Below, piece after piece: positions 1-64,000 of a stretch of 64,000 nucleotides of DNA. Below the pieces are notes generated by a model. The model worked only from the letters and a program-made list of their open reading frames with translations, did not search any database and was not told the DNA's origin. Position numbers and translations under genes: made by a program. The stretch is taken from NCBI RefSeq assembly GCF_006345805.1, contig NC_043008.1, positions 27,528,001 through 27,592,000 on the forward strand, written 5' to 3'. The stretch is from Octopus sinensis. Lineage: Eukaryota. Within the stretch, counting starts at the first letter, position 1; each line of letters starts with the position of its first letter.

Positions 1-180
1 CATTGCTTAGACTTGTGTCTGGGAGAGTAACTTTCTAGGTGCAATCCCATGGTCTGTCATGACCGAAGGGGGTGTCAGGATTATCGAATGAACGATATTT
101 TATCATGGCATGTGTCTTCCACGTGTTCAAATATAAAGTTGTCGATCTACTACATTTTTGTAACATTTTGAGGCAATCTT

Positions 181-191
181 CATTATTATAA

Positions 192-235
<44 letters not shown>

Positions 236-313
236 TTATTATTATTATTACTACTATTATTATTATTATTATTATCATCATTATTATTATTATTATTATC
301 ATCATCATCATTA

Positions 314-393
<80 letters not shown>
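181..393. repeat. (ATT)n microsatellite
   Basis: Directly visible; explains the poly-N/poly-I ORF 127..498. Confidence 0.98.
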
Positions 394-945
394 GAGTGCG
401 AGAGCAGTGCATGCCATCAAAATGACACTGGAGTAAAATATACGAAACCCAATATACCCATCATGACTACCCGTCTGATAAGGGTACACTAGACACATGC
501 ATCACAACCATATGTGCCCGACATGGTAAACTCATATCAAGATAAACAGCACATGACCTTGCAGGTGAGGCCCAATTAGAATTTTCTTCTGGTCGAGTAG
601 CCCATCCTGCTCAAATGGACCCTGAATAATGGTTGTTTAAGGATGTTGAACGAAACACCCATGTTTCCAAATGTGAATTATCCAAACCTCCAAGAATTCC
701 TCTCAACACATGGCTATGATGCGCCCCCAATACCTCTGCTCTTGATCAGAGATGCACATATCGTCAGCCACTAAGAGACATGCTCAACTGGTTAAGATCA
801 AACAACTGACAAGCAAATCTGTGGTATTGAGCGGAATATTTGCTGTAGCCCATCTTTTATACCAATACAAAACAATGTACGTGATAACACTTCCAATCAG
901 TTAAGATCAGAAACCATGAGAGCCACTGCCTGGTACTGTATCTGG
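394..945 (-). mobile_element. ~550 bp non-coding interspersed element embedded between two (TAA)n arrays (SINE-like/non-autonomous)
   Basis: No ORF; on the minus strand it ends directly in an (AAT)n tail and is preceded by another (TAA)n array. Resembles an abundant octopus repeat from memory (unverified). Confidence 0.5.
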
Positions 946-954
946 CATTTATAC

Positions 955-966
955 TATTTATTATTA

Positions 967-1006
<40 letters not shown>

Positions 1007-1023
1007 TATTATTATTATTATTG

Positions 1024-1055
<32 letters not shown>

Positions 1056-1074
1056 TTTGTTGTTGTTGTTATTA

Positions 1075-1106
<32 letters not shown>

Positions 1107-1165
1107 TTTGCTATTTTTGTTGTTTTGTTATTATTATTATTATTATTATTATCATTATTATTCAT
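955..1165. repeat. (TTA)n/(TTG)n microsatellite, tail of the R4/Dong-like copy
   Basis: Directly visible. Confidence 0.97.
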
Positions 1166-3420
1166 TAGTTTTATTTTTATAACGTGCTTTCACTTCACTA
1201 CCGAGCGCAGCTCTATGTACCTTGGGTATGTGCTGTAGTTTGCTGTGATGCTCTTATTGTTACTGCATTGAAAGTGTTTTGCATAGGATGCGTGCAGTGC
1301 CCAGTAATGGAATTTTCTGTATGTTATATATATTTGTAATTCCTAGTGTCTTTGCTATGTATTTGTAAGAATATATTTTATCATATCTATTGCACCCCCT
1401 ATGATAGTAATTGTTTCTGTTTTTAGATTCTACATTCGAGTTTCCTCTATTTTCACGTCTTTGAATTTTGAAAGTTTTTCCATTTCTTTTAGAGAAACGT
1501 TGTCATCTGCTGGTATTGATACATCAATTGTAAAGCATTTTTTTGCTTCGTGATCTCTGACAACGATATTCGGCCTATTGGCCTAATTTATCTATCTCCG
1601 TGCATTGGCATACCCCAGTTTATGTTTACTTTCTCGTTTTCTGTGTCCTTTTCTGGCCTGTGCCTGTACCATCTTTCTTCTGTTATTATTCCTTAGTATT
1701 TGCACAGATTCCAGTGTATGTAGGTTCCAACTCTGTCGTGTGTGTGAATATATTTCTTCTTAGCCAGGACTGAGTAGCCAGAGGCAATATGGTTTGTTGT
1801 TTCTTCTACATCTTCACATATTCTGCAGTTACTTGTTATGTTCCTTTTCATTATGAGTATTGGGGAATTTCCGTTGGGGAGGCTTTGGTCTTGTGCTGCA
1901 ATTAAAAATCCTTCAGTCTCTGCTTTGAGTCCTGAGATTCTCAACCAGTGCTGGGAGTTTTCTCTGTCTATTTCTTTTGCATTTAATTTAGCCTAGTATT
2001 TGCCATGAAGGGGATTTTCATGCCATTGTTTTATTATGGTCCGTTGCTGTTCCAGTTTTAATTTGGATTTCATCTGTTTTGTAGCTTTTGTTTCTTCTTC
2101 TTCTTCTTCTTCTTCTTCTTCTTCTTCTTCTTCTTCTTCTTCTTCTTCTTCTTCTTCTTCTTCTTCACCTTCTCCTTCTTCTTCTTCACCTTCTTTTTCT
2201 TCACCTTCTTCTTCTTCTTCTTCTTCTTCTTCTCTTCACCTTCTTCTTCTTCACCTTCTCCTTCTTCTTCTTCTTCTTCTTCTTCTTCTCTTCTTCTTCA
2301 TATTTGTTAGGCAGTATGATTCCTTCTTTGTATTTGTCCTCTTCCTTACATACTGAAAAGAGTTTTTTGTTTTGTTCATGTTTTGTGACTATTTGTATTA
2401 GTTTTCTTTGCTTCTGAAGTAGATATGTTTGCATTCCTATGGTGGTTATTTTGTAATAGTTTTCCAGCTGCATAAGGCCTCTACAACCTTCTATACGTTG
2501 TATATATATATTATATATATATATATAGATATATCCTTTCTATGTCAGATTTTTTGTGGTGCATCCCAGACCCTGTTATTATTTTTCTTGTTTTCCCGTC
2601 TATTTTGCGTTAGTTCATTTAGTGTCCAGTGAAGGGCATTGTAGCTGTAACTTATAATTGGGACGGCTAAAGTATAAATACCTATTATCTTGTTTTTAGC
2701 ATTCAGCTCTGTGTTCACTATTGATCTAACTCGTCTACAGCATTCGTTCTTTCTTTATTTTTGTTTGTATGTGTTGTATCGCATCTACGTCATTGATTCC
2801 TAAACATTTGAATGTCTGGCTTGCGTCTAATTCTCTTATTTCATTGGCTTAATCTAGTGTGATGTTGCTACTTTTAACTAGTTTTCCTCTTTCAGCGTTG
2901 CCTTGTCACATTTTTCTAATCCAAATTTCATATGTATTTCTTTGGTAAATCGATGTACTGCCTGTAGTAGTGTTTTCAGCTGTTTATCATTTGTAGCGTA
3001 TAGTTTTAGGTTATCCATATATATGAAGTGACTTATTGTTTTGCCGTAACATGTGTTTGTGTTCTATTTAGCATGTCAGATAAACGTGTCAGTGCCAAGC
3101 AGAAAAGGAATGGAGAGAGCGTGTTTCCGTGTGGTATTCCTTTCCTAATTGGGGTGGCTTTGGTTTTCACGAGTCTCTCTTTTGTTTAGCGCTGTAGCAC
3201 AGTCTGCCATTTATTCATAGAATGTCTTATGTATTTGATAATTATTGGTGCTACCTTGTTTTTGGCTAGTGTCTCGAGGATCCACGTGTGGGGAATACAA
3301 TCAAAAGCCTTACGGTAGTCGATCCACGCCATACTGAGGCCTTTCATCTTTCTGCGGTTGTTTTCAGTTATGGCTTTATCGATCATTAATTGATCTTTAC
3401 AGCCGTATGAGCCCTTGCAG
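1166..3420 (-). mobile_element. R4/Dong-like non-LTR retrotransposon, 5'-truncated and degenerate (RT, CCHC finger, restriction-like endonuclease)
   Basis: Minus-strand peptides GCKDQLMIDKA...AWIDYRKAFDCIPHTWIL (RT), LKAETEGFLIAAQDQSL, CRICEDVEETTNHIASG...HDRV (CCHC), plus an RLE-type C-terminus; 3' end runs into (TAA)n. Confidence 0.9.
2093..2298. repeat. (TCT)n microsatellite inside the R4/Dong-like ORF
   Basis: Directly visible; reads as (GAA)n in the element's E/K-rich linker. Confidence 0.95.
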
Positions 3421-3429
3421 TTTCGGGTG

Positions 3430-3995
3430 CTATCATCAACAACCGATAGGGCTATTAGATGAAGGGCATTTGGGTTTAGTAAGGAAGAATCTAGAATAGA
3501 GAGATGTAGTTAAGAAACTAGAAGGTGTGGTTAGTAAGCATAACGGTCGATGTGCTGGGTGTGAGGTTGGCTTTTTATCAATTCTTCAATGTCAAATACG
3601 AAGGTTGCCTTATCAAAGGTAGGGCGCTTGTACTGAGATACGAGAGGTGGAAACCGTTCAATGCGTTCGAGTGGTGGAAATGCAACGGGAAAAGAAAACA
3701 ACACATCAGGCCTTGCCGGATTGAGAGGGGCTTTGCTGGTTGAGTCCAAGTAGATGTATGCGAAATTTTCGTGGCACTTATTTCAAGTGCACGGAGGGCG
3801 TGGTAGGTCCGATCTGGAGGTAGATTTCATTTTCATTGATGACATACAACACATTTCAACCAGGGATATGGGGTTCTGCGAAATGCCGATGACAGTAGAA
3901 GATATACGGGACTCGATGACGAGAAATCTCCGGGGATGTCTGGATTGCAGTTCGGGTTTTATCGTCATATACACGGCATTAATCCCTATATTGTT
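3430..3995 (+). mobile_element. Tx1/L1-clade LINE ORF2 fragment (EN-RT linker)
   Basis: Frameshifted peptides FNVKYEGCLIKGRALVLRYE, CEMPMTVEDIRDSM and KSPGMSGLQFGFYR (L1-type KSPGxDGLxxEFY); homologous to 18600-18900. Confidence 0.7.
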
Positions 3996-4001
3996 AATAT
4001 T

Positions 4002-4377
4002 AAGGGCGCGAGCAGACAGAATCATTAGCGCACGTCAGCGGTATTTCGTCGACATTACCTGTTATCCTTTCGATGCCGATAGATTAAGAACCAGTAAAAT
4101 ACTGGTGTCGATGTAATGGCCTAGTAGCCACCATCAAATTTCTTGCCTTGTACATTTTGTAGAAAATATTATCATTATTATTAAGGCAACGAGCAGGTAG
4201 AATACCACACCGGGCAAAAAAAAAATAGCGGCATTTCGCCCGTATTTACGTCCTAACTTCAAATACCACTGAGAGTGACTGTGCACATCATCCCTTTGGG
4301 ATCGATAAAATAAGTACCTGTTGAACACTGAACCAAAATCTCAGGCCTTATGCCTATTGTAGAAAGGATTATTATTA
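4002..4377 (+). mobile_element. Two tandem degenerate copies of a tRNA-related SINE (4002-4170, 4183-4377)
   Basis: Both start aagg(c/g)...gagc...cagaat, share the ccttt...cgat...aag.acc core and end tgtagaaa...att(att)n. Confidence 0.7.
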
Positions 4378-6804
4378 GGTGTTTTCCAATGCAGGAATTC
4401 ATATCACTCCGTCACGTTCCTCTTCTAGTAAAATTTCAGTCCACAAAGATATATTTATCACAGTGAAAATAATGCTGCTTATACTAAAATACATACACAG
4501 TGGATGTATTCGTAACGGTTTTTTTTTCTAAAATGAAAAAGAGGGAAAAACACTCTATGAAACTCCTTTATTGCTGTCGTTGCTATGAGAAAGAGTTTTT
4601 TTTTCTTGTCTCGTGAGACAACGAATAGATAAATTCCAATAACTTCCTTTACAGCAGAAGTATTCTATACGAATCGATTTTTACCATTTCGCGGATAAGT
4701 TGACGTTAATAATTAACAATAAAACTGAATTAGATCACATGAAAGTGATGAGTTTTAGGACGCTTAATGGAGCTGTTCTCAACATTTTCTCCACAATAAA
4801 ATTCACAATAACAGCGTCAACGAACGCAAGATCTACTACACTTCTATAATCTGCATTAATCTTCATTCTGAATTATGGGATTTATATTAAAGAATATTTA
4901 TAGTGAGAGGAACAATAATTTGAAGACACAGCTACCCATAAACATACCGAAACTTAGAAAAATTACTACGCAACAAGACTATAATAAGATAAAATTGGTA
5001 ACCTCATTTCAACGAATATAAATTTTCGGAGATGGCTTATTCTAGCATAGTACAGAATACTTTAGGTTGGAGCAAAAATTGAAAATGTTGTTTATGTCTG
5101 ACCTTATTAGATGACATAGAAATGCCCACTGCATCCTACACTGTTACTTTATGAATAGAGGCATACAATTAGAAATAAAAGTAGTCGATTGAAATTACGA
5201 TGACTTCAACGAAAGTAATGCTAAAGTGTCGTCATAACTTTTGTTGTTAATTGACAAAAAAACTTTCTCTATAGCAAGATATAATCTCTGACGTCTTTAA
5301 ACGTCTTAGGAAAATTAGTATGCACTTTTGTATCCAGTTCTTCTCAGCCACTTTAACATTATCTGTGACATTCTATTCTGATTTAGAACATACAATACAC
5401 CCCATAGATAGTGTTACTTGCTGGTATCCGTACATGGCAAATCGTAGGTGGAACTTTAAGCAGATGTCTTTGGACATAGACACCATTCTCGCTCCTTATT
5501 TCATTTCAGAATTCCACATCCCCTAATGCTGACAGTTTCCCCGATGGAAATTGGATGCAGTAAATATTTTCTGCCTTCACATATTACTTTTAGATTACTT
5601 ATTGGATATCATTGCCTCTTACTACTAACAAGGTAATATCATGCTGAGAATGAATCCATCATTACACATCACTGTAGCACGTGTATATTGATTAGTTGAC
5701 TAGTTATGTATTATACAACTTCTTTCTGAATATCTGAGACCTCTTTCTGAATATCTGAGACATATAAATGCTGTCTCGGAAAGAGAACTTTATTTCAGAC
5801 AATATTAAGACTAAGAGTTGTTTAGTTAACTGGAAATTAATAAAGACATTGGAATAGTAAGGATGTTTCCAATTACTGCTACTGTTAATTAAAGGCAACA
5901 CATGCACTTCTTATCTTCTTTCTCTGAATAATGGAAGCAAAGAAAATGATAACAAATTAGGCTTGACGTGTCAAACTGTTCCTATTGCACCTAACTTAGT
6001 ACTTTTCTATGAATCAGTATTAACTGATAGGGAACGGCATTGTTTTCTCTGAATTTGAAATTCTGTTTTCTTTACAGTCATAGAAGTTCTAAATCGGAAT
6101 TGATGCCATTACACAATCAACTTTTATCCCTGCTTATCTGTATATACCTGGTAATCAGTAAATTCAAATTCACAATGCGGAATATATTTTGTAATTATTT
6201 AAATATCAGTAATACCCAAAATTGCACCATTCTCTATATAGGGCACAATATTATCCCGGATATAATATATCTAGAAATAATATGAAAAACGCTCTAATGC
6301 ATTTGACACTAATTCTGCATTATGCTTCATATAACCTGTCCGGCATCAAAGTGAAAGTAAAAGTATGCAACATTATCTTGACTTCTCTAATGGTAGTTAT
6401 GGATATTATTGCAGATCATTGTCTTATACATGCCACAGATAATATTTAACGACGTGACCAGGTACGAAGTCATAGCAGTTCAATAGTCTGTCAAACTAAT
6501 ATTCCTTTAATTTATCATCTTAATACTTACGCTGATGGCATCATTTAACACTCTTATCGAAAGTAACTGACAATCGAATCCAAAGCAGACAGTCATGTTG
6601 ATTACATTACGTTTCAGATTATGGTAGAAATTATTACTTCATAGCTTCTAACACAATTATTAATTATATGATTCTGAGCTACGTCTATGTTGATATTAAA
6701 TCTGTAATCATGCGGTATCGATAACACTCTCACGAGGTCTCAGATGTTTAGCATAGCCTCCGAAAAGTCGCCACAGGCACAGAGACGTACATACTATTCA
6801 TATA

Positions 6805-6807
<3 letters not shown>

Positions 6808-6855
<48 letters not shown>

Positions 6856-7196
6856 ATCTAAATATATATATATATTTATACATGTATCTATCTAAATATA
6901 TATTTTTGTCTATTTTGCATACGCATAAATAGTAGATAGATACACACACACGCTCGCATGTCTATGTGTGCATGTAATAGCGCATGCAACAGAATCGCAT
7001 TAAAGTAGCTAAATAGCACGAAATCTATCATGTATACAAGAACGCCGCTAGCTGTAATACTGATGTATGAAAGAAACTGGTGAGGCGTTGTTTGTCGAAC
7101 GTCAATGTACAATCAGACACTGGTGTTTTGGCTTACCTTAAACAACACGGTTACGAACATATCCTATCATAATGTCTATATATATATATATGTATG

Positions 7197-7272
<76 letters not shown>

Positions 7273-7788
7273 AGTAACGAGCAGCAAGCATGAGTGCTCA
7301 AGACAGATCTGGTGGGAGGATATTCGTCATGAGAGAGTCAAAACTCAACCAATGATTTCATGTGAAGAGAACTTCACAATTATTCAAACATGCAGCATAG
7401 AAGTCTTGATACTCGTATTCGGTTTTGATTCGAATACACAAGTTCACAAGATGTGAACAAACCCCATATTAACTTAAGCATCACTGCTAATGCCAGCAAA
7501 CATAGGTGCCATTGTAGCAAATCCGATCCTTCTGCCACGGAAAATTAAATAGTATAACATCAACAATGAATGTTTAACATATTTGGGAGGACATAGTCTC
7601 GACTTGCATGCGCAAGAAAAATGCAAAATAGAAAATTTGAAGTATGAACGTCCATTCAAACATCCACCGCTCCAAACACTGCTAAGCTGCTGAACATCGA
7701 TTAAATGCACCTCGTATTTTATATGAACATTATGCTTTAAACATTCACTCCCATGAATAAAATTCATGCTGCAGGTGTATATATATAC

Positions 7789-7861
<73 letters not shown>
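6808..7861. repeat. Cluster of (TA)n microsatellites (6808-6900, 7175-7268, 7778-7861)
   Basis: Directly visible. Confidence 0.95.
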
Positions 7862-7865
<4 letters not shown>

Positions 7866-7900
7866 AAAGGTTTGAAAATGCAATTTTAAAAGATGTCTAT

Positions 7901-7945
7901 TTACTTTACCAGTTTCACTTTTTGTAAAAAGATTGTCAAAAGTAA
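7901..7945 (-). ncRNA. Type I hammerhead ribozyme motif, U3:A8 core variant
   Basis: Minus strand ttactt-UUGACAA-tctttttacaaaaagt-GAAAC-tg-GUA-aagtaa; 6-bp stem I and a stem II hairpin with a U-U closing pair. Confidence 0.6.
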
Positions 7946-8488
7946 CATGTAAAAGTTTGGTTGTGTTAATTATTGGTTGTCACAAAATACTACAATACAT
8001 ATATACATTTTTGGTAACAAGAACATGTTAAGATCATAAAAAAGTTTAACAAGTTCATTAAAATATTGGGCACAAAAGATTACAACATATAAATACATTC
8101 TCAAGAAAATGTTAAAGATAGTTTCCAGAAGGAATTAATAATAATGTTAATGGTGGACCAAGTCAGTCTAAGCTACCCTACTACTATAGTGTAAACTTTT
8201 TTGAACTTATATTCTGTGCGTGTATGTATATACCAATATATATATATGTATATACCAATATTTCACTGAAATTTTTCATAATTCCTTCTGGAAACTATCT
8301 TTAGCATTTTCTTGAGAATGTATATATATATATGTTGTAATCTTATGTGCCCAATATTTTAATGAACTTGTTAACCTATTTTATGTTCTTAACTTGTTCT
8401 TGTTACCAAAGAATGTATATATGATGTGTAGTATTTTGTGACATCCAAAGATTAACACAACCAAACTTTTACATGTTACTTTTGACAA
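7901..8488. mobile_element. Penelope-type pseudo-LTR relic: diverged inverted repeat, arms 7933-8137 and 8279-8488
   Basis: Arms align in reverse complement (e.g. ttctcaagaaaatgttaaagatagtttccagaaggaatta / taattccttctggaaactatctttagcattttcttgagaa); starts in (TA)n; hammerhead motif at the left end. Confidence 0.7.
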
Positions 8489-8771
8489 GCCTTGTGAGTG
8501 AATTTGGTAGCCGGAAACTGAAAGAAGCCTGTCGTATATATGTATATATGTGTATGCGTGTGTGTGTGTTTGTGTGTCTGTGTTTGTCCCCCTAGCATTG
8601 CTTGACAACCGATGCTGGTGTGTTTACGTCCCCGTCACCTAGCGGTTCGGCAAGAGACCGATAGAATAAGTACTGGGCTTATAAAGAACAAGTCCCGGGG
8701 TTGATTTGCTCGACTAAAGGCGGTGCTCCAGCATGGCCGTAGTCAAATGACTGAAACAAGTAAAAGAGTAA

Positions 8772-8772
<1 letters not shown>
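8487..8772 (+). mobile_element. 5'-truncated tRNA-derived SINE
   Basis: Same family as 36691-36854 and 43638-44052 (gccttgtgagtg..tttggtag.cggaaactgaaagaagcc; ggcggtgctccagcatggcc). Confidence 0.85.
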
Positions 8773-8832
<60 letters not shown>

Positions 8833-9149
8833 TACACATACCACATCACATATATAGAGACATACACACACACATACGTATATGTGTATATATGTGTATG
8901 TGTGTATACATGTGTGTGTCTGTGTGTGGGTATATATGCATCTATGTAGATATGTGAATATGTGTATATACAGAGAGAGAAAGAGAGGGAGAGATAGAGA
9001 GGGAGAGATAGAGAGGGGGAGATAGAGAGGGGGAGTTGGAGCGAGAGAGAAGTTGTCTATCAAAACAACGAAATTAAAATTTGATTTAAAAGTACTTTAG
9101 ATAATATTCACACATTAAAATGCTTTTGGAATTACGTAGACATTATGTT

Positions 9150-9990
9150 TTCATAGGATATAAGCAGTTTCCATGATCACGTGCACTATTTTTAGAATTT
9201 CTTCCATGTTTACATTTCATGGTATCTAAGATAGGGAACAATCAGCCCTTTTTGCTATCACACCTAGGGCACATATGATAACAAGTCGTTGTAGTTTGAA
9301 GTTCTACATTTCAGCAATTTCTATTAAAATATCTTTATGTTTGCTCAATATTTCGTAGGTCTTGGTAGATGCCTTTATATCGATTGGGATAGTTATGTCG
9401 ATGACTGTCTGAAATCCTTTATTATAATGTCCGGCCTATTTGCATCTATCTTCCTGTTAGTTTAAACAGTAAAGTTGCAAGGCTCGTGTTTCCATCAGCT
9501 TTTATCAAGGGACAGATCCTTATTTCAGTAGTTGACCAATCAAAATATTGAAACTGTAAGTTATAAACGGTATGGCTAAATAATTAATCACATCGATCCT
9601 GTTTCATGCGTTTAGCTCTCTTTTGATTATTGCCCTCACACTGCGATAAAATTCTTTTCTCGCATTTAATTATATCACCTTCATATACCACACAGTATTG
9701 GTAACCCGCCTCTAGTTCTAATTCCTGTATAACGTTTTCTTGGACAAGTTTCACATTGGATTTTTCTGTTATTTTCCATGTAGCAGTACAGATCATTTTG
9801 CGCAAATATCTAGGTCAAATTCTAACCTTATGTCGCCACTAAAATGTTATACAATTGCAAGTGAGCCCTGTATTTGCGGGTCACTTTTGCAAAGTGCTTT
9901 AAATCCATGTATGAGATGTTTTACAGCTTTAACAAAAATGTTACGATTCAGCAAGATATTTCGCGAAGGCATTTTTTGAGGAATCTCAGA
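9150..9990 (-). mobile_element. Old R4/Dong-like LINE relic (RT C-terminal part and RLE)
   Basis: With frameshifts: KHLIYMD..KHFAKSDPQIQ..LEFDLDICAK, EKSNVKLVQENVIQELE..YEGDIIK and DANRPDIIIKDFRQ..LSKHKDILIEIAEM. Confidence 0.7.
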
Positions 9991-11889
9991 TAAGTGTATC
10001 CTCCTACATTTCGTGGCTCAGAGATTTATTTGCAGATTTGTCCTTATCACAGCTTGCCATTAATTAAACAATATCCATTTTATGCACAGTGCATAGTAAA
10101 TGCAAAGCACTGGAAAAAATTTAAATGCAATTAACCTTCATTATGTCCGAAGTAAGAATTATTTGATTTTTCTAAGGATGTGTTTAAAATCGAGCGATTC
10201 TTTACCTGATAAAACACTTCGTAATTTTACGGAGGCGTGTCTCAGTAACTGCGTAATAGTCTTTTAACCGTTTAACAAATCAATTAAAAATACTAGTTTA
10301 GTGGCGAAGAACCTAATTTGTTTATTAGTACTTTTGACGGTTCATTATTATTGAAACTATATCCACAACACAACGTAAACCCAACTCACTAAAATGAAAC
10401 ATAGATATTAGAAACCGTCGCTTTTACTGAAATAAGGAATTTGAACATATTTTCCTAATGAAATTTACGATTAGTAAATTCTACGTGCAAACACTTTCTT
10501 TATTGCTTATCAGAAAATATCTAATGAAGGTCTTTGTTTATCTGAGTGACAGAGTATTCAGCTGTAGGTAAAGCTAAGATATTATAAAATAATTTTGTTA
10601 TGTATTCTCATTTCGTTATTTCAGATGTAGATGGCTTGTATATAGCTCAACAAGATATAATTTATACATCAAACAGTGTTTATCAAAGAAGTAAATTTAA
10701 TTTATACTGATCTTACCTATTGAACAAAAAAAACAGATTATAGGCACATTCTTTTTATACTATTGATGTGCGAATAAAATAGCAGAGTATCGTCTGATGA
10801 CCCTTTCATTGTTTGCTGACTACGCGATTCCCTCTACTTTCTTCGAAAGGAAAAGTCCAGGAGCATACATTATAAATTACATATCAAAAAGTACCGTGAT
10901 TGTTAGGTGGATTTAGATTGTTCTACATTTGACGGTTCATTATAGATATAGCAATATACTACCAATATTTCTTATACGCAACGTAGCGTAAATCGGGATG
11001 TAAAAATGAGGCGTATTTGAAAAATTTCATTTGATCTGTGTTGCCAATTTGCAACACTAGTATTTTAAGCTACTGAAATGCCTTCGGGCAATGCTATTCA
11101 AATCTTTTGCCGGTTATCTTCAATAAAGCCATCCTGTAATATACTTTTCAAATTATATGTTGATTTCCTGAAAATCACATTGATAATAATAAAATAATGA
11201 TGCAATGGAATGTTCGGGAGAGTTAACATCTAGCATCAGATTGCTTTGCCAATCACTAGAGTTCGGTAAAAGAGAGAATTGCTACAAAATCTTTCAAACA
11301 TAAACTACACACACGCATACAAATCATTTTGAGGTTGTAGATGAGAAACACCTGCTAGTGTCTTATTGGGTTTGCGTCAATATCTTCCTTGATTGTATAA
11401 CGAGGAACCTGTGTAAATGTTATCAGATGTACAACCTGATAAATGAACCATAATAATAAAAACAAGCTGGCTAATCATATGATGGATAAATACACCACTG
11501 AAAATCCAATAGCACAACTCATATTGAATATACGATTCATAACAGATTCCAGACTAAAATAACATCAGAAAGAAAAGCATAAATTGTATGACAAAGGTAT
11601 AGAAACAATACTAAATGCCGAAACATCAAGGTCGACATGCAGCAACAATATACAGATTAAACGCTGGTTCATTCTGAACGTGCACATATTTATTCGACTC
11701 AGAAAGTTCAATGAATATCATTACGATAAAACTTGTAATTCATTTGACATGACAATATCATTTACAGAAACCAGTTACTGGTCCATATGTCATTCCCAGA
11801 TGAGGAATATTTGCCACAATATTAGAAATTATCTTCTTAAATTTTTTTCCTTGTTTCCTGTAACAACTCCGTTTCTTGATGTTTAATAT

Positions 11890-12030
11890 CCCTTAATCAG
11901 TTCGTCATGTTTGACAACCATATCATCCTTTTCCTTCCTATGCTGCTGTTCCCATAAATCTTTCCGATAATTTCTCCAGGTCCTCTTTCTTCATTACATG
12001 ACAAAAATCTTAGTTGTTTGGCCATTATCT
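11890..12030 (-). mobile_element. RTE-like LINE C-terminal relic
   Basis: QLRFF.HVMKKEDLEKLS resembles the RTE QLRFLGHVMRKEGLE motif; short and degenerate. Confidence 0.4.
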
Positions 12031-12105
12031 ACAAAGACTAATGAAAATAATAAATAATAAGTTAATAGCGTATTGTCAATAATGAAATACATTTAGATAT
12101 ACTTA

Positions 12106-13035
12106 TAAAGGGTGTTCCCAAAATGAATTTACATTTTTATGAACGCTTATTTTCAAACTGTCAAAAACGTAAATCAGTAGAATTGCAAGAAGACTTTCGT
12201 TCGGTATTTGTGCAGCTTCTCATTCAATGGTTGCCCTCAATCGTTTAACAGTTGCAGTTTTGTATCGTAGATTTACCTTGTAAGTACCCCCGTGATAATA
12301 GTCTAGTGGTGTGTGCACCAGTGAACGCAGGTGGTAAGCTAAACCCACTTCGTTCAATACCTCTGTTCTGAACAAATTCATGAACTCGGTCCCTTACATT
12401 ACAGTGGAAATATGGGAATATTATATATAGCTGGAAATGTAATTTTACATCTTCAGTGTATTTGTCAATGTTTGTAATGGCATTTTGTTACAGCAAATTT
12501 TACTAAATGTGACCGAACGCAGTACTCTAAAACTATTATGGAAAGTGTGCATCTTTTCACTCATTTTACCAAATAGAACAGAAAACTTCATTCTGAACCT
12601 AGAACATTTTCAATGAAAGCGTAGCCTATTCTTGCAGAGCTGCTTTTTCAATGACAACACATGAAAATGTGACGAACATGTAATTTTCAAATTTCCCTCA
12701 ACGACTGCTTGCTGCACAGATTTCCTTGAAATCTGGTAATACGTTTCTAATTTTGTAGTGTTCATCGATGTCTGTTGACTTCTGTTTAAACCATATCTCA
12801 GATTCCTATGGTGGGAAGTCGTGTAGGTAAATTTAATTGATACTCTGTCTCTGTCCTAAACTGTTTTGCACTTCCATTGCGCTTGCAGACTTCTGCGTGA
12901 GCTTTAAAGTAAATTTCCTTTATGTAAGGCGTCGTTTTTACCCTTCGTTGATTTTAAATGGTTAAATCTGAAAGGAAATGTAAGTTGTTATCAGCTACCA
13001 AGTTATGTACTTTTAATTTCGGGCGGGTCACTCTG
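12106..13035 (-). mobile_element. Degenerate Tc1/mariner transposon (rosa/DD41D-like)
   Basis: Minus-strand remnants SHFHVLSLKKQLCK (cf. DEAHFHL..VNKQNCR) and TPLDYY.GG.L.GK.YDTK; imperfect ends TA-taaagggtgttccc and gggtcactctg-TA. Confidence 0.55.
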
Positions 13036-15870
13036 TATATGTTACCAAAACTCTGCTGTCCTTTATTCCCACTGCCATCTATTAGTCCATTCAAAGGGAA
13101 TATATGCATAGCACCACCTCATAGCCAGTTCTCTCAAGTAATGGACACGGGAAATCTCGCACATCATCAGCGTCTTTACTTTCGCGAAAAACTTAAGTAT
13201 ATCATATTACACAATGTTTCATACAGCGAGCAAATCTCCAATGACTGTAAAGAGTTTTGATAAAAGGAAATGCAGAGTCACAGCAATAGGTGAAGAGAAA
13301 ACGTGAACTGTTTACTTGAGGAAGAGATTATGTCTTTCTTCATTCTTGCTCTGTCACTGAAACAAAAATATTTTTATTCTTGTAAATTTTTGAAGTAAGC
13401 TTTTCTATAGTAGTGTTCGACATACCACGAATACCAGGCAAGTTTATTCAAAATCATAATCTGGTGCATTGCAAAGCACGCGTTGGATAATGCAGTTTTA
13501 TATATTGAAATGATGAGTGGGAGCATTACAAGTAGAAGGACAAAAATATATCTCATGTATGTATAAAGCACAGTGAAAGATAAGACTGATGGTGCAGATT
13601 TATGATTAAAGATAGTCTGGTGTGACTCTTTCGCATATCAGATGTGCTTTTCATTCTGTAAAATGGTCGGTTGTGATTGGACGGACATTTGGTTACTATA
13701 TCTAACAGCTTCATGTTGAAAGAGAAAGTTGAAAGGAAAGGCAAGTACTATTGACACATTTCACTAATTTTATTTCAGACAAAAGAAGTATTAGACTGTA
13801 CATTTCTTTTCTCTGTCTAATACTGTTCATGGTTGTTCTAAGAAAATTAACATTTACATACGTATCATAATAAAATTGCAAAACCAATTTAAATATGATT
13901 ACAATGCAGGGTTAAGAGTTCACGCGTAATTACAAGAATGATGGAAATTAGTCGGTTTTACTCTCTCATCTTTATTATCTTTAACAATTCCATAATTGCA
14001 TCCACAACTATCACATACACTGAAGCACTTAACACCATTAACATTGCCATTATCATCACGATTACAGCTACTGCTAACGCCATCACCACCATCAACCAAA
14101 TTACTAACATTCATTTACTCATATAATTGCATAGGCAATTGATCTGGTTTGAGTTTCCAAAGTTGGGGAATTAATTCCACGTACGTTCATTTGTCCTTGC
14201 GTAAAACATATCAATTCAATTTTCATTGCATGCTGCTTGTATACAAACCGGGTTAAACGTGCATATTAAATCATCGTTTACGTCTACAAGAATATTCGTG
14301 GTGGATATAAGAACTTTTTCTTGCATATGATACCGATTTGGGATATATAAATAATACATGTAAACAGAAATCGCTTTAATAAATAGTGATACTCTTCTAA
14401 AATAAATGTCTGAAGATACACATAGGCAGAAAATACATGATGGGAGTGACGGGAGCTAAAGTCTTTTACATAAAGGTAAGTGATACAACGTCAGTTTTGG
14501 GAAAAGCTGAAATGACAGTGGAAGGTAGACGGCACTGGAATGTGATTCAGAACCTTATCACTATAAATTACAGAATGCCTTTAAAATGGTTGTACATCTA
14601 AAATGTCAGGCTTTAATGCTTTGGGAATTATACAAGACGTATGAACTGTGATGACTAAAAAGAAGTAGACCGCCTACAATAATATAAATGGCAAGGATCA
14701 CAGGTCAATTACTTGATGTTCTTTGCGATTTGTTATCTACATGCTCGCAAATACAGAATACAGTAGCTCGTTTATAGCATTACAATAAATATAATATATG
14801 AGTTTCTGGGAAAGGCGTTTTCTGCAAAAATCTTTAACTGACACGTCTCCACGTTTTCTAATTTGACTATTAAAGATATGGACCTATAACATTTTCCACA
14901 GTTGAAGAGTACTAGTTTATCACATATAAGTCAAGGCGACCTGGAATTCATTAATACAAAATGAACTGTCTTTTGGGGGAGAAACTGGTAAGTTTGCCCG
15001 AATGAGGAGAAAATTATAAAAGTGGTCCCATTTTCTTCGGAAACTTTCTAATAACTGCCACCATTTCTCGATTAACAAAACTGGGTATTCTCCCGGTATG
15101 TAGCCAATTGCAGTATACATCTGGTGGGGGTTATTTGGGCAACGAAGGAAATCAACTTGCTGCTCTAATCCGGAAGACAATTGATATGATTATCCATCTT
15201 CATGAATAAACTTCAGAGATCACTTACTTGGTAGTGATGCCGGAATGCATTTCCTCTACAAGCATGGACGTTCCTTCTACCAGTCCTGTCCTACACGCAC
15301 ATCTCTAGTGACAGTGCATTGCTGACTTGTGACTATACATGAAGGTTGTGGTTGGGCGAGATCTGGCTATTTGCTGAGCCCATTTTCAGGAAAGTCCTTT
15401 CACCTTTTTTGGTTGGGAAGAACAAACAGTCCATCTAAGTTGAGGTTCTGGCGAAAGCTTCTGTTGTGAACGAGATAGAAATGGATGAATATAAAATTTT
15501 TTTTCTTTCCTAAAGACGTCAGGTTTCATCTGAGAAAGAAAGCGATACAGGAAAGGGCAGTACTAACACTCAATAACTTTGGTGAAGGGGGAATGAGCGT
15601 AGCGGACATGTTCCATTGAAACGGGTATAATCTAACTCTGCATATGCATTTGTGTGAATGAAAACTAGCAGAAGAAGCGTTTCTTTTTTTTGCTTTAAAG
15701 TTTTTGCAGAATTTTCGAAGGAAGCCTTCGGTGCTCCATATTCTTGGGCATTTATTTTGTTTGAATATTGTTTTCTATTATACTTATTACATTCTTTTAT
15801 TAAATCTTCCACTGTATCATTTTGTACCAATCCAATAATTTTGTGAACCCTTACTAGTTAATGAAGAAAA

Positions 15871-15871
<1 letters not shown>

Positions 15872-15923
<52 letters not shown>

Positions 15924-15956
15924 TATTATTATTATTATTATTGTTATTATTGCTAC

Positions 15957-16008
<52 letters not shown>

Positions 16009-16042
16009 GTTGTTGTTGTTGTTATTATTATTATCATTGTTA
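15872..16042. repeat. (TTA)n/(TTG)n microsatellite at the 3' end of an R4/Dong-like copy
   Basis: Directly visible. Confidence 0.97.
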
Positions 16043-17330
16043 TTTATTGTCTTTTCTCAGCTTCTAACGCTGGAGCTGTACTATGGTGTAAGCTGTTCAC
16101 TACCAGTGAACTAAGGTAACACCTTTTATTTTCGAGCACAATCCGGAATATTCGAACGGTTCCAAGCAGTGCTCATTTCTGCAAGTGCTCTACTCGTATT
16201 GTAGCCATTATTTGTCCCATGTACTTCTCAAGATTTTTGCTCACTGTTATTGGGCTCCATCAGTTATTGGTACTACTGCCACCTTTTTAATCGACCATAA
16301 ATGCTTAACATCCGACGCTAACCTTTCTTATCTACCGACATTTATTTTCTTTTTTATCGCAAACCTTGTTGTCAGTTGGGCATCCATATCTATGATCCAG
16401 CATCGTTTCTCTTTCTTTCGCAACACTATGTCTGGCTTCATATTCTATATCTTGTGGTCGCAGCGAATCCTAAAGTATCATAGGATCTTTGCTCTATCAT
16501 TTTCGATGATGCCTTCGGTTTTATGTTCGTACCATATTTTTGCACTGTCACGTCCATACTTATTGTAAAGTGTCCAAAGGACAATCCTTTCTGTATTGTC
16601 TTGACATCTCTTATATTCTTTCAGCGTACATTAACTGGTAATATGCCATACGGTTTCACCATTTTTTCCACAGATTCTGCACTTATCACTTTCTGATGTG
16701 TTGTCTATTCTGTATCTGATGTAATTTGTTCTTAGTGTTTTTTCTTGGGCAGCTAAGATTAGAACCTCCGTTTCCGATTTTAAATCAATGTTAGTCATCT
16801 ATAGCCATATTTTTCTGTCTTATCTTCAGCATCCCTATGAAATTGTCCATGCATTCTTTTCTTTATCCACCTATTTTCAATTTCATTCATTCTCAAGTGT
16901 TTATACAGTGCTTTATCTTTGCAATCTTCCATCCTACACAAGCCTGACCTTCTTGCTTCCGATAATAGTGGTTCTGTGGCATTTTTTTCACATACCACGG
17001 TATGTTGTTTTTCCCGGTTCTAATACTGTGTTTGCATCCAATCAGTCCTTTTCCGCCTCATTTTCTTGGTACATATTGTATGTCTGTGTCACATTTTCGG
17101 TGGCGTATCCCATATCTAATTAGCCTCTCCCTTGTCTTTCTGTCTAAGCTATTTAGTTCGTCTACTGCCCATGCGACTACTCCTGCTCCATATGTAAGCA
17201 GTGAAATCGTCCGTTTAATTTTGACTTAAGTATCAGTCTCAGTCTGCGTTTGAACTCTGTTCATGCATTTCAAAGTATAAGGACGTGTGTTCGTGAGTTG
17301 TAAGCTTGTGTTCAATTTTTTCAAATAATA
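16043..17330 (-). mobile_element. R4/Dong-like LINE 3' half, second subfamily
   Basis: KRMHGQFHRD, LKSETEVLILAAQEKTLRTNYI, CRICGKNGETVWHITS and MKPDIVLRKKEKRCWIID (RLE); tail in (TAA)n. Confidence 0.85.
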
Positions 17331-17339
17331 TTGTTGTAT

Positions 17340-19521
17340 GTGAAAATCTTTTACAAGATTTCTGTGGCCAGACCGACTGGCCTCTTGCTGAGCTCAGCGG
17401 TTAGGCGAAACTTTTCTCCTTTGGGGGCGAATTTTCAGTTTAAATTCTCCACGTTTTCATTTTTCTATTTCAAACTTTGTAAAAATATCCTTGATAAAGA
17501 ATGTCAGCTCTTCCTTTCTTTCTGTTAAAAAGGTTAAAAAGTTTTGCAAATCAATTATATCTACCTACTCCGCGCCTTAAAAGTCTGAGAGAGGGATGAC
17601 CAAAGTCTTGCTAGCACGAGCAATGCTGAGCAACAAAAGGAAAAAGATGAAAAGAAACGCGAGAAAAAAGTGGAATTGAGCCAAGAAATTCGGCTAATGA
17701 ACGCAACTAGAGTCGCAATACGTGTGAATCCAAGCCCTCCCACTACCACCATTAACAATGACACCCTGAACACTCGACACCAAGGCTATCAACAACAGAG
17801 GCGCTGACTACAACTACCACTATACCCTCTACTAAAGCACCAACAACACAGCTCTTGTCAGAGGAATAAAAAAAATCAGCAATTGTCAACCCACTGAATT
17901 AACCATTCACAACTCTGACCACTCAGACATGTCGTGCGGAGAGGGCAATCAGAATTGTGTGGATAGAAGTATAAGGCAAAACAGGACACCAACAAATAAA
18001 CAAGCTCTACCTCTCAAAAAAACAATGAAAATCACCATCACCCACGCTTAAAACACCTTCACCAACACCACATACGCAGTCAATAGTACAAGGCATAACA
18101 GGGCCAGCACAAAAAGTAAACGGAAACAACAACGACACAGAAGTCACTACCTTAAACACAGACAACACAAACTTACTATTATGCATAAAGAAATATACAG
18201 ACGTCGCCATGATTGACTTTGTTTCCCTCCACGGATAACACACCGCCACTACATAAACAGATACTTCGAACATCGCAACGTGCATACAGCAACATAAATT
18301 TTCATATGCGGTTGGAGGCTTCAACACATACGTGCCCTGGAGTCTCTATAAATGCTTGATCGCATCTAGATAGAGCATTTTGCATGTCTTTAGATATCGA
18401 CTTACACTGCATACACAGACAGGCTACTGGAAGTAGAACATGTCACTCCTGGCGTGCCAAGCTTATGGAGAGAGGATTATAGAGTTAAATCAGAAAGCTT
18501 TGACGAGGGAAATAGTCAACAATAAATGTGGTATACCCTGAAAAGCGCCATCAAAGTAGAATCAGTTAGATTAGCAACATTTTAACAGCAGAAAGATATA
18601 GATTACAGGGTGAATTAGTGAGGAAGTTAGAAGACGCGCTTAGGAAAGGCATTGCAACTGACTTGCTGGCAGCGATGTTGGCCCTCGATGAACACTTCTA
18701 CGCCTAGCACGAAGGTTGCATTATCAGAGCTAAGGCACTTGCTCTGAGACCAGAGGTAATCAATGCTGCCGTATGGGCCCGAGTAGCTGAGGCGCAAAAT
18801 AGCAACCAAAACACCTTTCGGTTTTTAGTGGACCAAAATGGGCGCACAGTAAACGAACCAGAGCAGATGTGTGCGGCTTTTCAGCAGCATTTTGCTGAAT
18901 TGCTCGGGACGGCAAAGAAAGGCGGTGGGGTAATTTTCATGATGGAGTCAGTCGACAAGCGGACACATCCTACACATGACAGAAGGTGTTCAACATAAAC
19001 CCATATGTCAGATATACTCGGGCACTGGACGAGATCGTGCCGAACTGTTCGTCACACGTCTCTATACAACGCGATAGTAGAACTTCCACTAACCACATTT
19101 CTCGACTGCTGAGGAGCCTGAGCGCTGACGAGATAAAGGTATCAAACAATACCTTTATCAAACGAGATAAAGGTATCAAACGACAACCCTCGGTCTACGC
19201 TTGATCCAAGATTGCTTCTCACAGACAAACAGCGACCACACCTGCTCACCTTTATAGAGGAAACACTGGCTATTTTCATGTGTCACGTAGCTGTAGCGAA
19301 AGCGGTTGTGTGGTGGTCTACACTGAAAGGGCTGAAGATATACTGTTCTCTTTGGCCTACACCTCATCAACGTTTTCAGGTACCATCTGAAAAGGAAAGT
19401 GAGGGTTCAGAGAGAAGTGCTGACTTCCTGCAATTTTGATAAAAAGTGGGTAAATGTGTCGAAGATGGTCCGTTTCAACGGATTTACTCTGAGTATGTGC
19501 TTTTGAGCTTCCAATCCTGGA

Positions 19522-19553
<32 letters not shown>

Positions 19554-19765
19554 AGAGAGAGAAAGATGGGGAGGGGACCGTTGCCCTGGTGGACGTGGCG
19601 CTAGTGCATTTTTCGTGAGGTCTCCATGCGTAGCTCAGAGTTGCTTGACTCTTTTAGGTATTTTCCTTGTTATATTTTTCATTGTTATTGACTTTTCGCA
19701 CGACACTATATGTAAACTCACTTTGTCCTTCATGAGTTTGTAGGCCCTTGTGGCTAATAAAGAAT
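17340..19765 (+). mobile_element. Internally deleted Tx1/L1-clade LINE (ORF1 remnant, EN-RT linker, C-terminus, 3' UTR)
   Basis: GYWK.NMSLL, VNNKWWYTLKSAIK, HEGCIIRAKALAL, EPEQMCAAFQQHFAELL, then AVAKAVVWWSTLKGLK; AATAAA at ~19756. The RT core is absent. Confidence 0.75.
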
Positions 19766-19779
19766 GGATTATTAGTATT

Positions 19780-19861
19780 AATGTTAGTGATAGTAGTAGT
19801 AGCAGCAACAGCAGCAGCAGTAGTAGTAGTAGTAGTAGTAGTGGCAGTAGTAGTAGTAGTA

Positions 19862-19907
<46 letters not shown>

Positions 19908-19932
19908 TGTAGTAGTAGTGGTAGTAGTAGAG
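19780..19932. repeat. (TAG)n/(CAG)n microsatellite
   Basis: Directly visible. Confidence 0.97.
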
Positions 19933-21837
19933 TGATGGGCTATGAAATAAACAATATTTTTTCAAAGAATTGATCTATTAATTTAGCGTACGCATATTTC
20001 TAAATCATTACATCTCTAAATTTAGTCATAACTGTTATCCCCTCATTTAGTTAATATATTTGGGGTTTGTGACCCCTGAAATCTTTATTATACACTTAAG
20101 ACACCATTTTATTCTCATCAACATACATGTGAATTCAAAAGCCACAAGAAACAACTTATCTTTCATCGTTCATTGTATGTGAAACACTTTCGCAATATGA
20201 TGCATATTCACTGTGAAACAAGTTCAGTTCCCCCCAGGAAACATAAATTGTGTTAGTATGGGTTATACACTTGCGAAGTAATAAACACCATCTAATCTCA
20301 TGTACGTTTATTGCAGAGGAAAGAAAAAGTGTTCTTTTTATATTTTACTTTGGAGTTATGTTGCAGCAAGATTATTTCCTCATGATTTGAATTTAGACTT
20401 TTAATTCAAATTAACAGTACACTGAATAAAATTTTAAAATCATGGAAAGCAGTCGATAAGCAACTGAAATAGCAGTAGCAATACAGGAAATAGTTAAATC
20501 GTTACGACAAACAAAAGGTGTGTCATAACTGTAGATAGCGACATCTGCTTTAGCTAAGGAAATCAATATTAAAGAAATATCAATGAAAATATTAGTGCCC
20601 CATTGAACAGTCTAAATACCTTTCCTTCTTCCATCGATGAGCAGAACGTTACTCATACCTGTAAAAGGCATGAGAAAAATGTGTATGATATGCAATATAG
20701 TGCCTAAAGGAAAAGGAATAAAAAAGAAGTCAAATATTTTCGTTTATTTAATTAATTTTAGAAAAAATTGTTTACCTTTCTAAATCGAATTAAAAGTTGT
20801 TACCAAAAGACAGTAAGGACCATAATACACACACAAACGTAAAATACTAACATATACTGGCATATACAGACACATACAAGCAAGGGAGGGAGAGAACGAG
20901 AGAGAAAGAGAGAGAAGGAGAGAGACAAAGACATACAGACAGACACAGAGGGAAATCCATATAGAATTTTAAAATGAGAAATATACATTTGTGTAAAGTT
21001 AACAGTGGCATTTATGATAGTTTTTTTTATCTAATATTATAAAACAACTAATGGCAATGCTTTCAGTTCTATTCATTTATATTGTAGGAAATAATTGTTT
21101 AGTCTGAAATACTGGCATGCATTGAATTTTGTTATTGTTAGAAATTAATATTAATTGTAAGATCCAGAAATATAACTTCATTAATAATCCTCTTTGTAGT
21201 ATATTCGATCGAACACAAAACAGGGATAAAATCTATGTCAGACTCTATTAACCTTGCAGCATATTGGCAGCCGATTCACCATTAAAAATAAGAACATACC
21301 TTTTTCTAATCACCTCTACATTAATAGGCTCCTCCCTAGGGCACTTAATTAAATTTTAGTTTTAAATAAGATATTTTTACTCTAAATTTATAAATTAAAA
21401 TATATTCAGATCCAGATAATGGAAACATTACGTCTCATGTATGCTCCCACTTGATATTTATTTACAGCAAACTGATTTAAAATATTAAACAAAAAGACGT
21501 TTGATAAGGTTTATACAGTGTATATTCAGTTTATATATATATATAAAACTATATTTTACAAAAAGTAAATTTTAAACAGAATATAGTCTTTTAGACATAC
21601 AAATAATTTTTCTAAAGTGGACGAAAACGCAATTCTAAGGAACATAAAAAATTAACTATGTCAAATTATTTCTGCTTGTATAAATTCCACAAAATGAACA
21701 TGGAATGAATGATTCTTAATTACCGAAATAGATAGCTATATATGCAAAAATATTTACAGGTACTAAATATAATATTGTGGATTATATCACGTGCACTATT
21801 GTTGATTTAATGATTAAAACATCAGGCACACGCATTC

Positions 21838-21982
21838 AAACAGCCAGAAAGTCAATTTCAGGGTTTAAACAGCCAGAAAGTCGATTTCAGGGTTTAAACA
21901 GCCAGAAAGTCGATTTCAGGGTTTAAACAGCCAGAAAGTCAATTTCAGGGTTTAAACAGCCAGAAAGTCAATTTCAGGGTTT
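21838..21982. repeat. 29-bp minisatellite, 5 copies (aaacagccagaaagtcRatttcagggttt)
   Basis: Five exact-period units differing at one A/G position. Confidence 0.97.
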
Positions 21983-24900
21983 AAAGCAGAATATAATCAC
22001 TCTGAACATTTCTCAGCAGAGGAATTATATAGAACACCACAGAAGCTTATTTCGTCTTTCTAATTTTGCTAAAGATTTTTGATGATTTCAAAGTTGATCT
22101 GCACGGAAAATTATCTTTGTAACGTAACTCTGATTTGGGTTTCAAATATTCCTCAACAATACCCCTTAGTCTTCGCGCGGCAATAAGCAATTTGGTTGAT
22201 GTATTTTTCATTGGTATATTTATTCTGTTCTACATTATGGATCAGTCGTCAAACTTTGAAGTGTAACAATAACCATTTTGACTATCCAGTTTAAAGATAC
22301 GTTAAAGGAGGATGTTATCTGAGAAAAAGGACTCGTAGAGTGGTATATCTCGCGATAATCTAAATCCTTTTTCTAGTGAATTGCTTAGAAATGGCACTTA
22401 ATGATTCTAAAGTATAATTTAAATGTGTAGAAAATATGATAATACACTTTCTTTTATGAACAAATTGTCATGTCACAGAATCACCACAAATAGTACTGCT
22501 CAAATTCACATTAGGATTACGTCATTATTTCCATATCGAGTAGGTTTCTTGAAGATCTCAAAAATGCATAAAAGATACTTGCTGCAAGACAAACGCACAG
22601 CAGGGCAGATCTTCAGAGGAAGACATTCTGTCCGACATGTGTTTTGGGCCTTTTTACCTGAAACTCTACGAGAGCCGGACCCACCTAGGTCACGTCATCG
22701 AGGTGTCTTTCTGCTGATTTCCAAAACCTGTCTCCAGTGCGATTTGAGCCTGGGTCGCTCTTTTTCTGAACTTGTGCTCTCAGCTCTGTATTACATCGCA
22801 GTAGGACACTCTGAGCGACGAAATTACAACTTCTGTTGTAATTTTAATTAGAATAAAGATTATATTAACTTTGAGAACAGACTTAAGAGAATTAAACCGT
22901 TGCATATTTAAACAAAATAAGCCATCATTTAATGTACAATTGCCCATAAAAGGTCTCAACTTTGATCATCAAGAATTTCTTGGTACAGCCGACGTTTTAT
23001 GAATTTAAAGAAGAATACTACATCATAATATTTCTGTACACCCACTAATCTCGCGAAACCACAAAAAACAACATATCTTAAAATGTAGCTAGAATAATAA
23101 TATCGAAATAATAATGTAATAATCATGAAAGTATATCATTTTATGAAAGTGCGCATAAATTACGAGTGTTTATATAAATTTGTACGTGTACTCATACACA
23201 CATATGTGTCTGCATGTTTGTGTAATTGATTTGGCGCACGCGTGTGTAATGGGAGATATTGCTTCAAATGCCGGATTATATATACAGAGATATTATCACT
23301 CAGGCCGGATAAAAAATCTGACATCCAACGCCAAAGAATGAGAGATGAAAAGAGGCAAATTAGCGGTGGCTGCATTACATGTAGCTGTCGAATCAATAAA
23401 TGTATATTAAAATGTAATATAGACAGGTGGCTGCTACTGGTATCAAATCATCTATACGTAGATTAATTTTATGGGAGCGAGTATAAAAATAATTAATGGG
23501 AAAAAGAGGAAAACGAAGTTTCATGGTAGTCTTTTATGGACACATGAAAGGCAGGAGAATTCAGGCAGTACGTTACTGTCATTCTACGGAGGTGACTGTA
23601 TCTCCGGTAAGTTCATACGTAATATCAGAAAAGTGAAAGAGGAGACTCCGCTAAATACTTTACAGCTGTTTCAGGGGTTTGGTGATCAATACGTGCAGTA
23701 GTGTAGATCAAGCGTGCATGTTCATGAAGTAAATGTACATGGGGCTGCGCTGGTGGTGAAAGAGAGTTCTTTCGAATAATGGACTCCTGTTCGAAGAAAT
23801 ATTACAATTATATATTTTAGGGCCCCGCGGCTGAGGGAATACCTGCAGGCGGCAAGATAATTGATAGGGGATGGTTGAAGAGACTTGGTATCTCAGTCTG
23901 TGTTTATTACCTCATTTTTTTGTGTTTTCGTTTTTGTAAAAAGCCAAAAACTTTGTAATGGAATAATTATAAAAACTAAATTAAGAGGTTTAATACCTCA
24001 TGTTGTTTTTTCAAAACAAAGAATATTGCATTAGAGAAGCAAAAATTCGGCGTTTTTATCTTCTCCTATCAATATCATCCTTTTTCATCATTCATCTCAT
24101 TAATGTTTTTGTCCAGCCCGCAAGCTACTCTGTGCCATGCCTTTATGGCAAAATTCTGATATAAAGTACATGAAGGAAATTGGTTTTCGTGTATATATAT
24201 ATATATGGCGGTATATGAATTTATCTTATAATAACGATATATATTAATCGCTATGGATAAGAAATACAATTTATCAGCTTCCTACAAAGGGGTATGTGAT
24301 GCTAAATTTTAAACTTGTGGTACTTTATAAAACTTCGCCACCGCCAATTCACTTGACGCGCTTTATTGCACTTATGATGTCCGAAGCCAAGAAAGTTCTG
24401 AAACGTATGATATCGATACAACTCTCTCGTAATTATGTTAGTATATGAACTCTTCGGTAATCTTCATGTATATGATCTATTTTTCCGGGTTTTAAAAGAT
24501 TTATTTTATTTATGCATACCTCCATATAACTAAATGATAAATACCCTAAAAAAGAATCACATAGTAGGTTTTCATAGAGAGATATATATTCGGAAAGTTC
24601 AAACTCTAATAACAGTCAAAGGAGAAGAATCCAAGCAATCTTCATAAGTACGTAGATAACTGAAAATTTAACACGTAGATAACCGAAGAGTTAACAAATA
24701 GATAGCATGTAGAAAACCGCAACTCTTCACAATAGTTTCTTCGTTTCGGAGATGATGAGTGAGATGATGAGCAACTGTATGTAAAACAACGCAAATATAA
24801 AATATGGTACCACATGCCCCAAAGTAGGTTGATAATAAAACATATTTATATGACATTCTGATTAAGGAGTATGCTTTATGATAATTTAAGTTGGTTTTAT

Positions 24901-25903
24901 TCTATATGCATTCCCTAACGCCACTTTACTTCCCGTATATGCACGTACAATTCACGCTACTGAAATTACAGACCACCGAGCATCGGACACAGATGTAGAG
25001 TATTGGCTGCATTCACCTCTCTCATTTTCATGATACTACCGGATATCTACCGAATTATGTAGGACATTTACTGAGAATTATTTGAAGTCTACCCAGATGG
25101 ACATGTACATACACACAAATTTATGTAAGCGCACACATGCTTACATATATACATGCATGAGTGTAAGTATGTGTTTATTTAGATGGCAGAGAGATATGTA
25201 TATTTATACATGTAAGTATGAATTCTATTCATAAATATTCATGTACATATGCAGAGTCGAATGTTTGCATATGTTTAATGAAATATTACAAATGTATCTT
25301 TTCGAATTTTATATTTATCCATTTTACCCTGTATTATAATATTTAATTATGTAGCTATTTTCTGCGTATTAGTTCATGCATTAATTTAATTATCTACTTA
25401 TTTATGTATAAACTAATTATAATCATTATTTATACAGCCTTCAAAACTTCATATAGAATTACAAAACTGAATTATGCATATGTTTTCAATAACATATAAG
25501 AGCGACGTTTGATTAATCTTTCTATTACTAATTCATATTTCTGCCATAATGCATTTTAAATGTTATGAATCACATTCGATCTGAATGTTTCAATAAAATT
25601 GGAATGATTTTAGAACAACTCCAAATTAATTTTAAGGCCTTTTATATTTCCCAAACCATGTTTTGAATTAAGAAAAGTAGTGAATCCTTGATTATTTGCT
25701 GATAAAACATGTTATTAACATTTTGCCTTTGTGTCACTGTATTCGCAAGTAATTTCTCTGAATTTCAGTATTCGATTTTCTGCTACGGTAAACGATTAGG
25801 GCTATAAAATACTAACGATAATTCAAAGAACTAACAGAAAACAAATTAAATTTGTTTTATTTATATCATATCAAATATCAAACTTATTGTTTCTTTGGTT
25901 ATG

Positions 25904-25961
<58 letters not shown>

Positions 25962-25992
25962 CATATACATACATACGTACACACACACACAG

Positions 25993-26028
<36 letters not shown>

Positions 26029-26029
26029 C

Positions 26030-26900
26030 AGATGATTTCTAAACTCTCCTCCAGTAAGGAAGTTTTCGATGCTGTAAACTCCTATTATAACTCGGCTTTG
26101 GCATGTAGTGGATTTAAGGACTGTACCTCCCATACACCGTGTCCTAACATATACAAAAAGGAGCATGATGTTAACGTCATTTGGCTTGCTCCACCATTCC
26201 CATTCAACGTCAAGACCTGCGAGGGAAGAGTATTCCGTAGATTAGTGAACGAACACTTCACGCAGTCACAAACATACGGGTGACTGCGTAATAAATACAA
26301 CATAAGGGCTCTTTTAGCTGTGTGCCCAACGTTAACAGAGTATCAATGAATACCTCAAACCACACGCAGATGCAGGATGCTCACGCAAGGTTAACAATGA
26401 GTGACCGGTGGTAGTGGTGGGGTTGTAAATGGAACTTCAAAGGTGAGAGTCTATGAAGCTGATGTGGATGGCAATCGAGGTGGCAGTCGCAGCATTAGCT
26501 ACAAGAACACCAACAAAATATCCACCGTTAACAAAAGCAGCGGCAGCGATAATGATAGCAAGAGCAACAGTTGTAAAGCCAGCAGCGCAAGGACTCAGAC
26601 AAAGAAATAAGCGGATCTGAAAAATAACCGGTTCTCCTCTTGGATACGAGAGAGGCGCAGCCTCAAATCCATTGTCAACTACGTATGGCTTTTAATAGAG
26701 GAGGGTACACCATTCACAATTACATGGAGGCTCCTAGAACAACCGGCTCCATGTTAGAACAGTATTAAAACTACGTAAGCTTTGCTTTGCCAAGAGAATA
26801 AGATTTCTGAAAAATTCGCTAGGTTTGTGAACCTTCTTAGACTCTAAAAATGAAAGATTTAGTCGATGCACTCGTGAAAGGAAATTCATGTTGGAAATAT
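26030..26900 (+). mobile_element. Degenerate Penelope-like element 3' part (RT thumb, linker, GIY-YIG C-terminus)
   Basis: ISKLSSSKEVFD...YYNSALACSGF and VIWLAPPFPFNVKT; YVWLL..EGTPFTITWRLLE..LLDSKNERFSRC. Same clade as the ORF at 48748. Confidence 0.75.
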
Positions 26901-27189
26901 GGATATCTCCGTCAGCCGATCAAGAAAGAGCTATTCGTCTTAGATGTAACTATGAGCCGGTCCGTTTGAAATGTAACTATAAGATATCTAAGTGGGATAA
27001 ATGCAACCCTCCTAAATTTCGTTTCGAAAATTTTTAATTATAAAATTACCTGATCATAGCGTATGCATCCATTCAGTTGTAGAGATGTTATGCACCTCCA
27101 GCCACGTGTCTCACTGATCGCTTACACAGCTAACAGTTTTATAGACGCGAAACCAATGGTCACTGTCTGACCGGCCATAGCGTAACGAA

Positions 27190-27231
<42 letters not shown>

Positions 27232-27788
27232 ATGTGTGTGTGCGTGTGAGTGTGTCTGTATGTGTGTTCCATGTGTATGCGTGCGTGCTTCTGTGCTTCT
27301 GTGTGTTTACTTTTAATTTCAATTTCTTTTCTTTTCTTTTTTTATTTTTTTTCCCATATGTCTATCATTTACATGTCTATGTGTATGTATGCATGAGTTT
27401 GAGCATGATTCGGAGGAGTATTTGCGCATATTCCCATGCGCATGTGAATATTTATATAAGTATGCATGTCTATGTAAGTGTATATCTGTTCGAGGATATA
27501 TTTATCAATGTCTGTGCATCAGTACTCTCTCTCTCTCTCTTGCTTTCTCTCACATACACATACACGCGCACACACACACCTGCTGTGGACGGTTTCTTTT
27601 CCTTTTCTCGACTTTTTACTTTATCCTGACCGACGAAGTACTAAGGTCGAAACGTCAAAATCTCTCTTTCCACCGAGCGACAAGCTCATTTCTTCTCCAT
27701 ACCCTCCAGTTGTTCAGTAATTTTTCCCGTTTACTTGAATCAGCTTTCTATTTGAATTCACTATACTTACATACATACATACATATAT

Positions 27789-27867
<79 letters not shown>

Positions 27868-27924
27868 TTAGAAAGTTTGGAGATGATGTAAAGGTATTTT
27901 ATATTAGAGGAAATGAGGTACTCA

Positions 27925-28209
27925 GAAATTCGGATGATTTTATATTTACAGATATTTATTTGTGTATTTCATGTTTTTATACGTCATATAACTTATATCA
28001 TATATCATATATTAGCGCTTTCGTCTATTCTGGTGGATTTTTCAAATTGATCAGTTCTATTTGAAAAATCCACCTGAATGGACGCAATTTGAAATATCCA
28101 CCAGAATGGACGAAAGCGCTAATATATGATATATGATATAAGTTTTATGATGTATAAAAACATGTAATATACAAATAAATATCTGTAAATATAAAACCAT
28201 CCGAATTTC
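27925..28209. repeat. Inverted repeat (arms 27925-28049 / 28085-28209) from a PLE pseudo-LTR, with hammerhead-like motifs
   Basis: Near-perfect reverse complement; the spacer holds a third partial copy; directly upstream of the PLE ORF fragment. Confidence 0.85.
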
Positions 28210-29318
28210 CCTATTTCTTTACCCCGCCCCCGTAGATCGAACCCGAATGAAATTAAGGACAATACTTTGGACCTCTGCGAAAATTACGCCTCACAGAAGC
28301 TCTTTACAACTACACCAGTGAAGATGATTCAATAGTAAAAAACAAAAGTGAGTACCGTCCTATAAAAGGCAGAAATAAAGCACTTGATGTTTTCTGCTAT
28401 CACATAACTTGTTTTCCTTACACTACCCTTCCAAAACAACATATTATATCCAACCTTAATTTAAATGAATGGAAAGACCTTGTCGAGCTAAAAAAATGGC
28501 ATAAACCTCACTATTAAAGAAGCCAACAAAGGAAGTGCGGTAGTATTGATGGATACAGAGTACTACAAAAATTTAATACTTTCCATGTTGGAAAATAATT
28601 CTTACTATGAGAAATTAACATATTACCACCCACAGAAAACACTGAAAAACTTATACTCCTTACTCCAAATTCATGGAAAGGGTCTTACTACACATGAAAT
28701 AGACTATTTATCCAATTTCAAATACAGTCTTAGTCTATTCTACAGATTACCCAAAATACATAAAAATCCACACATTTGTGAAGCCTGCAAAGTCTCTACA
28801 AGCCTATGCATTAATGTTCTCCCCCCCCTACTGACCTCAAACTCAGACCCATCATAGCTGGCGCTTCTTGTGAAACCCACCGTTTGAGCAACTTCCTCGA
28901 CATATTACTGAAACCTTTTTTAAAATATGTGAAAAGCTTTGTCAGGGATGACCTAGACATGCCGAACCACCCCCCGAAGACAATAAAGGACGGAACACTG
29001 CTGGTATCTTTCGATGTGGTGAATCTGTACACCAATATTCCACACGACTATGGTATAGAAGCAATCACATTTTGGCTAGAAAAATACTCAGAAGAGATCC
29101 CAGGACGAATTGTCCACAATTTTATAATTGAAGCACGGAAATTCATTCTGCTAAACAATCATTTCTTGTTCGATACTACTTACAATCGACAAGAATGTGG
29201 AATTGCAATGGGAACCAGAGCTGCTCCAGTGATTGCAAACCTCGTAATGGGTTACCTCGAACTCAAGTTATACAAGTCATCACTAGAAAAATATGGCGCC
29301 TCTTTTAATTGCTACTAA
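28210..29318 (+). mobile_element. Penelope-like element RT fragment, truncated before the YxDD motif
   Basis: KEANKGSAVVLMD, FYRLPKIHK, LRPIIAG..ETHRLS, VSFDVVNLYTNIP, IAMGTRAAPVIANL; several frameshifts. Confidence 0.92.
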
Positions 29319-29652
29319 TCATGGTTCGCTTTGTCCTTTTACTTTATTATCATCTTATAATCATCTCATAATAATGATTTTTATGACTCTTATTACTACC
29401 TCAGTCCATCTAAGTGTATATATTTGTCGTTACCTGTCATAAAAAGCCTTTTTTTTTATTTGCAATGTGCTTTTTCGTTGATTTTTCATATTTTACCCTT
29501 ACATTTCCACGTATATTTTATATTTTCTTTTTGTAACATATTTCTACTATATATATATATATGTGTGTATGAATGTATGTATCTAAGCGTATATATAAGT
29601 ATGTTTTTATATAGAAATATATATTTGTTGTATATATGTATGTCTATATATA

Positions 29653-29707
<55 letters not shown>

Positions 29708-29855
29708 CAAAGAGCAATAAAGATTCAAGTTAATTTAAAAAATTTACTTGAATATGGTACCTAACTTAGATGCACCAAAAAAACTATACTGATTTAACAA
29801 TACAGTAATGTGGGGTGATTATAAGCGAGAAAGAAGCAACAAGAATGGATAGGTT

Positions 29856-29943
29856 TTTAGTACGATCGTTTCATACAAGGACAGGTTTTATTAAAAGTTG
29901 CAAAGATTACAGCATATAACGAGTCCCGTACTCATCAGCTAAA
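29856..29943 (-). ncRNA. Type I hammerhead ribozyme with extended stem II (left palindrome arm)
   Basis: Reverse complement of the motif at 30478-30565. Confidence 0.75.
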
Positions 29944-30477
29944 ATACATGTAAGTTCTCTAGACATCCTAGTGTTTGAGGCTATACTCATGAAGTAATGT
30001 AGATAATTAAACAGATTTCTAAAGTTCATTAAAGTTCTTTAAAGATGATGTACAGTCTTATCACAGAATTTTAAAAAAGTTTTGATAGCATCACAGAGAA
30101 GGTGACCTAATCCATATGAATTTCCATAGATATGATGAGGAATTATATACTCACAGAAGACAATTTATCCATTGTTAATTACAACGAGGTGGGTCTCAAT
30201 TCCTGCTTATTAATAAGCAGGAATTGAGACCCACCTCGTTGTAATTAACAATGGATAAATTTGTCTTCTGTGAGTATATAATTCCTCATCATATCTATGG
30301 AAATTCATATGGATTAGGTCACCTCTCTGTGATGCTATCAAAACTTTTTAAAATTCTGTGATAAGACTGTACATCATCTTTAAAGAACTTTAATGAACTT
30401 TAGAAATCTGTTTAATTATCTACATTACTTCATGAGTATAGCCTCAAACACTAGGATGTCTAGAGAACTTACATGTA

Positions 30478-30565
30478 TTTAGCTGATGAGTACGGGACTC
30501 GTTTATATGCTGTAATCTTTGCAACTTTAATAAAACCTGTCCTTGTATGAAACGATCGTACTAAA
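30478..30565 (+). ncRNA. Type I hammerhead ribozyme with 59-nt stem II region
   Basis: tttag-CUGAUGA-gtacgggac...gtccttgtat-GAAAC-gatc-GUA-ctaaa; all core nucleotides present; predicted cut after 30560. Confidence 0.8.
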
Positions 30566-30596
30566 AACCTATCCATTCTTGTTGCTTCTTTCTCGC

Positions 30597-30666
<70 letters not shown>

Positions 30667-31083
30667 TATATATATATTGTATTGATGTACAATGTACCTC
30701 ATTAATACGTAAGTATACAAACATTTATTTTATCTTTATTTCTTGAAAGGCATGCTATTTCTTCATTTCTTGTAAAGCATGGTATTTGCCAAATATGAAT
30801 TATACACGTAATACTGTAAGTTTGTTATATAGGTCTCACACTATCACAGGTATAAAATATTTTCCTTTATCATTTGTAACTGTTTTGATAAGTGTTTTCG
30901 CACGACATTTGCGGCCCTTAAGTCACTCTGTTACGTCTTACATATATTGTTAAAAGTATATATATAATGATGTTTTGAGCTTTATCAAAATTGTTTGCGT
31001 CGCTCAACCTATAATGTGTTTATAAATATGTACGTATGAATATAAGTATGCATGTATGTACGTACATACGTATGCATGTATGC

Positions 31084-31156
<73 letters not shown>

Positions 31157-31986
31157 ACTTATATATATATAATGTATATACATATATACAGATTTATGCC
31201 AAGGGGGGGAACTATACACAATAATAAAAATTGTGACATTTTACAACAAAACACGATACATATATCAATATAATAATACCAAAATATATGTCAAGACAAA
31301 ATTCACTACACAAGGTGACATATACAAATTAATTAAATATATATCAACAAAACACATCAGATACGCACATTAAGCAATATGTACATAATTCGTGACAACG
31401 CTGTAAAACATAACACAAACTGAGTCAATAATATGTTATAAAGCATTAATTGCATAAAGTAATGAAATGATTGTTACAAGAAACCACACACGCAAATACA
31501 ACAAGTATATGCTCATATATAAAGAACAATACGTACGCACAAACAAACACAAACATGCATATACGTGTATAACTATAAACAAACTAACATTTGTATTTTA
31601 TCAGCGCCGAACTGTGTATTGTAAGACACAACTAAGATGATGATTTATTTTGAAAGTAGAGACGTCGTTAGATCAGTAGAAATATTGGATAAATTACCCT
31701 TACAAAGTAGAAAAAATTGTTAACGAACATCCATGGGGCTCCATCCCACATCCCTTGACGATTCCGGTCAAGTACTTTGCCATTAAGATAAACTGCCCGC
31801 TGAGAAAGTAAACCGTTTGATTTTAGACGCTATAAATCTAAAAGTACAACCAGGTTTATAACTAAAACAAAGTAACATTTCTTTTTCATAAACACCGAAA
31901 TTTTTGATTCGATGGGGGTTCGAAAATAGATAACTATATATTATTTACACATACATATATATATATATATAACATACATATATACA

Positions 31987-32037
<51 letters not shown>

Positions 32038-32271
32038 TATATATTATCAATTAGTCAATTTAGGGTAGCAAAAAAATTCAATAGAAATTTATCGCAACCA
32101 GCGGCCCGGTGAAAAAGAGAAAATAGTCATCGACTAAATATATAAATATAACGATTTAGGAGTGACCCCAACAGGTCACTCGTCCACCAGAAAGAGCAGC
32201 CATAACTCACACCGCCAAGTATTATTAATTCAGAAATTAGGTGAAAATTTAAAAACATTTACCCTAATTCA

Positions 32272-32371
32272 TCTTTTAGACGTTGCAACGTTTCTGTGTC
32301 ATTAATGATTAAATAGCTTAATTAAATTGAATTAAGCCAATCTACCATAGGTTACACTTCATCAGTAAAGA
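32272..32371 (-). ncRNA. Type I hammerhead ribozyme with extended stem II (left arm)
   Basis: Reverse complement of the motif at 32614-32714. Confidence 0.65.
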
Positions 32372-32613
32372 CCTGGGAGAGACAAATATACACGAGGCGT
32401 CTGTATCGAAGCCTACGGGATATCTGACTTAAAATTTTCAAGACTGACGTATTCGCGCCAAACTTATCAACAGTAAATATAAACTGCCGATTCAATCTCA
32501 GATTATTCAGAAAATTATCAAGTTTGGCGCGAATACGTCAGTCTTGAAAATTTTAAGTCAGATATCCCGTAGGCTTCGATACAGACGCCTCGTGTATATT
32601 TGTCTCTCCCAGG

Positions 32614-32714
32614 TCTTTACTGATGAAGTGTAACCTATGGTAGATTGGCTTAATTCAATTTAATTAAGCTAATTTAATCATTAATGACACAGAAACGTTG
32701 CAACGTCTAAAAGA
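32614..32714 (+). ncRNA. Type I hammerhead ribozyme with 65-nt stem II region
   Basis: tcttta-CUGAUGA-a-gtgt...acac-a-GAAAC-gttgcaac-GUC-taaaaga; self-complementary stem III; A-A at the stem II base is non-canonical. Confidence 0.7.
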
Positions 32715-32869
32715 TGAATTAGGGTAAATGTTTTTAAATTTTCACCTAATTTCTGAATTATAATACTTGGCGGTGTGAGTTATGGCTGCTCTTTCTGGTG
32801 GACGAGTGACCTGTTGGGGTCACTCCTAAATCGTTATATATATATATATATAATATATATATATTATAT

Positions 32870-35020
32870 ATATAAAATAGTAAAAAGTGAAAAACTAGGG
32901 AAGGCTCAAAGGTTAAAAGTATATATATATTTTTGAGTCAATATGTCTGAAGAATATTAAAAAAAATTTTCTTACAATGACATAGTTTAGAAGAAAGACC
33001 GGTTTCGCGTTTAGCTTTTCAAATTTCTTACGACGTTATGTTTATGTTGAACACAGTTATCGTTATGTTTACGTTTAAAAGAGTTCTAAATAAGGGGAGG
33101 TAATGAGTGATTTCTTCCGGTGTAAGGGAGATAATCGCTTAAATTTTTGTTTCATTTCCCTTGGTGTGAATTTCTCTGTATCAGTATGTTGGCATGGTAA
33201 AGTCTGGGCTTGTACTTTTCAATGAAGAATGTTTCCTTGTTTAGTCTAATTTGTGTTGATAATCCGATAGCACATTGGTAAATGGAAAGATTAAAAATTG
33301 TGGTAGTAGTTGCTTTGCGCATTTCTGAATGTGCTCACTAAAAGGTATCATTCTGTATTCTGGGAATGCAATCTGTTGTCGATGCAGTGTGCATCTACGT
33401 CTTAGTGATAGTCCCGTGGATCCCACGTTGTCTTGGTGGCAGCCCGAGCATTTCATGACATAAATTATGTTTTCAGAGGCACAAGTAAAGTTAGATTTTA
33501 TCTTGAATTTTTGTCCCTCTTTAAAGAGGAATTCTGATCCTTCTAGCAGGTTTGGACATGTTGCACAGTTCGATCTACCACATTTTTTTTACTTTTGCAT
33601 CCGTAATTTCAGAAAACAATTTTGCTTTTGTGAGAATCTTTTTAAGTGATTTAGGTTGTTTGTAGCTTTTAATGATTTGGTGTATGTTTAGAATTTCCTT
33701 TAATTTGGGGTCCTTATAAAGTATTGGTAAATTCTGGGTGATGATGGTGAAGGCTTCTTTGTTTCTGGGGTTTTATGTAGATATGTAAGGTAGTATTTTT
33801 GGGGAAGGTGTGTTGTTGTGTTGAACTTTTCTTAAAGTTTCTATGTTTATTTCTGTTGCATGTCTGATCCCATCCTCTATGAGTTGAGCTGGGTAATGTC
33901 TGTCAATTAGGGTGTTTTTGAGTTCTTGCAGTCTAAAGTTCCTAGTATTTTTTTCTGACACTATTGTGCATATCCTTCTTGCAAGGTTGACGGGGATGTT
34001 CGTTTTAGTGTGTCTTGGGTGGCATGAATTTAAAAGAAGGTATTGTTTGGCGTCTGTGGCTTTGTAAAAAAATGTCTGTTTCTATTTTAAGGTTAATTTT
34101 TTTAATTAGTATATCCAAGAACGGGAGCTCCTTTTGGTTGTATTCCATTGTGAACTGTATATTTGGGTTTATGCTGTTCAATAGGTTTTTAAATTTTAGG
34201 AGTTTATCTGTGTTTTCATTCCAGAGTATAAAACAATCGTCTAAGAATCGTTTCCAATTCTCTTTTATGTATTGAGAAAGGGTGTTTCCAAAGATTGATA
34301 AAGATTCCTGGTAAATGATTATTTCCATGTAGCCCATTGTTAGGTTCGCAATGACTGGTGCTGCCCTTGTACCCATAGCAATTCCGGATTTTTTACGGTA
34401 AAATGTATTGTCAAACATGAAGTGGTTATTATGTAGGATGAATTCAATTGATTTAGTAATGAATTCTTTACTGATCCTTTTTGGTATTTCTTCTGGAAAT
34501 TGGTCCAGCCAGAACTGTATTGCCTCTAGCCCATAATTATGAGGTATACTGGTATATAAGTTAACTACATCAAATGAAACCAGGGTTGTTTCTACCTTGG
34601 CTTTTTTTGGAAGGTGGTTTAACATAGCTAAGTCATCTCTGATATGGCTATCGATATGTTTAAGGAACGGTTTCAGGAGGATGTCCATAAATAGACTTAG
34701 TCTGTGTGTTTCACAGGTTGGGCCAGCTACAATGGGTCGTAGTTTTAGGTCCCCCGGGTTAGGTGTGTGTATGTATGTCTTTGGTGATTTTTTAATGGTT
34801 TCATTTATAATTTGGCTTTTATGAATTGTTGGCAGACCATAGAAAAGGCTAGGTTTGCATTTAAAGTGTGTTAGAACAAAAATATTTCACATACAGAAAT
34901 TTTACACACACCACAAGCAAATACAACCATAGATTCTTCAGACATATTGACTCAAATATATATATGTTTTAACCTTTAAGCCATCTGTAGTTTTTTCACT
35001 ATTTACTATTTTCTATATAT
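32870..35020 (-). mobile_element. 5'-truncated Penelope-like element (RT + GIY-YIG) with an inverted pLTR piece at its 5' end
   Basis: ORF 34005..34688: FDVVNLYTSIP, IAMGTRAAP, WKRFLDDCF, LPFLDI; IIYVMKCSGC..VGSTG endonuclease; 34933-35020(+) repeats 32871-32955(-). Confidence 0.93.
32991..33029 (-). ncRNA. Minimal hammerhead motif, U3:A8 variant, in the PLE 3' pLTR
   Basis: aagaaa-t-UUGAAAA-gc-taaac-gc-GAAAC-cg-GUC-tttctt; one extra U and only a 2-bp stem II. Confidence 0.55.
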
Positions 35021-35050
35021 TCAACCACGTGCTTTCACAAACCAACTTTC

Positions 35051-35051
<1 letters not shown>

Positions 35052-35130
<79 letters not shown>

Positions 35131-35145
35131 ATATATATATATATA
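35052..35145. repeat. (CTAT)n-(TA)n microsatellite
   Basis: Directly visible. Confidence 0.97.
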
Positions 35146-35830
35146 TTCTAAGAGAATTAGAGGTTGTGTATATATATATATATTCTCATAATTATTTACA
35201 ATAAATTGACATAATATGTCTAAAAGTTGATGCATACTACCTCTGGATCCCCTCCATTATCTTCTTGCCGTATATATCTCTATCTATAAAAGTATGATGT
35301 ATGTGTGTTTGTTTACATGATTGTAATTAATGGACGTCCACAAATTAGCATACATGTCGCTTAAACATGAGTTAAGTCTCTTCTAGCCATAGCCAAGCGA
35401 AAGTGTGTGTGTGAGGGAGAAAGAGAAGGTGTGTGTTGATGCATGTGTGTGTGTGTGTGTGCGGAGAGAGAGAGAAGTTGTGTGTTGATGTATGTGTGTG
35501 GGTGTGTAAAACCCGGCTTTGCCCGGTATCAAGGTACAATTATTAGGCTAATCAAGTTTTATTTCAAACCAAACTAAGTAATATCGACGGCAAATTTGGG
35601 CATATGCCTTTGCAAGCATACATGTTCATAAACAGAAATGGATGGAAAACATGTTCGTAAATTTGTAGATCAACACTGGCACGATTTTCATTAAGAAAAA
35701 AAAATCGGTTTTTGTGTGGAATCAACTACTCTGGCCTCCTAAATCCGTTTTGTGGTCCGTAAAACGGAGTGAGGTGTGGTGGAAGCCTTGGAAATCGTAC
35801 CCATTTATATTGTGTAACTCACTGATATGT

Positions 35831-36135
35831 GAAGGCGCAATGGCCTAGTGGTTAGAGCAGCGGACTCGCGGTCGGAGGATCGCGGTTTCGATTCCCAGAC
35901 CGGGCGTTGTGAGTGTTTATTGAGCGAAAACACCCAAAGTTCCACTTGGCTCCGGCAGGGGGTGGTGGCGATCCCTGCTGTACCCTTTCGCCACAACTTT
36001 CTCTCTTTCTTCTGTTGGCCTGCTCGCTTAGCCAGCGGGGTGGCGTCATTTGAAAGCTAAAACAATGCGAAGCGCGTTGTGACCAGCGATGTGTAGCAAG
36101 ATCTGATAGCCTGGTCGTCACGGTAATCACGGTGA
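35831..36135 (+). mobile_element. Full-length tRNA-derived SINE
   Basis: tRNA-like head with A box TGGCCTAGTGG and B box GGTTTCGATTCCC, followed by a unique body ending in (TA)n. Confidence 0.85.
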
Positions 36136-36153
36136 AATATATATTTAGTGAGA

Positions 36154-36236
<83 letters not shown>

Positions 36237-36239
36237 GTG

Positions 36240-36273
<34 letters not shown>

Positions 36274-36690
36274 CATATATATATATATATGTATAATTTC
36301 TCACTGTATATATTTATATATATATATCATCATCATCATCATCATCATCATTTAGCGTCCGTTTTCCATGCTAGCATGGGTTGGACAATATATATATATA
36401 TATATATATTGTCAGAATAATAAATATTTTAAACATTTTTTACGACCAGTTGCCTAGCGTATAGAAAAATTAGTCAATAGACTATATATTACTCATATAA
36501 AATACAGTGTACATTTAAACATATTAAAAGGTAACCATCATAGGAATCCTTTAGGCTAGAAAGAACACCTAAAGTCCAAACCAATAATTAAGGATAAAGT
36601 TTCGAAGGTTATGAAAAAGTAAAATATTTACCATCTTTTTCCTGGACCATAGTTTCTGACTTATTTTAGCAAATAAAACAATTTAGTAGG

Positions 36691-36854
36691 CGACGGGCTT
36701 ATTTCAGTTTCCGTCAACCAAATCCACTCACAAGGACTTTGTTAGCCCGTGGCCATAGTAGAAGACACCCGCTCAAGGTGCCACGTAGTGGGACTGAACC
36801 CGAAACTATGTGGTTGGTTAGCAAGCCAATTACCACACAGCCACTCCTGCGCCT
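36691..36854 (-). mobile_element. tRNA-derived SINE, 5' half
   Basis: Minus strand aggcgcaggagtggctgtgtggtaa...gggttcagtccc...ggcaccttgagcgggtgtcttctact. Confidence 0.85.
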
Positions 36855-36959
36855 GTATGAAATATTCAATTTATTTTTATATGAAAATTGACAGTATTTT
36901 TTGTTAAATATGTTTGGATGGAATGTATCTCCCATTTTCATATGCACACTGTATGTTCT

Positions 36960-38030
36960 TATACACGGTTTCATTTTGCACGGTACTCTCTGGAAGGTAT
37001 CCCCCGTGCAAAAGGAGAATTAAGCATATATATATATCAACGTGGCCAGCTCCGGTGGTGAGCACGTGGTCTGGGTGGAATCTGTAGGCCGCGTACACGT
37101 TGCGAATGAAGTCCTTCCTCATTGTGGTGCAACATGTGGTTAACAGAATACTTCAGCTTGTCAATATTTATGTGGCAGACTTTGCAGGCCTTGCCCTTCA
37201 CATGTGCCCACATGCAGTAGTCGAAGGATTCGATGATGAGCGACTGTGGCTGCCAATAATACTTCGACCAGAAGTTCGACCGCAACCACTGTTGCACGGC
37301 TTTGGGCGTGTGGGCCAACATCCTCCTGCTGAAACAGGGAGATTGCCTTTTTGATTATATTTCTCTCCCAGTGCTGGACACCCGTGACCGAGATGTCCCT
37401 GTAGTCGGTCGCGGTGAGCCTGTAAACGACTGTGAAACACATCGGGGGCATCTTCTCACCATCCGAAGGACGCCGTGCATTATTACGCACACGGGTGCTT
37501 GGTTGTAGACACATAACGAACCTCGAATACGTCCTGTCTCACCTTGAGCATGGGATCTTTCTGCATGTTAACAACCGGGTCGACCGTGAAGGTTTTTATC
37601 ATCAGAAAAAATGAGATTCGATTGCCATGACACTTCAAGTAGGTGAGAATGCTACGAGAGCCTCCCCGACGTTGTTCTCGCATACGGTCGGTGAGTAACG
37701 GCCTTTCCACGCACCTCAAGCTCTTACTGCCCTCTTCCTTGATGGTCCTGGACACTGTGACGATTGAGATGTGATTCGCGAGCGCAATAATTTTGAACTT
37801 CGGATAACTTTTCGAAGGCTCTTATCAGAACCAAACCTTTGACTACTTGAGGTCTGCCTAAGCGAGGTCAATCTTTGAGGTCTGTCCCGTTCTCGAGCAT
37901 GTCTGCCACTCTGTGAACAGTCATCCGGTTGACGTTGAGCCGCTTGGTGATGTCGGACTTGTAGCCCGCGTGCATCAGAGCAGAATTCTCGATTCTTTTC
38001 GCTTCCGTCTCGACACACATCCACAACGAA
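36960..38030 (-). mobile_element. Tc1/mariner superfamily transposase pseudogene (maT/DD37D-like)
   Basis: Frameshifted LLTDRMREQR..KTFTVD..TTKHP, KMPP, FQQED..AHTPKAVQQWL..FW...WQPQS...FDYCMWAHVKGKAC..MRKDFIR. TIRs not clearly recovered. Confidence 0.85.
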
Positions 38031-38514
38031 TATGACGTTTTAATTATACATGCTGAAAAATGTTTGACGGCACAAACAAATAAACCCTTCGAAAGAAAAA
38101 AAGATGTATAAAATTACACCATACTAGATGAAGACTATGTTTCACGGGAAAATTTACTTCCATTTCTCCCGAAAAATATGCTACGAGTGTGTGTCTGTCA
38201 GGAAAAATAGATGGTTGGAAGAGGATGGCCTTCCTCTTAGGACGCAACTGTTTTTTTCTTTTTGCTTTACTCACGAGTGAAGAAACTGACTTCAGTCCGT
38301 ATTTGTGTTAGAACTGCGGATGAACCACTGTACAACTGTTGATTACAACTGATATGTTCGTGAAATATGTGCAGTAACCCAGTTCAGGAGGACGGTCTTG
38401 CAAAATTGGTGTGATAGACGAAACAATTTTCTCAAGACGTAAATAGAACCGATAACATGTGCTTGCTATCTGGGCGATGAAGTTTCTGAGGAGTGTGACG
38501 TTTGACCAAACATG

Positions 38515-38820
38515 TTTTTCTTGATGTGGTGCCATGACAGAATAAAGACTCATTAGAGGAATGCATTTGTCTGTCACTTATAGAAACTAGAATTTTCAGT
38601 GATGTATAGAGGGACTACTCTCAAATTCCTGAAAATGATAGTCACAATTTTAGGCATAGAACACTGAACAAATCATTGAGATTATTATCTCGTAAGATGG
38701 TATCCACACGCGACAAGTGGAAAACAGCATATGGGTCTATATAACGCAAGAGAAGAAACGATGCTGTGGGACCCACGGTTTTATGATTCACTCGTAACTC
38801 TGCAAGTTTATGCGATGCAG
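38515..38820 (+). mobile_element. Merlin (IS1595/ISXO2-like) transposase relic
   Basis: FLDVVP.QNKDSLEECI..TRIFSDV.RDYSQIP..HRTLN(H)S, then in a shifted frame DGIHTRQVENS..KKRCCGTHGFMIHS.LCKFM. Confidence 0.7.
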
Positions 38821-39436
38821 AAAATATTTAAAAAATTGAATTTGTTTTGATAAACTCCTTTGGTACATAAAATATCTTAATTTTCGCCGTCATAATGCTT
38901 TGCTTTCACTCTGTTTAATAAAATTCGTGGTAATGTTTTGATAGACAGTTATCAGGTAAAAAATGCTATCTTCCATATTTTGTTTTGTGATTGGGTAAAA
39001 CTGATCAAATTTAAAAGTCTAACAATTTTCTGTATTTTTTCTATAGTAAGAGAATAATAATATCAGAATCAGTTTGAAAAATTATACTGGATGTACAAAC
39101 TTCGAAGATTTTCACTTAGATTTAAAATTTCAATGCTGTGACAGCAGCAGAAATGATCGGCAAAAATTATTTAGTTTCACACATTCGTAAACTACTTTTT
39201 ACGTCGACATTATTCATGCTTCAAAATAATTATAGTTGTCGTTTTTTGAGATGTAACATTTAAAAGTGTGATTACGTATATAATAGAAACTTTTTCAGTA
39301 GACAGACACACAAGCAGAAACACGTACATATGTATATACATATATACATGGATAAATACGTAACAGAAATATATACATAGATATGTATAATTACATGCGT
39401 ACATAAATAAATATATGTATATATACATATACATAT

Positions 39437-39554
<118 letters not shown>

Positions 39555-40179
39555 TTTATACACCCACACGCGCGTAAAGATAGAAATGTACATCGATAAA
39601 GAAATCAGCCGCATCAGTTGTGAAATGTTTTCGAAATCAACTATATATTATTGCTACTATATCTCTCCTACCTCTCTTTCTCTGTCTCAGTATAAACACA
39701 CACACGCACACCGTGCGCTCACACACACACATACACACAACACGCACACAAGCATAATATTAGTTAACAAACACAATGTTTTCATGTGCTACCATTAGTC
39801 CCATGCAGTGGCGTCACGCCAGAAACTTTTTCTGACACGTCTTGTGTCTTAGAGCAATCATCAAGCACTGCCCATATGGCGTAAGATACTAACGATAGGA
39901 CGACACGATGAGAGATAAAGTGGGGGAAAAAGAAGTAGATATAAAACATGGAAGGGTGAAACACTAGAATGTATTTACATCTACTTATTTTTCACCTTTT
40001 CTTGCTTTCTCCCTCATCCTATCATCGTCTTTTGAATTTGTTATGACAGGTGAGTAGTGTCTCAACATTGAGCTGGGACACCCAACGTGTTAAAAGTACT
40101 GTCTTGCATACTCGCATCACATGGAGATAGTAGTAGCACATAAAATGATATATTGTGTCTATTAAGTAATATTTATCTC

Positions 40180-40286
40180 TCACAAGATGGAGTACTTTAC
40201 GTCGATCTTACCATCTGGAACAGTACAATATATGTATATATGTATGCATGAATGTCTGTATGCATGTATGTATGTATGTATGTATG

Positions 40287-40317
<31 letters not shown>

Positions 40318-40909
40318 ATATAAGTGGCATAAGGACTTGCTGAAGGCTTCCTTAAGATATGTTTGCATCTCTCCTGGCACATGGGAAGGCATAGCTATTG
40401 ATCGTAGAAGGTGGAGAAGGATTGTGCACGAGGGGACAGCCACTTTTGAGAAATCTCGAGTTTGCACATGAGAAAGTAAGGAGAGATGTCAGGAAGGGCA
40501 TCGCTGTTAAACTTCCAGATTGGAAGGGTCTTCCTATGATGCTGACATGCAGTGTCTGTGCAAGAACCTGCCTCAATAAAGCTGGACTCAAGAGTCATCT
40601 TCGTAGTCATAAAGCAAGACAGATGATTGACAACCTGGCCACTGGTGGTGGTGTAACACACCATACTAATCATATCTGTCGGACATGTGGAAGAGAGTGT
40701 AATTCGGCAGGAGGACTTAAACGACATACTAAGGTACATGAAGCCCAGTTACAAATACAGCCAGCTATTACCGGTAAAGGTTTTAGTTGCCAATTCTGTT
40801 CAAGACATTGTAGATCTTTAGATGGGCTAAAAGTCATATTCGATCACAGCACCAGTAACAGTTAAGCTTCGTGCAATGGCCATACTCGATAACGAGGTGG
40901 GACGCAACC

Positions 40910-40910
<1 letters not shown>
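40180..40910 (+). mobile_element. RTE-clade LINE 3' end with three C2H2 zinc fingers
   Basis: [36 protein letters not shown] (RTE), then CSVC..GLKSHLRSH, CRTC..GLKRHTKVH and CQFC..GLK; interrupted by (TATG)n at 40225-40320. Confidence 0.85.
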
Positions 40911-40944
<34 letters not shown>

Positions 40945-40947
40945 TTC

Positions 40948-41004
<57 letters not shown>

Positions 41005-41374
41005 ATGCATTTTTGAAAAAGAAGCAGCCGTAATGTAATGAAGTTTATCAATCGAATATTTATAACGAGCACAACGCGCGTAATTGCCTGTAGGCTGCGA
41101 CGTGGCATGGTGATGAACACTCTCTAATCGCGGTGTCTGTTAAAACACTTAAAAGTCATGAACAAGCGGGATAACACACCTCTAATCGTAACGTGGAATA
41201 GATGAAACAAAGACAACGGAAGAAGGGGAATATTCCTTGTGCTGTATTGTCTTGTACTCTGTTTTTTTCGTTGTTGAAAAAAGTTCGTTTCTATGTTTTT
41301 GTCTTTATGTTTCTGCGTCTCATTGTGTTCCACGATTTTTTTGATATCTTGTACCCATATAGGCATGTATATAT

Positions 41375-41405
41375 ACGTATATATGTAGGTATGTACATAT
41401 ATGTA

Positions 41406-41454
<49 letters not shown>

Positions 41455-41484
41455 AATATATATATATATATTTATATATATATA

Positions 41485-41563
<79 letters not shown>

Positions 41564-41595
41564 CATATATATATATATATATTCATATACACACA
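41375..41595. repeat. Long (TA)n microsatellite
   Basis: Directly visible. Confidence 0.97.
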
Positions 41596-42480
41596 TAGAG
41601 AAGAGATAAGGGTGTTCGAATATTGCTAGTTAGACGCATTAAAAGATTTACTTGCAAATTACAAATTTTGGCACGTGTTCATTATTTTCATAAAGAATGT
41701 GAGGTTATATTCTATGTTTATCAAATTTTCATCATATTTACATTGTTGAAATTCAACCAAATATTAAATCCGACTTATTTTACAGGTATACAAATTTCGG
41801 AAGAATACTTCATGCCAAAGAGGAAATGAAGATAATAAGAGATGAAAATAATTACGCGACACAATGCATAAATTGACTTCAAATTCCACATTGACTACAT
41901 TTGCATTGTATGCAAAACGTGACAACTTTTTGAAGGAATGCCATCAATTGAAGGAAATAAATAAAACTACAACTTACACACCTAGTTAAATGTTGAAGTA
42001 AAGTATTCTTGAGATCAGTGTGTGATGATGTAGGATAATAGTTATAGAAACAATGGCATTAATTGAAAGCTATGAAAAAAATGTCATTTAGATAGTTGTC
42101 CATACCTTCCACTTAACAAAATGTATAACAAACAAAGTGAAGAAAATGCTTACTGCAAGGATGTAGATTAATTGATTTTCTTAAGTTCATGTGCTTTTGT
42201 TCAGTGACTGCTGCGTGACCAATTTATAGCAAATAAAGTTTGAAAAGAACTGAGCAATAGCTGCAGATATTTGAGAGAATAGTCGATAAGGAGAAGATAA
42301 TATCTTTGGCGTTAAAAAAACAATTCGATTAGCGTAGGATTTCAAAATTGAATTAGACGACAGATATAGGTAAAACAAAATAAGTACACAGTAGTATAAT
42401 ACGTAATTTTATATACATTTCCATATACTTACGTATACGAACACACACGCGCGCACGCACTCACGCACACACACACACAC

Positions 42481-42521
<41 letters not shown>

Positions 42522-42561
42522 ATCACACACACATATATAAATATATACACATACATATATA

Positions 42562-43607
42562 TTGTGTAATCCCATAAATAATGAGGTTTTTGTATAGTTA
42601 TATTATTTTTGAAAATTAAGATAATAAAATCCATTTTTAATCTAAAATATACTCTCCTACATTTTCTAAAATACGCTTCCATCTCTCAGGTAGACTTGCA
42701 ATGCCCCTCTTCCTACATTCACTTGTCCATGAAGAAAAACACTCCTCCAATTCTGTTCTGACCTAGTCTACAGAATTCATATTTGCTCTGTCCAAATGAT
42801 TCTGAAGACTGCGGAATGAAAGATAATCAGATGGGGCAATGTCCAACGAATATAGTGGAGGCGGCATCGTTCCACATTCAAGTTGCTCCAGCCTTTAGAA
42901 TGTCATTCTCATTGTATGTGACTGAGCAGTATCCTCATGGAAGAAAGCATTCATCTTGAAACCAATCAATGATCGTTTTTCCTCTAACGTTGAGTTAAAC
43001 CGCTCAAGCTTCTCGCATTAGATCCCCTTTGCAATCGTTAGGTTTGGGTTAAAAAGTTCAAATAGGAGTAAACCTTTCATATCCCGCACCAAACACCTTA
43101 CGTGGGTGAAGACCTTCTTTAGCCTGAGTTTCTACTTAGTTTCGGCGCTTTACATTTTTATAGAGAACACATTTCTCGTCACTTGTCACTAATCGGTCCA
43201 AAAAATCTTCATTCGTGAGCACACATTCTCTCTTGGCGCCTCATTAGGTACCAAAAGTTTGTGAAGAACTATTGACTCAATTCTCTGACTTTTCCAATGA
43301 CACGCAGGTGTTGATGAATGGTTGAACGACCAGACCCAAGCTTCTCTACTAGTCCCTCAACACTTCCGATGGAGTTTTGTTCCACAAGGTGTGTAGGACG
43401 TCCATGACGAGCTCTACAGGTCTTCTAGGCTGAATTTATGGAACCGCCGTTGATACTAGCCTTTTTTTAAAATGCACTAAGCATAATTGCAAGGTAAAAT
43501 TGCTTCCTGCTTTTAGAACAAGTTTATGCAGGTAGTTTATCTCGTCCCAAACCAACTTTCACTTCATGTAATTGAAAAAAAATCCCATTATTTATGGGAT
43601 GACCCAA
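42562..43607 (-). mobile_element. mariner (DD34D) transposon, internally deleted, with TIRs and TA target duplication
   Basis: TIRs ttgtgtaatcccataaataatgag / cccattatttatgggatgacccaa flanked by TA; remnants VTSDEK, VWCG..KG..FELLNPN and HEDTARPH..SDYL.FRSLQNHL. Confidence 0.88.
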
Positions 43608-43637
43608 TATATGATATGTATTACATATAATATGTAT

Positions 43638-43857
43638 ATTTACTTGTTTCAATCATTCGACTGTGGCCATGCTGGAGCACCACCTTTAGTCGAACAAATC
43701 GACCCCAGGACTAATTCTTTGTAAGCCTAGTACTTATTCTATCAGTCCCTTTTTCCGAACCGCTAAGTTGCTGGGACATAAACACACTAATATCGGTTGT
43801 GAAGCGATGGTGGGTGACAAACTCAGGCCTACAAACACATATATACATATATATATA

Positions 43858-43901
<44 letters not shown>

Positions 43902-44052
43902 CGACGGGCTTTTTTCAGTTTCTGTCTCGCAAATCCACTCACAAGGCTTTGGTAGGCTATAGTAAAAGACACTTGCTTAAGTTGTCACGCAGTACGACTG
44001 AACGTGGTGCCATGTGATTGGGAAGCAAGCTTCTTATCACATAGCCACACCT
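43638..44052 (-). mobile_element. Full-length tRNA-derived SINE with internal (TA)n expansion
   Basis: Same family as 8487-8772 and 36691-36854. Confidence 0.88.
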
Positions 44053-44059
44053 GTATATG

Positions 44060-44097
<38 letters not shown>

Positions 44098-46479
44098 GGT
44101 GCGTGTGTGTGTGTGTGTGTGTGAGTGTGTATATGTATTATGTATATAGGTATGTATGTATGCATGCATATTCATGTGATTTATTATTTGCATGAAATAA
44201 TATTTCAAATACTCTGTGAAATGTGCTACCACATGCAGGAGACGTACAGCTAAAACATGAGGCATACCAAATATTGGTCTTCCACATATAATTACAAAAT
44301 GGTATAGCATTTCATTTTAATTATATCCTTTCTTAATATTTGAATTATCATTATATACCGAGCAGAGAAAACAGTTTTCTCAATGTTGTACTTTCTATTA
44401 TCCATTTGGTTTTATTTCATTCCTGTATACGTATGAAAGTATCTACAACGTAAGTAATGTGTTGTTACTCGAAGACACTTTCTCCGCTTTTAGTTGCTTC
44501 GATGAAAGCCCAAGTAGTCCATGCACTTACCGTTCGTAATATTTCTTTTCATATCAGTTACAAATTTAGAACATTTAAAAGGAATTACCTAAAAAAACTT
44601 CTTGCCGAGTCAAAGCAAACTTCTTAAGCTTAATTGAATATTAAAATAGTGTATTGTGATAACTTCACACCTTTTCCAGTGTAAACTATAGTTTGAGTAA
44701 TCTCGGGTATAGGTAGCTACATCAGATCCAAATAGAAATAATTGCTATTCTAAAAGTGATTCTGTATTAAATGCATAACAGCGGAACTACAGTATTTATC
44801 TTGTAAACTCTACAGTTTCGCTCTTCACCAAAAATGAATGGTACATCAGACGTAGAGTTATATACAATCGTTAATGGAAAATACAAATTCTCTCTGGAAT
44901 CTGAACCAAATATCTTGCAATATATTCTTTATTGAATTGGTGAACAAAACAGGAATTTCCACATCTCAACATAATAAAGTACTCGCTTTTCCTTAGACAG
45001 GCATCCACGATGTCTGACAATAACTTTCCGAGATGAACCTCAACCTTCTATTAAAAAAATTATTTGCGAGAGCTATATTTAAGGTATATTCAATGGAATA
45101 TGTCTTATATTAAGTTTTAAACTAATTTCGGGTTCGTGGAGGATTATTAAAACTACGAATGCAGATACTCCTATTCACTGACATTAGATGATAAAAATCA
45201 CAGGTTATTTATAAGTGATACACGATAAATGGCCTATGTGCTGAAAATGTATACTTTCTTATGAAAAAGTTCGAATGATTTGTAAGCTAAGATTTCAAAA
45301 GAGATTCACGCCCATTTAAAAATATAAAATATTTAGCAACTGTTCAATTCTATACTCATAGGAGGATAACATGGTCGAGAAGTATGTTAAATAACACACT
45401 AATTTCAGAGTGATTTACGTACAAAATGTGATTGTAATACTCAATCTTGTTTCACATTTCCCATCTCGTTTGGATATTTCCTAACATGTTAATATAGTTA
45501 ACTTATCTGCGTTTATTTTATTTTAATATTCTTTTAAATGTTACTTTTATTTTGCTGTTATTCGTAGTATAATTTTAATAATCCTATTTTTTTTTTTGTT
45601 TTAGATTAAGAAAATATAGTTTACAAAGTTTAAAAGTAAAAGTAAACATAGACCGAGTTAAGCTACTTGAAATAGTAAAATGTAAAATAACAAATATCTA
45701 GCTAGAATTTATTCAAACAATGTAAATTTTCAAACAACAATGTTGCACCTGATTTTGTCCGGGTGTTGGTTTGATTTGATGCATTGAACAGAAAATTAAA
45801 TTAAATATCGGCAAAATAATTAAGACATATTAAATTTATTTCAATAGTATTATTCGTAAGCTGGTTATTTTGTCACTGGAATTTACATAGGAAATGTTAT
45901 CAATAATTAAATACATACATCTGATCAGTAATGTTTTTACATACAGAATTAAACTAGTTAACACGTGCTTATCCAATACATCCAAGTCACATTACAGTGC
46001 CAGTTTGATCATTATTTCGCTTAATTTCTTCAAGACAATCTTCTTAATTTTTCGTCTCCTTTCTCGGCATTAACATCTCTGTTACAGAGAAATCTTGTGC
46101 AGAAAACAATCACAAACTGACTATTAAACTCGAGTACCTGAGTATATGTATCAATTTGTCTTCATATATAATCGTAAGTTTCTAACAACAATTCTTACTT
46201 AAAAATCATCTCAATACATGTAAGTAAGTTATTTCGTAAATTCAGTTGTGTTATGTCGGCATTGATGTTACATTATTAAATACTATCATATTGTTAAAGA
46301 TTGTGTTGATCTAATTCAGATGCTTGCAAGCTATTTGTTGTTTCACCATAATATACCACACAAAATCAATCTGATTGCGCAACTGCACCATAATTTGTTT
46401 ACTGAATCCTTCAAACTCGAATGGAAATATTGCGGTGCTATCAAATCACGAGTTTATGCAAGCTTTCGCAGTTAAGTCC

Positions 46480-47960
46480 GGAAGCTAGGATCTCTATCAA
46501 TTAGGCTGACAGTGGAATGTTCAAAAATATTTGGTATAACAAGTAACGTTTGACTATTTCTGGTGAGCAACATGGGTGATTGGAGATTACCGCATGTAAA
46601 CACACATTGGATGTTTTGATCATCAAGAGAGGAATATTCCACTGGGCAGTCTTTCAACTTTGCTGTTTATATGTGCATGGTTACAGTTTCATTAGTATTG
46701 AGAAAAGCAAAGTTTGAAAGTGGGGAGGACGTAAGTTTACGATAAATCGCCTGCTGTTGGATGACAAAAACTCTTTTGGAAATCTATGAGCAGACTGATT
46801 CACTATTTAGAGCAGCGTTATAAGAACGGGTGTAGATACCTAGGCATCCTAGAAAGAGAGCAAATGAAAGAGCTGTTATCAAAGGAATGTAAATAAAATA
46901 AGGGTTAAAGACTAATTTAAGTGGTAGGAATAAGATAATGACTGTCAACACATGCACTGGTGAGATAAAGTGGAGAAGTGATAAACTTAAGGTGCTCGAT
47001 AGAAAGACCAGGAAAATGACAATACTACGAGGGACCCTATAGTCCCAAAATCATGCGGACTGGTTGCATCTTCTGCGACAGAATGAAGGAGAGGTCTCAT
47101 TAGCTGTATGTGAAGTCCGAGAAAAATATTCTGCCATGGTATGTAAAGAAATCAAAGGAGAGACTGAGTGTAGGAGTAAGAAAATTATAAGTCCTAAGGC
47201 GCGTTAAAGCAAAAGAGGAAGGAGAATTTACACAAGACAGACTGAATGACACCATAGATGGAGAGACAAATATGTATGGTCAATTCGTGCGGGAAATGCC
47301 TGAAACAGTTGATAGATATTAGATCTGTGAATGGACTACGAATAGCAACATGAAAGTTGAAAATAAATATCAGGCACAGTGTACGAACAACATGAAGTTC
47401 AATATTGCCAAGTCAGTGAGTTTCCCACTTTTAGATTGTGTGATGAAAAAGTGAAACAATAGATTGCATTATCAGTGAAAGAGTACACGAGAAGGCACGA
47501 CGACTTTGTCAAAATGTTCACTTTTAGCTCTGACATAAGTATGATATGAGCAGAAGTAAGACATGTTATGAGCCTCTATCGGAAACAGTTTTTAAAACGA
47601 ACAGTATAAGACCTTGAGGGGCATGATCATCGAATGTGACAATTTTATTTTGGCTAGAAAACATGACATTTCTGTCGTAGAAAAGAAGAGCAATGCAATT
47701 ATTGTAGATATTTTGAAATTACCTCACCTTGGAAACACAGGGTAAATGAGAAGGAAGGCGAGAAGTTTGAGAAATATCGGGAGCTGAAGAGGAAAAAGAG
47801 GAAACTATGGAAAATCCAACTCATAGAAATGGTAGCGATTGAGGTTGGCTCATTGGGAACCGTTTGTAAAATGTTGGACGCATTGCTTGATAAGCCTGGA
47901 ATTAAGATCAGAGCTGGATGTTGCGGAAACGATTCTAAGGAAGGTGTTGGAATGATCTAA
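46480..47960 (+). mobile_element. Old, heavily degenerate R4/Dong-like LINE
   Basis: IKRGIFH..SFNFA, SLVLRKAK, GRNKIMTVNT, LKVLDRKTRK, MYGQFVREMPE and an RLE-type C-terminal remnant (EKFEKYRELKR..GSLGTV). Confidence 0.75.
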
Positions 47961-48109
47961 AGGACCGTCGGCCATTGGATATGATACATTCTTTTGGTAT
48001 AGTGTCTGCATAACATCTGCCAGAGCAAAAGGTTCACGGTTTAATTATAATAGCACAATATTTGAAGCGTGTTAATTATAATTATAAAAAGTTAATTATT
48101 GTGATAAAA

Positions 48110-48316
48110 ACAGTAATGGTGATGATGATAATGCGGAGGAGGAGGAGGCGGGGTGAAGAAGAATAAAGAGACCAAGAAAAGAATGGAAGGAGGAGAAGGA
48201 GGTGATGAAGAAGGTGGGTGAGAAAAGGAAGAGGAAAAAAAGAAGAAAAGAAGAAGAAAAGAAGAAGAAAAGAAGAAGAAGAAGAAGAAGAAGAAGAAGA
48301 AGAAGAAGAAGAAGAA
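48110..48316. repeat. (GAT)/(GAG)/(GAA)n compound microsatellite
   Basis: Directly visible. Confidence 0.95.
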
Positions 48317-48747
48317 TGTGACAGCACATCCTTGATGCTAGTCTAAAGAGGTGCCTGTCTCATGTCTAAAACTGCAGATATTACATACATTTTTACGTTG
48401 AGTGTTTCCGTAAACTGATGTTGCAAGTAAAACAGGTACAGGGATAAATAATTAAAGATGTGTTCAAACATTTTTCTTTGTGTTATTATTTTGATGTAAG
48501 CGGTGAACGTTATCTGTAGGCACACAACAAGGGACATTCCCATGAGAAGGTTGGGATACTACACGTTAAAGTCTCCTACCTAAATTTTAATTTTAACTAC
48601 AACTTTTACACACACACGCACATATATATATATATATATATAAATCTGATTTTTTCCCTGTAAATTTGGATTTATTCCCTAATATTTATTATTTATATAA
48701 TATTGATAATTTTGTATATTGTGTGTAATACCTCAATTTCGTAAATT

Positions 48748-51264
48748 ATGGATTTTACAGGTAAGATAGAACCGCTGTTTTGGGATTCATATTTGAAAGA
48801 TATTCCTATTCCTTCTAGAAAGGAATTTATTTTGAAACTTGTTAATAACGTTAAAGATTTTATTTCTAGAATTAAATGGAAAGCTTTTTACTATAATTTT
48901 TATTTATTTAATGATATTGATAGTAGGAATGATAATTTTACCTCTAAATTTAAATCTAGAAAGGAACCTCCATTTAATAAAGAATTACAATTACTTGAAG
49001 ATAGTATATGGAAGGTGGTAAAAAATATTGAATTCCATAAATACCCAAATAGAATAATGAATATTTAAGGAATTTAGCAATTAAAATTAAAGATATGAGA
49101 AATATGGATGGTATTATAGTACAATCTGATAAAACAAGGAACTTATATAAATTAGATGTTAAATTATATGATAAACTATTAGGGAAAGAAATAATTAAAA
49201 ATATAAAATTGTTCCAGATGATATTCTTTATAATATTAATAAGGCCTCTAAAGTAGTAATGTTAAAATATGAGTTGGATAATAAAACTGAACCTTATGTA
49301 CCTTTGCACCCCAGAATTACTCTTAAAGACCATAAAGATAATTTTTATTCAGACCCTAAAGTTAGATTAATTTGCCCATGTAAATCGGATCTAGGTAAAT
49401 TAAGTAAATTTATTTTAGATAAATATATTGATAAGTTAAATAAACTTAATTATTTAAAATTATGGTTTAGTAATAATAATACATTGAAATGGTTTAATAA
49501 TATTAAAGATAAAAATCGTTATAAATTTATTCAAATAGATATAGATAATTATTATTCTTCTATTAATGAAATTGTGTTTAATAAAGCGCTTATTTTCGCA
49601 ATGAATAAAGCGGGTATGTCACGGGAAGAAGTTAATGTAATTAAAATGGCTAGGAAATCGCTAATTAAATATAAAAATAAATTATGGGCTAGGAATGATA
49701 CTAGAGATTGTTTTGATATACCTATGGGAGCACCAGATTCTGCACAGGCTACTGATTTAGTAGGTATTTTTCTTTTATCTGAACTCCAATTAGAAAATCT
49801 TAAGATAGAGGGTGGTTTATATAGAGACGATCTTCTACTAGTTACAAAAAATTGTACTAATAGGAATCTAGAAGTATATAAGAAAAAACTATATAGTTTC
49901 TTTAAAAGATATGGTTTAAGTATTACTATATATAAGGAGAATTATAATGTTAATTATTTAGATGTTAATTTTAATCTTATTACAGGTAAAACACAACCAT
50001 ATCATAAACTTAATGAGAACCTTAGATATATAAATGTTAATAGTAATCACCCATTTTCTATTAAAAAATCGTTGATTAATAATATAAGTAAACGTATTTC
50101 ATTACTCTCTTATGATATAGAGATTTTTAATAAACATGCTAATTATTATAATGAGGCCCTTAGAGGGGCAGGTTATAATAGGAATATTAAATTTTATAAT
50201 ATTAGTGATAAAGATTTAATTGTTAATTTTCGAGATACTTCTAATAATAATTATAATTTTGTTAGGTTTAGTGGTAAAAATAATAGATATTTAAAAAAAA
50301 TAATAAAAATGATAAAAATATAAATAAGAATAATAATAATAATAATAAATATAATAATAATAATAATATAAATAAGAATAATATAAATAAAAATAAATTT
50401 AATAATTATTATAATAATTATATTGATAAATTTAATAATATTAATAATTCCTTAAATGCTGTACATAGATATAATTATGATAATAATTTTAATAAAATAA
50501 AGAATAATAAATATATTTATAATAATGATAATAATAATAAGGTTAATAAGAATAAAATTTGGTTAATAGTTCCTTATGGAGATCAAGTAAAAACGAATAT
50601 TATTAAAGAGATTTTAGATGTTATAGAACTATTTATTAGAGATAATCGTAAATATAGAAACATTTTCTCTTTTAATAATTTTGGAGTTGGTTACTCTACC
50701 ACTAATAATGTTGGTAACATTATTTCTTCATTTAATAAATATAAACTGAATAATTTTTATAAAAAGAAATTATTTGATAATAATATTAATAATGATAAGA
50801 CTTATATTAATTGTACATGTAGAGATAAATCTAATTGTATATTAAATAATAATTGTGATATTAACGATGTAGTGTATAAATGTATAGTTACATTACATGA
50901 TAATAACTTTAAGAATAATAATTACAAAAAAGCGGTTTATATAGGTTCTACTTCCTCAAAAATAAAACTAAGAATCGCACAACATATGAATTCTTTTAAA
51001 AATAAAAACTTAATCAACTCAACCGGACTTAGTAAGTACATTTGGAGTCTTAAATCACTAAATATTAATTATAGTTTAATTTGGGAAATAATTTGTAAAA
51101 CTAAATCATATACTATAGGAGCTAATTGTTGTTATTTATGCTCTAATGAGTTTAAAGAAATTTTATTTTATAAGTATGATAATTTACTTAATACTGGCGA
51201 GGAGCGCAAAATAAAATGCAGACATAAGTTACTTTACCTATATAATAAGTTTCATGATAAATAG
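48748..51264 (+). CDS. PLE reverse transcriptase + C-terminal GIY-YIG endonuclease (~839 aa after restoring three single A's)
   Basis: LKDIPIPS, LKDHKDNF..VRLICPCKSDLG, QIDIDNYYSSI, IPMGAPDS, LYRDDLL, NYLDV, CxCx5Cx5C linker (CTCRDKSNCILNNNC), VVYKC..VYIGST..RIAQH, CYLC..E and CRH. Frames join with +A at ~49053, ~49200 and ~50300. Confidence 0.9.
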
Positions 51265-52020
51265 CAATAATAGTTCCCTTTTAAGTTACTTTAGTTTAGT
51301 TTAAATTAGTTTAGATAATATATTTTTGGTTATGTTGTCTAGGCTTTAATTATAGTTAGTCTTTATTTATATTTCTTTGTTTTAATTAGTTCATTTTTAA
51401 TGTATATATTTTGGAGGATATATTTATATGTTTATGGGTGTTATTTAGTGGTGTTTTTATTGAGTTTTGTATGTATGTGTGAATGTTTAAGATCCCTTTG
51501 TTTTTTGTTTTTTATTTGGTATGTTGAATTGAAAGATTTTATTGGGTATTGTCTGTTATAATAAAGTACACACACCCATAACAAATATAGGTACCCACTT
51601 CATTCGATGTACCTGGAATTGCATGTGAGCCTCGGCATATACACCTAACGGCCACTCCCGCCCCACATGGATAAATAAACACATACATCCCCAAAAATGG
51701 GCGTAATCCCATTCACACCAATTATATGTATACAATTATACACACTAGAATAATACATAACTAACCCAAATATACAGAACATACTAAAAATCACCAACTA
51801 ACCACTATCACAAATGAAACCCACACCCATACAATGACAAAATTCCCCCCTCCATACCCAATTTACACCCACATAGTAATCCCAATATATTCATCCATAT
51901 ATGGACGCAAGTGCGTGAAGCACATGCACACAATTAATAAGTACAACCCCCTAATACACACTTATATAAATTTGTATTAAGCTCGACATCCACAGTGATA
52001 AGATTACACCCACTCACACC

Positions 52021-52096
52021 CAGATGGGTGAATTGCACAACCAGGGAACGCACACATACACGTGTGTGTTTTTTGATTGTGCAATTCGCCCATATG
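52021..52096 (+). ncRNA. 35-bp hairpin, pre-miRNA-sized
   Basis: 33 of 35 positions pair (5 of them G-U), 6-nt loop; the wobble pairs work only on the + strand. Confidence 0.6.
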
Positions 52097-52419
52097 CATG
52101 TATGCGGGCGCGATAACATTGTTGCATATATCGAGCCTAAATAGCATGCATATGTACATGTGAGGGGTACACGCAAATGACGTGCGCGTGTACCCCCTGC
52201 ATTTATACCCGTGCGTAATATACACATGGAGACTACCACACAGGTACAAATGTGTATAGTAATGGGAGCCCCATCACTACACTCAATGTATACTCTCACC
52301 CATCCGCACGGATGTGTAAGTGTATCTCCGGTGTATATGTTGAGGCTTATATATATGTAGCGTTGTGGAGGTGAATGTCGTTGAAATTGTGAATTAATGG
52401 GTGGAATTGGGAATTGTAG

Positions 52420-55210
52420 CCGGGTGGTGGACTAGCGTTGCTTGGAATTGGGAATTGATTAGTGTGGTAGTGAGGTAGGCATCGGGAATAGGTTTGGGTT
52501 GCTGTAGGTTGTTTGTTAGAGCTGCTAGGGTGAGCTAAAGCTCATAAATGTATATAATGGTTTTTCATGGTAGTTTCTTAAAGAATCCATTCATTATAAA
52601 TTTTTTTACGTAGTGTTGGTTTGCTACGTGGATATAGTTTTAGTTCCATTTATTCTATTTCTCCATTCATAATTTAAATGACGTTTAATTTCTATGGCGC
52701 GTATTCTCTCTTTTTTTACATAAGTTATTTCTATGGTAACGTAATTTTGGTTTGGTTTTTTTAACGGCTAAGAATTTAATTTCACTTCATTATTTGAAAT
52801 TGACTTGTAGTATGTATTTTATTTATCCTTATGTCATATTGTTATTTTGATATTCTGGTTAATTACGATGTATTTAATGTTGTTTTCATAGGAGTGTTTA
52901 TGTATATGAGATTGTGTGTGAGTTTTTAGTTGTATATTTTATTTATCTGTATGAGTGTGGGTGTGTAAATATTGTTGTATATATCGAGTTTAGTGAGTAT
53001 ATATGTGAGTATATGTGAGGGAGTATATGTATCTGTTGTGTGTGTGTGTTTTTGTGTGTGTGTGTGTTTGTGTGTGAATGTGTATATGGGTTTGTTATTT
53101 AGGTTTTGGGATGTTTGTGTTAATTTGTTGTGTGGGGAGGGAGTGGGTTTTGGTGTATATTGAGGTTTATAAATTAGGATAGGTATGTGTATAAGTTGTG
53201 GGTCTGTGGTTTACGAGTGTGTATTTGTGTGTGAATGTTTAGGTTTAGGGGGTTTACTATATAGGTTTGTTATAGAGTTTAGTAAAGGAGATTTATCGTT
53301 ATATGCTTTTATGAGTTTTGGTTTATCATGGTTATTTCAGGGAATTCGTGGTAATTTGTCTATTTTCGATGTTGGTTGTTTTATTACATTGTTTCATTCA
53401 TAATTTTTGAGTGGTGTTCGTTTTGCCACGTGAATAACCGGGTGGTGGACTAGCGTTGCTTGGAATTGTGAATGGAATAGTGTAGTAGTGAGGTAGGCAT
53501 AGAGAATGGGTTTGGGTTACTGCAAGTTGTTTGTTAGAGATGCTAAGGTGAGCTAAAGTTCATAGATGTATATAATGATTTTTCATGGTAGTTTTTTAAA
53601 GAATCCATTCATAATAAATTTTTTTAAGTAGTGTTGGTTTGCCACGTGGATATAGTTTTTAGTTCCATTTTCCTATTTCTCCATTCATAATTTAAATGAC
53701 GTTTACTTTCCATGGCGCGTATTCTTTTTTTACATAAGTTATTTCTATGGTAACGTAATTTTGTTTTGATTTTTTTAACGGCTAAGAATTTAATTTCACT
53801 TCATAATTTGACACTGAATTGTAAGTATGTATTTTATTTATCCTTATGTCATATTGTTATTTTTGATATTCTGGTTAATTACGATGTATTTAATGTTGTT
53901 TTCATAGGTGTGTTTATGTATATGAGATTGTGTGCGAGTTTTTAGTTGTTTAATTTATTTATCTGTATGAGTGTGAGTGTGTAAATATTGTTGTATATAT
54001 CGAGTTTAGTGAGTATGTATATGCGTATATGTGAGGGTGTATATGTATCTGATGTGTGTGTGTGTTTTGCGTGTGTGTGTGTTTGTGTGTGAATGTGTAT
54101 ATGGGTTTGTTATTTAGGTTTTGGGATGTATGTGTTAATTTGTCTGTGTGGGAGGGAGTGGGTTTTGGTGTATATTGAGGTTTATAAGTTAGTATAGGTA
54201 TGTGTATAAGTCGTGGGTCTGTGATTTACGAGTGTGTATATGTGTGTGAATGTTTAGGTTAGGGAGATTGCTATATAGGTTTGTTATAGAGTTTAGCAAA
54301 GGGAGATTTATCGTTATATGTTTTTAGGAGTTTTGGTTTATCATGGTTTTTTTAGGGAATTCGTGGTAATTTGTCTATTTTCGATGTTGGTTGTTTTATT
54401 ACATTGTTTCATTCATAATTTTTGAGTGGTGTTCGTTTTGCCACGTGAATTTTATTTTTAATTCCATTTATTCCATTTCTCCATTCATTAATTTAGAGAT
54501 GTTCGTTTCCAGAGCGGTTATACTTTTTATATATATGTTAAGTTCCTTGGTAAAGTAATTTTGTTTGGTGTATATGTTGAGGCTTATATGTACTTCTGGG
54601 TGTGTGTGAGTGGGGTGGGAGTTTGTATTTGTTATGGGTGTGTGGTTTACGAGTGGTTTTGTGTGTGAATGTATAGGTTAAAGGAATTGCTATATAAGTA
54701 TGTTTTAGTGTTTAGTAAAGGGAGGTTTTATCATTTCTGTTTTGTGAGTTTTAGCTTATCATGGTAGTTTTATAAAATAATCTATTCATAATTTTTGTGT
54801 TTATTTGTCTGTGTGGGGTTGAGTGGGTTTTTGGAGTTTATGTTGAGGTTTATATGTATGTATTGGTATGTGTAAGTGGTGTGGGTATTTGTATATGTCG
54901 TGGGTGTGTGGTTTACGTGTGTGTATTTGTGTGTGAATGTTTAGGTTAGGGGGATTGCTATATAGGTTTGTTATAGAGTTTAGTAAGGGAGATTTTATCA
55001 TTATATGTTTTTATGAGTTTTGGTTATCATGGTAGGTTTGATAAGGAATTTGTAGTAATTTGTGTCTATTTGCCGATGTCTGTTGTTTTATTGCATTGTT
55101 TCATTCATAATTTTTAAGTAGTGTTCGTTTTACCAAGTGAATATAATTTTAAATTCCATTTATTCCATTTCTCCGTTCATAGTTTTGAGTGATGTCCGTT
55201 TTCTAGAGCG
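52420..55210. repeat. Hierarchical tandem repeat: two ~1015-bp units (52420-53437, 53438-54450) plus two shorter derivative units
   Basis: ccgggtggtggactagcgttgcttggaattg at 52420 and 53438; the terminal ~300-bp block recurs near 53150, 54170, 54570 and 54830. Confidence 0.9.
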
Positions 55211-55670
55211 TGAATGTGGGTTGTATATGTGTGTGTGTGTGGGAGTATGAATAAGTATTGTGTTGAAGTATTTAGCTATTTTATTTATTTATAGTTGCCT
55301 AGACATTTTTATGTGTATGTATAGAGATATATATATAGGTGTGTGATTTAGTGTATGTAGTTAGATATGGTTATATATAATTAGGTATATGCGTATGGGT
55401 GTATATATAGTTTATTATTATATTATTATTTTTTTTTTGTTTTGTTTTATATTTTATTTTATATTTTATATTTTATTTTATATTTTATTTTATATTTTAT
55501 ATTTAATTGTTGATAGGTTTTTTTAGTTTATATATTGTTTATATATTGTTTATATATGGATTATAGATAGGTTATATATGGATTATATACTTATATTTTT
55601 TCATTCATACTTTAATTATTTTAAAATTATTATTTTTATATTTTAAATATTGATTTTTTAGATTGGAAGT

Positions 55671-55713
55671 CCACCTGAAGATTGTCGATCAAGACAAGAA
55701 ACGATTGTAGTGG
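55671..55713 (+). ncRNA. Minimal type I hammerhead ribozyme, intact core
   Basis: ccac-CUGAAGA-ttgtc-gatcaa-gacaa-GAAAC-gatt-GUA-gtgg; predicted cut after 55709. Confidence 0.85.
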
Positions 55714-55959
55714 CGGTTTTTTTGACTATTTATTAAAATTTTATGTATTAATTAAGTCTTTCCTTGTTTGTTTTGCAAAATAGTGGTTTTGTCTCGAATA
55801 ATATTTTATATATATATATATTATATATATATAATATATATACATACATATATGCTCACACACACCTAGATTCATGTATAAGATTACATCATTCTGTAAA
55901 ACGTGATGGTACGTTCCTTAGATGACAACATTCTGGTTATGATAAAACATAGTGGAATG

Positions 55960-56600
55960 GTTACAACAGTGAATTTTATCAGAGCAAACTAATGACCATC
56001 CTTAATATTTACAACTTTGAATTCGATTTTCAGCCTTTCATAGCTTCTGCTATATCTTCTATAGTAGTCCCTCGAGTTTATGAAAAAGAGGAAGAATTGA
56101 CATAGCATTTGACTAAAAAATATCCTGTAATCTGTCTATAGTTGGGTTTAACAAAATATCTTGATCATGTTTAAAATCGTATGAAATCAAAATAATATTC
56201 TTTTGTGTCAATGAGCATTTCAAACACATTTTCGAAAGCTAGTTTCGTGAAAATCAGAATAGATTAACTTCCTTACGTGTCTCAACAAGGCGCACAAATA
56301 ATTATTACCCATACTGATGTGAAAGTTGTTTCAAACGTAAAAGTAAGTAATACTTCGTCAGCCAATTCAATAAATCTCTTCCATGATATCTGCTGATTGG
56401 CGGGAGAACATGTTAAACGTTGGCAGAAAATGGTTCATAAGTGTTCCAAAGTTTTCTGCAAGATGTTTCTAATATTTCGGGTTATCGTCATTAAATGATA
56501 TCAAAGCTTTGCAGTGGTATGTTCTATTGTTGGTGAAAACTACATCATGATTAATTTTCTCAGCTTCGAACCAAGCGTAAATGTAATTTCAATTCATATT
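55960..56600 (-). mobile_element. Old L2/CR1-group LINE RT C-terminal relic
   Basis: AWFEAEKINHDVVFT (cf. WFxANKLSLNxxKT) and downstream remnants with many stops. Confidence 0.45.
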
Positions 56601-56967
56601 AATGTAGGTTCGTTTATTTTAGTGACATATATTTAACATACGCGTTCTTATATTTTAATTGCGTATATACGTTAGACAATGAAATAAATTACGAAGATGT
56701 ACTCGCATAGCAAGTGATTTGATCAAAGATCGTGTGCTGGAACGAAAACAATTGCAGCGTGGAAGGTGTTTGTAAGCCATTTAAGAAACACTCAAAAGCC
56801 GTTCGATTCACTTCAACAGTTAAGTTTAATTTGTCAAAATATTTTCGTCGCTAAAATCCACGACCAGTTCACTGACAAAAATCCGTGATGCAGCACGGAT
56901 TTTATTATTATTATTATTATTATGATCATTATTATTATTATTATCATTATTATTATTATTACTACTA

Positions 56968-57842
56968 CTAGCTTAAGGTGACCCGCTCTACGCGCGGGTA
57001 AGAGTGTGGTTGTTACTTCCTGTTTTTTATCACCACATTCTCCCTCTTGGTTTCTCTCTCCTTTCTCTCTCACTTTCCCACTCGCGTTCTCTTCCATTCT
57101 CTCGGACTCTCCCTCACATTCTCTTACTCTCGCTCGTTCTCTATCTATCTCTCTCCCATTTATAAACAACAAAAGATATTGAGTAAGTTGAAAGATCAAT
57201 CATAGATATCAGGCAATCAAAATGGAAAGATCTGCTTTCAGTGACAACAGAAAGGCAGAGTTCAAATCTCTAACATTTAAAGAGAAAGACGAACTTGCGA
57301 GCTGAATAAAAATTTAAAAAATATTGGAAACCATAGTTTGAATGGATGGAATCTGAGGATAGTAGAGTCACCATGGCTGGCATTTCTTAACGACGGACAG
57401 CAACGTAGTGGCAGTTTAACGGCTGCCGTAAAATTTTGAACTTCATTTGAAAGAAAATCCCTAAACACAAAGATTTGAAGTGATTCTTTCTCTCGATATT
57501 AGACTCACCATGGCAAGCATTGAAAACTTCTTCATCATGGACGGCCACACGTTGACGATTTAAAGGCTGGCGCAAATTATTTAGCTTGATGTAAAATTCC
57601 TAAACACCCTGTCCTGTAAATTTTAATCCCCTTTCAGCCCCATTGAGACCCCTTTTCACATTATGGTTCAAATAACCCGATTTCATTCGGGTCAACTCGA
57701 GCCACATTTCATAAGATGAGGAATTTTGTCCTAGCGGTCACGCTTTTCATTTGAGGAAAAAAATAGTTGCCATGCAACCTCGCCACCACTTTCAGCATAC
57801 ATAGGTGTGCATATTTTCAGCTCAACCGACCACATAATGCAC

Positions 57843-57850
<8 letters not shown>
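56968..57850 (-). mobile_element. Non-autonomous Helitron-like element (3' end at 56968)
   Basis: Minus strand cccgc-gcgtaga-gcggg hairpin (56982-56998) followed 10 nt later by CTAG|T; the 5' limit in (TA)n is inferred. Confidence 0.55.
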
Positions 57851-57919
<69 letters not shown>

Positions 57920-57922
<3 letters not shown>

Positions 57923-58465
57923 AGAAATATTGAATTTCTAAATCTCTCGTAGAGACATGTACGGTGGTGGGTCGATAGAATGGTTGTATACTGTCAATCT
58001 AACAAGAATGTGACAGTAGGGGGTACACCACCGCTGTATAGCCCTAGGAAGCATCAAACGCCTCCTGATAGCTTTGACACATTTTTCCCTGTGTGCTTAT
58101 ATACATATACGAAGGGGAGACAAACACCCCCGGCCGCCGGAACTGCATCTAGGGACACCGTGTTTCAGGATCATTGTCCTTCATCGGCCTGGAGTAGCAG
58201 ACACCGGTCAGCTGGTGATATTTGCCTCGACTTCGTAATTGTATATATGTAAACTCAGTGAAGTCTATTCACTGATTATGAATTTCTAAATCCCTTGTAG
58301 AGACATGTACGGTGGTGGGTCGATAGAATGGTTGTATACTGTCAATCTAACAAGAACGTGACAGTAGGGGGTACACCACCGCTGTATAGCCCTAGGAAGC
58401 ATCGAACGCCTCTACGAGAGATTTAGAAATTCAATGTTTCTCATTTTGATAATCAGTGAATAATC
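57920..58465 (-). mobile_element. Non-coding PLE-like pLTR insertion with direct and inverted internal repeats
   Basis: 57930-58095 repeated at 58280-58412; 57922-57950 inverted at 58412-58442; hammerhead between the direct repeats. Confidence 0.7.
58149..58192 (-). ncRNA. Type I hammerhead motif with U4C change
   Basis: ccagg-CCGAUGA-agga-caatga-tcct-GAAAC-acggt-GUC-cctag. Confidence 0.65.
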
Positions 58466-58581
58466 ATTATCCTAGAGGTCACGCCTTTCATTTGAGGAAA
58501 AAGATAGTTGCCATGCAAACTCGCCACAACTTTTAACATAGGTGTGCATATTTTCAGCACAACCGACCACATAATGCACAC

Positions 58582-58683
<102 letters not shown>

Positions 58684-59480
58684 GTACGCATGATATATAC
58701 AAATGTATACAAATTATATATATATATAAATTAATTCAGAGATAAACCACTATTAGGCAAATCAAACAGTGAAAAACATAAACCAAAACAAAAATAAATA
58801 TATAATATACAAAATATATAAAATATTAAATTTATAAATTTAAATTATATAGATTTAGAATTAAAATTATTAATTTATATTTATATTTTTTTAAATATAT
58901 ATATCTATCAAAACGTATTAAAAAGTTTAATATACATAAATACAGATATATACACCTTGTATATATACATTATGTCTACATATTTATATATAGAAAACAC
59001 ACACACTCATATATAAATTAACCCAATAAATATCTGATTTATAATATTTGTTCTCAGGATTGTGTGGTGGTGTTGGCGTAGAGAGAGAGATTGTCTGAAA
59101 GCGCTGTCGAAGGCGGGGAGGGGGGAGATAAAGGACGTTGTGAATCGACGTTATAAAGAGAAAGTGAAAGGAAGGGAGGTAGACGCCGTGAAATGACGTT
59201 ATAGTTAGAATGTGAAAGGAAGGGGGGAAAGAGAGTGAGTGATGGAGGACGACAGATACATAAAAGAATGTGAGTAGAGTTGTGAAAGTGCGTTTTCGGC
59301 CCTAGCAACGACACCTTTTAAGATGGGGATTTCTAACCTAGCCCGCTCGCATCCTCACCTCATTTTACATGTCCCTGTAAATTATGGAGTCAATCCGACG
59401 GGATCTAGTGACATTTAACCAGTTCTCAATGTCAAAACCAGACAAACAAACTTTTCGCATTTCAAAATTATAATATAGAG

Positions 59481-59524
<44 letters not shown>

Positions 59525-59529
<5 letters not shown>

Positions 59530-61206
59530 ACAGGCGTATCGATTCAGGACCCTTATCAACAGTGTCAATTATTTGCCGAGGCTTTTTCAACTATTTTCAA
59601 ACAAGATGATGGTCGTGAACCCCCTCCATTTGATAGATTGGTACCTCCTATGCTTCGATTGGTCATCACGCGGGACGAAGTCAAACGTGTTATTCAAGGC
59701 CTCGATGTCAACCAGGGTCATTGCCCTGACGACATACACCCAAGGGTTATCAAAGCGTTGGCTCCGGTCATCTGCGAGCCCTTAACACGTCTATTCAATA
59801 TGTCATTGGCGACGGGTGTTATACCTGCGGACTGGAGAACAGCGTTGATCTGCCCAATTTTCAAGAAAGGGAGCCGCGAAGCCCCGCTTAACTACCGACC
59901 GGTTTCCCTTACATAAATAATCAGCAAGATGTTCGAAACCATCCTTAAGAAAAGTATGATGCTCCACCTCCAAAACACAGCCTCTATCTCTGATTCCCAA
60001 CACGGCTTCGTGCCGAAGAGATCTTACTGGTAATGGAAGAATTGGTGACGCGCATCCTCGATGATAGTGATGCTGTTGACATCGTTTTATCGGACTTTGC
60101 CAATGGTTTTGACTCGGTAAACCACCGCCTATTACTTGTCAAGCTTCAAGCATATAGTTTCCATCCGGATATTGTACGATGGGTTGGTGCCTTCCTCTCA
60201 GATCACTCCTTCCAAGTCCAAGTTAATGGTTCGCGGTCCGCCTTCTCCAGTGCGAGCAGTGGCGTGCCTCAAGGTTCAGTGCTTGGGCCCTTATTGTTCT
60301 TAGTCTTCATAAATGACTTGTCCGACGACCTCACGCAACACACCCTTCTATTTTCCGACGATGTCAAACTGGTCGCTCCTCGTGGTGATATAGAGGATCT
60401 TTGTCGATGCCTCCACCAAATTTGGAGGTAGTCTAACGAATGTGACCTGTGTCTGAACGTGTCAAAGTGCTGTCATCTGCCTGTTGGCTCTCCTCCTGCA
60501 ACTCAACTTGATTTCGAGCCGGATCGTCTGCTGCTGGAGAGGACCGATCAGGTAAAGGACCTGGGTATCTTGGTGGATTCCTCGTTTTCGCCGTCGGTCC
60601 AGTGCGTCCATAATTCGACGGTCATTCGGCATACTCACAGCAGCCATATTCCTACCGCTCTATGTCACGCTGATGAGACCTATATTGGAGTACGGGATTC
60701 AAGCCTCTTCTCCTTATCTCCTTAAAGACATACACCATCTCGAAAGAGTCCAGAAGCTGGCTACCCGCATGGTTCATGGTCTCAAGAATTTGTCTTATGA
60801 AGAAAGGCTGAAGACGCTCGACCTTTATTCTCTAGAAAAACGCCGCCGCCGTGGTGATCTCATTCTCGCTCACAACATCATAAGCGGAAAGTTTAATCTC
60901 TTGAAAGAGGTGTTCTTCACTCCTGCTCCAGGGCGTCGGCTGCGGGGTCATTCCGAAAAGCTCTACCTGCGACGATTTCATCTCAATCGAAGGCGAGGGG
61001 CTTTCTCCGTCCGGGTTGTGGATCCGTGGAACAAGCTGTCAGACGAGATGGTGAAGATGCCGACGACCGCTTTGTTCAAAGTCTCCCTTGACCTCAAGTG
61101 GCCTGAACTCTTTACATGAACACCATCCTGTACTTAACTCCATGTCCCCCTACATGGCCTTGCTTTTTGATTTTAAGCCAAAAAATTAACTAACTAACTA
61201 ACTAAC
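59525..61206 (+). mobile_element. 5'-truncated CR1-clade LINE with (CTAA)n tail
   Basis: NYRPVSLT, QHGF, DFANGFDSVNH, GVPQGSVLGPLLF, LFSDDVKL, LERVQKLATR, RRRRGDLI and FSVRVVDPWNKL; several stops and frameshifts. Confidence 0.95.
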
Positions 61207-61213
61207 ATATATA

Positions 61214-62398
61214 CATGTGATATACAAAATAATGGAAACACCTTATGATTTAAAACAAATTTATTTTAATATTGGATATGACCGCAGCTTGAATTCTACG
61301 AGGTATGGAGTCGTAAAAAGATTAAATTGTTTGCAAAGGAATATTTGGCCATTCATCAGCTAAAACAGTATCTAGTTCTTGTAGTGTTGGTGGTGGAGGA
61401 TATCGACTCCTTACTCGTTTTTCTAAAGTGTCCCACAAATGTTCAATAATATTGATATCTGGTGACTGTTATGGCCAGATAATTTGTTCAGCTTCACTTG
61501 AATGTTCCTCGTGCCATTCAGTAACAACTTAAGTTGTGTGAATTTGTGCATTATCATCCTGAAAGATTGCGTTTCCCTCCGGAAACAGTTTCGCAAACAT
61601 AGGAGTAATTCGAACAGATATATTTATTAAACCGTCTTGACTATTAATTCTGCCACGAAGGAAAACCATTGGTCCGGCGGGTTCCCAATATGTAACCCCA
61701 ATCATCACAGATCCTCCTCCATGTTTAACAATTGGAAGATGGCAGTTTGGGTTAAATGCTCCTTTTGGGTGTCTCCACCCGCATACTAGGCCGGTGGTCG
61801 GAAATATGGTAGAGGGTGACTAGCCCGAGAAAATTACATTTTTGCACTACTCTAGGAACCAAATATATAGGTTTTTCCTCCACTCTAAACGCTTGGCAAA
61901 GTTTTTTTTTTATATAACGGTTTCCTGATTGCAGCCATCCCGTGAAATCTGGCTTTGTGCAGCTCCTGGCGAACAGTGTTTTGTGGACTTTGGGTTGCCG
62001 AGTTGGTCATTAAGCTCTGCAGTAATTTTGGGAACTGTACTTTTGTGATTCTTTCTAACAATTCGGTCCCTATCTGAAAGTTTAGTTTTCTTCCGGAGTT
62101 TTGTTTCTCAAAGGCTGTTATTACTTTCGAGACAGTGCTTCTTGATACACGAAACGTTTCGTTACGCTAGCGCCTGCCATACGAGCACCAACAATATGAC
62201 CTCTTTGGAAATCCGATATATATATGTCATTTTATTGATGTTATATGAAACTAAACAGAAATTTTAACAAACATATTAAGCAACGAAAATAATAAATGAA
62301 AAAAACATAAAAATAAACAAGTTTTTGACAGTTTTATAGATATTTCAAAATTATGATGCTATGATGTTAGGTGTTTCCCTTAGTTTGTCCAACCACTG
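61214..62398 (-). mobile_element. Tc1-like (DD34E) transposon relic with TIRs and TA flanks
   Basis: SDFQRGHIVGARMAGASV, VKHGGGSVM, FQDDNA and WP.QSPDINIIEHLWD; ends TA-catgtgatatacaaaataatggaaacacc / ggtgtttcccttagtttgtccaaccactg-TA. Confidence 0.88.
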
Positions 62399-62626
62399 TA
62401 TATATAATATTAAGAAGGCTCTTTGACTGTTCGATATTTTAGAGATGAGGAATTCAGTACATTATTTACATTATCTATATTGGACGGATATTTGTCTTCA
62501 ATTTCTTTGTTTGTTATTACCACAACATTTCGGCTGGTTTACTCTGCAACCTTCATTAGGTGTCGTGGTAGAATTTTGAACCCAAGCTTGTATTCTCATT
62601 CCTAAGGTATTTTTTAAGCCGATATT

Positions 62627-62861
62627 CTTCTTCTTCTTCTTCTTCTTCTTCTTCTTCTTCTTCTTCTTCTTCTTCTTCTTCTTCTTCTTCTTCTTCTTCT
62701 TCTACTTCTTCTTGTTCTTGTTCTTCTTCTTCTTCTACTTCTTCTTGTTCTTGTTCTTCTTCTTCTTCTTCTTCGTCTTCTTCGTCTTCTTCTTCTTTTT
62801 ATTATCATTATTATTATCATTGTTATTATTATTATTATTATATTTGTTATTATTATTATTA

Positions 62862-62894
<33 letters not shown>

Positions 62895-62910
62895 CATTAT
62901 TATTATTATG

Positions 62911-62972
<62 letters not shown>
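62627..62972. repeat. (TTC)n then (TTA)n microsatellites
   Basis: Directly visible. Confidence 0.98.
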
Positions 62973-62975
<3 letters not shown>

Positions 62976-63124
62976 AGGCACTGCTTAGAACTGAACTTGG
63001 AATCTTGGGGTTAGTAGCCTGCGCTCTGAACCATTACGCTATACCACGAGCATATATCGTTATGGTTTAGCGCGAGGGCTACTAACCCCAAGATTCCGAG
63101 TCGAAATCCAGGCTGTGCCTTGAA
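62972..63124. mobile_element. Two short tRNA-like SINE heads in head-to-head orientation
   Basis: 62972-63038(-) and 63058-63124(+) share ggctactaaccccaagattcc...gccttgaa; each runs outward into (TAA)n. Confidence 0.7.
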
Positions 63125-63125
63125 C

Positions 63126-63191
<66 letters not shown>

Positions 63192-63193
63192 TA

Positions 63194-64000
63194 GAGCAGA
63201 GCCAGAGACAATGCCTGAATGGCTCACGAAGGGGAAAACCATCTTAATTCCCAAATCAAATGAAACAACAAAACCAGAAAACTACAGACCAATAACCTGC
63301 CTCCCTACTATGTTCCAGGCCTTTACTGCAGTGATATCGCAAAGGCTGAACAAGCACCTGGACGAAAACAAACTGTTCCCAGAGGAGCAGAATGGATGCC
63401 GCCAGAGCTCATATGGCTGTAAAGATCAACTAATGATTAATAAAGCCGTAACTGAAGACAGCCACAGAAAGAAGAAAGGCCTTAGTATGGCCTGGATTGA
63501 CTACAAAAAGGCGTTTGATAGCATCCCCCACACATGGATCCTCGAAACACTAGCCATTAACAAAGTAGCACCAACAATCATAAAATTCATAGAGCACTCT
63601 ATGAATAAATGGCAAACAGTCCTACACCTCCAAACAAAAGAGGGACTCATGAAAACCAAAGACATCCCCATTAGAAGAGGAATATTCCAGGGAGATACGC
63701 TCTCTCCACTCCTTTTCTGCTTGGCACTGTCACCTCTATCGATATGCTAAATAGAACTGGATGCGGATATAAATGTTACGGCAAAACGATCAGCCACCTT
63801 TTATATATGGATGACCTAAAACTATACGCTGCAAATGACAAACAGCTGGAAACACTAATAAAGACAGTTCATGGATTTACCAAAGAAATAGATATGAAAT
63901 TTGGATTAGAAAAATGCGCCAAAGTAACCATGAAAAGAGGAAAACTAGTTAAGAGTAACAACATCACACTAGATAAAACCAATGAAATAAAAGAATTAGA
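63194..64000 (+). mobile_element. R4/Dong-like LINE RT region, 5'-truncated, continues beyond the window
   Basis: WLTKGKTILIPK, NYRPITCLPT, DYKKAFDSIPH, RRGIFQGDTLSP, HLLYMDDLKLY; starts directly after (AAT)n; same subfamily as 1166-3420. Confidence 0.95.

What the first reader, a model, noticed from the sequence alone, without database searches (positions are those of the whole stretch)
51560..55210. Giant sense-strand RNA fold-back in the ~4.5-kb 3' tail of a Penelope-like element
Composition flips from G/T-rich (51270-51560) to A/C-rich (51560-52010), then a balanced hairpin-rich core (52010-52330), then G/T-rich repeats to ~55660. The A/C block is a diverged inverted counterpart of the repeat unit, in antiparallel order. 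51661-51683 (ccccacatggataaataaacaca) pairs with 54796-54818 over 23 consecutive positions using 3 G-U pairs. 51570-51587 is the exact reverse complement of ~54626-54643. 51630-51697 matches 53103-53165 and 54119-54180. Differences that are G-U on the + strand would be A-C mismatches on the - strand, which points to selection on RNA structure rather than simple DNA inversion. One A/C arm has four alternative partners, and the tail ends in an intact hammerhead. PLE 3' regions are normally short. I do not know of a described PLE with this architecture; it may be a structured RNA module for replication or packaging, a dsRNA/small-RNA source, or a captured ncRNA.
Basis: partly seen in the sequence, partly recalled or inferred. 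Interest (0 to 1): 0.9.

Follow-up and report, generated by a model that had tools for sequence, protein, structure and literature searches.

The report
Long repeat-built tail of a retrotransposon
The region is the unusually long (4.5 kb) non-coding tail of a young, high-copy Penelope-like retrotransposon, built from tandem and inverted duplications; its RNA could fold back on itself, but nothing here shows that the fold is selected, so it is an odd structural variant of an ordinary mobile element.

Summary
There is an A/C-rich block (51560-52010), a palindromic core, then G/T-rich repeats. About 130 nt of the A/C block (51560-51700) is a diverged inverted copy of a module present 4-5 times downstream. 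G-U appositions outnumber A-C 69:9. The element (48641-~55810) is a Hydra-clade Penelope-like element with a TERT-like RT, a GIY-YIG nuclease, (TA)n target sites and roughly 700 copies. The tail is contiguous with the ORF in all 17 long copies examined.

The inference of selection on RNA structure does not hold. Counted as events, the G-U excess comes from one class: the arm has G where all modules have T, which reads as C loss in a C-poor (2.5-3.5% C) module. The other pair-keeping class (A>G 12) is no commoner than its pair-breaking reverse (G>A 14). Transversions and gaps break about 23% of columns. The local core palindrome shows no bias (7 G-U, 10 A-C). Fourteen copies show zero compensatory changes. 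About 77% of the predicted duplex energy for the rest of the block is compositional. Tail length also varies between copies.

Verdict: an expanded, duplication-built pseudo-LTR/3' UTR with incidental fold-back potential. Interest is modest.

The parts
48641..55810 (+). One copy of a ~7.2-kb Hydra-clade Penelope-like element, inserted in (TA)n. It is slightly 5'-truncated relative to the tandem unit junction.
   Evidence: Boundaries come from 17 other copies. (TA)n lies at 48620-48641 and 55807-55853. The arm 23-mer has 701 genomic hits at <=3 mismatches against 35 for the control.
48745..51264 (+). RT + GIY-YIG ORF, broken into three frames in this copy (48745-49068, 49199-50323, 50287-51264). 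An Asn-rich linker lies at 50287-50560.
   Evidence: It is a single frame in L038, with an ~859-aa open frame at C6:47401441. Homologues score E 2e-60. A model of homologue P0002 (pLDDT 79) has telomerase TERT as its best PDB matches. DKT, CxCX5C and CxxC...CxH motifs were read directly from the sequence.
51265..51559 (+). Proximal 3' UTR, T/G-rich (C 4.7%), with no inverted counterpart.
   Evidence: (z -1.6).
51560..51700 (+). A/C arm: a diverged inverted copy of the X-Y-Z part of the G/T module.
51701..52010 (+). Rest of the A/C-rich block (G 7.7%). Its complementarity to the G/T modules is weakly order-specific and mostly compositional.
51964..52159 (.). Central palindrome of the core (centre ~52058), followed by further hairpins at 52153-52207 and 52243-52361.
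   Evidence: One search counts WC 67, GU 7, AC 10, tv 7.
52330..52418 (+). Partial partner P0 (Y-Z part of the module).
   Evidence: (I14).
52417..53435 (+). Tandem unit R1 (1,018 bp). It contains the C-poor G/T module 52851-53330 with partner P1 at 53104-53241.
53435..54450 (+). Tandem unit R2 (1,015 bp, 93% identical to R1). It contains partner P2 at 54119-54261.
54451..55400 (+). Diverged partial units carrying partners P3 (54524-54649) and P4 (54791-54915), plus a further partial module at 55211-55400.
55406..55660 (+). AT-rich short tandem repeats (periods 7-31 nt).
55671..55716 (+). Hammerhead-like type I motif: CCAC / CUGAAGA / UUGUC-loop-GACAA / GAAA / short helix III / GUGG.
   Evidence: the only site in the element with this core. 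Unchanged apart from one 1-nt deletion across the 24 aligned sequences. Not called by Rfam.

Best explanation
The region is the 3' UTR, equivalent to the pseudo-LTR, of a young and abundant Hydra-clade Penelope-like retrotransposon. This UTR has been inflated from the roughly 0.1-0.3 kb usual for the clade to 4.5 kb by duplication. It holds two or three ~1,015-bp tandem units plus diverged partial units. Each carries a ~480-nt C-poor, TG-rich module. One partial module lies in inverted orientation (the A/C block) next to a ~190-bp palindrome.

Inverted and tandem junctions of this kind are what this family produces when it inserts, as head-to-head 5'-truncated pairs and partial tandems. I infer, but have not shown, that such a rearranged copy became a master element.

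In the sense transcript the A/C arm can pair with any of 4-5 modules, giving an imperfect duplex of about 130 nt at -117 to -136 kcal/mol. The rest of the A/C block pairs promiscuously with G/U-rich sequence because of its composition.

The G-U over A-C asymmetry is real. It arises because the G/T module lost its cytosines (C>T) after the inverted copy was made. It does not arise because pairing is maintained. The fold-back is therefore most likely an incidental consequence of the tail's duplication history. The functional 3' signals are the terminal hammerhead-like motif and the unit junction.
For: Identity of the element. The tail is contiguous with the ORF in 17 long copies at 94-99% identity. 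Many copies show 5' truncation, upstream partial tails and head-to-head partners. Most copies run past the 3' end into the unit's 5' start, which is the PLE 'tail' signature (PMC11167929). Clade motifs and the (TA)n target match PMC8557442 section 11. The fold is TERT-like.

The tail is plastic. Tails measure 1.2, 3.5, 4.3 and 5.1-5.3 kb.

The asymmetry reflects C loss.
- C is 2.5-3.5% in every module copy, against 28% in the A/C block.
- Arm G faces partner T 46 times and partner C 8 times.
- Deep branch: 10 arm-G/partner-T sites, 2 arm-T/partner-G sites, 0 A-C-type changes and 2 transversions. Within partner lineages: C>T 5, T>C 3, A>G 10, G>A 14, tv 51.
- Where a partner keeps C, the arm's G is ancestral.
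- C>T 15 against T>C 3 gives p 0.004. A>G 12 against G>A 14 gives p 0.72.

No sign of selection for pairing.
- About 23% of aligned columns are transversions or gaps.
- The core palindrome has G-U 7 against A-C 10.
- No pair has changes on both sides, and the covariation score equals the shuffled mean.
- 12 one-sided pair-keeping changes against 22 pair-breaking ones look near-neutral against my rough 25-35% expectation for pair-keeping changes.
- A shuffled A/C block still gives -180 of the -203 to -210 kcal/mol.
Against: - The arm-to-partner complementarity is well above chance (z 12.6). The + strand duplex is 19-47 kcal/mol more stable than the - strand duplex, so the fold could form in vivo.
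- The arm lineage shows few transversions (2) against 12 G-U-type transitions. Constraint on the single-copy arm, with relaxed constraint on redundant partners, would give the same picture.
- Within the family, the shared derived changes in the arm are A>G (51590, 51597, probably 51634) and C>T (51636). All of them keep pairing.
- The only variant lacking all G/T partners sits at a single locus, so dispensability of the partners for transposition is not shown.
- Why C was purged from the module, but not from neighbouring tail segments (9-13% C) or from the A/C block, is unexplained.
Confidence: 0.6

Rival explanations
1. One reading: the fold-back is a selected RNA structure, such as a replication or packaging module or a regulated dsRNA. 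G-U pairs are tolerated on the sense strand while A-C mismatches are purged.
For: - G-U 69 against A-C 9.
- 12:0 on the arm/ancestor branch with only 2 transversions.
- The + strand duplex is more stable than the - strand duplex.
- There are 7 runs >=18 bp on + against 1 on -.
- The MFE of the whole tail pairs the entire A/C block with the G/T units.
- Shared arm polymorphisms are pair-keeping.
- All dispersed copies seen keep arm and partners.
Against: - The excess is one mutational class, C loss, rather than both pair-keeping classes.
- Transversions and gaps break ~23% of columns.
- Partner lineages show no pair-keeping bias.
- The stronger local palindrome shows none either.
- There is no covariation.
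- The energy is largely compositional.
- Partner number varies from 2 to 3 units between subfamilies.
Confidence: 0.12
2. The G's in the A/C arm are fossils of A-to-I hyper-editing. The inverted repeat formed dsRNA, ADAR edited adenosines, and reverse transcription fixed them as G. That would explain the G-U pairs on the sense strand only.
For: - There are 10 sites with arm G opposite T in all partners, on a branch with few other changes. This looks like a burst.
- Shared A>G polymorphisms occur in the arm.
- ADAR hyper-editing of dsRNA is documented in molluscs (PMC6651903). That the host is a mollusc is my inference only.
Against: - At three arm-G sites one or more partners still have C, so there the arm's G is ancestral rather than edited.
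- Partner A>G (12) is no more frequent than G>A (14).
- The core palindrome, a better ADAR substrate, shows no G-U bias.
- The recent master-lineage spectrum shows no A>G excess.
- The arm is still 36% A.
Confidence: 0.08
3. The tail is not native to the element. It would be a captured host satellite, or a non-autonomous partner or nested foldback-type insert, lying between the ORF and the original short hammerhead-bearing UTR. The A/C block, core and P0 would be the insert's inverted termini.
For: - Hydra PLEs are normally <3 kb (PMC8557442), and a relative has its hammerhead 94 nt after the stop.
- 51562-51645 and 52330-52418 form an inverted pair around the core.
- The tail units show no similarity to the terminal hammerhead region (z about 0).
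Against: - Every hit whose flanks I could read (the loci, compared) lies within this element's tail. No free-standing copies were seen among the scored hits.
- P0 is simply another paralogue of the same module as P1-P4.
- Origin by capture and later internal duplication are not mutually exclusive.
Confidence: 0.15

Closest known systems
Hydra-clade Penelope-like elements (Craig et al. 2021, PMC8557442)
   Same: A single RT + C-terminal GIY-YIG ORF. It shares the DKT motif, an (R/K)W(K/R) motif, the CxCX5C linker, CxxC...CxH around the nuclease, insertion into (TA)n, a hammerhead-type core near the 3' end, and tandem and inverted insertion patterns.
   Different: The clade is described as generally <3 kb. 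This family is ~7.2 kb because of a 4.5-kb repeat-built UTR, with the hammerhead core 4.4 kb after the stop rather than ~0.1 kb.
Canonical PLE pseudo-LTRs and the 3' 'tail' signature (Frangieh et al. 2024, PMC11167929)
   Same: Partial tandem copies upstream. The 3' ends run a few dozen nt into the next unit's 5' region. Head-to-head 5'-truncated pairs are consistent with cleavage and extension of both target strands.
   Different: I did not find descriptions of multi-kb internal tandem arrays plus an internal inverted module in pLTRs in the papers read.
Non-LTR retrozymes / tandem hammerhead repeats derived from PLE pLTRs (bioRxiv 10.64898/2026.07.22.740005)
   Same: Tandemly repeated non-coding sequence associated with PLE UTRs.
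   Different: The 1-kb units here carry no hammerhead core and show no similarity to the terminal hammerhead region. They sit inside an autonomous element.
Inverted-repeat dsRNA in transcripts (for example inverted Alu pairs as ADAR substrates; my own knowledge)
   Same: Two diverged inverted copies of a repeat within one transcript, able to form a long imperfect duplex.
   Different: Here both arms belong to one retroelement's UTR. Editing or small-RNA production is untested, and the sequence footprints do not support editing.

Membership tests
Penelope-like element, Hydra clade | Telomerase-like reverse transcriptase | tested here: met
   Pfam, NCBIfam and PDB sequence searches were silent. 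An AlphaFold model of homologue P0002 (E 2e-60, 41% identical to this family's ORF; pLDDT 79) has TERT as its top PDB matches, then group II and retron RTs. The YRDD motif is present in the window ORF.
Penelope-like element, Hydra clade | C-terminal GIY-YIG nuclease preceded by a CxCX5C linker, with CxxC and CxH around it | tested here: met
   Read directly from the sequence: CTCRDKSNC, VVYKC...VYIGSTS...R..H, CYLC...CRH in 50287-51264. These positions are invariant in the 11-homologue alignment. No HMM hit is available.
Penelope-like element, Hydra clade | DKG motif modified to DKT; RWK motif in the N-terminal part | tested here: met
   SDKTRNLY at 49053-49256. IKWK in this copy and RW[R/K] in homologues.
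Penelope-like element, Hydra clade | Insertion into (TA)n; pseudo-LTR, tandem and inverted copy structure | tested here: met
   (TA)n at both ends. Partial tandem and head-to-head copies in L025-L041.
Penelope-like element, Hydra clade | Short element (<3 kb). This is typical of the clade, not strictly defining. | tested here: not met
   The unit is ~7.2 kb and the tail 4.5 kb.
Type I hammerhead ribozyme | CUGANGA...GAAA core with helices I, II and III | tested here: inconclusive
   The core and helices I (4 bp), II (5 bp) and III (2 bp, quasi-palindromic ACGAUUGU) can be drawn at 55671-55716. They are unchanged apart from one 1-nt deletion across the 24 aligned sequences. No Rfam hammerhead model matches at E<=10. 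The 10.1-11.1 pair is U-A, not G-C. The MFE fold is not the hammerhead. Cleavage is not testable here.
Evolutionarily conserved (selected) RNA secondary structure | Compensatory substitutions or covariation in the helices | tested here: not met
   0 of 106 pairs have changes on both sides. The score of 0.024 equals the shuffled mean, reached by 500 of 500 shuffles. Power is low at 96% identity.
Evolutionarily conserved (selected) RNA secondary structure | Excess of pair-keeping over pair-breaking substitutions beyond mutational bias | tested here: not met
   At event level, 27 against 17 (p 0.09). The excess is entirely C>T. A>G 12 against G>A 14. Transversions are abundant. The core palindrome shows no bias.
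Retro-fixed A-to-I hyper-editing | A>G excess on the sense strand in both arms of the duplex | tested here: not met
   Partner A>G 12 against G>A 14. The arm's G is ancestral wherever a partner keeps C. There is no bias in the local palindrome.

The most novel reading that the evidence does not exclude
The sense transcript really forms the kilobase-range A/C-to-G/U duplex in vivo, and the element uses it. Possible uses are to circularise or compact the long UTR for RT recruitment or packaging, or to act as a dsRNA decoy or small-RNA source that modulates host silencing or editing. Redundant partners would explain the relaxed constraint on each module, with constraint on the single-copy arm.
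Probability: 0.12. Interest if true: 0.7.

Novelty: new variant of a known kind. Interest (0 to 1): 0.3.

Why it matters
If the ordinary reading is right, this is a useful annotation. It documents a Hydra-clade PLE family whose UTR grew about 20-fold by internal tandem and inverted duplication. It also shows that a strong G-U over A-C asymmetry between inverted repeats can arise from one-sided base loss without any structural selection. That is a caution for structure-from-sequence arguments.

If the novel reading were right, it would be a rare case of a retrotransposon depending on a kilobase-range RNA duplex. It would also give a tractable system for asking what PLE UTRs do, which is poorly understood.

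Tried and rejected
- Rfam at gathering thresholds and at E<=10 found no hammerhead or other family. Only sub-threshold miRNA-like hits appeared on CA/TG hairpins.
- Pfam, NCBIfam and PDB sequence searches on the ORF or its profile gave nothing. Identity was settled by homologues, motifs, the literature and a fold search instead.
- Idea: the tail is a multimerised hammerhead-bearing pLTR. Rejected, because no unit segment resembles the terminal 55211-55830 region beyond low complexity (z -1 to +2) and no hammerhead cores lie in the units.
- Idea: one long palindrome centred at ~52058 spans the whole block. Only the central ~190 nt aligns.
- Idea: ongoing sense-strand mutational bias or editing. 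Recent singleton and internal-branch spectra are roughly symmetric in counts.
- A global 'C-poor sense strand' explanation was weakened. Neighbouring tail segments have 9-13% C, and only the module family is at 2.5-3.5%.
- The minus-strand 165-aa frame 51934-52431 is open only in this copy.
- The deletion variant lacking the G/T repeats occurs at one locus only, so it is uninformative about dispensability.
Full report
OBSERVATION. By segment:
- Proximal UTR 51265-51559: C 4.7%, T 55%.
- A/C block 51560-52010: A 40%, C 28%, G 10%.
- Core 52011-52330: balanced.
- G/T modules such as 52851-53330: C 2.5%, G 30%, T 47%.

The two spot claims are exact: 23 consecutive pairs with 3 G-U, and an 18-nt perfect reverse complement. 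The repeat finder and BLAST show two ~1,015-bp tandem units (52417-53435 and 53435-54450, 93% identical) followed by diverged partial units. The first ~140 nt of the A/C block is a true inverted homologue of a module X-Y-Z. That module is present in antiparallel order in four full copies and one partial copy. Smith-Waterman score is 41 against 14.6+-2.1 for dinucleotide shuffles. The remaining 310 nt of the block is only weakly order-specific (38 against 22+-3.5).

WHAT THE ELEMENT IS. The window lies in a 2.7-Gb, TE- and microsatellite-rich animal genome. Both the A/C block with its core and the tandem unit are multi-copy at 87-100% identity. The arm's 23-mer occurs 701 times at <=3 mismatches, against 35 for the reversed control.

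Comparison with 17 ten-kb loci defines a unit spanning window 48641 to about 55810. The ORF is contiguous with the tail in every long copy. There is frequent 5' truncation, upstream partial tails and head-to-head 5'-truncated partners. Both ends of the window copy lie in (TA)n. Most other copies run past the 3' end into the first ~90 nt of the unit. That is the PLE 'tail' signature attributed to internal initiation of reverse transcription (PMC11167929).

The ORF is split into three frames here, is a single frame in L038, and has an ~859-aa open frame elsewhere. It has no Pfam, NCBIfam or PDB sequence hit. It does have homologues at E 2e-60 that share these motifs:
- ADKT.N.Y
- RLI.P.K
- FD...YPSI
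- GLYRDD
- SNHP
- CxCX5C
- (G)VY...YIG.S
- CxLC...CxH

These are the features Craig et al. list for the Hydra clade of PLEs: DKT, RWK, CxCX5C, CxxC/CxH, the (TA)n target, and hammerheads present (PMC8557442, section 11). A model of homologue P0002 (pLDDT 79, pTM 0.75) has telomerase TERT structures as its best matches, followed by group II intron and retron RTs.

The clade is described as 'generally short (<3 kb)'. A relative from another assembly (L042) carries its hammerhead core 94 nt after the stop codon on both copies of a head-to-head pair. Here the only hammerhead-type core in the element is at 55675-55701, 4.4 kb after the stop. It is unchanged apart from one 1-nt deletion across the 24 aligned sequences. 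It can be drawn as a type I motif with a short quasi-palindromic helix III, like the metazoan PLE motifs of PMC4209133. Rfam does not call it, and 10.1-11.1 is U-A.

CAN THE RNA FOLD BACK? Thermodynamically it can. Arm plus partner cofolds at -117 to -136 kcal/mol on the + strand. On the - strand the figure is -89 to -104, and with a shuffled arm it is about -72. The MFE of the whole 4.56-kb tail (-1241 kcal/mol) pairs the entire A/C block with the G/T units. The main helices are 51569-51649 with 54563-54644, 51650-51709 with 54103-54163, and 51867-51934 with 53035-53104.

An A/C-rich strand pairs with any G/U-rich strand, however. For 51701-52010 against a module, the observed energy is -203 to -210 and shuffles give -178 to -181 (z -3 to -4.7). 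The summed monomers give -105 to -109. So about three quarters of the gain is composition.

IS THE G-U EXCESS EVIDENCE OF SELECTION? Raw counts are striking: G-U 69, A-C 9. The five partners are paralogues, though, so I counted events with the arm as outgroup.
- Sites where all partners agree and differ from the arm: 10 have arm G against partner T, 2 have arm T against partner G, none is A-C type, and 2 are transversions.
- Changes among the partners: C>T 5, T>C 3, A>G 10, G>A 14, transversions 51.

Overall the G-U-type to A-C-type ratio is 27:17 (p 0.09). The asymmetry is entirely C>T against T>C (15:3, p 0.004). A>G against G>A is 12:14. Selection for pairing should favour both pair-keeping classes and disfavour transversions. 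Neither is seen, and 23% of aligned columns are transversions or gaps.

At three arm-G sites (51616, 51629, 51670) at least one partner retains C, so there the arm's G is ancestral. By extension the ten fixed sites are most simply C>T in the module's ancestor. This matches the 2.5-3.5% C of every module copy.

The core palindrome (51964-52159, 67 WC pairs) is a far better local helix. It shows G-U 7 against A-C 10. There is therefore no general sense-strand pairing or editing signature.

Across 14 copies, the arm-P4 helix has 0 of 106 pairs with changes on both sides. Its covariation score equals the shuffled mean. There are 12 one-sided pair-keeping changes against 22 pair-breaking ones, which looks near-neutral by my own rough estimate of 25-35% pair-keeping changes. 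Power is low because the copies are 96% identical. Recent substitution spectra, both singletons and internal branches, are roughly symmetric. The skew therefore predates this family's radiation.

PLASTICITY. Tails come in 4.3-kb (two-unit), 5.1-5.3-kb (three-unit) and 3.5-kb (internally deleted) forms. One 1.2-kb form lacks all G/T repeats. That last junction exists at a single locus as a tandem pair, so it says nothing about dispensability.

WHAT REMAINS IN FAVOUR OF FUNCTION. The arm lineage has few transversions. The shared derived polymorphisms in the arm (A>G at 51590 and 51597, probably at 51634; C>T at 51636) all keep pairing. All dispersed copies examined keep arm and partners. Constraint on a single-copy arm with redundant partners would mimic the event pattern. 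I give this 12%, and 8% to an A-to-I footprint reading.

ORIGIN. The units do not resemble the terminal hammerhead region, and the block is not one long palindrome. Whether the module was captured or arose within the UTR is open. The inverted copy plausibly derives from the head-to-head and tandem junctions this family makes at insertion (PMC11167929 reports cleavage and extension of both strands). That step is inference.

VERDICT. The tail is a real and atypical feature of this family. Selection on RNA structure is not supported, because the G-U excess is explained by cytosine loss in the G/T module. This is a new structural variant of a known kind of element, of modest interest.

Noticed in passing
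window 28815-29318 (+) and 34005-34886 (-): Two fragments of a different, canonical PLE-type reverse transcriptase (RPI..., FDV.NLY..IPH, FLDD motifs; Pfam RVT_1 E 3.6e-7). They lie in opposite orientation about 5 kb apart, possibly an inverted PLE pair.
   Followed up: partly
window 59479-61119 (+) and 63124-63750 (+): LINE-like reverse-transcriptase ORF fragments. The first is split over three frames. Both are flanked by long Ser/Asn-coding simple repeats (62572-63033).
   Followed up: no
window 48082-48342: An almost pure purine tract (GC skew 0.87, AT skew 0.72) about 300 bp upstream of the element's 5' end. It is not part of the element in other copies.
   Followed up: no
L026, L028, L033, L035, L036; G000 C1:73548840/73555272, C1:176846577/176851634, C7:82403904/82408674: Copies of this family frequently occur as head-to-head pairs of 5'-truncated elements or with partial upstream tails. 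This matches the complex tandem and inverted insertions described for PLEs.
   Followed up: partly
L036-L041 relative to window ~51362-51412: A second subfamily carries a ~116-nt longer proximal UTR (local duplication). Its R1 and R2 units are more alike (96.8% against 92-94%).
   Followed up: partly
G000, many loci: A second, far more abundant Hydra-type PLE family is present. It has ~727-aa open frames and is 42-45% identical to homologue P0008 over the nuclease part, with 150 scored hits from >20,000 first-look candidates. Its tails could not be fetched.
   Followed up: no
window 52024-52093 and 52158-52202: Near-perfect hairpins in the core give sub-threshold miRNA-family hits (mir-3149 30 bits against a 100-bit gathering score). 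These are CA/TG low-complexity stems, not a confident call.
   Followed up: partly
window 50275-50556: (TAA)n-like repeats are read in frame as a poly-Asn linker between the RT and nuclease. Homologues from other assemblies have similar Asn-rich linkers of very different lengths.
   Followed up: no
window 51934-52431 (-): A 165-aa open frame lies on the minus strand across the core. It is open to only 92-144 aa in 18 other copies and has no family hit, so it is probably spurious.
   Followed up: yes
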